Below, piece by piece: positions 1-64,000 of a stretch of DNA of 64,000 nucleotides. Numbering within the stretch: the stretch's first letter is position 1; each line of letters starts with the position of its first letter. The stretch lies in NCBI GenBank assembly GCA_965113315.1, contig OZ220382.1; one strand, given 5' to 3'. The position numbers were made by a program, and so were the translations under genes. The stretch comes from Podarcis vaucheri (Eukaryota). Below the pieces are notes generated by a model, which made no database searches, had not been told where the DNA came from, and saw only the letters and a program-made list of their open reading frames with translations.

Positions 1-578
1 GCTGAAGAAAGACCTTCTTCAAATAGCATCTGAATGGGTGCTGCCGATAAATCCCACCCCAATCTGTGAATCAGCATGGTAAATTCAGTCCAGTACTCAG
101 GGACAGATCTGCTTCCCTGCTTGCAAGCCATTAACTGTCTGCGCACCACCCCTTCCTCAATGTCGCTGGAAAACATGATATCCATTGCACGAAAGAATTT
201 CATAGTGTCCTTTAGGATATCGTTGTGCGTTGCCATCAGGGGTCGAACCCAGTCTCGCGCGCCCTTCTCAAGATGCCCAATTACAAAAGCAACTCGAGAT
301 TCCTCATCAGGGAACTCATCAAACTGGACATTCAGGGCATATTGCATTTCAGTCCTAAAGGCATGGTAATCCTTGGGGTCCCCCCCAAACTTCTGCACCA
401 ATCCTGGTACCTTTCTGGGGAACTGAGTGGTTCTCCCCTTCTTGTCTGCATCTTGAGCCCTCCTCTCCTCGAGCCTCGCCGTCTGCAGCGCCAGTTGGAC
501 CTCCAATGCTCGGTATCTTTCTTCCAAGCTTGGATCAGCTCCTCCCCCTGCTACTCCGGCTCCGGCTGGGTCGCTCAT
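1..578 (-). CDS. gag: Ty3/Gypsy (sushi/PEG10-like) Gag, N-terminal 192 codons, continues beyond window start
   Basis: Manual translation from ATG at 578-576 is stop-free to base 1: MSDPAGAGVAGGGADPSLEERYRALEVQLALQTARLEERR...QKFGGDPKDYHAFRTEMQYALNVQFDEFPDEESRVAFVIGHLEKGARDWVRP...RRQLMACKQGSRSVPEYWTEFTMLIHRLGWDLSAAPIQMLFEEGLSS. It has an N-terminal coiled-coil, an FxGDP motif, xAxxW, and the QGxRSVxEYxxEF major-homology-like motif of retrotransposon Gag. Starts 45 nt after the LTR. Confidence 0.93.
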   Translation of the reverse strand, partial: MSDPAGAGVAGGGADPSLEERYRALEVQLALQTARLEERRAQDADKKGRTTQFPRKVPGLVQKFGGDPKDYHAFRTEMQYALNVQFDEFPDEESRVAFVIGHLEKGARDWVRPLMATHNDILKDTMKFFRAMDIMFSSDIEEGVVRRQLMACKQGSRSVPEYWTEFTMLIHRLGWDLSAAPIQMLFEEGLSS

Positions 579-610
579 GATGCTTTCTCCTGCACAGGCA
601 GCGTACAGAG

Positions 611-621
611 ACTGTCGGACT
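611..621 (-). promoter_or_regulatory. Self-priming primer-binding site (Tf1/sushi type)
   Basis: Minus-sense AGTCCGACAGT, 2 nt after the LTR end, is the exact reverse complement of ACTGTCGGACT at 752-742 inside the LTR. There is no TGG-starting tRNA-type PBS. Confidence 0.75.
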
Positions 622-623
622 GC

Positions 624-1073
624 TATCAGGGGATGATTAGCTGCTTGTGCTTAAAATGGTGCCCCTTCAGAGTTTGTGCGGCCCCACAAACCTCTGTGTG
701 TAACAGAGCTCCTCAGACATGTCTGCTCTAGTCACTATTAGAGTCCGACAGTGGCTGTTTGCGGAAACGCCTCCAACAAAGAAGTTCCTTAACGGAAACA
801 CGTCTCCTGGACTCACGACGTGACAGCTTCCGACGAAGCATGGGTCTCCCTGCAGTTGCTTCTGACACCTCCCCACTATTTTCGCTGGACGTGTCTCTCA
901 CCCCTTTCTCTCCCCTGCTTCCTGCCTGCGTTGCTGCGTCTCTCTCAGTATTACTGAGATCCTCCTCCAGAGACCCCGCGCTCCCCCTGCTGGTCCCTGC
1001 TTTGGCTGTTGAGTCTCTCCCCGTCTCTGGGAGCCCTATCACCTCCTTTCCCTCTGATGTCAGTTCCCTGACA
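624..1073 (-). mobile_element. 5' LTR of the Gypsy element (450 bp)
   Basis: Minus strand starts TGTCAGGG and ends CCCTGATA (terminal inverted repeat CCCTGACA with one C>T). The first 18 nt are identical to the solo LTR at 60291 and the 3' ends align at equal distance from a shared GCAC motif. Lies directly upstream of gag. Confidence 0.88.
728..1072 (-). CDS. LTR(U3)-encoded open frame, 114 aa, no ATG at its start; probable C-terminus of an element ORF read into the 3' LTR
   Basis: Open from LTR base 2 (VRELTSEGKEVIGLPE...RRESRRRVSVKELLCWRRFRKQPLSDSNSD*); homologous at protein level to 60292-60621. Confidence 0.6.
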   Translation of the reverse strand, partial: VRELTSEGKEVIGLPETGRDSTAKAGTSRGSAGSLEEDLSNTERDAATQAGSRGEKGVRDTSSENSGEVSEATAGRPMLRRKLSRRESRRRVSVKELLCWRRFRKQPLSDSNSD

Positions 1074-2489
1074 ATCCTGTATATGTTTTTAGCTTTTTGT
1101 ATTGTATCTGTGTTGTTTTAATATATGTAAGCCACCTTCACTCCCGGTTTGGGTAAAAGGTAGTGTGTTGTAGTTGTTGTTAATCAGCATCCTTTGCAGA
1201 GTGCAGGGGTCCACTATAAAGAAGACACACCAGTGAGAAGGAAAGTGTGGACATTATTCATATGAAGTGCAACCATTTAAAAAGCTGCAGGCATGGCTAT
1301 AATTTTGGTTATTAACATAAGCCACAAAGTCATACCAAATTAAACTAAATTCATCACTTTTACCTTGGTCTCATTCAGTTTCTGTGTTAACTTTTCTAAT
1401 AATGCAATTTACCATATCTTTGTATGGTACTAATAGTTTATATCTGCTCCCACTATGTCTCTCCATTTTTGCTTTTCAGTGGCTTTTTTAAAAATTCAGT
1501 AATATGTAACATCACTTCAGCCAAAGTTTAGTGAAGATGATGGAGAGTGCTTAAGCTGACAACTACAAAAAAAACCTAAGCAACTTTTAGTATGTAATTT
1601 AAATCACTGATGGTTCGCAATCCATCCATGACCAGAAGCTTTTGTTTTCATCGCTGCTGGAACAACAATACTGGATCATTTTCTCCAGTGTGTGAAGCAT
1701 CGCTATTTGCAGCAACGTGAGCTGAAAATATTGGCAATGTGGGTGTATGCAACTTTAATAAAAATGAATGGCTGGGATTCCCCACACTTTTGAAACCCAG
1801 TTGTATGAAATCGCATGTGAACACCTATTTTATTTATTCATTTAGATTTACAGCCCACGCTATAACTGAAGAGTGGATACTTAACTTTTTAAAAAATACA
1901 AAAAAGACATAAAAGAGACAAATACATGGTTTACAACTGCATTATGGATTGGCACATGCATAAATGCATTGACATTCCTTTCAGACAGTTGAACCCCCTG
2001 CCCCGACCCCGTTTATAGTAGCAATTTACTATTTGCTGTAACTCCCACTTGATGTGCCTGGATTCTACAGCAGGGGTCAGCAAAATTTTAGGGCAGTGGA
2101 CTTTTTTGTTTACCTTTTTAAAATGTGGGCACAAAATGGCAGTGGTTGGACTATGTCATAATGCAAAATGGTTGCCATGTGGGACATGACCTAGCACATC
2201 ATGGCTGATGTAGGTGCCTTGTTTTCTAAAGATGCTGCATGGTTGTACCATTTTGTGGGCCTGTCTCTTTTAGATGTGGGAGCCATTTTATGCTATGTTT
2301 AATCCCCAGAGCAGCCATTTTGTAATTGACATCCATGACACTTTCTCAACCCCTGACTCAGGAGCACCAGCGTATGGGTTCTATATAATGGTGAATGTTA
2401 TCACCATTTAAATCAGTCTCCATACAAGTTATGATGCCAAATTCATAAACCCCTGTGCTTTAAAAAGTGGTGGGGATGACAGTCTGATC

Positions 2490-3286
2490 TGTGTTGATAA
2501 ACCGGGTCCTCCCTTAAAGAGGGCACGTTTTGCTGTCAGACCTGGAAACCGGCACCCTGTGTTGTGGGTGGGTACAATTGGTCAGCCACAATACCCGATT
2601 GGTAGGTCCCTCGTAGCTGGGTGCAATCTGGCCAATGGGACACAGTCCAAACAGTTAGATGGACCTATTTATACCCATGCACATGACCCAGAGCTTCCTC
2701 TTTCAGCACCTGCATTCAGAACACCCACCTCTCCCTATTTTTAGGGCTTGTTGCGCTTGACCTTGCTAAGCCGTCGTGTGTCGTCTGTCATTGGGACAGG
2801 GGCATGGCAGGAATTTTCCCCACTTGGCTAATTGGCTGTTGCCATTTGGGTTTCGCCTGTAGCGTAGCAAATTGTCACAACTTGTAAGGTTGCGGATAGG
2901 CTCTGGTTCAGGTGATAGGGATGGGAGAACGCTCTCGCCATCCCTATGTGAAGGGCATTCCGTTAAAGGACTCCAGGGACTCGATGGTTTGGTCAACCCC
3001 TGAGAGGGGGTTGTGCCCGTGCCTGAGTCCAGGGGGACATTTGGGTGGTGGAGTTCACCTGTTCCCGGCTTTCCGCTCATCCGGGTGTTCACCCTTGGCT
3101 GCCCTATGCTGGTGCCCTGCGTCAGCACTAGCTGCATGGGAGGGAGCTAGTCGAACCAGAGCCTATACAGCCGATCACTTTCTGTAATCAATAAAGTTGT
3201 GGCCTAAATTCTGCCAAAAACCAAAACCAAAATTTGAGTCAAGTGTGAATTTATTTAGGGGGGTAGTTTCTGGGTCTGAACATGCA
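2490..3286 (+). mobile_element. Solo LTR-like element (family unassigned), ~800 bp
   Basis: TG...CA-compatible ends; three CCAAT/ATTGG boxes (2577, 2598, 2632); TATTTATA 2666-2673; pyrimidine-rich initiator ~2695; AATAAA 3190-3195; CpG-richer than flanks. No clean TSD seen, so boundaries are approximate. Confidence 0.7.
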
Positions 3287-5455
3287 ATCACTAAGTATAA
3301 AATTGTAATTGTGTCCATGATTGCATCCCCCACATAGCCACACAGCTGCTTCAAAAAATATATTGGATTTTGGCAGTACAAATTGCAACATGTCCATAGG
3401 CAAGCCTTTAATCCTTGCTCAGAATCTCTTGCTACCACAAAATCTATTATGGCCTACTTGCCTGCAGGTGTGCGCAAACACAGTCTAAGCAAGTTTCTGT
3501 TCCTGATCATTGTGATTAATTGTGGCTTCTTCAAATATGGGTTCCATTTTAGTGAATCAGTCACTATATGCTGATATTCATCCATTGGGCACATACTGGG
3601 GATATCTCCCTTAACAAATAAACTGGCATAAAAGTGATTTATATTTTTGTTCAACTGCCATGCCTCCTGCCCTCAAATTGCTTTCTAGCTTCCTTCACAG
3701 AGCTAAAGTTCTAATGGTTTCCTGGGGAGATGAATAACTATTAAACAATTGGAACTCTATATTTTAAGAAGGCGCTCGTAGAAAATTAGTCTTTGTACCC
3801 ACTAAAGGATACAGGCAGGGAATTTTAAGAATTAACTACAGTACATACCAATAAGAGACAACTAATGTCAAGACAACTTCCAAGGAAACTCCGTATTTTA
3901 TTTTATTACCATTGATTCCTGTCTTTCTTCTATCATAGAATCCAAGGTAGTGTATTTGTGGTTCCTGGTGATCACCCATCCATGCACAGACCAGACCCAG
4001 ACTGGCTTAGCTTCAGCAAGGTAGTGGCCTTGAAAGCTAGGTTAAGCACTTCCTCTGGAGTTCCAGCCCTGTCCTATCAGCTCTACCACCGTGTTTTAAG
4101 TCCTTGGTCCTGGCTCAGCTTAGACTTTAAAGAGATGTCCTCTCCTGCATCCTACACAGCCCCATGCTGTGGCAAAAGGCCAATCTCAGGGCACCATCAA
4201 GAGGCTGTTTTTATGAAGCCTTAAATAGCAAAGATGAACACACTGAACCAAGCACTCATTGCACCAGGCCTAAGGCACTAGAATGTCTCTGTCCATTAGC
4301 AGCTGTTCGTTTTTTATATTCCTGGCTCAGTCTTCATTGGAGGCTGCAAAGACAGAAGGATTAAAAAAATGCTACAGGCAGGGATCTGTCTTCTTCCTTC
4401 CTTATGAACCCCCATAGCATTCCTTTTGTGCCATTTGCTAAAAGAATAACCTCTGCCAACCCTTTGCTCCTTTTTGATACAAGCAAACAAGGTCCCCTCT
4501 TCTCTTTATCCTGCAGCAAAGCAAACATACCAAGGTCTTGAAGAGATGACAATTTAAGTCAAACAACTCTGCAAGAACAGAAAGGAGGCTGCATTGTGCC
4601 AGCAAGTTGTTTAATCAGAGTTATTAAGAATGTGCCAAGCTCCTGCACAGCAACTGCTTTCACACAGTGCTGCAGAGCACAAAGAGGTAATATGGGTTGC
4701 AAGATTGGGATGTGGAAAGGGATGTAAGAATGCATTGATTTCCATTCTGACCACTGTTCATTGCATATAGCACTGTTTCCATTCTGCTGCAATTCAGCTT
4801 CCAGAAGGAGAAAAAACCTATATCACATTTCTCACTGTCCACTGTGGTAGAATTTCACATAATAATTACATTATTATTACAAAATACACACCATTCATTT
4901 CAATGCAAAGGAAACATAATGCAAATTTGGGGGTGGAGTCAAGCTGGCTGACCTGCCTGTCTAACTCTAGAAAGCATTGAAGTTATACTTCTGAGCATGC
5001 TAAAAAGCATGATTTCATGTTAGATCAAGGAAGTTCTAGTTTTCTCTGTGGTTTGAAACCTAGAGACCCCTTGATACCAGCAGGAGAGGGCTCTAATGTA
5101 ACTATTCAACATGTTGAGAACATTAAGAAGAGCCCAGTTAGATCAGTCCAAAGCCCATCTGGTCCAGCAGCCTGTTTTCCAGTGGCCAACCAGATGTTTC
5201 TGCTTAAGCCCACAAGCAGGTGATAAGTACAACAGCGCAATTCTCTCCACGTGCAATTCTCCAGTACAACAGTGAAATTCTCTCCGCGTGCAATTCCCAC
5301 ACTAGGTATTCTGAGGAATACTGCTTCTGATACTGGAGTTAGAACATAGCCTTCAATACCTATGTACTCAATATATTTTTCTTATTCTCTTTTAAAGTCT
5401 TCCAAGTTGGTGGCTATCATTACTTATTGTGGGAACAAAAGCCATAGTTTAACTA

Positions 5456-6174
5456 CCGTATTTTTCGCTTTATAAGATGCACCAGACCATAAGGCGCACC
5501 TAGTTTTTGGAGGAGGGAAACAAGAAAAAAAAATTTTTGAATCCCAGAAGCCAGAACATCAAGAGGGATCTGGCTTCTGGAATTCAGAATATTTTTTGTC
5601 TTGTTTTCTTGCTGTCCTGGCTTATGGGATAGACGTGTGCAGCCTCTCCTGGGCAGCGGGATGAAGAAGAAGAAGAAGAAGAGGAGGAGGAGGAGGAAGA
5701 GGAGGAGGAGAAGTTTGGATTTGATATCCCGCTTTATCACTACCCCAAGGAGTCTCAAAGCGGCTAACATTCTCCTTTCCCTTCCTCCCCCACAACAAAC
5801 ACTCTGTGAGGTGAGTGGGGCTGAGAGACTTCAAAGAAGTGTGATTGGTCACCCAGCAGCTGCATGTGGAGGAGCGGAGACACGAACCCAGTTCACCAGA
5901 TTACGAATCTACCACTCTTAACCACTACACCACACTGGCAGAAGCCAGGACAGGAAGCGGGGCTCCGTTCCTGTCCTGAGGGAGAGCTGCGCAGCACCCC
6001 TTCAGCGAAGTGGGAGGAGGGACAGAAGGGGCTCCGTTCCTCCTCCTGCTTCACTGAAGGGGTGCTGTGCACCTCTCCCTCTCTGCGCAGCGCCATTCAC
6101 TTCATAAGACGTGTTCACATTTCCCCTTACTTTTTAGGAGGAAAAAAGTGCGTCTTATGGAGCGAAAAATACGG
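5456..6174. mobile_element. Tc1/mariner (Tc2/pogo-like) MITE
   Basis: TIRs CCGTATTTTTCGC...GCGAAAAATACGG flanked by TA on both sides; contains a nested SINE. Confidence 0.88.
5663..5939 (-). mobile_element. Squam3-like tRNA-derived SINE nested in the MITE
   Basis: Reverse complement of the copy at 11998; (GAA)n(GAG)n tract is the (CTT)n tail. Confidence 0.88.
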
Positions 6175-6264
6175 TATGTGCTGTGTGAAGACGTCCATCC
6201 TTTTCTCTATCTTGAGTCAGCATTTGGTTTCATTGGGTGGCCATGAGTCTGAGGAATTAGCAAG

Positions 6265-6443
6265 CATAGGAGCCAACTCCTAGGAGCTGTGGGGGTTTCG
6301 GCCTCCACAATAAAATATTTGAGGGCTCCCAGGCCCCCACAAAGTTGATGGCCATTCCCATTCAAATGGTCTGTGTGCACCATGTCAAGTGATCAATTAT
6401 GTGGTGTGTGGCTTACCTGGGCCCCCACAAGTTGGCACCCCTG
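6265..6443. mobile_element. hAT MITE
   Basis: Ends CATAGGAGCCAACT...AGTTGGCACCCCTG; 8-bp TSD TTAGCAAG/TTACCAAG. A related copy lies at ~9594-9780. Confidence 0.8.
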
Positions 6444-8062
6444 TTACCAAGAGGAGAAAACTTCTCCTTACCTACTTCTTCTACACCATGCATAATCCTG
6501 GACCCCCTCTATCATGTGCCCTTTTCTCTAAATGAAAAGGCCCAAATGTTGTAACCTTTCCTAGTAGGGAAGTTGAGACAGCCCCTTGATCATTTACTAG
6601 GAGGTGGCTGAGTAGGCAGACAAGCCAAGCAACCAGTCTACCAGTGCAGTTGTGAGCCAGCCTCTGTCCTACCACGCCCTCCCACCCCACTTCAAAAAGG
6701 TAATGTTTTTGTTTTGCTTATAGAAGGTTGAGAGAACTGACTGGTGGTACAGAAAGTAAGCCCTTTTCTAAACCCAAATCAGGATTTGCATCATTAGTCT
6801 GGAATCAACTCCAAAGAGTGTGCAACTTTTAAGTGTGTGTGGTTGGAGAGATGTTCCCATATTGGAGTGGGTGGGAATCACAAGTGGTGGTTTTTTCAGG
6901 CTTTTCATTATCCAAGAAACAATAGGAGACATCACTTACTACAATGGTGACTGGTGCCCTTTGAAATGGCAAGGGCAGAAGGCAGGGAGGCCAACAGTAG
7001 GTGGAGCCAGAGCTGATGACAGGCAAAACAGTATTGTCTCCATCCACCTGCCTTCCAAGTTCTACAAGAGGCAACCCTGAGGCTGAGGAAGAGGAGGAAG
7101 CTGATAGGCAATGTCACCCACTGGATTCACTGTAAGTAAGAAGGCGGGCAGGCAGGGGCTGACTGAGGGCAGACTAAGGTTGGTAGCGCACTGCCTCCTT
7201 CACTCTAATCCACCAGCCTCCACTATACTATTAGCATTTGTTTTAATTCAGTGCTTACATATATAGGTGGATTCCTGCCTCCCCTATCCTCAAAAATGAT
7301 AGCTATCTGTGCACTGAAATTCAATCTACCAGTGTTGTGAAAAGGAGACAACTGAACCTAAACAACCCCTGTAACGTAGCAATGCTTGAGATTATTAGCT
7401 AGTGTTGTCAAAGGTCAGGACATGAACAGAAAGAATACACTGCGGAATGCATGGGGATTCTCACCCTCAAGTAAAATGGTGGCAAGGCCTAAGAAGGGGG
7501 CAAAAAAACACGGCTTGGAAATGAGCAGCCAATGTAAATAAATAAGTAGCAGTGGGAATGTGAGAATATCAAGGAATTAAGCCGACAGCATAAATAAGAA
7601 GGTTGGCCAGAGGGCAGATAATGGTTCAGGGAGTACTGCAATGACGTCAGCAGAACAGTCAAGGAGAGAAGGAACTTTAGGGCAGATTAAAACTTCAGCA
7701 AGTAAGGATGCTGTCTGGGACACAGTTAGCCATGCACTTTCATAGAGGTGTACGTGTTCAATGGTAGTATTATTATTATTATTATTAAAAATAATAATTT
7801 ATACACCACTTATTACCAAAACGGTCTTCTGAACAAAGTATAAAAACAAGTTGCACAAATGTTATAATTAAAATCTACCATAAAATATAGCATTACACCA
7901 TTCTAGCAATTAAAGCAGAAGAATTGGGTCAAGGGTTCAAGAAAATTCCTGTGTAAATAGGTGCATGCTCAAAAGTCAGTGGAATGCCAACATTTGCAAA
8001 AAAAAAAAAAAAAGGTTTTGAGCATTTCTTAAGGAAATTCAGCAAATTCTATGCTTCTGACA

Positions 8063-8182
8063 TGGGTTGCCGTACGTCCAGGTTTCCCAAAACATTAAGG
8101 GGACCAGACACTGTTTCCGACACTGTTTCCGGCGACCGAATCCCAGCAATGTCCGGGAAGATCCAGACGTATGGCAACCCTA
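8063..8182. mobile_element. Short hAT-like MITE
   Basis: Inverted ends GGGTTGCCGTACGTCCAG...CCAGACGTATGGCAACCC; TSD not clear. Confidence 0.65.
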
Positions 8183-9865
8183 CACAAATATGGACATTTT
8201 CGCTATTTACCCCTATAGTATAGATTTCCCTTCCTCCTGCCATATGTCATACAAATGCACATATTTTTGCACAGGCTTTCCCCAGCCCATATGGTTAGAC
8301 CCTTGTTTTAGTCTGCATGAATTCCCTTGACTCCTGTTTTTAATTTGCTTTTATGCTAATGTTTTTCTGGTTTTGTATTGTATTCCCCCCCCCATGATAT
8401 TGTTTACTGTTTTTATGTTGCACGTTGATATCACTTGGAGAGTTTTAAAATAGCAAGGACTTTCTAAAAAATTTAAAAGAAATAAGATACAGAAGCCAAC
8501 TGAACTCGCCACTGAATTTTAACCAACACTGGTGATGTTATGCTGACAGGGGCAGAGGGAAAGACAGGGCAGGATATTGCATGGCATGTAGCACACACAG
8601 GTCTTTCCTTCAACAGAAGAGAATGCTTGTAGCAGGAAGCTTAGAAGGAATAGCTAAGGGGATATCACAACTGCTCTGCTGTCAGCTGCTGCCTAAGGCA
8701 GTCAGCTCATTTTCCCTTGCCCTATTTGCTTGTTTATTCTTTATTATTGCACTTGCACCCCAGCTTTCCTCCCCATTTCTCAAGGTGGTGTACATCAGGG
8801 GCATAGCGCCATTCACCAGCACCTGAAACAGGTGCACACACACCTACTCACCAGGCAGGAATGGGACCCTCGCTCACCCACTGAGTTTCACGGCCAAAAT
8901 GGGGGTTTGAAGCCTGGTCCCCCATGTCTAACACTCAAACCCCTACACCACACTGCCTTTCTATGGTATTGCACCATACATTGTATATTCTTCATTTCAT
9001 GGCAGGTGTCTTGAGAGGATTTGTCTCTTAAAGGTGGCATATAAATACTTTAATTAAATAATAATGGTAATAGCAGGCCATCTTGATTTCCTCAAGCCCT
9101 TTTGTCCCAATTGACTCGTTAGCATCCATTTCCCAGGGCAGGTGTGTGCCGGCATTTGCTTGAAAGTTGCTTTGTGTGTGTTGTGGGGCTGCGGTGCCGG
9201 TCCTGGAGAAGTGAAATATATCAGCACACAGCGCACACATACTGTAAGCTTGCCAAGGGATGGATACATTATGGATACAGAACTGTCAGATATTCTTTGA
9301 AAACTCATAAAGTGAACCATAGGAGGGCCTTTTTGAAGCAGGAAGCTGTAATTTTTGTTTTTGCTTTTAAGCTGTATCATTAGCAAATACTTTCTCTCTT
9401 GCAACTAATCAGCCTTGTGGGGTGCATGTGTGTGTAATGGGTGTCTATATGTTTGCAGGGGGAGGAAATCAAAAGACATTTTTGCAATACGTGTTTTTGC
9501 TTTCATCTAAAGTACTTGCAATAAGCAGATTCATCTACTTTGGCCTAGAATTTATACCATGTCTGCTCAGTCCAGACACTTCGTACTGCCAGCCATAAGA
9601 GCCAACTCCTGGGGGCTGAGGTCCATTTGTTTCCCACCACTCGCATAAAATATTTGAGAGGGCCGCCCCCTCAAACTTTAATGGGCATTGTCATTCAAAT
9701 GGCATGTGTCTTGTGATTGATTATGCATGGTTGGGTTTACCTGCCCCCCCCCCCCCAATATTTTATTCGAGTTGGCGGCCAACTGCTGGGATTCAGTGTT
9801 GTGCTTTCTGTTATTCTGATCTGTGGTTGTGGTTGTTGTTGCTATTACTATCTTATACATTTCTA

Positions 9866-10001
9866 CAGGGCTTTTTTTCACCTGGAACTCCCCAGAACTC
9901 AGTTCCAGCATCTCTCAGGTGGGTGTCATCACCATTATAAGAGAACAAGGGAGGAGTTCATGGTGAGTTCTGGCACCTCTTTTTCTAAAAAAATAGCACT
10001 G
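9866..10001. mobile_element. hAT MITE
   Basis: TIRs CAGGGCTTTTTTT...AAAAAATAGCACTG; 8-bp TSD CATTTCTA/CATTTATA. Confidence 0.78.
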
Positions 10002-11997
10002 CATTTATATACCTCCACAGAGCTTAAGACAGCATTTATGGTTCAATACCCTGGTTCATTGTATGCTCACAATAACCCTGTGAGGTATGTTAGGCTAAAA
10101 GGTAGGTTAAGAACTGACTCAAAGTCAGCAACAGAGTTTTATGGCTGAGTGGAGATTTGAACCCCCTATTCTAACCTAACAGTCTAAGGGCTCATCTATG
10201 CTTAACTTTTGCCCCTTGCTTTCTAGGTACAGGCCTGCATTTTAAAGTGCCACATCCAAAAGTTTTCTTTTTCTTTCCTGACTTAAAGCATGAGTTATAT
10301 GAATTCTAGATGGAACCCCAGCCTGTAATCTGGCCATTGCATTTGGACATTGCAGTAATCCAGTCTAGATTGTACCAGAGCATGGAGTACCATTGACCAA
10401 GTCATCTCTGTCCGAAAGGGGTCGCAGCTGGCAAGCCAAACTTAGTTGGAAAAATGTACTTCTCGCCAGTTGAACAGAAGTTGTCTAATGGCACTCTCTG
10501 GAATTGGTGCCTTAGAAGGCAGTGGACTTGCATTCATTATAGGTTTTTAAGCAGAGACTGGATGCCCACATATTAAAGAACTTCTGTAACAGAAGTTCTC
10601 CTGAAGCAGCAACAGATTACACAAAATTGGTGTTCTCCAAACTCGGGTCCCCAGATTTTGTTCAACTACATTTCCGATCAGTCCCAGTCATGGGCTAAGC
10701 TGACTGGGAATTATGGGAGTTGTAGTCTAACAGCATCTAGGGCTCCAATGTTGGAGAACTGTGCCTTAGATGACATTTGAAGTCCCATTCAATTTTATAA
10801 TTATAAAGCTTTAGCAAAGAGATAAGGAAACTATTGGCTCCCACAGACCAAATTTGACAAGTGGGCAAGGCAATTCCCCTGTCAATCACATGATGTCATT
10901 ATGACACATTTTGCAGCACTCTTTGCAGCAGTCTTTCCCTTGCTTTAAAGATTTTTGGAGGGATCTTTAAAGGGGAGGACACTGCTTCAATGAGCACTTG
11001 CTTTAAGCCAGTCCCCATGCTCTCAGTTTGCAGAGCTCTTTGTAGCAGTCTCTCCCCCCGCCCCCTTTAAAGATCGCTGGAGCTGCAGCCATCTCTCTGC
11101 CCTTTAAAGTTCATGGGGATACAGGGACTGCCATAAAGCAGCCTCCCCCTTTAAAGAGCACTCTTTAAAGAGGGGGGCACTGCTTCAGATAGTGCTGCAA
11201 AACAAGTTCCTGTTTCTTCACCACTATGTGGTGAGGAAGAAGAAAAAATAGTCTGCTTGCTTTTGCTGCACATGGAATGAAAGCAAGCAGACCTGGGGTT
11301 TTTTGGAAACCCAGCCCCAACCCAGTCCTTTTTTAGAAGCTGAAGGTTCTGCCCATCAGCTCACTTAACCAGTGATGCCAGCTGATGAGTGGACTTGGTT
11401 TGCGGCAAAAGGCCACCTGAGCCAAATTGGAGCCTTTGATGAGCCCAGATTTACCTATAGGCCAGAAGTTGTCCACCGCTGCTGTAGCACGATCCAATAA
11501 GGGGGTGTCATATTGAGCTACACAAGTAGCATTTGCATTACGCAACACATTCCATTTGATGGGGTCCACTCATTTTTCTTATTAATTAATCAACATAATT
11601 AATGCAATACTTGGTTATCATTAAACCTCTAGCATAAGTTACTCCCATCCTGCCACATGAGAAGGACATGTCCTCCAGAATGGTGTGATATGGACAATCC
11701 AATCCCAACTGGCATACAAAAAGGTTGATAGGATGTAAGGGAAAAAAATCCTTAATTAATGTAAGACATACAAGAAGTCCAACTGGATTGGACAAATGTT
11801 CCATCTGCCAGTGACCACCCAAAGGTCTCTAGGAAGCCCATGAGCAGGGAGGAAGAAAACAGGCATAGTTTTTTGTTAGGTCCCCAGCAGCTGATACTCA
11901 GAGGAATAGTGCTTTAGAACCCAGTGGTTGTGTATAGCAATCATGACAAGTAGCCAATGATAGATAGATCCTCCATTAATCTGCCTAATACCCCACT

Positions 11998-12250
11998 GGG
12001 AGAGCCAGTGTGGTGTAGTGGTTAAGAGCGGTAGTCTCCTAATCTGGGGAACCGGGTTCGCGTCTCCGCTCCTCCACATGCAGCTGCTGGGTGACCTTGG
12101 GCTGGTCACACTTCTCTGAAGTCTCTCAGCCCCACTCACCTCACAGAGTGTTTGTTGTGGGGGAGGAAGGGAAAGGAGAATGTTAGCCGCTTTGAGACTC
12201 CTGAAGGGGAGTGAAAGGCGGGATATCAAATCCAAACTCTTCTTCTTCTT
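11998..12250 (+). mobile_element. Full-length Squam3-like SINE, inserted in a CR1 3' remnant
   Basis: GGGAGAGCCAGTGTGGTGTAGTGGTTAAGAGC (A box), GGTTCGCGTCTC (B-box-like), MIR-like core GGGTGACCTTGGGC, (CTT)n tail. Confidence 0.9.
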
Positions 12251-12344
12251 TAAAGCCATCCAACCTGGAGGTCATCACCATATCTGGTAGCACAAAAAAA
12301 CCCTTGCACCAAATATTCTCACCCACAAAACAAGGTCCAAGACT

Positions 12345-12531
12345 GGGGATGTAGTGGAAATTTGATTCAGTTTTCATTTAAAGGTGAATTTATCTAATTT
12401 GCACTTTCTGAAACAATGTGCAAACTTAAATGCCACATCCTCCGAAGTTTGCATTTCTCTGAATTTTGCTGTTTACTTCTCTAGCCAAGTAATGTATACA
12501 AAAATGCATATACTAAATGGAAGTGTAATAT

Positions 12532-12569
<38 letters not shown>

Positions 12570-12790
12570 TATTAGTGAAAAGAAATAGAGGATTTTGCCA
12601 AAACGTGTATATTACACATTATTCCATACATATATGTGTATATTTGGAGAAATTTACACTAAGATGCTGGCGAATTTTCTTGAGAAGTTTTTTTTTTAAA
12701 AGTGCAAACCGATGTGGACTTGTGCAGAACTGAGCTTAAGAATATAGCACATGGGGAGAAAGTGAGAAGAGGAGAGAAACTGGCATTGAC
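12345..12790. mobile_element. Abundant older AT-rich non-autonomous element (unassigned)
   Basis: Shared motifs (CATTTCAGTT.CTC..TTTTTCCAATCTTAAG, CTGAATTTTGC...CAGTT.TCCAGCC, AAAATGCATA) recur at ~19300-21680 (split), 23970-24535, 30270-30910, 44930-45430 and 61730-62090. Confidence 0.55.
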
Positions 12791-13523
12791 ATTGACATAT
12801 TCACCCTGGCTAGGGAATTGGAGTCCAAAAACATCTGGAGGGCCACTGGTATTCTATCTCTGTCTGACATCCACAGAAATAAAGTAGTCACAAAGGTCCA
12901 ATTCTGCATCAAAATCAATGAGTTTCAGTTTAAGTTTTAGGACCAGAGTGTTAGATACTTTTCCTAGATCTAACCTCATTTGCACAACAACATGCTATAT
13001 TGAACCATAATTTCGCATTGCCAAAGACATAAAAACTTCTCTCCCCACCCCACCCAAAAAAGGTGAAAGTGAGGGGCAAGAGAATTCCCAATTCTCTAGA
13101 AGATACTAAAATATTTATAGCCTCCAAATGTCCTCATCAGAAGATGCAATAAGGTGCTGATGTCATTCGGCCCCTCTCTAACCCCAGTATAAATGAGCAA
13201 ACTGGGAATAACATGCCTGAAGTTAAAGGAAATTCACTGGAGTAAATCTGAGCTGCATTATTCTGAATTCCAGCTGCCACTTAGCTTGATGTGAATACAA
13301 AAAGAATATTGTGTTTACAAACCTCAATCCTGTCCCAAGAAGCAAATCCACCTGACTTGACTATTCCTGCTGCACAAATGAAACAGCAATGCAGGTGATC
13401 TGACACCCTTTTCTCCATAGCAAAACAGTACTGCATAGGGAAGAAATAACCAATACCATTATACTATCACAGTGCCTTATTCTGTTCTTATGACCCAATC
13501 TGCTCCCACTGCAATACATTGTC

Positions 13524-13524
<1 letters not shown>

Positions 13525-13554
<30 letters not shown>
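13525..13554 (+). repeat. (CAG)n microsatellite
   Basis: About 10 tandem CAG units. Confidence 0.95.
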
Positions 13555-13555
<1 letters not shown>

Positions 13556-13737
13556 GTTTCAGGTCACACACTTGGGTCATATCCACACTCTACCTTCCAT
13601 GCACTCATAATTTTAATTCTCATGACTCCTCCCCTTGGAACTGCTGTTTGTTAAGGTGTTGCCCATCACAGAACTACAATTCTGAGCACCTTTAGCAAAC
13701 CACAGTCCCCAGGATTATTTGGGAGAAGCTACAATGC

Positions 13738-13978
13738 TAGTTCAAAAGCAGTTTGAAAGCATGTCAAAGTGCAAGTAGATAAATTAGCTACCACTCTGGC
13801 GGGAAGGTAAACAGCGTTTCCATGCGCTGCTCTGGTTTGCCAGAAGCAGCTTAGTCATGCTTGACCACATGACCCGGAAGCTTTATGCCGGCTCCCTCGG
13901 CCAATAAAGCAAGATGAGCACTGCAACCCCAGAGTCGTCTGTGGCTGTACCTAACGGTCAGGGGTACCTTTACCTTTA
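13738..13978 (+). mobile_element. 5'-truncated Sauria SINE
   Basis: Matches the 3' part of the copy at 28053; (ACCTTT)n tail; TSD TACAATGC at 13730-13737 and 13977-13984. Inserted into a palindromic MITE. Confidence 0.9.
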
Positions 13979-16236
13979 CAATGCATAAAGCGGTATAATA
14001 GTGCTTTAAATGTATGGTGTGGTTGTGGCCTTAGTTTGTCTCAACTGCCTCTTTGTTTCTGCAAAATCCCCTTTCGTTGGAAGTGACTGCCATTTTAATT
14101 CTATGGGATTTACTCCCATGTAAACCTGTTCAGGATCGAGTGTGGGCAGCTCAGTACCTGAAGGGGTTGGTGCACCCATGCAGAATCAATGACACAGTCA
14201 GTGCGGAAACGATGACATTTCCCCCAAAGTTTATTTCCACCTCTTCCCCTGCCTTCAGTACTCCTTAGAACTAAACAAACTAGGCCAATGGGGATTTATT
14301 ATGTTCTCTCCTGCTTTGCTTTTGCTTTTTCAACTAGTAGAAGAAAAATTTGTGATTTTTCCTGAGACCCTGCCTGTACAAATCATTATTTTCCTGAGCT
14401 TGCATTTGAGGGGCGACTTGATTAGGCCTGCTTGAAACTCGCAAAATCTCACGACCTCTTTGCTTTGGCCCCCAGGGCTCTCTCGTGCTGAATGTAGGAC
14501 TGGATAATAGGTTGCGAAGGCATTCATTATGTCTTTGGTTCCTGTGGCTGTTTAGTGTGCTAGAAGGTGGATGGCTTTAATCACTGCCCTCGAGGCTTGT
14601 AGCTCCAAGGCCAGCAGCCAGTTTGCACTGTTTACTTGTACAGAATCTTATTTTCCTTAAGAGAGCAAATTGGGTATATCATGTTATTTGGTAATGAATC
14701 AAGTTCCTCAATAAAGTCCAGGAACTGGTTAAGTACGTGAGTGCTTGTCTTTCTCTACAACTTTCTTTTTTTAAACAAAAAAACAAAAAACTTGTGTCTT
14801 GTTCAGTCTGTGGTGTTTATCTAATAGACTTAGTTTGACTTCTTGTGAAAGTCTTCAATTACTTCTCCTTTCCTTTCATTTATACAAGAAGGCAATTTCC
14901 TCCTCCTCTGGCACCCCTTTGTTCCATTGTGTGCCAGCCTGACTTTTTCTTGAGTCATTTCTGCTGCATCCACAGACATGGAGGCAAAAGCAAGGGAACC
15001 AATTTTATCAGCTGCATATTGCAGCTCATGTCAGTGCATATAGAGAGAAGACATTCGGGCATTTAACTATTAGCTACTAGCTACAATGGCTTATGTTCTA
15101 CCTGCACTGTCAGAGGCAGTGTTCCCCTGAATATGAATGGGTATGGGAGACCCAGGTTGTGTTTTGGGGCTATCTGGTTGACCACTGTGAAAATAAGATG
15201 CTGGACTTGATGGGCCATTAACCTGGTCCAACAGGTTATTCCTTTGTTCTTATTCAGTTACTGTGCTAGGGAGGCAGTAAAAACTAGGACGAGACAAAGG
15301 GCTTGTCCACACTTAACATCGTTCTGCATTTCTAGGCATAGGTCTGAGCACTTCCCCACCTCCCTCCCCACACCAATTTTCCCTGGGAAAACCCATTGAA
15401 TCAGAGCAAACAGCCATCTATGGAAACCTCAAATTGCTGTTTGTTCTGATTCAGGGGTAAACATTGGGCTTTCCTGGGGAAAGTGGGGGGAGGGGGAGCA
15501 TGCTCAGACATGGATTGGGAAAGCATGGTCCTAAGCCTTGAAAGTGCAGGGCAAAAGGTCAGTGTGGATGAGCCCAAATGAAGTCAATGGAAAGGGCTAG
15601 CTCCATTCATGATGCTATACAAGCTACAGCAACCAACTGATTATTAAGGCTTACATTGTCCCATGCAAGTCCCTTTGCTCAGGCCAAGTCTTTATCTGCC
15701 CAGCATCCAGTGTCATACAAGATGCCAGGCGTAGGGTGGGTGGTGCAAAGTAAGGAGGCACGCTGGGCCTAATTTGGCCCACAGACTACAGGTTCCCCAT
15801 CCATGAGCTAGAATGCTTAGTTCAGACATAGTGCAATCTGAAGTTCAAGCTCAGTGGGTAGCCATCAGCAAGTCTCTCTGTCTCTGTCTCTGTCTCTCTG
15901 CTCTGGCTACTCCAGTGTTTCTCAAACTCAGGTCTCCAGCTGTTTTTGGACTACAGTTCCCATCAACCCTGACCACTGCTCCTGCTACTTAGGGGTGATG
16001 GGAGTTGTAGTCCAAAGGCAGTTGGAGTCCCAAGTTTGGAAAACCCTGGCTTATCCAGTTGTTGTGAGTCCAAATCAGAAGTGGGTTTAGGAACCCTCCA
16101 GATGTTTTAGACTACACTTCCCATCAACCACAACCACTGAGCATGCTGGTTGGGGTTGATGGGAACTGGAGTGCAACAACATCTGGATGGTGGCAAGTTT
16201 CCCCATCCCTTCTACTGTCCAAGCACCCCTGGATTC

Positions 16237-16253
16237 CACACACACACACACAC

Positions 16254-16286
<33 letters not shown>
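16237..16286 (+). repeat. (CA)n microsatellite
   Basis: About 25 CA units with one interruption. Other simple repeats: (AC)n ~12537-12567, (CT)n ~22894-22918, (GA)n ~45628-45650, (GAAA)n ~53032-53063. Confidence 0.95.
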
Positions 16287-16288
<2 letters not shown>

Positions 16289-19200
16289 TCGAGCTTTCAG
16301 TAAACCTCTAAAATAACGACTTCCTTTTCAACTTGGCCTTCTGTCCTTGAGATACCACAAGATACCATCTTTTTAATAAAAATAAAATAAAATGCAGTCA
16401 ATTTCTTCTAACTGGTGCTGGCAAACGAAGATTGACTGTTTTTAATGTACATTTCAATTTTCAGTGCTTTAGCAGGCCATGAGGGAAATATAGGAGTCCT
16501 AACCGCTTAGCAGAACGTTGTCATTATGTCAATACAAGATCATTATAATAAAACACTCCTGTCTGCTCCCAAGTTTTTTTATTAAAAAAATCCAGCAATA
16601 ATTTGATGCATATTTTGTATGAATCCTTCATTTAACTTGGTGGGAAGCAGTATAATGGTTGGTCCTATTGTGATTATTCTAAACTGGTCTTCATTATCAA
16701 TGCAGAAGGGCATAAGGCATTCAAGAGTTCTGTGCTTGGCTACGGATGTTAATTCCCAGCAAAATGACAATATAGGTAGTTCACCAGAACAGACTGATTC
16801 ACACCTAGATTTTCATGTTGATCTTTTCCTTCATTACAGGTGGTTGGACTAGATGACTCTTGGGGTCCATCAGATTCAGGCATTGTCCACAATGACTGTC
16901 AGCAGCTCTCTAGGGTTTCAGGCAAAGACTATTCCCAACCCTACCTGGGATTAAACCTGGGACCTTCAGCATGCAATTCAGATGCTCTACCACTAAGTTG
17001 CAAACCTTCTGAAGGGAAGGGGGCCAGAGGAGGATCAGCTCCAGGGAACTTGTTTTATCACCTACCTCTTGTTCCTGCTATCCGGATCCAACTGCCAGTT
17101 GTGTTCAGACTCTGCTATCAGCCAAGGAGCCAATGGTCACTGGTCCCTTGCCTCTCAGGAAGAACATCATTGCAAGAAGAAGACCATGTATCTGCCAAAG
17201 CCATGGTAGTGTGGTGGACAAGGAGTGCTGGTCCAGGACCTGGGAGACCAGGGTCCAAATCTTCATTTGACCATGAAGCTCACTTTGGGTGACCTTGAAC
17301 TAGCCACTACCTCTCAACCGAACCTACCTCACCATGTACTCCACCTTGAGTACCTTGTAAAAAAAGATGGGATAAAAATGGTTCTTTCACTACCAGAAAG
17401 AACCCTGAGCTCCACCTCCATCAAAGAGGTGAGAGGAAGCATACATTATCCCCTCACAGGATCTACAAAGTTGTCAAGCAATGGGCAGGCTACCATATAT
17501 AGCTGGGGGGCCTGCATAGGTGCTGTGGGACCAAGACCAGCCCAAAACATTTTGCTTCCTAGTGGCTATATGCTTCATCAGTTTTATACCAAGTCAGACC
17601 ATTGACCCATTCAGCACAGTAGTGTCTACACTAATTGGCTGTGACTCTGTAGAACTTCAAGCAGGGTTCTCTTGCAGTTTTTCTTCTGCATGAAAAGCAG
17701 ATGCTCTATGGTTCTTCCTTGCCCGTGTAACAAGCCCAAATGACTTCAGCACTGGTGCTTGTATAGTACCCCCCACCCCCCAAGCTAAAGGCAGCAAGCT
17801 GCTTTTGAGGCCACTGGACCTCTCTGGCTTCCAACAAAGGGGCCTCTGAAGGAGACTGAAGTGGCAGCCTCAACCTCCCAAATGGTGGAGCTGGCCTTGT
17901 GTGGGTCATGATTATCCTCGCTTATCCTGACATTAAGAAGGCTTTTGATTCCATTTTACAAATAATACAAAACAAAGGCCTGGGCTTTGAGAGGAAGAAA
18001 AATGCCTTTTCATTTCTTCTGTGGATATGCCCCAAAAAGATTGAATATATGCTGTGTTGTTGTTGTTGTTCCTTCTCCTTTCAGCATCACTTTCCCCCTA
18101 TCCCTTTCCTCTTCACTTTTAACATTTTTTCTCTCCCGCTCCTTCTCACCTATGAATTATGTTTTGCTCACAAAACAGCATCTGGACAGAGAGCCGGCAA
18201 ATCAAGCTGTACTGATGGAAGGCAGCCAAGGATGCTCTGAGGCTGCAACAAGGTGTGCCAAGCCAACACAGAGGTGAGCTGGGACTTGGCACTTCTTTCC
18301 TCATGAGCTTGTGCAAGCAGCTCTGCCACTTGGAGAGTCTCCCTCTTCCCCGATTGCATATAACTGTCATTCTCTTAAGGCAGGAATGGATCAATCAAGC
18401 CGGGTTCATTGCTACACTGGTTGCAATTAATACAGAAGTGACAGCTATGGAGCATGGCCATTTCTTTGCTATGTCCATCTTTTATAGCTATTGGGAAAAG
18501 ATGCTCCTCCGTGGCCCAGCTGATGCTGCCCACCTTTGGCATTCCAGTCTTCTAAGGAATGAAGGGTCAGGACAGGGCAAGGTATGCATTAAACCACCTC
18601 TGCCCCCCCCCCAATCCTCAGTAAAATGAATCTTGTTGTTTCAGAAAATTTAGATGTATGATTTAAGGAACAGTATTACTTCTTTGTTCAATGAGAAATG
18701 ATGCATTATGAATTAAATGAGATAGCTGACTCTTAACCATATGGGCAACTGATCCATAACCTAGCTTACAGATTGCAACAGTATGAGGGTTCTTCTCATT
18801 CTGTTCTGACCCATTTCTATGGTGGTATTAGATATTTGCATATTTCAATTCCTCCATTTGAAAATGTGTGCTGTCTGTACCTGTGGTTTGCATTCTAATC
18901 CCAGGTCTCTCAGACTCACTGACAGACAACAGGCATACCTTTCTGAAGAACACAATTGATCCTAATTGAGGACCAGACTTAGATTTTTATCCCAACTGAT
19001 TGACCTTCACAGAAATTCCACTGGTTTTTAATGTTCCATGGCTGCCCTTATCAAAGCATGAAAATGTTTGTGAACATTCCATTTCATTTCAGCAGTTCAC
19101 CAAATGCCTGAGGGGTGGGCAGCTCACACACAGATGACAGAAAACCACGAATCTTTCAACTTTCATTTTTTCCACCAGTACAATCCACCACTTTAATAAC

Positions 19201-19369
19201 CCATTCATTCAGCATTTAACTCTCCAGGTGAAATCAGAGGCACTTAAGATTGCTTATGTGCAGCTGGATTATTCTCAGTGAGTTAAGTAGCCCATTACTA
19301 GGAGTGGACAAAGTTGTCAATTTCAGTTCCTCATTATTCCAATCAATTCTGCATCAGTTTCAAATTTTA

Positions 19370-20604
19370 TTTTTTTTATAATAATATTTATTAGTTTTCC
19401 AACAAATTGAACACAACACTACAAAAAACCAAAATAGAAAAAATACAATAATACAATGCAATACAAAAAAACACCTACAAAGCACTAACATACAACTAAT
19501 AAAACAAAACAAAAACCATTTAAAACACAGTCCAATTTCAATATCTTATCTTTCTTTCACTAATTTCCACGACTTCCTCACACCTCCCTTTTTGTATTCC
19601 ACTTCTATTAATTATTTCAGCAATTCCTTTCCATCTTCCTCTGTTTTCTATCCTATAATTTTCTTAACACATTCTAACCTTATTTTTCCCTTTAATGCTC
19701 TAATAATCTATTTATACTTAATTCCTTGTAATATTTCTACTAAAGCCATATAACTTCATTCCAACATCTTTCTAACATTCATTAATTTTACAGTATTTCT
19801 GTAAATAGTCTTTAAACTTTTTCCAGTCTTCTTCCACCGACTCTTCTCACTGGTCTCGGATTCTGCCAATCATTTCCGCCAATTCCATGTAGTCCATCAA
19901 CTTCATCTGCCATTCTTCCCTGGTGGGTAAATCTTGTGTCTTCCAATATTTCGCGATGAGTATTCTTGCTGCTGTGGTTGCATACATAAAAAAAGTTCTA
20001 TCCTTCTTTAACACCAATTGGCCGACCATGCCCAGGAGAAAGGCCTCTGGTTTCTTAAGGAAGGTATATTTAAATACCTTTTTCATTTCATTATAAATCA
20101 TCTCCCAGAATGCCTTAGTCCTTGGGCACGTCCACCAAAGGTGAAAGAATATACCTTCAGTCTCATTACATTTCCAACATTTATTATCGGGCAAATGGTA
20201 GATTTTTTGAAGCTTAACTGGTGTCATGTACCACCTATAAATCATTTTCATTAAATTTTCTCTTAAGGCATTACATGCCGTAAATTTCATACCTGTGGTC
20301 CATATCCGTTCCCAGTCAGCCATCATTATGTTATGTCCAACATCTTGTGCCCATTTAATCATAGCTGATTTCACCGTTTCTTCCTGAGTGTTCCATTTCA
20401 ACAGCAAGATATACATTCTTGACAAATTCTTAGTTTTTTGGATTTAACAATTCTGTTTCCAATTTTGATTTTTCCACCTGGAACCCAACTTTTTTGTCCA
20501 ATTTGTATGCCTCCATTATTTGATAGTAATGGAGCCAATCTCGCACTCTTTGTTTTTCAATTTTTCAAAGCTCTGCAATTTTATTCTCTCTCCATCTTGT
20601 TCCA
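19370..20604 (-). mobile_element. 5'-truncated L1 (ORF2 C-terminus, 3' UTR, poly-A)
   Basis: ORF 19847-20425 has the L1 Cys-rich motif CWKCNETEGIFFHLWWTCP..KAFW; T-tract at 19370; 17-bp TSD ATCAGTTTCAAATTTTA at 19353-19369 and 20605-20621. Confidence 0.95.
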
Positions 20605-20863
20605 ATCAGTTTCAAATTTTAAAGCCTGTACAAAAATTCATACTCACAGTCATCTCCATCTCTCTTAAAACATACTTTTTTGTGCATAACTTTGCAAGCA
20701 ATTTTCCTGAATACAATGTGTTTTTGTATAGTATACTTTGCAAATATATGCATTTTTGTGGGCGCTTTCCCCCAAGATATGCATGTAAGTATGCGTTTTG
20801 GGGTTGGAAAACCGCAATTTGGAGAAGTGTGCATTTTGAACGATAGCTATGTTTTTGTGTGTT

Positions 20864-21561
20864 TTCATCTCCGCCAAGCTAAGCAGTTGGCCCCTTATCT
20901 CTCTCGCCCTGACCTAGCCACTGTGATCCATGCGACGGTAACCTCCAGACTGGATTATTGTAACTCGCTCTACATGGGGCTGCCCTTGAGACTGACCCAG
21001 AAACTCCAGCGGGTGCAGAATGCCACGGCGAGACTCCATACGGGGTCTTCGCTGTGAGATCACATTCATCCAGTGCTATACCAGCTGCACTGGCTCCTGG
21101 TAGAGTACGGGATCAGGTTTAAGGTGCTGGTTTTAACCTTCAAAGCCCTATACGGCCTAGGACCCTCGTACCTACGGGACCGCCTCTCCTGGTATGCCCC
21201 ACAGAGGAACTTACGGTCTTCAAATAAAAACATCTTGAAGGTCCCAGGCCACAGAGAGGCCTAGAGCCAGGGCTTTTTTGGCTGCAGCTCCAACCTGGTG
21301 GAACACTCTGTCACAAGAGACCAGGGCCCTGCGGGACTTGACATATTTCCGCAGGGCCTGCAAGGCAGAGCTGTTCCACCAGGCCTTTGGTCAGGGCGCA
21401 GCCTGACTCCTTCCTTTGGCAATCTTTACAGAACTTTAGTATGGCTGCCATCGATTTTGATTTTAATTAATTTTTATAATGTTTTTAGAATGCTGCACTA
21501 TTTTAGTGTTGTTAGCCACCCTGAGCCCGGCTTCGGCTGGGGAGGGCGGGATATAAATAAA

Positions 21562-21612
<51 letters not shown>
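20864..21612 (+). mobile_element. 5'-truncated L2 LINE
   Basis: ORF2 C-terminal motifs VTSRLDYCNSLYMGLP...KLQRVQNA and LHWLLVEYGIRFKVLVLTFKAL; (TAT)n tail ~21563-21612. Confidence 0.93.
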
Positions 21613-21613
<1 letters not shown>

Positions 21614-23137
21614 TGCTTGGGAGGGGTAGATAAGGTAGGTTTGCATTAAAATGTGAACCAGGCTTATTTATCCCCTATCTCTATCCATTACCTAAGTCCT
21701 CACTATTAGGACTCCTAATTCAACGAGTTCTTATGCAGTACCTGTTTCAAATGTAGACGGACAAAATATTCACAGCCAGACTAACACATTTTTGATGATG
21801 ATAAATCATCTGAGCAATGGGAAATCTAAATGGACAATGCATGGGTTCACCAAGAAAAGGAAGGGAGTGATTCCTTTTAACATCACTGGCTTGCCTGTAG
21901 CAACTCCTCTCCGCTTTCTTAAATTCCCCTTGAGATTTTAAACGGTAAATGTGTTCCTTCGTTTTCCCATCACAAGGTTTGTTGTAGAGCACGAAGTGAC
22001 AACTGTTCTATCCCCAGCACACAGGCAAAACACAAACTCACCAGTGACAGCATTTCTTTGGAGAGTTGGTGGCTTGCTATATTTTTATACATATATTAAA
22101 AAAAAAACAACCAGTGACATGCAGTTTGCTGCAGTATAGTCCCAGAGGATGCTGGCAGAGGGGATCTGGGGCAGGGGAAGAACCCCAACAAATCAGCTTC
22201 TAAATCAGTACATTTTTGTCTTCTGGGTCTGCTTCTCGGGAAGTAGGGCTTCCCCATTTGGATGATTGTTGGTCACTTCCAAACCATTCATTTAAAGCAC
22301 TCTTATACCACTTTGAGACCCATGGCTTCCACCAAATAATCCTGGGAACTGTAGTTTGTTAAAGGTGCTGAGAGTTGTTAGGACACCCTAATTCCCCTCA
22401 CAAAGCAACAGTTTCCAGTATTCATTCCTAGTATACAGTTCTCAGGATTCTTTAGGGGAAGCCATGACTTTTATAGTGCTATAGGAATGTTTTACATGTC
22501 CGGTGTGGATGAACAGGGATGGATTATGGCTCCTTCCATCGCTGGCAATGGGTCATGCTGGCTAGGACTGATTGGATCTGACTCTCACAACATCTGGAGG
22601 GCCACAACCCCCCCCCCTTTTGCCATGCCTGTGTTATAAGCAGACAAAACTAGCTCTTTGAAGATCTCTGAGCAAAGTCCACAACTCAGCCCCTATAGCA
22701 GGTGAGGAGAGATGGGATAGAGTTGCAAGGGAGCCTTTTTTAATATATGTTTTTTTATACTATAGTTTTCCTATCACATTAACCTGGTACTGCATTGCCT
22801 TGTGTATGGTGCCAGGGAGGTACAGTGGTTAAAAGCATAAAATTAGAAGCAAAAGATACAGATTCAAATAATCCCACAGCTCTCTCTCCCCAACTCTCTC
22901 TCTCTCTCTCTCTCTCTCCCCCTCCCTCCCTCCCACCTTCCTCACCCCTCAGGGTTCTTGTGAGGATAAAATAGATTCCCCCACAACCAGCAGAAATCCC
23001 CTTGGATACTGAATAATTAAATGGAAGTTATCTGTCATTTTGCAGGTTCTTCTCCTGAATAATGAGGACTAGAATTTTTATAATAATAAAATAACAAAAG
23101 GGATTACATTTTCAATATTGCCATGGGACATCTAGGT

Positions 23138-23273
23138 CAGGCTTCCTCAACCTTGGCCCTCCAGATGTTTTGAGACTACAGTTCCCATCATCCCTGACCA
23201 CTGGTCCTGCTAGCTAGGGATCATGGGAGTTGTAGGCAAAAAACACCTGGAGGGCCGAGGCTGAGGAAGCCTG
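23138..23273. mobile_element. hAT (URR1/Charlie-like) MITE
   Basis: TIR CAGGCTTCCTCA...TGAGGAAGCCTG; TSD ATCTAGGT/TTCTAGGT. Degenerate relatives at ~10628, 15912, 16085, 28615, 34050, 39380, 44100, 47495, 52266 and 59694. Confidence 0.88.
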
Positions 23274-26200
23274 TTCTAGGTTTTCTGTTTAAATTAATAA
23301 GGTTCTTATTTTAGGCTCTACTCAGAGCACAAAGCTGAGCATGTCCATGCCAATGATGAAGCTCCTGATTCAAAGCAAAAAAGGCAGAGTTAAAAAAAAA
23401 AAAAGATAAAGGAGTCATCAAGGGGCTTCCTAGCAAGTTATTATGATTAGAGCTCTTTCTCCCCCCTCCCACCCCCCGGTATGGTTAAAGGAGAGGATAT
23501 CTCTTCAGCTCCCACATCAGAGAGCTCCTTGATCAGACCTGGTTCATCAGGCATCACAGACTGCCTTGATCAAACTCTTGATTGAGATGCCACCGCTCAA
23601 TTGTCATTGATGTTAATGTTACTGCACTCACTTTCATTTCTCCTGGTAAAAATTAGGATCTGATGCCCAACAGTTAATGCGAACTTCTTCTAGAGTTAGA
23701 AATCCCATCGCAATTCAAGGGATGTATCTCCTTCTCAGAGACATATTCATAAATTGAGGAGGAGATAGGCCACTCTTTAAAGAGAAGGGAAAGGTAGTAC
23801 AGTACTGAATGGTGCCTAGGGTGCTCAAGAATTTTATTTGGACCACATTTTGAGGTGAATTGGCCTGATTCACAGTTCCTGGACTAATAGACCAGAATGC
23901 ATTTATCTTTCTTAGCAACAAAGGGTTGTTGTTGTTTTTATTGTTGAACTATGTATCAGAGGTTCTGCTATTAGGAATGGGTGCAGATCAGTCTATTTTT
24001 CGATATGTTCATAAATCCATTCCATCCTGCTTCTTCTGTTTTTAAATCTGGGTTTAAAAACAAATTTGCATGGAAAATGGTATCTAAATCCACTTTTTGA
24101 CCATATTCTCTCACAAAATGTACATTCCTGCAGTATTGTCTCTAGATGTATGTCATACTAAAATACACTTTTTGGTACATTTTAGCTGAGACCTGCACTG
24201 CAAAATTCAGGAAACGGGAAAAACAAATCTGAAGGATAATTGCATTCTAATCACAAAATCTGGGTTAGGTTGACTCATACTGGAATTCACAAAGAATGAA
24301 CCCTTCAAGCTAGAGATGGGTGAATCTGTCCATTTCAGTTTCAGTTTCTGATTTTTTTCAATCTTGAGTTCAGTTCTCCACATTGTGCACACGTAACACC
24401 TACCCCCTAATAAAACATACCTATCACAAATTTTGAAGGAGAGCTGAGCTTCAGTCTCCATGTTATTCTCGAAAGTATGACTTAGGTAGTTTTACATGCA
24501 AAATGCAAAAACTGAACAACAATTCTCCCCCATCCCTTTGTCCTCAAAACAACAAATGGGTGATCAGTTGGCATAGCCTTAATTGTATCACTGAGAGTAC
24601 AGTAAGGGTTGTGGTGGTGGTGGGGAGATCAAGCTGGTTCATTACATTCTCTCTCTTCCTCATTTATGTCACTTGAATTTCCCTTGTACACCGGCAACCA
24701 AGCCTTACTAATTCATCAGCAGTTACTTTAGCGGGAATGTAAATCAATTTGCTGTTATGAAATACCTATAGACGGGGAATTGGGTAGCAGGTCTATTAAG
24801 CCATCCATCAAAAAAATTGGAGAGTCTGCTCACAATAATTGAGGATGAGGGTGAGCATTGATTTAGAGGCAGATGAGCAAAGGACAGCCTCTGATTTTTA
24901 TCTAAGCTCTCCTGGGTGGCTCAGTACCAAGCATAGACAGTTAAGTTCAGACAAGGACTATGAAGCAAAGCTCTACATATGCAAGCTCTTCTGTTGTTGT
25001 TTTTTCTACATCTGTGATTACATTTATATCCCACCTTTCCTCCAAAGACCTCAAGGTGATGGACATGGTTATCTCCCTCCCCCATGTTTCCTGACGACAA
25101 CCCTGTGAAGTAAGTTAGGCTGATAGGTGGTGAATGGCCCAAGGCCACTCAGTTAGCTTCATGTCTGGATTTGACACCTGGCCTTCCGGGTCCAAGTCTA
25201 ACACTCTAACCACTAAGCTACACTGGATCCTCCATGAGTAATTCTTTCCCATGAAGATAAATGCTCCAAACACTGCCTCGAACCTGAAGGTGGTCCCGAG
25301 TTCAGCAGATATCAGTGCCTGAGACTGGCGCCACAGGAGGTTTTTGCTATCCTTGTATCCATACTTAAATCCATCCTTGTATCCATACTGATATCCATAC
25401 TTAAAAACATATGGGGCTGCATTGCTCTCCTGCCTTCCCAACACTGTATGTCACTTACCAGTACCAAGTGGGAGAGGGACAATGCAGCAGGGAGTATGGT
25501 GCCGATGCAACTGCAGAGCCAATCCAGTACTCCTGATGCCCTGCCCACCCTATGCTGAGCTCCCCTGATGCCTTGCCCCACTCCTCCCCACTCTTGGTAA
25601 CCAGCAAGGATGTGCTTTGTTGGGGAGGCAGGGGAGCAACGCAGCCTCACCCATGTTATCCACTGTTATATATAGGTTGAGTAGGCATTCTGCAACCAGT
25701 GAAGCAGGAACACAGGCAGGTTATGCTAGCCCCAATAAAAAAACCCACACTTGAATCAAAAGGGAGAAACCCTCAATAAGCAAACCATTTCCCCCCCCCC
25801 CACTCTCTGGGCACCTCTTGCACATCCACCATGTTAGGCAAAGTGATATGGAGACACCTGGGGCATGAAAATGGATGCCATATTGCTTATGTTCCCTATA
25901 TATGCTCCTCTTCGCTTTTACACATCCAGTTTCTTTTAGTCTGCTTTGTTGCGTTATCAAATGCACTGCAAGTTAAGAAGTATCTTGTTTGCTTAAGCAA
26001 GAGTCCACTATTCTGAATCTTATAGCCTTGTTTAGTGCTGCTTCTCATCAAGTTGTTCTGTTGAACTATTACCCTTCAACGGTATATTGTGTCCCAGTTG
26101 TGATGGGAGGTCAGGAAAGAGGGGTCCGTTTCCCTTGCTCTGTTTTTGAGACTTTGGGGCATGGATAGCAACCAAAAATATGAGGCTTGCTCTATCTGAA

Positions 26201-26574
26201 AGAATGTAAAAACTCTCCCTCAGGGATCCCTGTCCACTCTTCTGTTATTCACCGCTTTGATGGTTTCCTATCAATCTGCTTTCTTTTCCAACTCTCCAAA
26301 GCATGTTTCTATAGCAGCTTTAAATCCTCCTTTCTCCAGTCCCAAATCCCAAGATAAATACAGACCTTTCACCCTTTTCAAGTCTCTATCCAGCTTCCTG
26401 CAAAGTAATGTCAATGGAACAGAAGCTCCGGGTTATAAACAGGGAGGGGAGGGTTGCAGGTTGAGGTTATTTGTGACAACCCAATAGGCACTCCTTACTG
26501 GTCCCTGTTTATTCAATTTATTAACCTTTCCCTTCCTCTCTCTTTCACTCATGCCCCCACTGTTCACTCAGGTG

Positions 26575-26737
26575 CAGTGGCGTAGCGTGGGGGTGCAGGG
26601 GGGGCCGGCCGCACCGGGCGCAACATCTGGGGGGGGCGCTCGCACTTGCTGCTCTCTGCCCCTACTAAAATCCACGGGTTAGGGGGCGCAAATTACTTGC
26701 CTTGCCCCGGGTGCTGACAACCCATGCTACGCCACTG
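26575..26737. mobile_element. Young hAT MITE
   Basis: Perfect TIR CAGTGGCGTAGC...GCTACGCCACTG; perfect 8-bp TSD CTCAGGTG; CpGs retained. Confidence 0.93.
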
Positions 26738-28052
26738 CTCAGGTGTGCTTTAAGTATTCAAATACTACCATCTCTTGCAAGCAGTAGTTAGTTCCTCATT
26801 CCTGGTTTGCAACTCTTAGACCTATGTGAATCCACCCAAAGGTAAGAAATTACAGAGAGAGGGAGGTTCATGTCCCTTTCCCATGGTGGCGTGCAGTGAA
26901 ATTTTTTGTAGGGGAACAGTGCAAGGGCGATGGGGGGGCATATTGCGTGTGTGACGTCATGACATCCTGATGTGCACGTGACTATCGTGCCTCCCTCCCT
27001 AAGCCAGGTAGAAACTTCCCAGGCTTTGGGAAGGAGGTGCCAGGAGAACATTTAGGGGATGAGGCTAGTCCCACTACTCCACTGATCACACACCACTCCC
27101 CCCCCCAGCGTGTGTTTCCTTTGGATTGGGAAAGGCTGGAGGCTTGCACTACCTTTGTTGCGATCTGTTTGTTTGCACATTTATAGGCTGAGCAGGCAGC
27201 AAGGAAACACAGAAGTGGTAGGTTTGCTAGTCCCAAAGGAACATCAAGTTCTAGAATTCACAAACAAACAAAGACCTGATGCTCTTCAGAAATCTCAGTT
27301 TGTCACACTAGGCAAACCAATTTCAGTTCCTATCCTGGCAACTGAATGTGATTATAAACTGCTTGTAATCAAGAATTTCTTGCTGAGGCCAATTGCCAAT
27401 TAGCATCTGTTGCCCAGGTGCCCAGTATGGCTGGCACCTCAAGCATGCCCCTTAACACATTCTATGGGTGGCTGTGCAAAGTGGGAGGCTTTGACAAGCA
27501 ACCTCAGGTGTACAACTAGTTCTCATTATTAAGAGACACAGAGAGAATGGTTAAATGTCACTGTCTGGTAAAGACAGGAGTTGTGGGTGTTTCCTAATAT
27601 TCACCTCTGCACTGAACCTATTTCCCAGATGACAAAATGTGCTCACACCTAAATTTGTCCAGAAAGAAGAAAGTGCCTTCCCCAAGGGAGGGAGGAGGTG
27701 CAGAAGTGTGGTAGCTTCCCCCCACCCTCATCCTCACTGCTGCCATCTGCTGCATGTCCCCCAGTGATATCTGTCTGTAGCAAGGAAGCACCCTGTGCTC
27801 ATGGGAGCTCCAGCACATTTTTTAACCCTGGAGGCTTCCAAAATGCATGGGAGTGTCCATAAGTCCAGGAGATTTCCCTCCTGAGGAAACAGCACTGGGG
27901 AACATGCAGAGGATGAGAGTGATAATGTTTACCCGCCCTCCTTCATATTGGCTTAAGTCATATTCACAATACCTGGAGAGGGTTCATGAAACCCAGGAAA
28001 TGCACTCATTTCTTGGAACAGGTAACAATTAGCATTTCCCTCCTCCTATTTT

Positions 28053-28402
28053 GACCCGGGTGGCGCTGTGGTCTAAACCACAGAGCCTAGAGCTTGCTGA
28101 TCAGAAAGTCAGTGGTTTGAATCCCCGCGACGGGGTGAGCTCCCATTGCTCGGTCCCTGCTCCTGCCAACCTAGCAGTTCAAAAGCATGTGAAGGTGCAA
28201 ATAGATAAATAGGTACCGCTCTGGTGGGAAGGCAAACAGCATTTCCGTGCACTGTTCTGGTTCGCCAGAAGTGGCTTAGTCATGCTGGCCACATGACCCG
28301 GAAGCTGCATGCTGGCTCCCTCGGCTAGTAAAGCGAGATGAGCACCGCAACCCCAGAGTCGTCCGCGACTGGACCTAACAGTTAGGGGTCCCTTTACCTT
28401 TA
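28053..28402 (+). mobile_element. Full-length Sauria SINE
   Basis: GACCCGGGTGGCGCTGTGGTCTAAACC head, B box GGTTTGAATCC, (ACCTTT)n tail; TSD CCTCCTATTT at 28042-28051 and 28403-28412. Confidence 0.95.
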
Positions 28403-29832
28403 CCTCCTATTTCTCACTACCGCCTCCAGTTCCCAGATTCCACTATCTTTTCTACCATGGGCACCCAAACTTTCTTCTAGTGTGTCTCTAGCAATTCATT
28501 TCAGCCTGCTGAACCCCTTAGTGGCAAGGTTATGTGAGTAAGCATGAATGTTATCGTGTAACATGGGAATTTGGACACATGGAAGCTTGGTAACACATTT
28601 CCTGTTGCCTGGGCTAAGGGTAGGGCCCTCCATACGTTGACGGGTTCCAACTCCTATCAGCCCCAACTAGCATGGCCAATGACCAGGGACAATGGGAGTT
28701 GTAGTCCAGCAACCTCAATGGGGCCACAGGTTAGCTGACTCTGGCCTAGCCATGCTGAATCCTAAACTGAAGGCAGCCTAGTCATAGCAGTGATTGGGAA
28801 GGGAGCCATCTCTACCAACCTGCTATTATCCCAGTCTGCCATTTGGCCAAGTGTGGGGAGTTGTTCCTTCCTTCATTCTCGTGAAACTCGCTGTCAGAAT
28901 CAAAACTCTAATCAATCTGATGGGGAAACCAGGTAATTGTAATTGGCAGATGAGAGGACTTTGTATCATTAGATGAGATGTTGAAGTGCTTGGATTTGGT
29001 CCAAGGGTGAGCTTTCTGCTTCCTTTCCCAATTTGTTTCATTTGTCTGTGCCTCAGTTTCTCTGGTGAGAGTCTATGTACCTATCTAAAAAGGCTTAATT
29101 AGAGTTTGACAAAGCTCCCAGAGATCTTCAGATGAAACATGTTTTACAAATGGAAGATATAATTACACTACTTTAACGGTTATTATCGTCATTAAAACGA
29201 AAAGGCAGCTCCTCTTGTCTCTTCATTATAAAACTCTAAGACATGTAATCTAGGTCACTGCTAGAAGAAAGAGGGGGGGGGGAAATATCTGCTACTGTTG
29301 TGGGAGAAAAAGACTTTCTGCTCACTTCACAAAAAGTGAGGCAGCAGTTTGCCCTAAAGTTTTCAGGAAAAGACACAGGACTTTAACAACAATACAGTAT
29401 TGATAACAAGAAGACATTAGCAATAAAGTGGATAAAATATAACTATAACTGCAAAGGGTACATTTCAGCGAGATTTACAAAGAACCATATAGAACAACAA
29501 CAATTATTATTATTGTATTGCAACTGGCAGCAGACAGGTTTTGGGATAAGGTCCTGTTTTAAATATCTTCCTCAGATGATACCGCCTCAGAAACATGCCA
29601 GCGCCCTATTTGCAGTTTTCACAACTGGGAGGACTTCAGGAATGTTTATCTCGCAAAATAAATTGCTCAGTTCCAAGAGGATAACACCACTGCAAGTGTC
29701 CTAAATTGTACACACCTGACCATTATCCTCCTGGAATCACATAACTACTTTGGAGAATTTTGCCAGGCCTTGGAGGTTGACCTGCCAGGCTAAGCCACAC
29801 CCAAACTTTCCTGTGCCTCACATTATATAGGG

Positions 29833-29968
29833 CAGGCTTCCTCAAACTCAGCCCTCCAGATGCTTTTGGCCTACAACTCCCATGATCCCTAGCTAGCAGC
29901 ACCAGTGGTCAGGGATGATGGGAACTGTAGTCCCAAAACATCTGGAGGGCCGAAGTTGAGGAAGCCTG
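29833..29968. mobile_element. hAT (URR1/Charlie-like) MITE
   Basis: Same family as 23138 in opposite orientation; TSD ATATAGGG/ATAGAGGG. Confidence 0.88.
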
Positions 29969-30504
29969 ATAGAGGGCATCAGGCATGGGAAACTTCAAAT
30001 CTGCAGCCCAAATGGAGAATAATTGGGAGTGTGCTTTACATGTGCTCTTGTTCCTCCTTTCAATTCAAGCCAGCTATTCAAAGGATCTTCCTCTGCAGAT
30101 GTGAACCCCAAAGGATTTATTTCTTTTTACTTTGGATCATATGATTTCACTGTGATGTCAGTTGATTGAAAGGCCTATGCGAGGGAGACCTCAGGATTCA
30201 GCACCCCAGCTGAACCCTGTCCTCACCCCTGAAATATGACAATGCACACTCATGCTTGTCACCAGCAAGGGAAATCTGTCCATTTCAGTTGCTCTCCTTT
30301 TCTCATTTTTCCAATCTTAAGTTCAATTCTCCACAATAGCAAGTGCTTTTTTTAAAAAAAAAAAAAAGTCCTCATGACAATTTACCAGCATTTTAGTGCG
30401 CTTTCCTCCTACTATACAATGTTATATGCATTTTTTTAATATACACATTTTGCAAAGCAATTTTCCCTAATGTGTTTTTGTCTGTTATTTCATTAATATG
30501 TGCC

Positions 30505-30790
30505 TTTTCTTTTTCTTCTTTGGCGATCACTTGTAGCCAAGTAAGATTGTCTTCCATGAACACAGTTTTAACAATGAGTCCGTAAGTGACTGTGGAGGCC
30601 AATTCTGGATCCACACATCCTTCCACAGTGGGGACATTGGTTTCCGGGCAGGAGTTGATCACGGTGTGGATTTGCCAAACGTACTTTCTTCTCAGCACGT
30701 TTCTCCCTTGCGCCCTGAGTTCGAGTGTCTTCAAAGCCCATGACACCTTTAGTAAAGGCTGTTCTCCAATTGTATGCAGAACTGACCCTA
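30505..30790 (-). mobile_element. RTE-clade LINE 3' fragment
   Basis: C-terminal C2H2 motif CPHCGRMCGSRIGLHSHLRTH, short 3' UTR and (GAA)-rich tail. Confidence 0.88.
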
Positions 30791-32109
30791 GTATGTGCTT
30801 GTACACATTTCTTGACTGGAGAAAGGGTGGACGTGTTCCTGTATTGTTTCAAAAAGTGCAAATTAGAAAAGTTTGCCATTATACCTGAAACACATTTCTC
30901 CACCCATCCCTACCACCAACTATGCGTTTAACATTCAGCCTCATCCAGCTATGATCTCTGACAAGCAGACCTGCATAACGCACAAATTTACAAACACACA
31001 CTTGCCACACCTGCATTTCACATTCTTTTGGTACGCACTTAGCACCCCTTCAGTGTATTATACACCTAAAAATGTAATTAAGAAGTGGCCCATAGACACC
31101 TGAGCCAATATATCCAGTGCTATGCCTCTTCCTACCAACTGTTTTGACTGACCACAAACCATCAACAATTATAGGGTTTTGCTTTCTTTCTGAGGCTCTC
31201 GCCCTGTTACATTTTAATTAGCAGTTCACACCATGCCTCTCCTTAGTCCAAGTGGCATGCAAGGCTCGAGATAACTGACAGCAATCACTTTATTAGCAGC
31301 TTTGTGAAACCTCTTTGGTCTTCTTAATACACACAGAGAGACACAACCTGAAGCCACACCACCTCTACTGGTGTCATGGAAGGAGGAGACGAGGCAATCA
31401 TACTGGTTCCCATCATTATCATGTTTATCCTGCATCACAAGCTATCAAAGGCTCCCTCTACATGCATTTTATACTGTCTTATCATTGATGTTCTGTAATG
31501 TGTTCTTAACGTTGTACACCACCATGGGATCTTCTGATACAGGGCAGTACATAAATTGAAACAAGAGCAACAACAACTAAAAGTCATACTACAATTGGCA
31601 TTGGTCAACCATCTGGCTGCCATGCAATGTTCCAGTTACAGTTCCTGGAATATCTTGAAAGGCAGTGCTGCATATAATGTATCAAAGTAATCTAACCTAG
31701 ATGTTACCATAGCATGGACAACAGAAGCTGGAATATCCCTGTCCAGATGTGGTCAGCTGCGCTTCCAGCCAAAGCTGTGCCACTGCAGCCACTTGAGCAT
31801 CAGAATCCAGAGATATCAACAAGCAATGCAACTACTTCTTTAGAGGGAGTCCAACCTCATCCAGCACAGGACACACCCCACCCGTCTGGTCCAGGGAATC
31901 ACCTGCTGATAGTAGGGCTTGTTTGGGCTGAGTTTTAGTTTATTGGCTCTCATCCAGACCATTACTGAGGGAGGCATCAGTCTAACACACCCTGCAAAAA
32001 CCCCACACTGAACGTTTCATGGAGTCAAGCAATACTCTCTAAACACAACTCTCTGAAAGTGATTGTCCAAATGGGATCAGAAACACTGCACAGGGATGTC
32101 GGTATGTAT

Positions 32110-33230
32110 CTATCTAGAAAACTTGGTTTCATCCAAGAGAGCCTGGATCTGGCCCACAACTACCCACTTGAGAACCTTGCCTAAGAAGGGAACATTGGTG
32201 ACTGGTCAGTAATTATTTAGATTTTCTAGATCCACTGAAGATTTTGAAATCTTGCCAATACCTCCTTTAAGCAGGCAGGGAGCAGCCTTCTCACAAGGAG
32301 GCATTAATAAGTTCTGTGACCCAGCCAGCTTCCTAGCCTTTATCAGCTAAGAAGGGCAAGGGGCAAGAGTACTGGTGGTTCCCCAGGCCAAATGAAGCAC
32401 CTTGTCCACTTCTTCAAGCCTTGTTAGTTGAAATTCATCCGACACAACAGGACTACACAGTGCTCTGGACTCACCTGCTATGAGAGTGGAGTCAAGGTCC
32501 CAGCAGATGCAAACAATTTCATCCTCAAAATGCTTTGCAAACAAGTCACAGCAGGCTACTGTTGGTTCCACCATCTCCTTTGGGACAGACTGTAAAAGTC
32601 CCTGTACTACCCAGAAATGCTCGGCTGGATGGCAGAATGAGGATGTAATGGAAGCAATAAAGTTAGTCTTCTTTGCCGTCTTCACAGCCACTGAGTAGGC
32701 TCAATAATGAGCACTCACCACTGTCCAATTGCATTCTTCTGAAGTTATTCTCGCAGGCCATCTCCCAGCTTGCTTTGTTGCTCTAGGCTCCAGTGTTTAC
32801 CAAGGAGCCACTTGGGCTCTTTCAGGCAGGAGAGAGCACTCAGAAGTGATTGTGTCAACAGCCTGGGTCTTTTGTGTATTCCACAAATACACCAGTCATA
32901 TCAGCCAGAAAATCCCCTACAGCCACCTGGAAGCCGACTGGATCCATCAGTCTCTGGGGCAGATCATCCTAATAGGTGCTTGCCTGTGCAGAGGGGGAAA
33001 GCTGTTGAAAGCCTAAATCTCAACAAGTGGTGATCCCTCCATGGCAAGGGGCTATTGTTAATATCCACCACTCATAGGTCACCCTCTCCCTGCCCAGGGT
33101 GTGCCCTGCCACATGCATAGGATTGGTGGCAGCCCCATGGTTGCCTTGGAAGACCTGAAGTCGAAGCCCTTGGTGTGGATGTTGAAGTAGCCCAGATCAA
33201 TGAATAGTCCAACTCAGCATAAATCAGCTT
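32110..33230 (-). mobile_element. Degenerate L2 ORF2 fragment (end of endonuclease to start of RT)
   Basis: Remnants LGYFNIH (GDFNIH), HVAGHTL, F..HFEDEI..I, EEVDKVL...TTSTLAPCPS (LDPxPS) and NY.PV.N.PFLGKVL. Confidence 0.8.
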
Positions 33231-33829
33231 CCTATTTTTCTCTGATACCAATCAATATATTCTATATCAAAAGTTCCATAGGAAATGTCTTCAGCATTCT
33301 TTTGTTACCTGTCTCTGTCCAAACTTTTACTTTCATATTAAACAACTAAGTCTGGATCTTTTCATTCTGTTCTCTGTTATCTAAGTGTTACAAAGTTTCT
33401 TAATGACATTCTTTGGATTCAGAAACTCTGCATCTAGGTCAGCAGTTTTTAAAACTCCAGTTTCTCATTCATTACATTGCTGCTCCTTAAATCTGTCATT
33501 TCCTCTGTAATTTGAAGCAATTAAAGAAGGAGGTGGGGGAACCTTGTAGGATTCTGACTTTTCTCTCTCTTCTTGATCTGCACTTTCCGCTCTTTGTGAC
33601 ACTCATCACCCCACCATTAACCCTTCATCTTGTGCACAATATACTGCCTGGCCAAAGTGCCAGGACTTAACCTAACCCCTGTAAATGCTACACTGAAAAA
33701 GCAACCACTGAAAGAATCCCAGATGTACTTCCAAGCTTTGGGGGACACCCATGGATTCATAGCAACTGGTACTGGGCTATTTTGCAGCTCATAGAATGAG
33801 AACCAAGGGGGTCTGGAATAATCAATCAA

Positions 33830-34040
33830 TACTGCATTCTGGAACTAATCCTCAAGCAGGAGTGGAACCACCACCATCCCATCTTGGAAATCCAGGAAGA
33901 TACCATGCCAATGGTATCAAAAGCCAATGACAGTTCCAGAAAAAGTAGCAGGGTGACCCCTTGTCTCTCTTCCAAAATGTCACTCATGACTTTTTGGTCA
34001 ATTCTGTTCCCAAACCCAAACTGAAATAGGTTTAGATCAG
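33830..34040 (-). mobile_element. Degenerate L2 RT fragment
   Basis: LFQFGFG...GVTLLLFLELSLAFDTI resembles the L2 RT motifs PFQSGF...LLLDLSAAFDTI. Confidence 0.72.
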
Positions 34041-37000
34041 ACATGAAGAACCCATGGCCCTCCAACTCCCATCAGCCCCAGACAGAAAGACCAGGGGTGA
34101 TGGAAGCCATAGTCCCACAACATCTGGAGGGCCAAAGGTTCTCCACCCCTATTCTACACAAGTTGTGACACCACAACCTGCTAGACCACCTTGCCCAAAA
34201 TGGTGGTATTTGCGACTAGGTGGTAGTTGTTAAATATTCAAGAGTCCAGAGTGGATTTCTTAAGAAGTACTAGCACCACTGCCTCTTTCAAACCCGAATG
34301 TACCACCCTTTCTCATAATTCACTGCATCCTGGACCTGTTCAAGTCAACCCTTAGCTTATATAGTTCATAATGGACTAGAGTAAAGATGGCAAGTGGTCA
34401 GTGAAACAGCTGCAAGCACACAATGTCTACTGAAAAAAAGTTAAAAACTGAAAAATGATTCCACAAAATTGTACCAGATGGTACACTGGGTGCCTCTCCC
34501 AACTCTGTCAAAAATCAATGGCAAAAGTTAGCATCCTTTATGATGAAAGATCCATTCAGCCAAAATCTATGGAGCCTACTGCACTGGGAATTCAGGTGAC
34601 CAGAGGAAATAGACTTCCCATGATGCTTAAGTAATCTAAATGCACCCACAGACATTCTGTAGCATCCTTTTGCCTGAGACCCTTAAGGCATGAATTAAGC
34701 CATCTCCTCCATCCACAACAATTCCATGGTCACATGCAGGGTAAAGAAGAAGCTGGTGCTGGAGGTGCAACAGCAGGACTCATTCATTTTGTGACTTGAG
34801 TTAACTCTGTCAGTGTTAAAGTCAACTAGACAAGAAGGTGATGGATGGAGTTGTTGCAACCAGGCAGAGAGGCATGATCTTTGCTGAGGTAGCACATGCT
34901 CTGATTGGTTGTATGAAGCTGAGTGAGAGTTTTCCTCTTGTATGTTTGCTTGAATATATCCCTGCTATATACAAGGTCTGGAATGAGAAAGACAAAACCT
35001 TTCTCCTCAAATACTGTTATTGTTCAGTTTCCTCAGTAAAATTTTATCAGGATTACTTTTCTCTCTGAACTCCAACTGCATTATTTAAGTGACTTTTCTA
35101 ACAGCTTGGATGTCCCAATTTATACCCCGGGCACATGGTTTCAGGATACATGAAGATCTTGAGTGCTACTGAGTATGATCAGCACATGAATTATATTTGC
35201 ATCCTCCCACACCAATCTTAATTTTGCCCATTAAATCCATGTGATCTTTTCTTCTCTGGATCTCTTTGTCATTTGCAATCAACGAGCCAGCCACCATCTG
35301 TTGAATGAGAAACATGGTTTCAGAAACCTGAAGACAATTTATGATACTTGACTCATTTAAAACCTGACCCTATTGATACTGAGCTCTACCAGATAACTGC
35401 AGACCTTCCAGTCTCTACCTTGGAAGAAACAGAAATAGAATGAAGAATGAGGGGGAAACTAGGATGCACATCAAAGTCCAACTGATTTCACTAGCTCTGT
35501 GTTGGGTCTGTCAATCTTCTGAAACAAGGCCACTTCTCAAGACATAAAAGAAAAAGAAACCCTGCCGTGAGGATGGCTTCAGTTCTCTCTCCCCAGCCCT
35601 CCTGTTTACAAAGTTGGGATGTCAAAATAGTTGGTATGGCTCCAGTATCAATAAATATATTCAGAATGTTGGCAGTCCCTCGACAACATAATGCCTGGAA
35701 TTAATTCAGAATTTGATACTTTGGATGTACAGAATAAAAATGCATGAACAGCCCCATGCCATCACCACCACCCACAGACAAACCTGTTTTGACCTTCAGA
35801 TTGATCTGATGGGTGCTTGGTCAAAATAAAGGCTCTTTTTGTATTATTCCAGATAACTCCCTTGTGACTTTCCTCTTATAAGACGGAGGGAGGGAAATAA
35901 AAAGATGAAAATGTGGGGAGGGGGGAGAAAACAAGATAGCTCTGTGTGCGTGTGATTTGACTTGTCGTTCCTAAAACTTACGTTTTGAAAGTTCTTTGAA
36001 GCTGTAAATTACAGATCTTTCCTATGAAAAGTTAATGAAGGCATCGAAAACCAAATAAAATAGAAATGATGACATGAAAGAGCCTCCTTATGGCTTCAAT
36101 AACAAGATAAACAGTTTAATATTCCACATTCCACATTAAAAATAACAGCTGAGCTCTGCAGAGACAACTCCCTGCACTGGATGAGGACTGGCTGGTGCGT
36201 TGTTTTGTTTCTAACGTTAGGAAAAGAAGAAAATTAAGGCAAATCATAATACACATATTCACACACACATACACACACACACTCCCTTCAACACATTACC
36301 TGCCGTCAAACCCATGATGTCTGGAAAGGAAATGACACCTGCTAAGTTTACAGCATACAAGGAAAGTGTTTAAGAAATACAATAGGCAAGTGCCATTTCC
36401 CAGCACACTTTGCCAGTCTCCTAAGTGATAGACTTGGCCTGTATTGTCAGTCTAGCATTTTAATGAGCAATGTCTGTTTCAGACTGTATTGATTGCCTTT
36501 TCCTTCCTTCTTCTCCAGCTCAAAGGAGAGGTAACAAAGAATCAGTATTTCATTAAAGTCAAACTTGTCCAGTGATATATATTTTATGAAAACCTGCGAG
36601 TGAACATGTCCTGTAAAATAACCAATTAATTTAGCTGTGTTAACATGTGGGATGAAACCTTAGAAAACTTTTCCCTTTGTTCCAAAAGCTGGATCTGGAG
36701 GAGGATCATTGATAATACAGTGTCAACAACCTAGACTTTCTTCCTGATGTGTTCCTTTTAATTCTGTGGGGTTTTTAAAATCTTCTTTAGATTCACAGTT
36801 TAACTAACAACTTATATGTGTGGTGTGAGTATATATACACACACATTCATATCAACTATCTGAGAACAGATGAAAGTGTTCTTATCACTTCATTTTCACT
36901 GCTGCCTTTTTCCCCAAAAAGAAAAAAGGAGAGCAATGTTTTGATGTTCTGCTTCAATCCTTTCCTCAACATTTGCATCCATTTTATTCAGCTATTTTAA

Positions 37001-37824
37001 ACTGACCCTACCCCAGTGCACTACCACGTGAAGCACTGCCCTAGTTACTATTGTCACTGAAGACTAAACAGCAGGTGCCATGAAATCTGGACTGTGCCAC
37101 TTCAGGCAGAAGACAGGGGTTTAAGTGCCTGAATGCTCAGGCACACAAGCTGGGGAACCCCAACTCCTTATAGAAAACTAGAGAGCTGTTTGGGTCCTAG
37201 CCCAATTCACAATGACTCAATTGTGTTAGTTGATACCCAGCCTTTCCATGTTGAAATTGGTTTCTAGGCACATTTGGCTGAATGTGTGAAGAAGCCTGCA
37301 AACATTCAGGAACCCTAGTAATGCAGAGTTCCTGGTTGCAAGGAGGCACCTAAGTGGGTTCAACTAAACTTGTTCAGAAACACCTTTCAGATTTTCCTGC
37401 TCAGTGCAGGAAGGTTGGGTGTGGATCTCGCACACGCAAATATGTTGGGGCTGGGGGGCAAAGTATGTGGTGCCCAACCTCTTCCATGAGTTGAAAATAT
37501 GGGGTGTTCTGTTCTGGTTCCAAAGATGAATATAGCATAGCAGGTTAGTTATGGAAGCACCACACAGAGCTCCAATGAAGGATGAGCAACTTTCTCTGCT
37601 GGGATCAAAAGACCAGGAAGCCTGGTCCCAAAGGCAGGAGCATAGAAAAGCCATAGATACAGGAAAATGGCAGAGCTCAGGAAAGTGTTATTGCTTAAGC
37701 AAGGCTCAAGGAGAACAGAGAGCCTTCTTATCCCCCTTTCTGCCCAGAAGGATGCAATGGCAAGAATGGGTGCCTGGAGTCCCTTCAGGGATGTTTTCAT
37801 TTCAAGGAAAGACAGGTGAGAGGT

Positions 37825-38150
37825 AAAATGATGGAAGTTTGTCAAACTATGCATAGCATAGAAGGTGGCTACAGAAAAGGTTTCCTCCGTCTCACACAAC
37901 AGTGATGGCCAACTTGGATGCCTTTAAAAGTGGACTGGACAAATCATGGAGGACAAAGGTATTAACAACTACTAGCCATAATGGTTATGTTTCATTTCAA
38001 TTGTCAGAAGCACTGTGCCTCTGAATACCAGTTGCTGTTTCACTCATGTCCAGCTCACAGGGTTCTCATATGCATCTGGTTGGCCACTGTAAGAACAGGA
38101 TGCTGGACTAGGTGGGCTATTGGTCTGATCCAACAGGTCCATCTTATGTT
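37825..38150 (+). mobile_element. CR1 3' fragment
   Basis: GATGGCCAACTTGGATGCCTTTAAAAGTGGACTGGACAAAT...GGATGCTGGACTAG.TGGGC..TTGGTCTGATCCA..AGG...TCTTATGTTC. Similar remnants at ~15060-15255, 42995-43200 and 43270-43530. Confidence 0.7.
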
Positions 38151-40077
38151 CAGAGCCTTCACTCAGAAGCTACAACCTGCAGTTCAATATCTAACTGACC
38201 ACAGATCCCAGTGGCTTCTAACATGGTTTCTTCATTAGAGTCATTTCTCATCTCATATATAAAAAAGAAATCCTAACATTTTATAAACAGTTGCAGAACA
38301 GCTGCAGATTTGGCAGGGGGCATATGTTGGTGATGACAAAGGTACCAGCCAATCATTAGCTTTCACAACAAGCTTCTCCCACATTCATTCAAACAGGAAA
38401 AGGTTGAGTAACTGGAGATTTTTATTCCTTTTTTCCCATAGAGCTTATTCCAAGAGAGAAGTAGTTTCAGAGTGCATTCTGAGGGTGCTTCCAACCTACC
38501 CCTACTGGCTCTATGAAAGTTGTGTTTCTTTTTATCCTCAAAAGTTTGCAAAGATGATCACTTTCTTCCTTAACTCCTTGATTATGTACAGAAGTTGAAA
38601 ATGGAACAAAATGAAACTGTGCTTCATTTCTAGAATGCTGAAGCATCTTGGTTCAGTGATTAATAAGGCTTCATTCTTTTGCTTTTGATGGTTCATTTTT
38701 CCCCCAAGCTGCATCAGAAATACAAGTTCTGTTGGGGTGGAGGGAGAGAGTAATGATTTGCAAATTATATTAATTTCATACAGGGCCCTAGTTTTGATAG
38801 GATTTAGTGTTTAATGAGTTCCTGAGACATTATTTTGGCTTCAAAGCATCAGTGAGCAGTATATCCTATTATAGTCTAACAGTGAGCACTGCACACAGAT
38901 CCAAAAAAAAACCCACCCCAAAAAACAAAAACCTGAAGCTAATTTTAATAATATTTAATTGAAGAAATGCTTTATTCAATTTGAATATTCTAGTAGGGTT
39001 TGGGAGAAAAATCACAAAAACAACCTCTATAGCTAAACAACAAAAACACAGCCTTCTTTATACTGATATTATTTGATTGAGGTGATTTAGCACCTAAGTT
39101 GAAGGGTAGAGGAAAATTAGGAACTGTCCCCAAATTGTTGTCCCCCTCCCCCGGCCAAGTTAGAAGTATGCTATAATTCTTTTTGATGCTATTTTATTCT
39201 GTTATTTGTCAATTGCATGACTCATATTAACCTATTTTCTCCTCCTGACCACCTTGTTACCCAAAAGACCAGTTTTGCTTTCTCCTGCTTTCAAAAATAG
39301 ATAAGTCTCTAACCAGAGACCCTTTAAACTGACCAAATTGGCTCTGGGGGTAGTGGCCTGCTTCTGCTTACAAAACAGGAATGGGAATCCTGTGCCCCTC
39401 CACATGTGATTGGAATCCAGTTCTCATCAGCATCAGTCAGCCCGGGCAATGGCCAGTGATGATGGGAATTGTAGTCCAGCGACATCTGGAAGACCACAGG
39501 TACAGAAAAGTGCAAAAACCAGATGATAGCTGTATTGGTCTGCACTTCCTTATCTGATCTGATAAGTTGATCAGAATTGTAGTTTGTTTCCAATACTATT
39601 CCTACCCAAAGTAGAACCAAACTTAATGCACCTAACTAACTTAAGAGCATCAATTTCAGTACATCTTAAATAGATCTTAATTAGATTCAACTGATAGCCA
39701 TCCTTTGGGTTTCACAAGTTCTTTGAATTTTGCAATCCAGTTCTTGACCAATATGAATTGAAATGCATTTATTGGGAGGAAATAGAATTGCAAAAGTTTT
39801 TTAATATAGTTTTATTGAATTCCAATATATAACAATTACAAAAGAAAGAAAGAAAAGAATACAAAAACAAAATCCCAAATCCCCCCTCCCCCCTCCAGGA
39901 CAGATCAATCCAGTTAAGCTTGTCAAAGTTCAATCTGTGATTTCAGCAGTTGCCATTCTTCAGGATTAGCAGCAGAATATATAAAAGGATTCTATATTTC
40001 AACAAAATTGTCTACATCATTCAATAAATGTAATCTCTTTGTTAATTTTTCAGATACAGCAATAGACTATACATTCT

Positions 40078-40234
40078 GGACAGCTTAGTTGGCTAGAGCA
40101 TAGTGCTGACAATGCCACGGTTGCAAGTTTGATCCCCATGTAGGACAGATGCATATTCCTGCATTTCAGGAAGTTGGCCTAGATGATCCTCAGGGTTCCT
40201 TCCAACTCTACAATTCTACAATTTCTATGATTCT
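40078..40234 (+). mobile_element. tRNA-derived SINE with CR1-type tail (POM-like)
   Basis: tRNA-Ile-like head (AGCTTAGTTGGCTAGAGCA...GTTTGATCCCC) plus CR1 tail CTAGATGATCCTCAGGGTTCCTTCCAACTCT...TTCTATGATTCT. Confidence 0.82.
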
Positions 40235-40340
40235 GTTTCCATCGAGAAATACACAGATGTTCCAATCCTTTCCAATTCTGTGCCACTAGAAAAGTAATCC
40301 CCATCCAACTGGGCTGCTGAGAGCAGCACTGGCCAGTATA

Positions 40341-40569
40341 CAGTGGTACCTCTAGATACGAATGGGATCCGTTCCAGAGCCCCATTCGCATCTAGAGGTA
40401 AATGTAACTAGCGATGGCACGTCTGTGCACGCGCACATTGCTTTTCACCACTTCTGTGCATGCTCGTGACGTCATTTTGAGCATCTGCACATGCATAAAC
40501 GGCGAAACCCGGAAGTAATGCACTCCGAACGCGCTCAACTCAAAGCATATTTAACCCGAGGTATGACTG
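40341..40569. mobile_element. Tc1/mariner (Tigger-like) MITE
   Basis: Ends CAGTGGTACCTC...GAGGTATGACTG flanked by TA. Confidence 0.85.
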
Positions 40570-42213
40570 TATATGCCTGGGGAACAGACCTGAGCGAAGA
40601 CTGCAACACTCCCCAAACTCCACCCTCCAGGCCACCACGGACTGGCTGAATTTGAACTGAGGGCCTGGCAAAGCCCACAATGCTCTGTGGCGGCCTGGGG
40701 GAGTGGCAACAGCTGCAATAAGATGGCAAGACTGTGAGGGTGGCTGAGGCGCCATGACAAGCTACAACCACCACTCACCATTGGATAGGGGGTAAGTGGC
40801 CACTGTTCTTTGTAACAAAGGTCAGATTGCCCTTCTTTAAAAATAAATAACCATCCCAAACTTGAGGTACATTCCACATGTTGACCTGTAATATAGTTTA
40901 TTTCTGTAAACACCCTCTGCCAGAAAGGCTTTATATGTTCACATGTCCACCACATGTGAAATGTTGTACCTATACTATTGTAGCCTCTCCAGCACAGTGA
41001 TGGAGTTTTTTTATTAATATAAGTACACTGTAATGGTGTCAAATGACATTGGTGCATTTTCTCATATCCAAGCTGATACTGATTTTAGTGGATATTTCGC
41101 TAACATATTATTCCAACCCACCTCCACAATCTCTTTCCCTAGATCAGATTTCCATTGCTGTTTGATGGAGTTGCATCCTCCAATTGTTAACTAATTAATT
41201 AACTAACTAATTAAGGTTTTTCTTATTTATTCATTTGTATGTAAAATCAACTTTCCAAAAGATGTTGAAGGTCTCATGGCATGCACTTTAACTTCAGAGT
41301 TTGATATGAAATACACTATTTGATGAACATAAAGCCAATGTGCACCTTGCATTCCAATGTTCAGCTGATATAGGTGAACCATTTTCAAATAAATCAGTTA
41401 GTCTATAAAGGTCATTTCTGAACAACATGTTCTTTCCCTGTCATATAAAAAAGTGGATGCAGTACAAAAGGTATCAATGGTGAGCTTGAAGGAACTAATT
41501 TAGGTGCCCACATGTTCTGTACTTTCAGATCTGCCTTTGCAAATATATTTATCACAGTAACAAAAATATTTTTATTATGTATTCGAAACAATAGACTCAA
41601 TGCTCTCTCTATATATATATCAAACTCCATTTGCTGCCATGTTTTATCATTTGTGTTTTGTCTTATTCCAATTACATTTTGAATATGGCTAGCATTGTAT
41701 CATTGTAAATTAAGGAGAACAAGACCAACCCACTCTGAGCCTGCTGATAGATCACAGCGAATTATAATATGGGTCTTTTACCCTGGTGTACAAAGTTTAC
41801 TACCATAATGTTGCCAGATTTGTGAGAAAATACACCAACAATACATATTTAATTCCATTTTAATGCAGATTATATATATAAAATCTGCATTAAAATAGCA
41901 CAAAATGGCATAAAACGGTGAATTAATGGAGAGCCAGGATAGAATGAACTCATGGGAAAGTGGCATATATCAAAAACAAACTGAACCATTCATTCCGTTT
42001 CCCCCCCTCACTTTCCCAAGTGATCACCAAGACAGCTTATAAATAATAACACAATATCACAAAATAAACAATTTAAAATGAACATAAATCATCAAAAGCG
42101 GTATTAAAGCACAGCAGCAGGTTAAGAAAAGCCAAATACTGTAAATACAAACACTTGATTTATAATAATGATAAAATGGTGATCAGGAGTTGGGATTTTT
42201 ATAGCTCCCTAAT

Positions 42214-42914
42214 GAATATGGTCTGAAGCTCAACATCAAAAAAACAAAGATCATGGCCACTGGTCCCATCACCTCCTGGCAAATAGAAGGGGAAGAAATG
42301 GAGGCAGTGAGAGATTTTACTTTCTTGGGTTCCATTATCACTGCAGATGGTGACAGCAGCCACGAAATTAAAAGACGCCTGCTTCTTGGGAGAAAAGCAA
42401 TGACAAACCTAGACAGCATCTTAAAAAGCAGAGACATCACCTTGCCAACAAAGGTCTGTATAGTTAAAGCTATGGTTTTCCCAGTAGTGATGTATGGAAG
42501 TGAGAGCTGGACAATAAAGAAGGTTGATCGCTGAAGAATTGATGCTTCTGAATTATGGTGCTGGAGGAGACTCTTGAGAGTCCCATGGACTGCAAGAAGA
42601 TCAAACCTATCCATTCTTAAGGAAATCAGTCCTGAGTGCTCACTGGAAGGACAGATCCTGAAGCTGAGGCTCCAATATTTTGGCCACCTCATGAGAAGAG
42701 AAGACTCCCTGGAAAAGACCCTGAAGTTGGGAAAGATGGAGGGCACAAGGAGAAGGGGACGACAGAGGACGAGATGGTTGGACAGTGTTCTCGAAGCAGC
42801 CAACATGAGTTTGACCAAACTGCGGGAGGCAGTGGAAGACAGAAGTGCCTGGCGTGCTCTGGTCCATGGGGTCACGAAGAGTCAGACACGACTAAACAAC
42901 TAAGCAACAACAAC
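42214..42914 (+). mobile_element. 5'-truncated BovB (RTE) LINE
   Basis: GLKLNIKKTKIMATGPITSWQIEGEEMEAVRDFTFLGS...WRALVHGVTKSQTRLNN with one premature TGA at 42532-42534 (CGA decay); (CAA)n tail; candidate TSD AAAATGGT at 42173-42180 and 42915-42922. Confidence 0.96.
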
Positions 42915-45900
42915 AAAATGGTTCTGCACTTTGGCTGGCAGGACTGGAGAAGACACCCCAGTGTACATTTATATCTTACCCTCAGCTTAGGAATTTGTCT
43001 ATCAATGGCAAATTAGCCACAATGGTCATGTTCAGCCTCTACTGTCTCTCACTACAAGTTGCTGGGAATCACAGGAGTGTTGTTTTGTGCAAGATCTGCT
43101 TGAGGGTTTCTCATTGGCGTTTTGTTGGGCAATGTTGGACAACAGGAAGATGGGCTAGGTGGACATTTAACCTGATCAAACAGGGCTCTTCTTATATTAT
43201 TATGCCATCTTCTTAATTTGTGATGATCAGTTCTGAAGCCCAGCTCCAGGAAGCCCTGGAATAGATTTAAAGTATGGAATTTGTTACCACCAGAATGTAG
43301 GGATAGCCACAAATTCATAGAGAATAAGGCTAGCAATGGCTGCTAGCCATAGTGACTATGCACTACCTCTAGGATCAGAGAGACCCCTACCAGTTGCTAG
43401 TGACAGCACTGTGGCACTCGTGCCCTAGTTGTGGACCTCCCATAGGCATTTGGTTGGCTTCTGTGAGAACAGGACCCTGGACTAGATGGGCCTTTGGTCT
43501 CATTCAGCAGGAATCTTCTTGTGGTCTTATGTGAATAACAGAGCTTCCTCAATTGCCCATCTACTCTAACAGGCACCCTACTTAAGGGAACTGGAAGAGA
43601 TATTACAGAATGACAGCCTCGGAACTGCACACTGATGCTTCATTAGCAAAAGTTGGGAAAGGTACACCTATGAGATGCAGCACCTTTCAAGCTGATGCTA
43701 GCGGCAAAAAGTACTACAGCCTGACCAAACAAGGGAGCCCTTTTTAAAATCCCCATTACTCTTCCCGGTGGCAAATTTACTGCTTCCAAAATGACTTCAA
43801 CAGCAATAACTTGGAAATTTTTCAGGAGGGAGCCTTCCCTTTGAATAATGGATTGCTAAGGGAACAATTCACAGAGACTCTGTTTTCACACAACGACCTC
43901 AGCAGTGTCCAAATTGTGCCAAGGCACCAGTTGAAGCACTTCAGAGGACATGAATAAAATTGTTTTCACTCTCAGATGGGGCAGGCTTCCATGTGTAGAG
44001 CTTCCACTCAAAAACAAACCACCAGACTCCCTCACCCTTGACCTTAACCACAATGCATTAGCGGTTCAAAGGAGAGCTTTAAATCCCTTCAAATCACAGC
44101 TAGCATAGTCAGTGGTCAGGGATGATGGGAGCTGTAGTCCAACACAATCTGGAGAGCACCGGGTTGAAGGAGGCCGCTTTAAGGGAGCACAGTTGGTAGG
44201 AACTCTTAGGGTGTGAGGTCACGTAAAATGGAGAATTCCCCATTAATGGAACTTAAAGGGAAGGGAAGCCAGTTTTCAAAAAGTTGAATGCGGTTTGTTT
44301 TGTTTTGGGGGTGGGGTGTTAGATGTATCTAGAGCTACTGCAGTATTAATGAGTTGGACTAGGTCTAGAGACACTCATGTTCAAATTATTGATGAGCAAT
44401 GAAGTAACATGTGCATAAAAGTGTGTGTGTGTTAGAAGATACAGATATGTATGGGGGGAAACTGAACTTTAGTTTGTAAAAATGAGAAATAGTGATAAAT
44501 CAACTTTGGCAGATTTATCCATCCCTAGATGTGAAGGTAAATCGGGAGGAGAAAACCTTGTAAACTGTCCTGGACCACTGGGGTTGAAATGTAATGAAGT
44601 TATAAATGAACAAACCCTGAGATTTCGTGTCAAGCAAAATTCAAAGCAAATATAAGGATTTCTCCTCATGCCAAGCGGATATTCGGGGGAATATCACGGA
44701 ATAGCCAAAGAGTTTTTCCATAAGAGTTTTTTTCATAAGAAATGGCTCAGAAGTGTTTATTTCCACATCCCAAGGCCCTTCATCCCATCCATGAATCAAA
44801 ACTGAGAGAAACATCTTACCACAGATTATGAATAGGCTACTACAAATGACAAAGAAGTTCATTATTGCATGTGAAGGAGAACCTACCTAATTCACACTCT
44901 GCAAAGCAAAGAACAGCTGTCAGTCAAAATCTGCACTTCTCTGAATTTTGCAACGCAGTTTTCCAGCCCTGAAAATGCATACCAAAAAAAGTGCATGGGG
45001 GTGTGTGAATGAACTAATAAATGTGTGTATTAATGGGAAAAACATATTAAAATGTATTGCATTATGAAAAATTGCTTATAAAAATACTAGGCAAAGTTAT
45101 GGAGATAAATCCTTTTTACATTTGAGGTGTATATTTTTAGGACCCACCTTATTTCTGCAATTGTAAGCTTTTTGAAACTCTTATTGTATTGCAGTTTTGT
45201 GTTTTAAAGTTGTGGCCTGACCTGGAACATTAGGGGGAAGGGTTGGCAATATTTTTTTTTAAAAAAAAAAACAACAACACAACAGTAATAGGAAGAAATG
45301 AACAAAAAATGCATAACAATTTTAGTTGCAGCTTTTAAAAAAAATGCAAACTGATGCACAAATGGGACACTGGACTTAAGACTGGGAAAATGAAAAACTG
45401 TGAGAAATGAAAATGTCTAATCTGACCCTACCAGTTGCACCACAATGGAAGAAAAACCATGGACTGTGTGATCCTGTCGGTGTGATCCTGTCAGAACTTT
45501 AGCAAAAAAGAAAAGAAACGGGGGGGGGGGGGAGAAAGTGGATCAAGCCCAAGGAAGGAGTGGAATAAAAAATGCTACATCCCTAGAGGTGTTGTTCAGC
45601 TTCAGTGAAATAGAAATGGGGGGGGGTAGAGAGAGAGAGAGAGAGAGAGAAAAGAAAATACAGCTCTGCTTTGCTCAAAATTGTATTTCCAGTCGAGCGA
45701 CTCAGAAGAAAATATCTCTTCCCTTTACTGCGATTTTGAGCAATCCATTTGCAAAGTCGGCAGTCTCAGGAAGAGAGGATGGCAGTATTTATTTTCAATT
45801 TATGAAGTTGCTCCAAGTGTGGATTTTTCTAGGAGTGGAGCCTGACCATGAAATAATAAAAAGGAGAAAGTTTATTCTAATCTTCCTGTTGTTATTAATT

Positions 45901-47835
45901 TCATTCTAATTCTTCACAGGGGCAGAGGGGAGTAAGGAAAAGGAAAGGGACTGCCACATCTTAAGGGACACTCTGGGATGTTTTCGAATGTGGAGGGGAA
46001 AGAATTAATGAAGATAAAGAAATAGCTGCATGAAAAACAAATAAATTTTCTCTCTCTCCTCTCTTTCTCTCTCTCTCTGACACACAAACAACACACCTTT
46101 TCCTTCAACACCAGAAGTAGCAAAGGTAAAAAGGTTTATTGTGATGGAGAAGAATCATTCTTTAAGTAGCCCATGAAATCTTGCTACCTCTCTGTAGGCA
46201 TTACTGTGCTACTGGCCTTTATAGAAATGTATTATCTGCGCCTGTGAGGAGGGGGCATTTAAAATGCCACCATATGAGTAAAGAGGAGACAACAGCTTCA
46301 GTTAGAAGTGAAGTAGAATCAGCCCTATCCCCAAAACTCCTTGGAAGCATGTCAGGGCATTCATTATGTCCTCACCTTATCTCAGGGCTTTGTCTAAGAT
46401 GCAATTTTCACTCTATCACACTTGCACCACAGTTGTGGAACCTTAAGTACAGACTAAGATGCTATATACCAGGGGTAGTCAACATAGTGCCCTTGCAATC
46501 TGGTGCCCAATGGCCAGAGATGGTGGGAATTGTGATCTAACAGCATATGGGGGGGGATTATGTTTTGAATTTTGGTGTTTTTATACTGTAAACATCTTTG
46601 TGATCCCCAGATGAAGGGTGGTATATGGATTCAATAAAAAAAAAGAAATAAATACAGGGTATCACGTGGGCAAGTCCAATACTCCAACCACTACACCAAA
46701 CTGGATCGCCACACCAGAACATTAGAAACACAAACATGGTAGTTCAAAATCACTCATTAAAACTGGCAGCAGTCACAACTTTCAAGCACAACACATTAAT
46801 TAAAATGGACCACAATCAAATGTTTTCTTAACAAAATAAAAATAAAGACTCAGAGCTGGGGCTAGATATACCTCCTTGGAGGTAGAATTGCAAAGGTGTA
46901 GAGTCATCACTGAAAAGCCCCCATCTTTAGTATCCATCTGTCTGTCACAGAGATGTGGGACTTGTAGTCTTCTAGTTGAAGTAGGACTCAAATTCTTATC
47001 AGATCCTACCCAGCATGCCCAAATGCCAGGGATGATAGACAGCCATCCAGGAATCAGCACATAGTGTTCTGTGAGATGCTTCCAAGAAGAACACAAGCAC
47101 ACACATTGATTTTGAGGTAGAAATGGCTAGTGGTTGTTGTTGTTGTTTTGCTGAACTCACTTACTGTGATATAATTTGAAGGGTCCTTTTTGCAATTTTA
47201 AAAAAAATGTTATTTGGGGGCTGACCTGCAGTTTTGATTCTACTTCTCAAGCCGATGCTGCCATCAGTTATTTGTTTTCAGTTATATATTGAAGGCCAAG
47301 ATTGAGTTTTTAGCTTTTATGGCACTGCAAATCACAAAGCTACATAGCACACCAAACTGTGGAATGACATCAGTACACTGGCACCCCATGCCATGATGAT
47401 ACAAAGCAAAGGGAAGAACAACAGGAGACCAATATGCTTTGTCTATGCTTGGTAGAAGTGGGTGCTGTGGGATGGAGTGGTTCAAGTATTTGAGGCAGGG
47501 ATGAGGAACCTGTGAGCTCCACCAAATATTGTTGGTCTACAATTTCCATCATATCTGATAACTGATCTTGATGGTTGGTGCTGATGGGAGTTGGAGGTCA
47601 ACAGCAACTTGTAGGCCAACAGGTCCCTACCGCTGGTTTGAAGCATTTGTTGTTGGCATCCATCTGTCTCAAGAGAGAATGGAAATCACAATACCCCTTC
47701 GGCTGCAGAGACTGGTAACTTGCAACTGCTGCCTCCTGTGCTGTCCTCGCCTTGTTGGCAGCACCGAAGTGACTTCCCTGGGAAGCAATCCTGGGCAGTG
47801 TGTATGGAGGTCCTGTGGCCTGTTCTCAGCCTTGG

Positions 47836-48845
47836 TGATGATGATGATGATGATGATATTTTTTTATTTATACCCCACCCTTCCCGGTTTAAAAACCAGG
47901 CTCAGGGTGGCTAACAGCAAATATAAAACATTGATTAAAATGTGAATTAAAAACAGCATAAAACAGCATAAAACACAACATAAAATGCAGCATCAATATC
48001 AATAAAATTCTAATATTCAGGGGTTATTTTTTTTGGGGGGGGGGACCAGTCAATAGACATCAAATGATCACCAGGGCTAACTGACCAAGCTGGACCTACT
48101 AGGGCCAGCAAGGAGACCAGGGAAGAATTTACTGTATTTTTCGCTCTATAACACGCACCCGACCATAACATGCACGTAGTTTTTAGAGGAGGAAAATCCG
48201 TAGGCATGCCACCCGTAGGCATTCCCTCCATAACGCACACAGACATTTCCCCTTACTTTCTAGGAGGAAAAAAGTGAGTGTTATGGTGCAAAAAATACGG
48301 TAAATGTGGGGTGCCAGAAAGGGTTTCTTCATAGAAGAGGAAAGGGAAAAAGGAATAGAGGATCAGGCTAATTCAAATTGAAGGCCAGGCAGAATAGCTC
48401 TGTCTTACAGGCCATGCAGATGGAGATCAAGTCCTGCAGGGCCCTAGTCTCATGGGACAGAGCATTCCACCAGGTCAGAGCCATCACTGAAAAGGCCCTG
48501 GCCCTCGTGGAGGATGGTCAGGCTTTCTTAGGGCCCGGGACCTTTAAGCTATTATTATTCATGGACCTTAGGGGCTTCTGAGGGACATACCAGGAGATGC
48601 TGTCCCATAAGTACAAGGGTCCTAGGTCGCATAGGGCATTAAAGGTCAAAACCAGCACCTTAAACCTGACCCTGAGCCAGTGCAGCTGGAAAAGCACTGG
48701 GTGAATATGCTCCCATGGCAGAGACCCCATGAGGAGCCTCGTTGCAGCATTCTGCACCCATTGGAGTTTCTGGGACAGCTTCAAGGGCAGCCCCGCGTAG
48801 AGTGAGTTACAGTAGTCAAGCCTGGAGGTGGCCATCATGATGTGG
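47836..48845 (-). mobile_element. 5'-truncated L2 LINE, split by a MITE
   Basis: TSRLDYCNSLYAGLPLKLSQKLQWVQNAA...LHWL; same family as 20864; tail near 47836-47870. Confidence 0.9.
48132..48300. mobile_element. Tc2/pogo-like MITE (short subfamily)
   Basis: CTGTATTTTTCGC...GCAAAAAATACGG with TA flanks. Confidence 0.85.
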
Positions 48846-50041
48846 TCCAAAGGAAAGCTAAGCAATGAATTTGGCACCAGCTTGGCCGCTGAAGTTGCCG
48901 GAAAGAGGCATTAATTTATTAGAAAAATAATGTAGAAGAGGGAAAAATAATGTTGTAGAAGCTGGATGATGACAACCAAGTATAGCTATTTTTGAGGGGG
49001 GTAATGATAGGGGGTGTGGGTGGACTGAGGTTCATCACTGGCATTATTTCTGCATGTTCTAATAAAAGGAAGGAACTAGTTACAAAAACAATAGTTCAAG
49101 GCTCAAGATTTTCATGACAAAAAAAAACCACCTCTGTGTTGCTATTATTCTAGCACAAAACAAGGAGAAAAGGAATGTGGGAATTAAATGAAAAATTCAA
49201 CACTTTTTAGTAGTCTAAACCTAATTTAAATCTATGGTTAAAACATTCTTATCAAGCATTAATAATTAGCAATTAAAATAAACTGTTCCATTAAAAAGAG
49301 AATTCCAAATGCATCAATCCACACGCCGCCGCTGCCCCCCCCCATAACAAAACAAAACAAAATAATAGTAATTGGCAAAATTATTCATCGTTACCAAGAT
49401 GACAGCTGTTGGGATCTTATTCCAAAATAGTAACTCTTTTCCAGGTTCAAGAACAAGTGAAAAACTATGGCTCCTTCAGCATTTTATATTTAAAGCAGGA
49501 TTAGAACTCATCCACACTTCCCTTTGCCCTACAGTTTCTTCTGTTTGACTTCTAGGCACAAGTCCGAGAGTTATTTCTTTTGTTCTGCCACTTTCCCCAA
49601 GAAAACCTGCTGTTTACCACTGAATCAGAGCAAACATCAATCCTCAAAAATGCTATTGATGTTCACTCCAGTTCAGCTGCAAGCAACAGGTTTCCCCAGG
49701 AGAAGTGCCGGCACAAAAGAAAAAAACCCTCGGATCTGTGCCTAGAAGTCATGGACCAAACAGAAGCGAAAATGAGCCCTTATACAACTTTAAACAGTCA
49801 TGGCTTTCTGCCACCCTAAAAAAAGAAAGCAATTAGGGGACTTTAATTTGTTAAGGATGCTGTGTGTTGCTAAGAAACCTCTATTCTCCCCTCAGAGAGC
49901 TACAAATGCCAGGATGATCTAACAGTCAGCCCCTCTTCTGAGAACTGTAGCTCTGTGGTGACTCCTAAAACAAAAACTCTCAGCACCCTAAGCAAACTAT
50001 AATCCCCAGGATTCTTTGGCAGAATCTGTGACTGTTTAAGT

Positions 50042-50561
50042 CAGTGTTTCCCAACCGGTGTTCCGCGGCACACTAGTGTGCCGTGAGACACCGGCTGGTG
50101 TGCCGTGGGAGGGAGGCGGGCGAGTCGGGCGGCGAGAGGCGGCGGCGGCGAGGATCCGCGTCGAGCCGGGGGCGGCTCCGCAGTGGTGGTGCCGAGCGGC
50201 GGGGCAGCGCGCGCAAAAGGGAGGAGCGCGAGACAGCGGAGGAGGAGGAGGCCGGCATGTCCGGGCAGCAGCAGCAACAGCAGCAGCAGCAACTCCCGGC
50301 GACGGCTCCTCCTCCGCCCGCTATCGCCGCCACCACCACAACAGCCGCTGCCGCCTCAGCTGCCGCCGTCCCTCAGTCCCTCGCTCTGCTGCCTCCTCCT
50401 ACCCCGGCAAGGGGAAGGGGAAAAACGTTCACTTTTGTGCGTCCCTCCCGGCATGACGCTGCGCGCTGACGTCACGGGGCGGGGCTTTAATGGTGGTGTG
50501 CCGCGAGATTTTTTTCCGGTAAACAGGTGTGCCGTTGCCCAAAAACGTTTGGGAAACACTG
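50042..50561. mobile_element. Young hAT non-autonomous element with GC-rich cargo
   Basis: TIR CAGTGTTTCCCAA...TTGGGAAACACTG; perfect 8-bp TSD GTTTAAGT (50034-50041, 50562-50569); subterminal GTGTGCCG repeats. Confidence 0.93.
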
Positions 50562-50597
50562 GTTTAAGTAGCATCATAGTGCTTTAAATGTGTAGGG

Positions 50598-50918
50598 CAT
50601 GGGTAGGCAACCTAAGGCCCGGGGGCCGGATCCAGCCCAATCGCCTTCTAAATCTGGCCCACGGACGGTCCAGGAATCAGCATGTTTTTACATGAGTAGA
50701 ATGTGTCCTTTTATTTAAAATGCATCTCTTGGTTATTTGTGGGGTCTGCCTGGTGTTTTTACATGAGTAGAATGTGTGTGTTTATTTAAAATGCATCTCT
50801 GGGTTATTTCTAGGGCATAGGAATTCATTCATTTTCCCCCCCAAAATATAGTCCGGCCCCCCACAAGGTCTGAGGGACAGTGGACCGGCCCCCTGCTGAA
50901 AAGGTTTGCTGACCCCTG
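50598..50918. mobile_element. hAT MITE with internal ~70-bp tandem duplication
   Basis: Ends CATGGGTAGGCAA...TTGCTGACCCCTG; TSD GTGTAGGG/GTGTAGAG; repeated GGCCC subterminal motifs. Confidence 0.87.
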
Positions 50919-51609
50919 GTGTAGAGCATGACTCTCACTGAGTGCCTTTGGGCCAGTCACTGCCCCTCAGGGTAATTTTGCAAACAAAGTTGTTGTAAGG
51001 GGAGGGGGGAATTTAGAAGGAGGAGAAGCCTGTATACCACCTTGAGCTTCTTGCAGGAAAGGCAGGATATAAATGTAATACTAAACAAAAAGTAAACAAA
51101 TGAAGCTATTGCCCTGAACAATTTGCATAAGCAGGAACCCAGAACCGATTAATCAGAGTTTAGAGTCTGATTCTATAAAACTGTCAAAATTAAATAATTC
51201 TCAGGACTACCTCATAGCTACATCCATATCTTCCATTCTCTTAAAAGCTAATATTAGCTTGTTGATACTTGAGCTTCCTCCTTTTATGATAGTTGCACTG
51301 AACTTGACTCATCGTGTTCGAAACCCCCATTGTTCTAGGCGCATTGTACAGCAGGAAATTTCATTAGAACAAGCAGTTTCTGAGCTCTGGGTGCAGTACT
51401 GCGCCTAAGATTTCACATGAAAACTGCAGCGTGGAAGGAAAGGAGGACCTTTTTCTGCCTACCCTCTTTCAGCCACTCTCTGAAGACTGGAGAAGAGACC
51501 CTCTTGAGAATATTAGGGGGTGGGCAGGGGAAGGACTACTAGACCACATGAAAAATGAACATAATATTTTAGCTGTGAACATAATATTTTCAGCTTTGTA
51601 TTCTTGTTA

Positions 51610-52196
51610 CCATATTTTTCGCCCCATAGGACGCTCCGTCCCATAGGACGCACCTAGTTTTTTGGGGGGGAAATAAAGGGGGGGAAATCCCTTTATTCCC
51701 CCCCCAAAAGCAGGTCGGGGAAACAGAACCAGGTCGAGGAACAGCGGGATGGCGGCGCTGCACCTCCCTGCTGTCCCCCGAGCTTGTGGGGCTGGCCGAT
51801 GTCTGCCCCGCGCGAGGGGCGCTCTGCATCAGGGCGTCCCGCCCGCCGGGCAGCAGGCTGCTATCCGCAGCGTGGGGAGCCTTGCCGGGAAGTCCGGCAA
51901 GGCTCCCCACGCTATGGATGTCTGCCTGGCGAGGGGGGCGCTCTGCTTCAGGGCACCCCGCCCGCCGGGCGGCAGGCTGCTATCCGCAGCCTAGACATCC
52001 CTGCCGGACCTCCCGTAGGGCTGCCTAGGCTGCGGATGTCTTCCTGAAGCCTGGAGAGCGAGAGGGGTCGGTGCGCACCGACCCCTCTCGCTCTCCAAGC
52101 TTCAGCAAAAGCCTGCATTCGCCCCATAGGACACACCCAGATTTCCCCTTCATTTTTGGAGGGGGAAAAGTGCATCCTATAGGGCGAAAAATACGG
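51610..52196. mobile_element. Tc2/pogo-like MITE (GC-rich subfamily, internal duplication)
   Basis: CCATATTTTTCGCCCCATAGGA...TCCTATAGGGCGAAAAATACGG with TA flanks; the block GGATGTCTGCC...GCTATCCGCAGC occurs twice. Confidence 0.88.
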
Positions 52197-52496
52197 TATA
52201 AAAAAGCTTTAAGGTGCCATTTAGTTCCTAGCTTTCATATTTCAGTTTCTAACACTGCTCTTACAGCAGGGATGGGGAACCAGCAGCCTTCAGAGATGGC
52301 TGAAATGTAAATCTCATCACCCCCAAACCATTGGCCATGCTGGTTGGGGCTGATGGGAACTGGTGTTCAAATCCTTTGTTTCTTAAACTGGAACGACCTC
52401 ATTTCTTAAATTGTGAACAAAGATATATATTTGCCAATCATGGCTATTTTCAAGACCCTAACTGAGCCCCACCACCACCACTATGTGAAAGCAGTT

Positions 52497-52570
52497 TTCT
52501 CATATAGTGATCGAACCTGCAACTTTGATGTTATCAGCACCATGCTCTAACCAACTGAGCTATCCACTGC
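52497..52570 (-). pseudogene. tRNA-Ile-like SINE head / tRNA pseudogene
   Basis: Reverse complement TAGCTCAGTTGGTTAGAGCATGGTGCTGATAACATCAAAGTTGCAGGTTCGATC; acceptor stem does not pair; same head as the SINE at 40078. Confidence 0.7.
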
Positions 52571-53033
52571 ATTTGTTACCCCACCTGTTTTTGGTCGCAC
52601 ACATCACTGGCATGTAGCCCTTGGACTGAAAAATGTTTCCCACCCAAGGTCAATTCCACATTAGCACCCGAAGAAGGTCTTGCTTCTCTCATAGCCACAG
52701 CCTTGGATCCCAACAAGAAACAGGCACAGCTCTGCTTTTGCACTGCAGCCTGCAGCTTCTAACTTCTATCTCTGCCCAGCCTGCTTCTAGCTTCAAGCTC
52801 CCAAACTTCTGGGCTTTGTCTTTCTAACTAGCATATATTTTCCCTCTGCACAAGAGCCACTTCCTTTGTTACCTTAACAACCCATACCTCAATGGGGGTA
52901 GGGGGCATTATGGTCCTTGCCTGGGTAATTCAGCAATTTGAATCCCTGCTGGATCCTGGAATTGGAAGGGACTCAGGCGTACAGCTTACTCCACCAAACA
53001 CAGAACAATAAATATATGAATCAGATTCATGGA

Positions 53034-53065
<32 letters not shown>

Positions 53066-56000
53066 CTTCTTCAATTCCCCAACAATCATTCACACAGTGG
53101 AAGAACATAATTGCCTCCACAGCCACTCTCTGCATCTAGCTCCCAGGTTTGTCAAAGCATACCTCTATTTCAGCTTGCTTAAGACCTAAATGATCCTTTT
53201 TTCTTGTCCTCCCTCAGGACCTCTAAGAAAAGCAGAGTGCTTGTTGCTTTTGCTGCAAAACAAGGTATTAGCCAAGGTCAGAGGTGACACCAGCTGAGGC
53301 CAAGCCTCCTAATCAAACACACGCCATGCACTCGTGGCATGAATACAACCACCAGTGACAGAGACACAGGAAGTGTATCTGACCCTGAGCAGACCTAGTC
53401 ATGGCTTATGCCTTTCCTCACTGCTCAGCTCCTTTTAATTTCCTCACTGGCACCTCCGGCACTCACGGTCTCTTTTATGACCTCTCCAAAGTCCCCCGAG
53501 ATGAAAAGGAACACCATAAAGCCAGAGCATCAAAGGTTGATCCTGTCAAGCAAACACTGGCTCTTTCTCCCACACCTTGCCTGGCCCTGCAAATATGATA
53601 ACTGCTCAGGAGTCTGCCATTGCCAGCTGTTCTTTCATCCCACAGCTCCACTGCATAAGATGTAAGGCTTCAGAGAACAAACAGACCGGCTAGATTTCAC
53701 CATGAGACTCCATTTTAAGTGGTTTGCAGACAGAAGTGTTGTTTGCTTCAAGACAAGGACATCCTTTGACATGGTAGGTGCTCCATTTATTTGAGGGTAA
53801 CCTATCCTTCAAGAAAATGTTGTTTTTTCTTCCAAACTTATCTGCCGGGTTCAACCCTGATCACAAAATTGCCGTCATTATGGTGAGAGTCTCTTTGTTT
53901 TTCACTGTTGCATAGCAGCCAAAGACCTGCAGGTGACAGGTCTCCTCTCCAATCTCCAATCTCCCAGGTTTCTCTTTATGTATTATTAAAGAAGCACACA
54001 AAGTCAAAATGCAATGGAAACACAGTGGGCAGTCACATGTGCATGAAATACAGTACAGTAATGATATTCCAGCCACTACAAAGCCTATGACATACAGCAA
54101 CTGTGAGCTAAATGTGGGTGAAGAAAGGCATTCATTTATAGTCTGAATAATGTTCACAAGCCATGCAAAAACCAGTAGGCCTTCTCCCCAGTTTCAGTAC
54201 ATTATTTTGCAGTAACAGAACCCCCAATTATAGACCGTGTTGGAAGTTGGTAAGAAAAAACAAAACAAAAACAAAGCTTAGGTTGATAGTCCTTTGCTCA
54301 AGACAATGATCATCCTAAATTCTACCCCAGTCTGTGAATTCATGATGACATGACATTTGAACACTGTTCCTTGTACCCCCTTCATTGAGGTACACCCCCA
54401 TAATGACTGGGGCACACCATTACTGCCTTGCATTTTTAGTCTTAGCCTTTGAGAACATTAGCTCCAGTATGCTTATCTCATAAGTACAGCTAGCAAAGGT
54501 ATTTAGGAGGTGCTTTGAAAATTCAGAAACGATCTCTTCTTCACTTATCTCGCAAAATGGTGTAGCAACACTGTTACTTTTATTGAAATAAAAAAAGTCG
54601 CTAAGAGGAATAATACTAATAAAAAAAAATGAAGCCTGTAAGGTTATCATTCTTTAGAAAATGGATGGGGAAGTGTGTGTTTTTAAGTTTTGTTATTTCA
54701 GATGGTAAAGCTTCATGTTCATTGAAAAACCTATAACTGCAAATGTGCCTTGAGGGAGAAAAACCCAGAGGTTTTAATACTAATAATATTTTGCATTTCT
54801 ATATCCTTTTGTATATGAAGCTCTCAACTCTCATTTTTAATATACTACAGGATTGAGTCTCATAAAATTTCCACCTATGTAGTCATCTAGGACTCCATTG
54901 TTGTCCAGCTTCACATATTGCTCAGTTTCAGGGAATAGGAAAAATAACTTGCAGTTATCATTTCCCTCTCTCTTAGTAGAGCATTACAAGCTGGAATTCA
55001 ACAGGTAGAACACAGTGTGGAGATGCTGTGGTGGATAAAGTTCATCCCATTGATCTTCTATCTGCCATGCCACTGTTGAACAAGTTAGAGTGTTAAGACT
55101 GAGGAGACCCAAGTGCAAATCCCAATTGAGGCTGGATCTAGACACATCAAAAAGTGATTCAGCTAAATGTGTTGTAAACTTCATAAATGGAAATCCCATT
55201 GATGAAAAACAGGACCCCACAGTGCTATCTGGTGTTACAGTGTTATAATGCATATAAAGCGTTTTTTCTTTACCAATGTAGCTGAGTCCTGGATGATCTT
55301 AGGGCAGTCAGTTGGTCTCAGCCTATCCTACTTCACAGGATAAAATAGGGGGACCCATATATGCCACGCCACCTTGAGTGCCTTGGAAGAAAGGTGGGGT
55401 ATTAACAAAACGAATAAAATATCCTGAAGGGCGCTCACAGGCCCACCATAAAGGTCAATTAGATTGGTGGGCAAAATTGACAGGACCTTCTCAGTGCTGT
55501 CTTTGTCTTTGAAGAACTTCCTCCTACAGAATACACAGCTGATCCTGTGAGGGCCAAATATTCCCAACTCTTGCTTTAAACAGGCTTTTAATTTGGCTTT
55601 AAATTGCTGGTGCTAGTCCTGGTCTAGGGTTTAAAAACCATTTTTGCTCTGCATGTCCTCTGTGCTCGTCCAGCTTACAATGCATCAAATGCTACTGCCT
55701 TAAGTTTCAATTTTCTTATATGTATTTTATGTATTTTCAGATTTCAATTGGGCTTATCGTTAAAAAGCCTTTTTTTAAAAAAAAATGTATTGTAGTTTAG
55801 TTGCATTGTAAGCTACTGAAAAGCAGTATATAAATACTTAAATAAAGGCTTAAATGAAAGATGTAGTAATCTAGTTTGGCATGTTTTCTTCTGAAAGAGC
55901 AGCTATAAAAAGAGATACAACATTATATGGCAAACTGCTGAAATGAGCCAGCTAAATATGCAATTCTAAGTCCCAGGGAGGATTGTGCCTTTGCTAAGTC

Positions 56001-59000
56001 AGTGCCCTATGATATCACCCAGCAATTACCATAGAGACCACCCCTGAATGGGCCTTCAAGCTCTCCTGCCTATCAACATAGTGTGGCCTAAAGGTTGGCA
56101 GCTGAGCAGAGGAGGGTCCACAAGATGCCAGGGCTTTATTTTATTTTTTTATTTTTTACCAAACTTCAGCTCCAGAGCTTGTTTTCTCTTAACCAAGGTT
56201 CAGGCAGTAATTATAACCATCCCATCTTTTATTAACCCATAGGAATTGGCTGAGGTGTGTTCCTCTGCCTCTGTGGAAGTCCCCTACTGCACTGGCTGTA
56301 GGCTCGAGATAGTGTGAAGTTACTGCCGGGGGGGTGGGGCGGTTGGTGGTGCAGAAGTGGGAAAGCCAGTGATCTACTTGGTCCACTTTCTGGAAGGGCT
56401 ATACTCAGTGGTTGAGAATTGGTTTTCCATGCAGAAGGTCACAGGTTCCATCACAGGTGTCTTCAGGTTGGACTGGAGGGAATCCATTATGAAGTCCTGC
56501 AGAGCCACTGCCAGCCAGCGAAGAAAGTCCTTAGATGGACCAGAGACATCTTCCTATGTTCCTGTGAGCAGGGCCATCATTGCTCACCTGACTTCCCAAC
56601 ACTGCATTGCTTCAGTTACTGAGAAAAAAGTGGTAGAAGGGCAAGGGAGCTTGGTGTGGTGTGGTCACAGGGGCAGAGCCAATTAAGGCTCCTACCACTG
56701 CACCCACACTGTGCCAAACTCCCAGCTGCCTTGCTCCTCCCCATCTTCCCTTCGGTAACCAGAAGTCAACTGAGTATTGCCACCCTACCTGCACGAGCCA
56801 CTACTGCTATCAACACTCAGCACCTGGGCAGTCAAATGAGCAGACACACAGGTCCCCAGGCAAAGTCTTCCCCACTATGGTGAGATGTATTTCAGTTTAA
56901 ATTGCAGTAATGATTTCTAAGTTGGCTTTTCTAATTAGCACATGCACATTTGTATGCAAGCAGGGGAGTAGGCAGAGCCTACACAGACAAGGCAAATTGC
57001 CCAGACAGATATGCTGTCTTGCCTTCAGGGGCTGGAGAGGGCCTGGTTTAACCCAGCTTGCTTGGAGAATCAGATGGAACTAAGACAGGGACGGGCTACC
57101 TTAGGCCCTTAGGACTCTCTGTAGTACCCACACCTTCATCAGTCCTTCTTTGCATCCTCCTTTAGTATTTTTGCCAGGCCAGAACGTGAACTAGAACTCT
57201 GATAATGCCTCCTGCTCACCTGGGTGGAGGATAGAGAGGAATTGGTGATTGTGAATCTAAAGGAATATCTAAAGGAATAAATTAATTTAAAGTCCTGTCT
57301 ACTTTTCCCCTGGCTCTGCCTACCATTGGTAAGTGGCCTCAGAAGGTTGCCTAAACGGGAATGTGGTTCTCAGTCCAGAGAATGGTTCCTCTCCTCTGCC
57401 TTAAGGCATAATCTGCCTGGCCTCCTGTGGTTCTAGAGAGCTAGTGGTGCAGATGGCAAGACACTAGTGACTAGCTGGTTCAAGACCTTTCTTGGGAAAC
57501 CAACATTCCCACAGGTAAGGGCAGTCTAGCGTAGTGGAGGGAGAACTGCATGATTCTGTCATCTGCCAGGTAGACCCCAGCACTACTGACCTACCAGAAG
57601 CTGGGGAAGAATAAGGTGCATGAAGAAGTTTAGAATGCACATTTCCATAAAATACAAGGTGGCTTACAACATGTAAAATGCAATAAAATCTATTTATATC
57701 TACCATCTATCTAAAACATAATTTAAAACATCAATGAAACATCAGTATATACCTGTTGGTTTGGAAAAAAATCCAATTTTGAAAAATAACATTGTTTAGA
57801 CTGCTAAATAGTGCAGTTTTTCAGAAGCCACCTAAAAGAAGGCCAGGATGGTTCCTGCCAAACTTCTACTAGCAGGGAGTTCCACAGGGCAGGACCTGTT
57901 CAGTCCTTAGCAGAAGCCAACTAAATCACCAGAAGTAGTGTCAGGCGGTCCTTGAGGTATTTGGGGCCCAAGTTGCTTAGGGTTTTGTGAACTAGCGCAA
58001 GAACCTTGAACCTGGCTCTGCAAAATTCGTTTTGAAGTTTCTTCTGCACCTGCTTGAGGGCTGCTGCAGCAGAGGTTCCATAATGGGTCTCTTGACAGGA
58101 AGAGAGGAAGCCTCCTTATATTTCTACAACGGTATGCAAATTTATACAACCGGTTCCCCCAGCACTACCAACCTACCTAAAGTTGTTGAGACAGTGAATG
58201 TAGTATTGGTATTAATAACCAATAATGGCCATCCTAGTCCCCATGCAAGGTGCTACTTCAGACTTAGGTATGATTTCACAAGGTTGGGATTACATGTAAC
58301 ATCCTAAAACGCACCTCAGATAAGCAGAAGTCAAACTGTTATGACATTTTTTAAAAATGCACAAGAAATATCATGCAAAAAGAGGGGGGGAGAACAAATT
58401 ACAAGATGCAGTTGGATCAAAAACGTGATTTTATCATCCGATTAGAGGAAAGGGACAAGGGGGAGCTGCACATGCCTTAGAAGCAAATCAGGAACACAAA
58501 AGGCAGGAAATTAGACATGAACAGCAGAGACAGCCTCGTCATAATAGAATTAATTAAAATATCAGGGTCTGATGTTATTTCAGGTCCCGCCACCAGCCAC
58601 ACAGGGCTTTTGAACCAAACACTTCATTAACACGTCAGAACTTCCCACGACACACATTTCAGTTGGTGGGGCTCCTTCCTTTGTATGCTACGTGGGGAGC
58701 CAAGGCAGCTGGGAATTTTCTCTGAGCTCATCTTTAATGGGTTGTTGGCAGGAGGCCAGTGTGGAGTTGACACCCACATAGACCTACACTGGAAGCATGA
58801 CTGCATGTGTAAGTCTTTAACAGACGCTCACAAAATGCTTCCACTTTGTTTCCTTTGTGCTTATAATCTCTCCCTCCCCCTGCCCCAATTTCCCCCAGAT
58901 TTTTTACCAGAATACAAAAACAAATCTGTATTTCTGGACAGGTTTTCTACAAAGACAGCAGCATATCAGAGAAAAACAAAAATGAGGAGCAAGTGGCAAA

Positions 59001-60290
59001 AACTGCGAGATGACAAGGAGCAATGTGATAGGCCAGTAGTAGATGCTATGGCTGACACATAGCTGTCATCAAAGAAAACTATCCACTTGTCTCATCCTCC
59101 TCCTCCTCTTTCCCTGTAACATTTAGCATTGTAAGACTCATGATGTGATATCATTGCATGCTTCATCAGCGATTATCGTCAACAGAAAACATGGCAGCTG
59201 GATTAACTAAACAGAACAGGGCTTAGACAGTACATTTTGCGCATCTTAAAACTGCCCTTTGCTCCTGGTCTCTTTCCATGTCTATTTAAGGTGTCAGGAT
59301 TATGGCTTTGGTGAAATTACGTGCACATGCTTACATATGGTAACAGCAAAGATGAGGAAGTAATTTTTGCAGTTGTCACAAGCAAACGTTTCAAAGGGTG
59401 CATGGTACATGAGCTGTACGTTGCTAACAGAAATGGTGGGGTTTTTTCACTTTTTTATTTGTTTTTGACACTGTATGCTATTATAAGCCATCCATCCCAC
59501 CCCACCCCCCTAATCTCCCAGAGTCAGCATCATTCCAGGACATTCTTGTGATGGTGGCTCCCATTTAATCACGCAGAATGCCATGGATTTATGCTGTACC
59601 TGAGACATTTATGGGGAGGGAGCATTAGCTAGTCAATGGCCAGGGGAACCCATGTCACCAAATGAAAAAGGGTTAGATAAATAAATCTCTAAGGCAGGGA
59701 GAGCAAACCCATAGCCCTTCAACCTATGGCTCCAAGTCCCATCATTCCTAGAGCATTTGCCATGTTGACTGAGGCTCATGGGAACTGAAGTCCAACAACA
59801 TTTGGAGGTGAGATGGCAAACCCATTTGTCCCTCCTCAACTACAGCCCAATGAGAGATGTCACACATGACTACATAAACTCACCTTTTAATTTGACATCT
59901 AAATTTCTTAATGACAATTTTGCATGTCTGCAAGGCCATCTTGAAGCCACATTTCTCTTCTTATTTCTGAACAGCATTTCTGAGTATTTCCGGTTTTCCT
60001 CAAGTCAACCTATTTATTTATTTATTATTTAAAATGACCTTGGTCATTAAAGATGACCAGAGGAAGATACTGAACCAGGGCAGGAATCTAAACTGGGCCC
60101 TTGCTGTCTTGCACGTTCTACAGGACTGGACCTACTACTGGGCAGAGTGAAGGAACCTCTCAAGCAGCAAATGAGGATGAAGAGGAGTGCCTTACAATCG
60201 TGTGTTTTTTCCTGCTGAGCCCTCCAGGTCATCCTCCTCTGTAGGAGGGCAGAGTTGCTACATAATCTCTTGTATACCCACTAAAGTAGC

Positions 60291-60724
60291 TGTCAGGGAA
60301 CTGACATCGGAGCCAGAGGTGGAGGCAAGGCTCCCAAGTGATGCTGGAGAAGGGCCCAGCAGGGAGAGAGGCAGCTCATCAGCGGGGGAAGGAAATCAGC
60401 GTAACACCAGGGATAAAGGGGGGCAGATGGGGGAATCGGCGAGGGGGCTCCAGGACTCCTCGTCAGAGACCAGCGGGGAGAGCACGGGTCCTCTGCTACC
60501 CACACCCTCCCTGCGCGGAAGTCTTCCGTGCAGGAAGAGTAGGAGGAGACTTGGCGTCAAACAGCTTTTATGCTGGAAAGGGTTTAAGAAACGCCCACTG
60601 ATGGATTCTGCTAGCGACTGAAACAGCCACGAAGTGAAGGGCTGTCCAGACAGAAAGGTTTAATCAGGCAACCTAGCCAGGAGTGGCGGCAACTTACGCA
60701 CGAGAAACCCCTATTATTATTACA
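60291..60724 (+). mobile_element. Gypsy solo LTR (434 bp), diverged relative of the LTR at 624-1073
   Basis: TGTCA...TTACA ends; perfect 5-bp TSD GTAGC at 60286-60290 and 60725-60729; starts TGTCAGGGAACTGACATC like the other LTR. Confidence 0.93.
60292..60621 (+). CDS. LTR(U3)-encoded open frame, 109 aa
   Basis: VRELTSEPEVEARLP...RKSRRRLGVKQLLCWKGFKKRPLMDSASD*; open from LTR base 2; homologous to 728-1072. Confidence 0.6.
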   Translation, partial: VRELTSEPEVEARLPSDAGEGPSRERGSSSAGEGNQRNTRDKGGQMGESARGLQDSSSETSGESTGPLLPTPSLRGSLPCRKSRRRLGVKQLLCWKGFKKRPLMDSASD

Positions 60725-63700
60725 GTAGCCTATTGAACTCAGGGGCAATGGAGGACACTGTTTCTTCACCCTTGTTGAGAAAAGGTTTTACTGCTAGTCC
60801 ATTTGTCTCTTCTAGGGTGCTATCTTGACCTTTCCCTCAGGAAGCAAAATGTCTTCAGCCAGCACTGTTTTTCTATTTTGTCCTCCATTCTCCCAGATAT
60901 TCAGTCCCTAGCCTTTGTTGCAGATTAAGAGCGGGTAAAAGCAGGGAGGGGGAGTGAGGGATTTTCAGCCACTTATCTGCAGCTTGAGTTTCTGTCTTTT
61001 TAAAATAAATTTCTTGGCAGAAAACACTGATTGTGTTCATTGATCTTTGCAGTTTCTGGCTTAATTTTTCTTTCCCTTTCTCTGAGTCCTTTTCATGCCT
61101 TTTTCTATTCTCTCTAATGGCAGCTAATCACAGCTTTGCATTGCAGCAACTTGCCGATTTGTTCCCTTTTGTCAGCTACAGATTCCACTCTGGACTTTGT
61201 ACCACTGGATGCAGGCAAATGGTTGACTGCTAAGGACAGAATTTATCCCACCAAGTACAAAGAGCCTGGGAAGATTTTAAGGGCTGGTACAAATTGTTCT
61301 CCAGCTCTTTGGGAAAGGATGGATTTCACTCACCAAGAGGTTGTAGCTCTTGAAGATTCCCTGGGCCTTAAGCTCTCATTTTCAACTTGCTATTAAGAGG
61401 CTATTTTGCCTTCTCATAATTTTCATCAGCAGTTGTCCAGCTTCTTCTTACAGATCTCCAACCTGATGTTTAAACCCTTGCTTACATCATGACCTATAGG
61501 GATGCTGTGGGCATTCACCTATCCCAAAGTATTTGGATTTCTTAAAAGGATACTTAAAAATATAGGAGAGCTGCTAAGAGCCCTCAGTTTCCCAGTACTT
61601 CTGGACCAGAAGAGGGTTTGAGGCTTCACATTCCATGAAATTATATTATTTACTCTGCTCTAAAACAAAACAAACCAGGGGTTGAGAACTTTATTACAGC
61701 CCAGATTTGTGCCTGAGCACAAGTCACAACTAGGAAAATTAGAGAAATATGTTTGGTTCATATTTTAATGCAAACAGAGCTAATTCACACTCCCCAAACC
61801 AAAGTGTGAACTGAAACACAGCTACCCTTCAAAATTCATACTTCTAATTTTGTGATGCAGTTCTCCAACAAATATAAGATTACCAAAAAAATTTGGGAAA
61901 ACTGAGCACATAAACACATGTATTTGTGATACAAAATACAAAGGCAAATTGCTTGCAAAATTCAGTGCAGAATGAATATGAATTTTCATCCTGATAGTTT
62001 TCTTTAAAAGTTATTATTGCAGAAATGGAGCCAACTGTACTTAAAATTGGCCAAACTGGGAACAGAGAAACCTCAACTGAGATACGGTAATATTCCAGCC
62101 CACAAGCCAAATGAGGCTCACCATCTGACCTACCAGATGTTTTCCCCAAGCCATGCTCACTCCATATGTGGTGTCAAGGTATGGGACAGATAGAGATATG
62201 GCTGCAGAAAGCAGGATTGAACTCCTTGCCTATCAACAGATGTACAGGGAGTTCAGTTCTGCTTGGGTATGACTGGACAGTTTCTTCCCCCATCTCCACA
62301 GGCCAACTTTGACAGGTGAGTGGTGGAACCCCCCTATCAATCACCTGACATGATTAAGGTGTCAGATAATTGGCATGTGAGCAGTACCGCCCACCTGTCA
62401 AAGTTGTCCTGTAAAAGAGACAAAAATCTGGGCTACAAGGCCAAAAAGTTCCCCCACACCTGGCTTAGTCCATCCTCACTCCCTAATCCTCCATGAGATC
62501 TCCAGGCCAACTTGGGAGCAAAGGGTTTTAAATAGGTTTCTCCATGTGGTTAATATGGCTTTCAAAAGTTATCATCTCCCCCTCACCCCCTGCATTTACA
62601 ACTGACAGGCAGAAATGCCTCCCTTAGCAATCCTTGTGAAATCCAAGGCAAGAAAAAAAGTCAAATGTGCTTCTGAAAATATGTGATGTGCCCTTCATGT
62701 GTCACAATGTTTACCATCACTTCAAAACATATCCCCACCCACAGTTCTTCAGTAATAGCCGTTGGAGCTGCTCCAATTGGGATTTGCTAATCACAGCTAA
62801 AGTCAATTAAATATCAGCTGTCACTGTACAAATGATGAAGTCCATAACACAGGGGTATGGTGAAATGGGACAATATGCTCAAAGAAAACAATACTTGATG
62901 TAATTAGGCAACTTTTTCTCTAATCAAAAATTCTGACTTGATGTGTAACTTTCAGTTTCAGTATTAAGGAGGCCAGCTGATAATAAACTACTGCAAAGGC
63001 ACAAATTCTTTTTCAATGTATGCTGAAATTTGTTGGAATCATGCATCACAAATGGAGTGGACTTGATTTGTCTGGAGTGGAGCAATACATTGGAATCCAC
63101 AGCCAATACTTTGTTGGACAACCTTGAATATTGGTGTTTGGTCAATCAGCATTGGCAGCTGAACCTTGTGCATTGTAGCTCTTGAGATGAATTAGTTTTA
63201 CTTGACTGCCAACACAGAGCCAGCTGCAAAAATCAAATATATATTGGGAAAAGTCAATGTGAAATAATGGAAAATAACATAATGTTTGGCACACATCTGG
63301 TTATTTCAAATGAATTGAATGTTCATAAGTTAAAAGAGAAACAACCCAAAATATGTTGTGCTTTGCTGTCATTACGTCGCAGCAGTAGACTGGAATTAGT
63401 TCATCTCAAGTGGTCCAACACCCACAAATCACTTCAAATTCACTTCAAAGCCAACTCTTGTTGAGCAAGCTGAAATGTTATGTCTTAAGATGAGTGTGGA
63501 CTTGGATAGTGGTGAGTTCTGTAATCACTGGACATCTTCAGATGAATTTGAACCATTTGATTATACATGTATGGCAGCTGTGAAAGTCAGTGCATGTTGG
63601 GAAAGGAATGGCTTACCCCCAACCCATTCATGAGCCTGTCCAATATGAAAGATATATTACAACAAACAAAGCAGCTTGGAGAAAGCAGGGCTTTCCACTC

Positions 63701-64000
63701 CAAAATCATTCAGCATAGTGGTAGCTTTGCATTTCCCATGTTTCTTCATAGAGAAAGAAACATTTTGCAGTAGTCATATAAAGCAAAAATTTCACTCAAA
63801 CTTTGATGAGAGTCTTATGCCATATTTATGGAGCAATTTCACTTTCTGTTCTACAGAAGCACATTATAAAAGGCTCCTACATTTTTAAAAATTTATATTC
63901 AACTTCCTCCAGTAGAGTAGCTTCCTCCAAAGGCATGGCTTTGAGTTCAGAGGGGCTGACCTCCAGATAAGCAGGCGTAGGATTGCAGCTTTAGAAGGCC

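What the first reader, a model, noticed from the sequence alone, without database searches (positions are those of the whole stretch)
611..752. tRNA-independent self-priming signal overlapping the LTR peptide frame
Seen: the 11 nt just after the 5' LTR (AGTCCGACAGT, 621-611) are perfectly complementary to ACTGTCGGACT at 752-742. The intervening RNA contains a hairpin (CAGAG[G]TTTGTG/CACAAACTCTG, 668-696), and there is no tRNA-type PBS. Known: Tf1/sushi-group chromoviruses prime reverse transcription with the first ~11 nt of their own transcript. Inference: transcription starts at about 752, so the same 11 nt act as RNA 5' end, RT primer and the codons for P-L-S-D-S of the conserved peptide. 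The solo LTR has ACTGATGGATT at the equivalent site (60597-60607), predicting a compensatory PBS near AATCCATCAGT in full-length members of that subfamily.
Basis: partly seen in the sequence, partly recalled or inferred. Interest (0 to 1): 0.7.

Follow-up and report, generated by a model that had tools for sequence, protein, structure and literature searches.

The report
Lizard retrotransposon self-primer inside integrase tail
A young, abundant jumping gene, probably in a lizard genome, has no tRNA landing site and likely starts copying itself with the first 11 letters of its own RNA, a trick known from yeast and predicted for this group; here those same letters, in the other terminal repeat, also encode the end of its integrase.

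Summary
Confirmed, and mostly a known mechanism. Window 624-1073 is the 5' LTR of a 5,566-bp Ty3/gypsy chromovirus with identical LTRs. The PBS (611-621) begins 2 nt after the LTR and pairs perfectly with 742-752. Related families change both sides together at primer positions 4, 5, 7 and 10; genome-wide, 1,411 of 1,414 counted matches pair at position 7. A PBS predicted in advance for an older family was found (1 exact, 4 near, of 5). A second duplex (640-650 with 592-602) also covaries.

The 'LTR peptide' is the last 114 residues of Pol, which reads through the PPT into the 3' LTR and stops 11 nt past the primer sequence; it is under purifying selection. So the 5' copy would be the primer and the 3' copy the codons. 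Another chromovirus family here stops before its primer, so the overlap is dispensable.

Self-priming is shown for Tf1 and predicted for vertebrate Tf1/sushi elements; ORFs entering the 3' LTR are known in plants. I found no report of the overlap. The transcription start is untested. This scan noted self-priming chromoviruses before, in mosses.

The parts
624..1073 (-). 5' LTR, 450 bp, TGTCAGGG...CCCTGATA, identical to the 3' LTR of the same 5,566-bp element (G000:C42:17851508-17857073, mostly left of the window)
1074..1078 (-). Target-site duplication AGGAT, repeated after the 3' LTR
742..752 (-). Predicted self-primer ACTGTCGGACT; predicted RNA +1 at 752, in an initiator-like context (GCC-A-CT)
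   Evidence: sequence; covariation; motif count; start site inferred
611..621 (-). Primer-binding site AGTCCGACAGT
622..623 (-). GC spacer between LTR end and PBS, kept in A-, B- and E-type copies
640..650 (-). U5 arm GCACAAGCAGC of the PBS-flanking duplex
   Evidence: (helix 4)
592..602 (-). Leader arm GCTGCCTGTGC of the PBS-flanking duplex (10 of 11 pairs in this copy)
   Evidence: (helix 4)
668..696 (-).
   Evidence: helix 3
700..735 (-). Hairpin covering the Pol stop-codon sequence; B-type copies fold a hairpin at the same place in another register
   Evidence: helix 2
728..1072 (-). 5' LTR copy of the last 114 codons of Pol plus stop (TAG 730-728); translatable as Pol only in the 3' LTR copy
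1..578 (-). 5' part of gag (ATG 578-576); Retrotrans_gag, and zf-CCHC beyond the window edge
60291..60724 (+). Solo LTR of the older B-type family, TSD GTAGC; primer-position 11-mer at 60597-60607

Best explanation
The element is a chromodomain Ty3/gypsy retrotransposon whose RNA likely starts at 752, folds its first 11 bases onto the PBS at 621-611 and would use them, after a predicted RNase H cut, as the minus-strand primer, as Tf1 does. Shown: the pairing, its covariation, a second PBS-flanking duplex, and Pol reading through the 3' LTR copy of the 11-mer under purifying selection. Inferred from Tf1 and standard LTR replication: start site, cut and priming. Further inference: once the primer is cut off, strong-stop DNA lacks those 11 bases, so they would be inherited from the 3' LTR copy, which is the coding one, and the retained primer could template the new PBS. 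The primer sequence would then evolve mainly through third codon positions and the PBS would follow.
For: 68 of 70 fetched pattern matches pair at all 11 positions, in four haplotypes. Genome counts at position 7: 828 A:T, 583 G:C, 2 and 1 unmatched. B-type 5' LTRs: 19 of 29 perfect, 7 with one G-U, 3 with one mismatch. PBS predicted in advance for family E (note): exact in 1 of 5, and all 5 pair with their own LTR at 9-11 of 11 positions. Flanking duplex 92.8% paired with 2 two-sided changes. Variable primer positions 4, 7 and 10 are third codon positions; 5 is a first position (S/T/P). Tail: 102 of 112 distinct parsed LTRs are open to a stop at the same place, 107 of 112 keep frame; dN/dS 0.25-0.41, and 0.11-0.21 over the last 40 codons. 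Family E has AATAAA about 80 nt after the primer position; family D has GATAAAA about 30 nt before its own.
Against: No start-site data. The window's subfamily has no TATA at -30 (TTCTTT; B-type has TTTTAT) and no AATAAA or ATTAAA in its LTR. The initiator-like motif occurs 5 times in 450 bp and is also constrained by the Pro-Leu codons. The third Tf1 duplex, just 5' of the PBS, is only 2-3 bp. Copies are kin: the position-7 change may be one event, and distant sites (window 823, 507, 462) track it about as well. The patterns fixed several primer and PBS positions, so copies changed there were not counted.
Confidence: 0.86

Rival explanations
1. The 11-mer is the primer but is not the capped 5' end: it is cut out of a longer RNA (an upstream start, the 3' R copy, or a co-packaged RNA) and then anneals to the PBS.
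For: Fits all covariation data equally. No TATA at -30 in the window's subfamily. The 3' LTR copy is in the same RNA.
Against: Needs two cuts. In the 3' copy the 11-mer lies inside Pol, 11 nt before the stop, so it cannot be a natural 3' end. The duplex starts at a pyrimidine-purine step in every family seen, and in family D about 30 nt after GATAAAA.
Confidence: 0.08
2. The duplex is structural (packaging, dimerisation or control of gag translation) and priming uses something else, such as a tRNA fragment.
For: No priming data here; no tRNA set was compared with the PBS.
Against: The PBS changes with the element's own LTR at four positions, which a host RNA would not follow. Position and length match Tf1 (passages).
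Confidence: 0.05
3. Chance complementarity carried along by descent.
For: Copies are related, so counts overstate independent events.
Against: 20 of 20,000 shuffles; at least six two-sided changes among families; advance prediction met; an unrelated family shows the same layout with other letters.
Confidence: 0.01

Closest known systems
Tf1/Tf2 of Schizosaccharomyces pombe and Tj1 of S. japonicus (self-primed reverse transcription; passages of PMC7175516, PMC10085805 and its preprint, PMC4600332, PMC11042837)
   Same: 11-nt PBS complementary to an LTR site, no tRNA PBS, chromodomain integrase, a duplex between PBS-flanking sequence and U5.
   Different: Separate gag with CCHC knuckle and pol in the -1 frame; 2-nt spacer before the PBS; third duplex only 2-3 bp; Pol reads through the 3' LTR copy of the primer; start site and cleavage not shown here.
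[quoted passage not shown] 2001 and Piskurek et al. 2009 seen only as citations)
   Same: Vertebrate chromovirus with predicted self-priming; the clade is reported in amphibians and sauropsids. Named hits include fish, frog and fungal 'Tf2' polyproteins.
   Different: In one search only three Podarcis muralis proteins covered the tail (89-100% of the region); fish, frog and fungal hits covered under half, and the two unnamed ones I read (P0008, P0010) end just after the chromodomain. I could not check whether Amn-ichi has the tail.
Plant CRM group A, and Reina elements Bingo1-4 and 7 (passages of PMC3059260, PMC3605345)
   Same: Pol coding region runs into the 3' LTR; in CRM that part holds a targeting motif.
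   Different: CRM has a tRNA-Met PBS and a CR motif in place of a chromodomain. Here a chromodomain precedes the PPT and the tail overlaps a self-primer sequence.

Membership tests
Tf1/sushi chromoviruses (V-clade) | Ty3/gypsy domain order PR-RT-RH-IN | tested here: met
   best PDB match Ty3 Gag-Pol
Tf1/sushi chromoviruses (V-clade) | Chromodomain at the integrase C-terminus | tested here: met
   PF00385 at Pol 1099-1148, E 1.5e-11
Tf1/sushi chromoviruses (V-clade) | No tRNA-3'-end PBS; PBS complementary to a 5' LTR site | tested here: met
Tf1/sushi chromoviruses (V-clade) | The complementary site is the RNA 5' end | not testable with these tools
   No RNA holder listed; only contigs could be laid
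Tf1/sushi chromoviruses (V-clade) | Three-duplex 'pretzel' around the PBS | tested here: inconclusive
   Central and 3'-flanking duplexes covary; the 5'-flanking one is 2-3 bp
Tf1/sushi chromoviruses (V-clade) | RNase H cut after base 11 and priming | not testable with these tools
   Needs biochemistry
Tf1/sushi chromoviruses (V-clade) | RT-IN tree position inside the clade | not tested
   No tree with named references was built; only hit names
Plant CRM group A | Pol extends into the 3' LTR | tested here: met
   114 codons
Plant CRM group A | CR motif instead of a chromodomain, and tRNA-Met PBS | tested here: not met
   Chromodomain present; no tRNA-type PBS

The most novel reading that the evidence does not exclude
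In this lizard lineage the reverse-transcription primer is inherited through protein-coding sequence. The 3' LTR copy encodes a conserved basic integrase tail that acts as a second chromatin- or DNA-binding module, the 5' copy is the primer, and the primer rewrites the PBS at each round, so primer and PBS evolve together mostly through synonymous changes. No search here found this overlap described.
Probability: 0.4. Interest if true: 0.55.

Novelty: new variant of a known kind. Interest (0 to 1): 0.36.

Why it matters
Self-priming was shown in yeast and, in the passages I read, is 'implicated' or predicted for vertebrate elements. This genome holds more than a thousand related copies of several ages, which gives natural covariation evidence at four primer positions and a second helix. 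Young copies make endogenous start sites and cDNA intermediates easy to look for. The overlap of promoter region, primer and integrase tail is a compact case of multiple coding, and the tail is a candidate targeting module like the plant CR motif. The basic mechanism is not new.

Tried and rejected
Start site: no RNA holder listed; four runs laid were all contigs, three only guessed to be RNA and mostly under 95% alike; no conclusion drawn. Rfam on 400-1200 gave nothing; ARAGORN found no tRNA in the window. The tail has no Pfam match, no usable Atlas hit and two unnamed relatives among 1.84 billion representatives; these blanks do not show novelty. Linkage test of primer templating versus descent: inconclusive, because distant sites track position 7 nearly as well; the three unmatched copies in that set were fetched on purpose. 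An independent LTR-encoded gene was rejected: the frame is continuous with Pol and has no ATG near the LTR start. In one search the row labelled L072 was an A-type LTR nested in that locus and was dropped, and A-versus-B synonymous distances are near saturation. The original Tf1 papers were not held.

Full report
The observation. Both 11-mers are at the stated coordinates and are exact complements; a match of this length arose in 20 of 20,000 LTR shuffles. The window is G000:C42:17856001-17920000 of a 1.6-Gb genome. The closest named proteins are from Podarcis muralis, so the host is probably a lacertid lizard (inference).

The element. DNA left of the window completes a 5,566-bp element with 450-bp LTRs (window 1073-624), TSD AGGAT and a purine tract before the 3' LTR. 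In 7 of 7 full-length copies examined the LTRs are identical, and the six others differ from the window's copy at 4-8 positions, so the subfamily is very young; two of them have broken pol frames. gag carries Retrotrans_gag and a CCHC knuckle; pol carries protease, RT, RNase H, integrase, SH3_Tf2-1 and a chromodomain. The PBS begins after a GC spacer, not at the LTR edge.

Covariation. A pattern leaving primer positions 1, 5, 6, 7 and 10 free matched 1,390 times, the control 0. I fetched the first 70 of the 100 listed: 68 pair at all 11 positions in four haplotypes, one has a mismatch, and one is a parsing effect of a local duplication. Exact counts for position 7 gave 828 and 583 matched, 2 and 1 unmatched. 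For the solo-LTR family (B), 29 of 30 loci were parsed: 19 perfect, 7 with one G-U, 3 with one mismatch; the usual PBS is AATCCGTCAGT. A tail search led to an older family (E) with ACTCCCGGATT in 21 of 30 loci. I noted the expected PBS before seeing the result. The five matches read AATCCGGGAGT once exactly, and all five pair with their own LTR at 9-11 of 11 positions; four are followed by gag. Across families the pair changes on both sides at positions 4, 5, 7 and 10. Caveats: patterns fixed some positions, copies are kin, and the linkage test could not separate templating from descent.

Structure. On 19 hand-picked representatives (the B-type ones chosen among perfectly paired copies, so helix 1 is favoured), a second duplex, U5 640-650 with leader 592-602, is 92.8% paired with two two-sided changes. 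Family E keeps the second duplex. It crosses the primer duplex, as expected of the Tf1 'pretzel', in which two PBS-adjacent sequences pair with the LTR downstream of the primer (passages). The other flank pairs by only 2-3 bp.

The peptide. The frame is the end of Pol: after the chromodomain come an acidic stretch, the PPT codons and 114 codons inside the 3' LTR, ending in a basic segment and PLSDSNSD. The stop lies 11 nt after the primer sequence. Of 112 distinct LTRs parsed, 107 keep the frame across eight in-frame length classes and 102 are open to that stop. dN/dS between the window's copy and three A-type subfamilies is 0.25-0.41, and 0.11-0.21 over the last 40 codons; third-position differences are the commonest class in 8 of 8 pairs. 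Three of the four variable primer positions are third codon positions. Position 1, a fourfold-degenerate site, does not vary in the sets examined, which fits a start-site constraint but does not prove it. Family D shows that the overlap is optional: it has a self-complementary PBS and a Pol that enters the LTR but stops before the primer.

Mechanism. Shown: pairing, covariation, coding overlap. Inferred from Tf1 (first 11 bases pair with the PBS, RNase H cuts between bases 11 and 12; passage of PMC7175516): start at 752, cut, priming. Inferred from standard LTR replication: strong-stop DNA would lack the primer bases, so they come from the 3' LTR, the coding copy. In Tf1 about half of the cDNA keeps a PBS copy at its 3' end (passage of PMC11042837), which offers a route for the primer to rewrite the PBS. 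Against: no start-site data, and no TATA or AATAAA in the window's LTR.

Comparison. It works like Tf1 and meets the tested sequence criteria of the vertebrate Tf1/sushi (V) clade; tree position was not tested. Self-priming in that group is in print (passages of PMC6317226, PMC4600332, PMC10085805), the clade is reported in sauropsids (PMC2774666), and ORFs entering the 3' LTR are known in plant CRM and Reina elements (PMC3605345, PMC3059260). PMC3601003 was read in passages for LTR motifs. Searches listed no paper whose title, abstract start or read passages describe a Pol tail overlapping a self-primer; most listed papers were seen only as listings. Butler et al. 2001, Piskurek et al. 2009 and the Levin papers were seen only as citations, no supplements were opened, and repeat databases were not searchable; any of these could describe the tail. 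Earlier scan notes report the same priming layout in moss chromoviruses (unchecked) and none for this genome.

Verdict. A real, well-supported self-priming signature of a known kind, with an apparently undescribed overlap between primer sequence and a conserved integrase tail. New variant of a known kind; interest 0.36.

Noticed in passing
window 624-631 (minus): The LTR ends in TA, not the usual CA, in both LTRs of 7 of 7 full-length copies, with clean 5-bp TSDs; 222 5' junctions with this end were counted genome-wide, on more than one LTR background (listings). In the window's subfamily it adds one pair next to the primer duplex.
   Followed up: partly
L169-L184: A distant chromovirus family (D; copies up to 99% identical to P0009) has a 10-nt self-complementary PBS 2 nt after CA, perfect in 15 of 16 copies. 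Its Pol also runs into the 3' LTR but stops about 37-43 nt before the primer site. Its tail holds RRSARL, which I recall as the core of the HMGN nucleosome-binding motif (recalled, untested).
   Followed up: partly
L188-L222: Older family E, mostly solo LTRs, keeps AATAAA in the LTR; the window's LTR has no AATAAA or ATTAAA. Where A-type RNAs end is unexplained.
   Followed up: partly
L031, element nt 1422-1530 (left of the window): gag and pol overlap by 85 nt with pol in the -1 frame; no canonical slippery heptamer was found. GGTAAAA precedes inverted repeats that could form a frameshift stimulator by eye; the fold did not reproduce that hairpin.
   Followed up: partly
L037, L038 (G000:C30): Two copies about 5.4 kb apart, each preceded by the first 280 bases of a related LTR; the one checked has TSD ACGCG, so it sits inside that LTR.
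   Followed up: no
L154: An 11-nt duplication spanning the LTR end and PBS in one copy, possibly slippage at plus-strand transfer.
   Followed up: no
L186: Apparent recombinant: primer site of one subfamily, with LTR end, PBS and gag start like the window's subfamily, leaving one mismatch.
   Followed up: partly
G000:C41: 19 of the 40 matches and 16 of the 37 lie on this one contig, suggesting a repeat-rich chromosome.
   Followed up: no
window 10628-59795, many places: Dispersed short repeats with internal palindromes (families D2-D8), recalled as typical squamate SINEs or MITEs.
   Followed up: no

Follow-up and report, generated by a model that had tools for sequence, protein, structure and literature searches.

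The window, by which we mean the whole 64,000-nucleotide stretch analysed here, contains two LTRs that carry a homologous reading frame, one belonging to a full-length chromovirus and the other standing alone. The features concerned are the following.

1..575, minus strand: first part of gag (Retrotrans_gag, with a zinc knuckle later in gag), which runs on beyond the left edge of the window, where the pol frame overlaps the gag end
611..621, minus strand: PBS of the self-priming type, 2 nt past the LTR
624..1073, minus strand: 5' LTR (TG...TGATA, 450 bp) belonging to a complete Gypsy chromovirus of subfamily A
728..1072, minus strand: frame of 114 codons plus stop TAG, from LTR base 2; in the 3' LTR it is Pol residues 1233-1346
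731..898, minus strand: conserved C-terminal module of a Ser/acidic stretch, an Arg-rich stretch and an LLCW helix
742..752, minus strand: 11-mer, LTR nt 322-332, complementary to the PBS and overlapping the PLSDS codons; putative RNA 5' end and self-primer at the U3/R border
758..820, minus strand: basic core RRESRRRVSVKELLCWRRFRK, with a bipartite-NLS-like pattern and a predicted short helix
1074..1078, minus strand: TSD AGGAT, 5 bp
60291..60724, plus strand: solo LTR, 434 bp, TG...CA, of the older subfamily B, with TSD GTAGC on both sides
60292..60621, plus strand: frame of 109 codons plus stop TGA, homologous to the A peptide and an orphan here, without upstream Pol

Both frames translate as the first-pass annotation had claimed, and the homology that it proposed between the two LTRs, 59 kb apart, holds. 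The pair nevertheless comes from different elements of different subfamilies in opposite orientation, and a reading of the two LTRs as ends of one element is ruled out by their opposite strands and their own TSDs. The LTR peptides of A and B align with 47% identity (BLASTP, E 5e-18). Over the ungapped last 56 codons, the earlier count of 30 identical residues, 18 of them using different codons, proved exact, and the 80 nucleotide differences are distributed 25/18/37 by codon position. In 10,000 column permutations, identities averaged 13.9 and never exceeded 23, and synonymous codons averaged 5.9 with a maximum of 15, so that neither observed count was reached once.

The 3' LTR of the left copy lies 5116 bp further on, left of the window, and is 100% identical to the 5' LTR. 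In the fetched remainder of the element, pol is one 1346-aa stop-free frame in the order protease-RT-RNaseH-integrase-SH3-chromodomain-acidic tail-PPT-LTR, with a Pfam Chromo match at Pol residues 1099-1148 (E 1.5e-11) and an HP1-like fold there. The annotation had proposed checking which ORF is in frame over the PPT/3' LTR junction, and that ORF is Pol, with no stop. It had also left a choice between the Pol C terminus and an accessory ORF; the former, placed after the chromodomain, is confirmed, and an accessory ORF with its own start was rejected, because the module has no conserved Met position and its frame runs on from Pol without a break. In the four elements of subfamily B that were fetched, the corresponding frame likewise continues from the chromodomain with no intervening stop.

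The chromovirus order of gag and then PR-RT-RH-IN is present, as is the chromodomain after the integrase, and the element with the left LTR is an intact, very young Tf1/sushi-type chromovirus; the trees that include it use unnamed outgroups. Its nearest protein relatives are Podarcis muralis entries, which makes a lacertid lizard the likely host, and the integrase is 99% identical to P0004. By hand count, around 56 of the 150 genome matches listed sit in the 1346-aa frame. The gag and pol frames overlap by 85 nt in different frames (copy L011, 5568-5652, minus strand), an arrangement that suggests a putative -1 frameshift; no canonical slippery heptamer was confirmed in the overlap. In the youngest subfamily, the LTR ends in ...TGATA rather than ...TGACA (window 624-628, minus strand; L011 and L012), and this non-canonical terminus seems to have been integrated as such, because it occurs in both LTRs with perfect TSDs. 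In two rearranged copies, L002 and L106, the self-priming 11-mer marks a junction between the LTR and inverted LTR sequence; these copies are possibly aberrant priming products.

Selection on the tail was estimated from 24 natural copies, which are the 27 representatives at 96.5% identity minus L118 (LTR frame shifted), L117 and L127 (both shifted before the chromodomain). Because the 119 copies behind the representatives had been chosen for an open chromodomain-to-stop frame, frame integrity was counted only on a separate 80-copy sample. Codon models gave a dN/dS of 0.21 for the module (first 48 codons; p~1e-33), 0.62 for the linker and 0.15 for the chromodomain, together with 0.18 and 0.28 for two FxGF regions (24 copies) and 0.085 for the integrase core (17 of the 24 copies). 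The LTR tail is thus a variable linker followed by a conserved module. As controls, 40 column shuffles ranged from 0.60 to 2.0, the other frames gave 1.9-2.8 and contained stops, and the antisense frame in the same register gave 0.40. For the module, 16 CpG-free columns gave 0.19, an LTR-only tree 0.21 and the part upstream of the promoter zone 0.265 (p 5e-19). In the 69 young copies, the pN/pS of shared variants was 0.17 for the module and 0.99 for the linker, and the comparison of private with shared variants in the module reached only p=0.063. Ser, Arg and Leu codons in the module switch synonymously between codon blocks, no other frame is free of stops throughout the 24 copies, and the coding part of the LTR changes length by triplets, whereas beyond the stop codon the LTR varies by 104-110 nt. 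The purifying selection that had been suggested for the LTR peptide is therefore borne out (0.21 in the module, against 0.60-2.0 in the shuffles), and from anatomy and selection together we regard it as practically certain that the LTR frame is coding. An antisense stop-free frame in the same codon register also runs over the tail and LTR (L011 1616-2215, plus strand; window 732-1121, plus strand); as a gene, this 199-aa frame was rejected, and it is probably a shadow of the coding frame.

The same stretch of DNA has a second use. The PBS is complementary to LTR nt 322-332 (11 nt), with matched changes between subfamilies, and the pairing is present in 66 of 69 full-length copies, across four sequence versions. 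Self-priming of this kind is the Tf1/sushi arrangement, as the consulted parts of PMC4600332 and PMC6317226 describe it. From the complementarity we infer an RNA 5' end at LTR nt 322; a transcript starting there would have 107 of the 114 codons in U3, so that neither window copy is likely to be translated. Relative to the inferred start, the LLCW codons occupy the TATA position, about 32 to 21 bases upstream, and PLSDS is encoded on the start site and primer; the likely core promoter, the start site and the self-priming 11-mer thus share sequence with the last ~20 codons. Because of this overlap, part of their conservation probably acts at the DNA or RNA level, as is also indicated by the fixed codons CCA for Pro107 and GAC for Asp114 (24/24 each); given that selection persists upstream of the promoter zone, however, DNA constraint explains the last residues only. 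A Trp codon lies equally far from the primer site in A and in the more distant family Z, which has a TATA-like word there. Four runs gave contigs, guessed to be RNA, over parts of the region; in X1 and in X6 a single piece reaches a little way past the LTR start and is too short to bridge it.

The exact PPT/LTR junction pattern occurs at least 2149 times in the 1.6-Gb genome. We fetched 80 of the 100 places listed on contig C1, and the LTR frame was open in all 80 3' LTRs, 72 of which were flagged as in frame with the chromodomain. Frame lengths were 100, 109, 114 and 115 codons, apart from one of 66 (an in-frame deletion) and one of 170 (a rearranged copy). Frequent frameshifts or stops in young LTRs had been named as evidence that would count against coding; no closed LTR frame was found among the 80. 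The first 400 LTR bases are identical in 44 of 69 full-length copies, and the A-type family has been active very recently. The 100 listed junctions show an even distribution across the first 70.6 Mb of C1 (a density of 1.42 per Mb, compared with 1.33 genome-wide), so no regional target is evident among the C1 insertions. Flanks of 69 insertions have a GC content of 0.435 and a CpG o/e of 0.37 versus 0.22 in this single window, which is a one-window comparison only.

Pol read-through into the LTR is also found in much more distant families of this genome. Sister subfamilies at ~60% DNA identity retain the layout. Family Z, with an integrase 58% identical, has a 1566-aa Pol of which 209 residues lie in a 756-bp LTR in seven of eight fetched elements; its tail has a dN/dS of 0.40 (p 1.6e-5, 15 copies), a value biased downwards because the copies are the top protein matches. 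The LTR of family X (L238) contributes 114 codons, with a basic stretch and FFHCWKK at their end. In the tree, subfamilies A-H, X, Z, W (L231) and P0007 fall on one side of a 100/98 split, and family Y and six unnamed short-tailed chromoviruses on the other. The LTR frame of family Y (L227-L232, L237) ends in PRRSARL just before a TATA box and is in phase with the chromodomain in 16 of 34 3' LTRs, the phase losses being attributable to a G run, ahead of the PPT, that differs in length between copies; its dN/dS of 0.73 is not significant. A profile of the module matched the LTR tail of family X (11.1 bits, 0/200 shuffles as good) and P0007 (0/200), and family W weakly; it detected neither the similar-looking end of family Z (8/200 shuffles as good) nor family Y. 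With the P0007 tail as query, no match was returned in this genome.

Searches of the tail against Pfam, PDB sequences and the Atlas gave no match, and Foldseek recovered the chromodomain only. AlphaFold predicts a disordered tail with one helix over VKELLCWRRFRK (pLDDT about 70 in one prediction, about 50 in another) and ~190 disordered residues between chromodomain and module. The NLS-like character noted at first pass is seen as a bipartite pattern in 23 of 24 copies, a raw count, in an Arg-rich stretch of the kind that readily fits such a pattern; we took the pattern to be two basic residues, a spacer of 10-12 and three of five basic. Within the basic core, the third position of RRESR/RREAR is Glu in 23 of 24 copies; Cys99 is invariant in all 24.

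Just before the PPT lie two motifs, each consisting of a hydrophobic anchor or helix, 8-9 acidic residues and FxGF, which resemble TIMs and are putative examples of them. The second FxGF is present in 23 of 24 copies, and the first reads FxGF in 13, LEGF in 8 and is altered in 3; helices are predicted just before each acidic linker with low confidence (pLDDT about 50-85). Family W and P0007 have one hydrophobic-acidic-FxGF motif each, families X and Y gave no TIM match, and Z has a bare FxGF only. In L197/L231 and P0007, a textbook-looking hydrophobic-acidic-FxGF motif directly follows the chromodomain. The host genome has PSIP1- and HDGFL2-like IBD exons. Taking the chromodomain cage to be the three aromatics at the positions scored, and aligning to P0014, we found it incomplete in A-H and Z, where the third position is Glu; the first aromatic is kept only in A-type copies and the second is lost in Z, and family Y keeps all three.

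We propose that the frame forms the last 114 residues of Pol, encoded in the 3' LTR and kept by purifying selection. With RNA starting at nt 322, the 3' LTR alone would supply a U3 to be read, and reverse transcription would each time copy the coding U3 into the 5' LTR, which would account for the silent copies in 5' and solo LTRs. The tail would presumably stay on the integrase after processing. By analogy with Ty1 integrase, the Arg-rich/LLCW module may act as a bipartite NLS and host-binding linker; the two helix-acidic-FxGF motifs, judged by their sequence, are likely to bind LEDGF/HRP2-type domains, and motifs and module would supplement a chromodomain with an incomplete aromatic cage. 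That the peptide is a disordered integrase tail whose basic end likely imports the integration complex and may tether it to chromatin is the reading we favour, with some reserve; for import plus tethering as a pair of putative functions, we put the chances only slightly above even. A broader proposal holds that, in one clade of lizard chromoviruses, a new integrase tail built partly within the LTR, comprising two LEDGF/HRP2-motif mimics and an LTR-coded import/chromatin module, supplements a chromodomain in decay; it is tentative and on present evidence probably claims too much. If true, a retrotransposon would reach the lentiviral tethering factor by motif mimicry, as a vertebrate parallel to the plant CR motif, and in several lineages U3 would be promoter and evolving targeting cassette at once.

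Other readings of the tail must be weighed against this one. The module could mainly anchor to the nucleosome acidic patch through an HMGN/Dsup-like Arg motif, with nuclear import secondary. RRESR/RREAR shares the arginine spacing of the RRSAR/RRSSR motifs in the consulted part of PMC12487698, and the family Y tail carries PRRSARL outright, yet the RRSxR core occurs only in family Y and is absent from the A-H clade. There, the near-constant Glu occupies the position at which the same part of that source models phospho-Ser as repelling the patch, and family Y is a separate lineage, with a non-significant dN/dS and no profile match to the module. The acidic-patch reading thus fits family Y better than the A-H clade, and as an account of the module we consider it unlikely. 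A slightly poorer prospect is a small separate protein, released from Pol by the element's protease or active within the particle, that would serve as an RNA/DNA-binding or membrane-associated factor (a basic amphipathic helix plus Cys) instead of tethering integrase. The long predicted disorder before the module, the linker's freedom to vary in length while keeping frame (100-115 aa; 209 aa in family Z) and the invariant Cys99 would all suit a separate protein; against it, no cleavage site was identified, and C-terminal integrase extensions of Ty1, Ty5 and CRM are described as import or targeting parts in the portions consulted of PMC7459421 and PMC3059260.

The read-through could also be a tolerated appendage, conserved through promoter, primer and RNA elements of U3. 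The dual use of the last ~20 codons, the Trp codon offset common to A and Z with the TATA-like word in Z, and the frequent loss of phase in family Y all point that way. This account, however, leaves aside the low dN/dS upstream of the promoter zone, the codon-block switches for Ser, Arg and Leu, the single stop-free frame in 24 copies and the triplet length changes, in contrast to the 104-110 nt variation after the stop; it is largely refuted for the A-H clade, and we give it hardly any credence as an account of the module, though it may hold for family Y. Our preferred reading remains an integrase tail.

The LTR-coded Pol tail is real, with strong evidence that it codes, and its layout has previously been described in plant centromeric elements. 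HIV nef and MMTV sag are ORFs in retroviral U3, and like the lizard frame their coding sequence overlaps the PPT and U3; they are, however, separate accessory proteins made from spliced RNAs, whereas the lizard frame is the end of Pol. Closer in layout is the plant CRM group A, in which Pol runs into the 3' LTR and ends in the CR motif/CHDCR, as described in the consulted sections of PMC3059260, PMC3605345 and PMC6317226, where Beta Bingo1-4 and 7 are likewise said to extend into the LTR. CRM elements differ in using a tRNA-Met primer where the lizard element self-primes; group A is without an ordinary chromodomain, of which the lizard element has one upstream of the PPT; and CRM gathers at centromeres, whereas the lizard element is dispersed over the part of C1 covered. 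The lizard element also has FxGF motifs, no Pfam match links the peptides, and the likeness is one of layout. Because primer, chromodomain and distribution all differ, it is probably convergent.

Domain order, chromodomain, self-priming, TGTYA...TNACA ends and the 5-bp TSD are those of Tf1/sushi (V-clade) elements in the parts consulted of PMC6317226, PMC4600332 and PMC3601003; in contrast, the unnamed database chromoviruses P0014, P0015 and P0017-P0019 end 54-75 residues after the chromodomain start, and the lizard elements continue for 243-416. Ty1 integrase offers a similar C-terminal basic-linker-basic module with an import and tethering model (PMC7459421, in part), but it is copia-type, is not LTR-encoded and binds Pol III AC40, and we claim no sequence relation. 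The TIMs of JPO2, IWS1, KMT2A and others share the helix, an acidic Ser/Thr linker of 8-16 residues and FxGF (PMC9987994, in part), but they belong to host proteins; the lizard motifs occur twice, with 8-9-residue linkers, just before the PPT and outside the LTR, and lentiviral integrase reaches LEDGF through its own surface. Our search of the literature on vertebrate elements, which had Repbase, Dfam and subscription papers outside its range, returned no description of Pol reading into the LTR, and in PMC3601003, which treats LTR structure, the terms 'ORF' and 'reading frame' do not appear. In UniRef, the tail is already inside automatically predicted Podarcis proteins.

Nuclear entry and insertion-site choice of vertebrate LTR retrotransposons are poorly known, and short selected peptide motifs make both testable by binding and localisation assays. 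An LTR under dual constraint, as promoter and primer and as protein, also matters for LTR-divergence dating and for spurious gene models at solo LTRs.

The 41-Mb contig C41, which may be a repeat-rich sex chromosome, is strongly enriched in older and diverged members of several families. Other repeats in the window include LINE reverse-transcriptase fragments (19847-20443, 42183-42903 and 30393-30909) and numerous SINE/MITE-like sequences, typical of squamates and assigned to putative families.

Follow-up and report, generated by a model that had tools for sequence, protein, structure and literature searches.

The segment between positions 2499 and 3287 of the window, a 64,000-nt stretch of Podarcis vaucheri contig OZ220382.1 (assembly GCA_965113315.1), is almost certainly a solo end unit of a Ngaro tyrosine-recombinase (YR) retrotransposon, and the fold that its RNA can adopt is very probably a selected sense-strand structure. 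We propose, at a probability of roughly 0.45, that the fold formed by its spacer C and repeat B serves replication, as a signal for reverse-transcription priming or strand transfer. Solo Ngaro units are an element kind already known; what appears to be new, judged from the literature searched, is the covarying fold and the two pairing contexts of repeat B.

A first search of the genome gave 3288 candidates, and the 40 that were scored, the window itself aside, show 89–91% identity. Copies at this level of identity share both ends, starting with AAA-TCGGG and finishing with CGCAA, and lack TG...CA termini. Target-site duplications were counted in the 46 of 70 loci with both ends parsed and were present in at most one copy for 4-mers and in none for 5- and 6-mers, while A stands at positions -3, -2 and -1 in 45, 42 and 46 of these 46 copies. 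Whole direct copies flanking a gag-pol region with a DDE integrase were not seen; the relatives instead have split repeats and a YR ORF, and Pfam matched no integrase among six proteins of related elements. The ends, the missing target duplication, the split repeats and the YR ORF together exclude the LTR of a retrovirus or LTR retrotransposon. The R/U5 frame in which the initial annotation had described the sequence is therefore replaced by a Ngaro A-C-B unit, and a large set of LTR-like genomic repeats (5842 matches to a motif at the end of C) consists of Ngaro end units.

This assignment draws on related elements elsewhere in the genome. All 20 of the YR loci examined, out of 65 listed, match the window element, with PF00589 above cut-off at the examined loci, and 14 of the 20 have B1/B2 direct repeats of ~370–440 bp with a period of ~800 bp. 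Five intact elements are 70% identical to the window across 2754–3287. Their order is A1, a long 5' region, a gag-like ORF, a reverse transcriptase (RT) ORF, a YR ORF, an SGNH ORF, B1, A2, C and B2, with four ORFs in all, A1 equal to A2 over 212–234 bp and B1 equal to B2. Pfam identified the RT ORF by RVT_1 (E 5.5e-13), the YR ORF by Phage_int_SAM_4 (E 1.5e-4) and the SGNH ORF behind it by Lipase_GDSL_2 (E 1.1e-5, under the curated cut-off). No methyltransferase domain was matched at E<=0.1 in two RT ORFs and four other proteins, which argues for Ngaro and against a DIRS1-like or PAT element. Related families thus show split direct repeats, A1-ORFs-B1-A2-B2, with spacer C added, and the B|A junction forms a short palindrome around AAA in most intact relatives. 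The family of the window copy is itself linked to such ORFs by one broken copy (L177), in which RT, YR and SGNH sequences found by tblastn lie directly before a B that is 86% identical to the window from 2889 on. From the layout of the relatives and this ORF-linked copy, the window unit is read as a solo A-C-B with the following features, all on the plus strand:

2499..3287, plus: the whole Ngaro A-C-B solo (789 bp), identified by copies with the same ends and by homology to A2-C-B2
2499..2501, plus: AAA core at the 5' end, presumably the recombination core of the B|A junction together with AA at 3286–3287
2499..2723, plus: repeat A, a promoter-like portion and ~25 nt of presumed transcript start (A1 equals A2; border by alignment)
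2632..2636, plus: CCAAT box (GCCAATG in 62 of 69 own-family copies)
2666..2674, plus: TATA-like box; relatives have TATA-like words at the matching place
2724..2889, plus: unique spacer C; intact elements have it between A2 and B2 and nowhere else (162–182 nt in 19 relatives)
2874..2883, plus: invariant motif at the end of C, pairing as a 5' arm with 3194–3203
2890..3287, plus: repeat B (B1 equals B2 in intact elements; L177 matches from 2889)
2896..2909, plus: 5' arm of the 14-bp helix, which encloses the B domain; its 3' arm is 3153–3166
2915..2947, plus: hairpin P1 (131/140 cells paired in the register of the alignment, two pairs with two-sided changes)
2954..2974, plus: hairpin with invariant GUUAAA loop (138/140 cells paired)
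2994..3013, plus: GNRA-capped hairpin, family-specific (65/152 cells paired in relatives)
3153..3166, plus: 3' arm of the 14-bp helix, from pair probabilities and alignment counts
3167..3180, plus: segment that, in the B1 position, pairs with sequence just behind the SGNH ORF; the partner is missing in the window solo
3190..3195, plus: AATAAA poly(A) signal, invariant in 20/20 aligned units and present in 57 of 69 own-family copies
3194..3203, plus: invariant 3' arm pairing with the C-end motif

The CCAAT box at 2632, the TATA-like box at 2666–2674 and the AATAAA at 3190 are all present as first described. The RNA probably starts somewhat upstream of 2711, at ~2696–2703, to judge by the spacing from the TATA-like box and by where repeat A ends in relatives; cleavage is presumed to occur at the CA of 3215–3216. 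Genome searches found no intact element of the window's own family and 0 matches to its end-to-start (B|A) junction, and a junction search allowing three mismatches returned only five elements, all of a related family. The window copy differs by ~10% from its sisters and has 37 private bases; it is old, its own fold is likely a relic, and nothing suggests a host function for it.

Several side observations concern the related elements. The 5' flanks of insertions weakly resemble the left half of the B1|A2 junction palindrome (e.g., L033, L119), in the manner of a recombinase attachment site. Element L096 has the same A, B and ORFs as L097 and L100, but the pyrimidine-rich regions of 1.3–1.5 kb between A1 and gag are very different, possibly an intron or a swapped leader. 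Both B1 and B2 of L116 and L119 contain a ~30-nt duplication of a hairpin-forming stretch.

Ngaro DIRS-53_XT of Xenopus has, in the part of the description available, the same A1-ORFs-B1-A2-B2 split direct repeats and the same set of gag-like, RT, YR and SGNH hydrolase ORFs with no methyltransferase match, but differs from the elements described here in having no counterpart to the 162–182 nt spacer C between A2 and B2, and its B measures 152 bp against ~400–440 bp here (PMC9210276). The words ‘solo’, ‘secondary structure’ and ‘hairpin’ do not occur in the text of that paper. Isolated, scattered Ngaro AB repeats, likened to solo LTRs, are known from Cafeteria burkhardae; going by the available part of that account, a spacer and RNA structure are described only here, where the units run to thousands in many families (PMC8547959). 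A parallel to the A-C-B layout is SIRE of Trypanosoma cruzi, which consists of A, an exclusive internal region and B and equals the A2-B2 region of VIPER, although VIPER belongs to another YR superfamily, its spacer is ~30 bp and the portion of the paper at hand describes no structure (PMC6681497). Our literature search, with the founding papers and Repbase outside its reach, found no paper on RNA structure in Ngaro repeats.

On the plus strand, 2711–3286 (576 nt) folds at -238.1 kcal/mol with a z-score of -5.81, and 0 of 100 dinucleotide shuffles folded as well; the minus strand of the same interval has a z-score of -4.28. The presumed processed RNA (2696–3216) reaches z -3.86 and the upstream part (2499–2710) folds ordinarily (z -1.40). 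Among 23 other 576-nt intervals in the window none reached z -5.8 and one fell below -4, these being noisy values from eight shuffles each. The plus-strand fold proposed at the outset thus beats its shuffles, and every complementary stretch named for it was found where it had been placed. What does not hold is its extent as a single nest of ~575 nt, since several of the long-range helices are weakly predicted in the window copy and the outer ones are unconserved in relatives. Pair probabilities in the window copy are 0.5–0.95 for the outermost helix (2711/3286), <=0.33 for 2732/3261, 0.22 for 2753/3246 and <=0.04 for 2805/3216, and rise to 0.90–1.00 for 2874/3203 and 0.98–1.00 for the 14-bp helix (0.39 for its terminal pair). 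Two further inner helices of the initial annotation, AGGGCA/TGCCCT and GGACTC/GAGTCC, are predicted at 0.82–0.97 and at <=0.09, respectively. Rfam gave no covariance-model match over the element at E<=10, so the search suggested earlier names no known family, and in three related loci its one match was at chance level and outside the unit. The element contains no hammerhead core word and no long terminal inverted repeats.

Conservation was assessed on an alignment of the window with 19 intact units, picked for diversity from 36 and representing about five deep lineages, all from one genome. RNAalifold predicted 101 pairs, 35 with two-sided changes, and the alignment folds at -89 kcal/mol on the plus strand versus -63 on the minus strand and -31 ± 4 for shuffled columns (n=20). 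The six long-range helices divide sharply. Across the 19 relatives the three outer ones are paired in 68 of 190 cells (36%) for 2711/3286, 58 of 114 (51%) for 2732/3261 and 103 of 171 (60%) for 2753/3246, counts that depend on the alignment. The fourth (2805/3216) is paired in 153/209 cells, 2874/3203 in 189/190 and the 14-bp helix in 245/266. A duplex test was passed by 0 of 19 relatives for 2711/3286, 4 of 19 for 2732/3261 and 7 of 19 for 2805/3216, and a local stem within C passed it in 18 of 19 as against the 7 of 19 for 2805/3216 (L145 being mis-anchored in both). Low pairing and the failed duplex test remove the outer helices as conserved features; the 3' arms of the three outer helices also lie beyond the presumed cleavage site. 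Of the proposed nest of six, then, the 14-bp helix and 2874/3203 stand, the three outer helices fall and the fourth loses to a local stem. C instead has a domain of its own, with helices 2763–67/2866–70, 2780–2804, 2805–11/2856–62 and 2819–50, which are 94–100% paired.

The 14-bp helix is a fair test of covariation because it was named from the window alone, before any alignment: 255 of 257 cells are paired and 6 of 13 pairs show two-sided changes, while slid controls gave 14–56%. The helix between the C motif and 3194–3203 (the C:B helix) is paired in 199 of 200 cells and is invariant, so it shows no covariation; the C motif has 5842 matches in the genome against 13 for a control pattern. Its mean probability in whole-unit folds of the 19 relatives is 0.33, and in L096 it does not form in the minimum-energy fold. 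A far more diverged solo family (L167, L170) also keeps both invariant arms, and there the adjoining helix differs in sequence.

The multibranch domain inside the 14-bp helix is only partly as first drawn. Hairpin P1 stands, its position kept and its sequence changed across relatives. AGGGCA/TGCCCT and GGACTC/GAGTCC rest on private bases of the window copy, given that among 69 own-family copies a G.A mismatch interrupts the former in 61 of 64 and an A.G mismatch the latter in 61 of 62; the private changes that create them damage the GUUAAA hairpin, which had been overlooked and is decayed at 2956 and 2971 in the window copy. The GNRA hairpin at 2994–3013 holds within the family, its loop reading GAGA in 48 of 69 copies and GUGA in a further 11, but not among relatives.

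Over 64 core pairs, 26 of 42 minority types remain paired, 17 of them two-sided, which lies beyond all 2000 re-pairings. This result is optimistic, as the null ignores relatedness and most helices were picked by RNAalifold on the very alignment in which they were counted; only the two named in the initial annotation are independent of that choice. The covariation test suggested at the outset nonetheless comes out positive, with core helices covarying between families. Chance folding or a decayed DNA fold-back element might be invoked for the minus strand, which folds well too (z -4.28), and for the unconserved outer helices, where the chance reading holds. As an account of the fold we regard it as very improbable in view of the core covariation, the strand bias, the lack of long terminal inverted repeats and the direct link to RT-YR ORFs; for the core, shuffle-like energy, a want of compensatory changes and a DNA fold-back were largely not what was found. 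A functional RNA element, as first envisaged, is therefore upheld by the sense-strand fold, the core covariation and the excess of plus over minus strand, with one of its suggested functions, an IRES, withdrawn. Intact B sits behind the last ORF, nothing coding follows B2 and only short ATG frames overlap the unit, which speaks against that function.

Repeat B occurs in intact elements in two settings that differ in what it can pair with. The C motif is confined to the sequence ahead of B2 and is absent ahead of B1. The segment ahead of the hexamer (3167–3180) has a partner in the 50 nt before B1, with which it pairs at -26.9 kcal/mol as against -11.6 with the 50 nt before B2 (36 elements). 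The arms of this pre-B1 helix change together between families; for the two main arm classes, cognate combinations give about -22 to -25 and non-cognate ones -11 to -15, with means lowered by 9 of 41 rows wrongly anchored inside the ORF. The segment behind the hexamer, in loose 50-nt windows, pairs about equally with pre-B1 sequence (-17.5) and with C (-16.8). Identical B1 and B2 thus have different predicted partners, sequence behind the last ORF in one case and spacer C in the other. A small hairpin, GAGC-loop-GCTC with a variable loop, was also seen directly before the B1 border in all families inspected, the window's own included.

The place where B1 and B2 become identical is equally specific. 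Identity begins 7–8 nt behind the C motif in 36 of the 43 elements that could be anchored (2 of 45 could not), and this places the edge of the copied repeat in the gap that separates the invariant helix from the base of the 14-bp helix. B1 and B2 show no difference in 22 of the 43 elements. The differences that do occur (30 in 14,532 nt vs 16 in 3,338 nt) are not enriched before the cleavage site, and none is common to four sibling copies.

Such a change of partners beside a poly(A) signal recalls the occlusion switch first suggested for this sequence. Under that reading, the C motif would govern the choice of poly(A) site by covering the final two bases of AAUAAA together with the next 8 nt. 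In one version the signal of B1 would be blocked once C is made, giving full-length genomic RNA that ends at B2; in another, the helix would silence a short transcript from the A2 or solo promoter in the manner of the HIV-1 5' poly(A) hairpin. The C:B helix does adjoin the invariant AATAAA and requires C. For the last two hexamer bases, folding predicts an unpaired fraction of 0.55 in B1 alone, 0.37 in C-B2 and 0.31 in B1 with C made, and for the next eight nucleotides one of 0.30, 0.14 and 0.17, respectively. Yet the helix covers two of six hexamer bases only, and the hexamer as a whole is no less open, with unpaired fractions of 0.51 in B1, 0.55 in C-B2 and 0.44 in B1 with C made. The predicted accessibility (0.51 vs 0.55) thus shows no strong occlusion of the hexamer, and the claim survives only for its last two bases and the eight that follow. 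A weaker helix that would extend as far as the cleavage site satisfies the duplex test in 7 of 19 relatives but is outcompeted by the local C stem (18/19 vs 7/19, with L145 mis-anchored in both).

Reads bear on this reading as well. Run X24 has sense reads of another copy that continue past the presumed cleavage site, though this is a single locus and may be host pre-mRNA, and it has 24 loose ends at 3225 and 16 at the matching place on the intact 3' end. The HIV-1/SIV hairpin offers a likeness in that one of two identical signals is passed over with a helix at the signal, but in the available part of that work a local hairpin holds the signal, whereas here two of the six bases are covered, by a long-range helix that draws on sequence outside the repeat (PMC3616985). 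Poly(A) choice also leaves the invariant GUUAAA hairpin and the fixed B border unexplained, and we consider it unlikely as the chief role, if by no means negligible.

Alternatively, the B domain might be a binding site for Gag, RT or an export factor of the host and act in packaging or export, much like a Rex/Rev response element. Its multibranch form, with covarying, sequence-variable stems and one invariant loop (GUUAAA) in both B copies, would suit a protein-binding element. Such a function would leave the context-specific helices at the two borders of B unexplained, and Rfam offers no match; we judge it somewhat less probable again than poly(A) choice. Neither packaging or export nor poly(A) choice is exclusive of the replication role that we prefer.

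We hypothesize that replication would proceed as follows. The RNA would start near the end of A1, and the genomic RNA would run through B1 and A2 to B2, since a transcript without B1 and A2 would lack the B|A junction. The 3' region of the genomic RNA would fold back onto the C motif, next to the base of the 14-bp helix, and copying would start or end at the C|B border, so that one template yields both copies of B. The B1-specific helix and the small pre-B1 hairpin would mark the matching border at B1. Integration would follow, the recombinase joining the AAA core at the B|A junction to a target that resembles it. If copying instead began at the B2 poly(A) end and stopped at the corresponding place in B1, B1 and B2 would each take their 5' part from a separate template and should drift apart; they stay alike, and from this we infer that the fold-back is a priming or strand-transfer site. 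Frequent gene conversion could instead keep B1 and B2 alike. According to the accessible part of a study of DIRS-1, the primer of DIRS-type reverse transcription is unknown even for that element; there, an internal copy of the joined ends (the internal complementary region) likewise restores the termini of an incomplete transcript, but it works through inverted repeats pairing in cDNA, as opposed to direct repeats and a sense-strand fold here (PMC7192593).

Solo units would arise in this scheme from A1 x A2 recombination or from resolution between two junctions of a circular intermediate. Two solos of a very young family (L182, L188) are 100% and 99% identical to an intact A2-C-B2, which indicates that solos form at or soon after insertion. 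A different origin would make the A-C-B unit itself a mobile non-autonomous element, or the source of an expressed RNA of ~500 nt, copied in trans by Ngaro enzymes; for SIRE and VIPER, the available part of the source leaves the choice between remnant and mobility in trans open (PMC6681497). The unit has its own CCAAT box, TATA-like box and AATAAA. In the window's family, patterns of 22 fixed bases found C context 312 times and ORF context once, and a young family includes a solo with 100% identity across 811 bp to the A2-C-B2 of an intact element. That young family has no excess of solos (five intact elements, two A-ORFs-B and two solos), and a solo has no B|A junction from which its ends could be rebuilt. 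The solo and intact counts fit early formation of both halves followed by later loss of long copies, and independent mobility does not follow from them.

Four raw-read runs of a related label, which may be of another species or individual, gave 75–186 reads per run on the window stretch among the best-supported reads listed, nearly all from other copies, with 0–2 per run at least 99% alike to the window copy. None of these reads lies on the 3' flank, and neither starts nor ends pile up where they would be expected; the reads listed show no peak of starts by the TATA box, and none has a poly(A) end. The 3' end of an intact element drew 95–145 reads, again with no peaks. Run X24 also contains sense reads that enter another copy of the window's family from an upstream flank and pass through the element. 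We consider mobility or expression of the unit on its own to be improbable.

Elsewhere in the window, 29-bp inverted repeats at 5454–5482 and 6148–6176, 90% complementary and 665 nt apart, likely belong to a small non-autonomous DNA transposon. Long imperfect DNA hairpins with arms of 45–59 bp were seen at 5511–5613, 5978–6081 and 10632–10759, two of them inside that element.

Taken furthest, the comparison suggests a speculative model in which the RNA has two states, B folding one way behind the last ORF and another behind C. The C-B fold-back would then be a tRNA-free origin of reverse transcription that also chooses the poly(A) signal, and it may let the 800-nt A-C-B unit move alone. The invariant helix at the border of the copied repeat, and the helix found at the other B copy only, name the bases on which this can be tested. 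If the model is true, the thousands of LTR look-alikes in this genome would be a separate class of small mobile elements.
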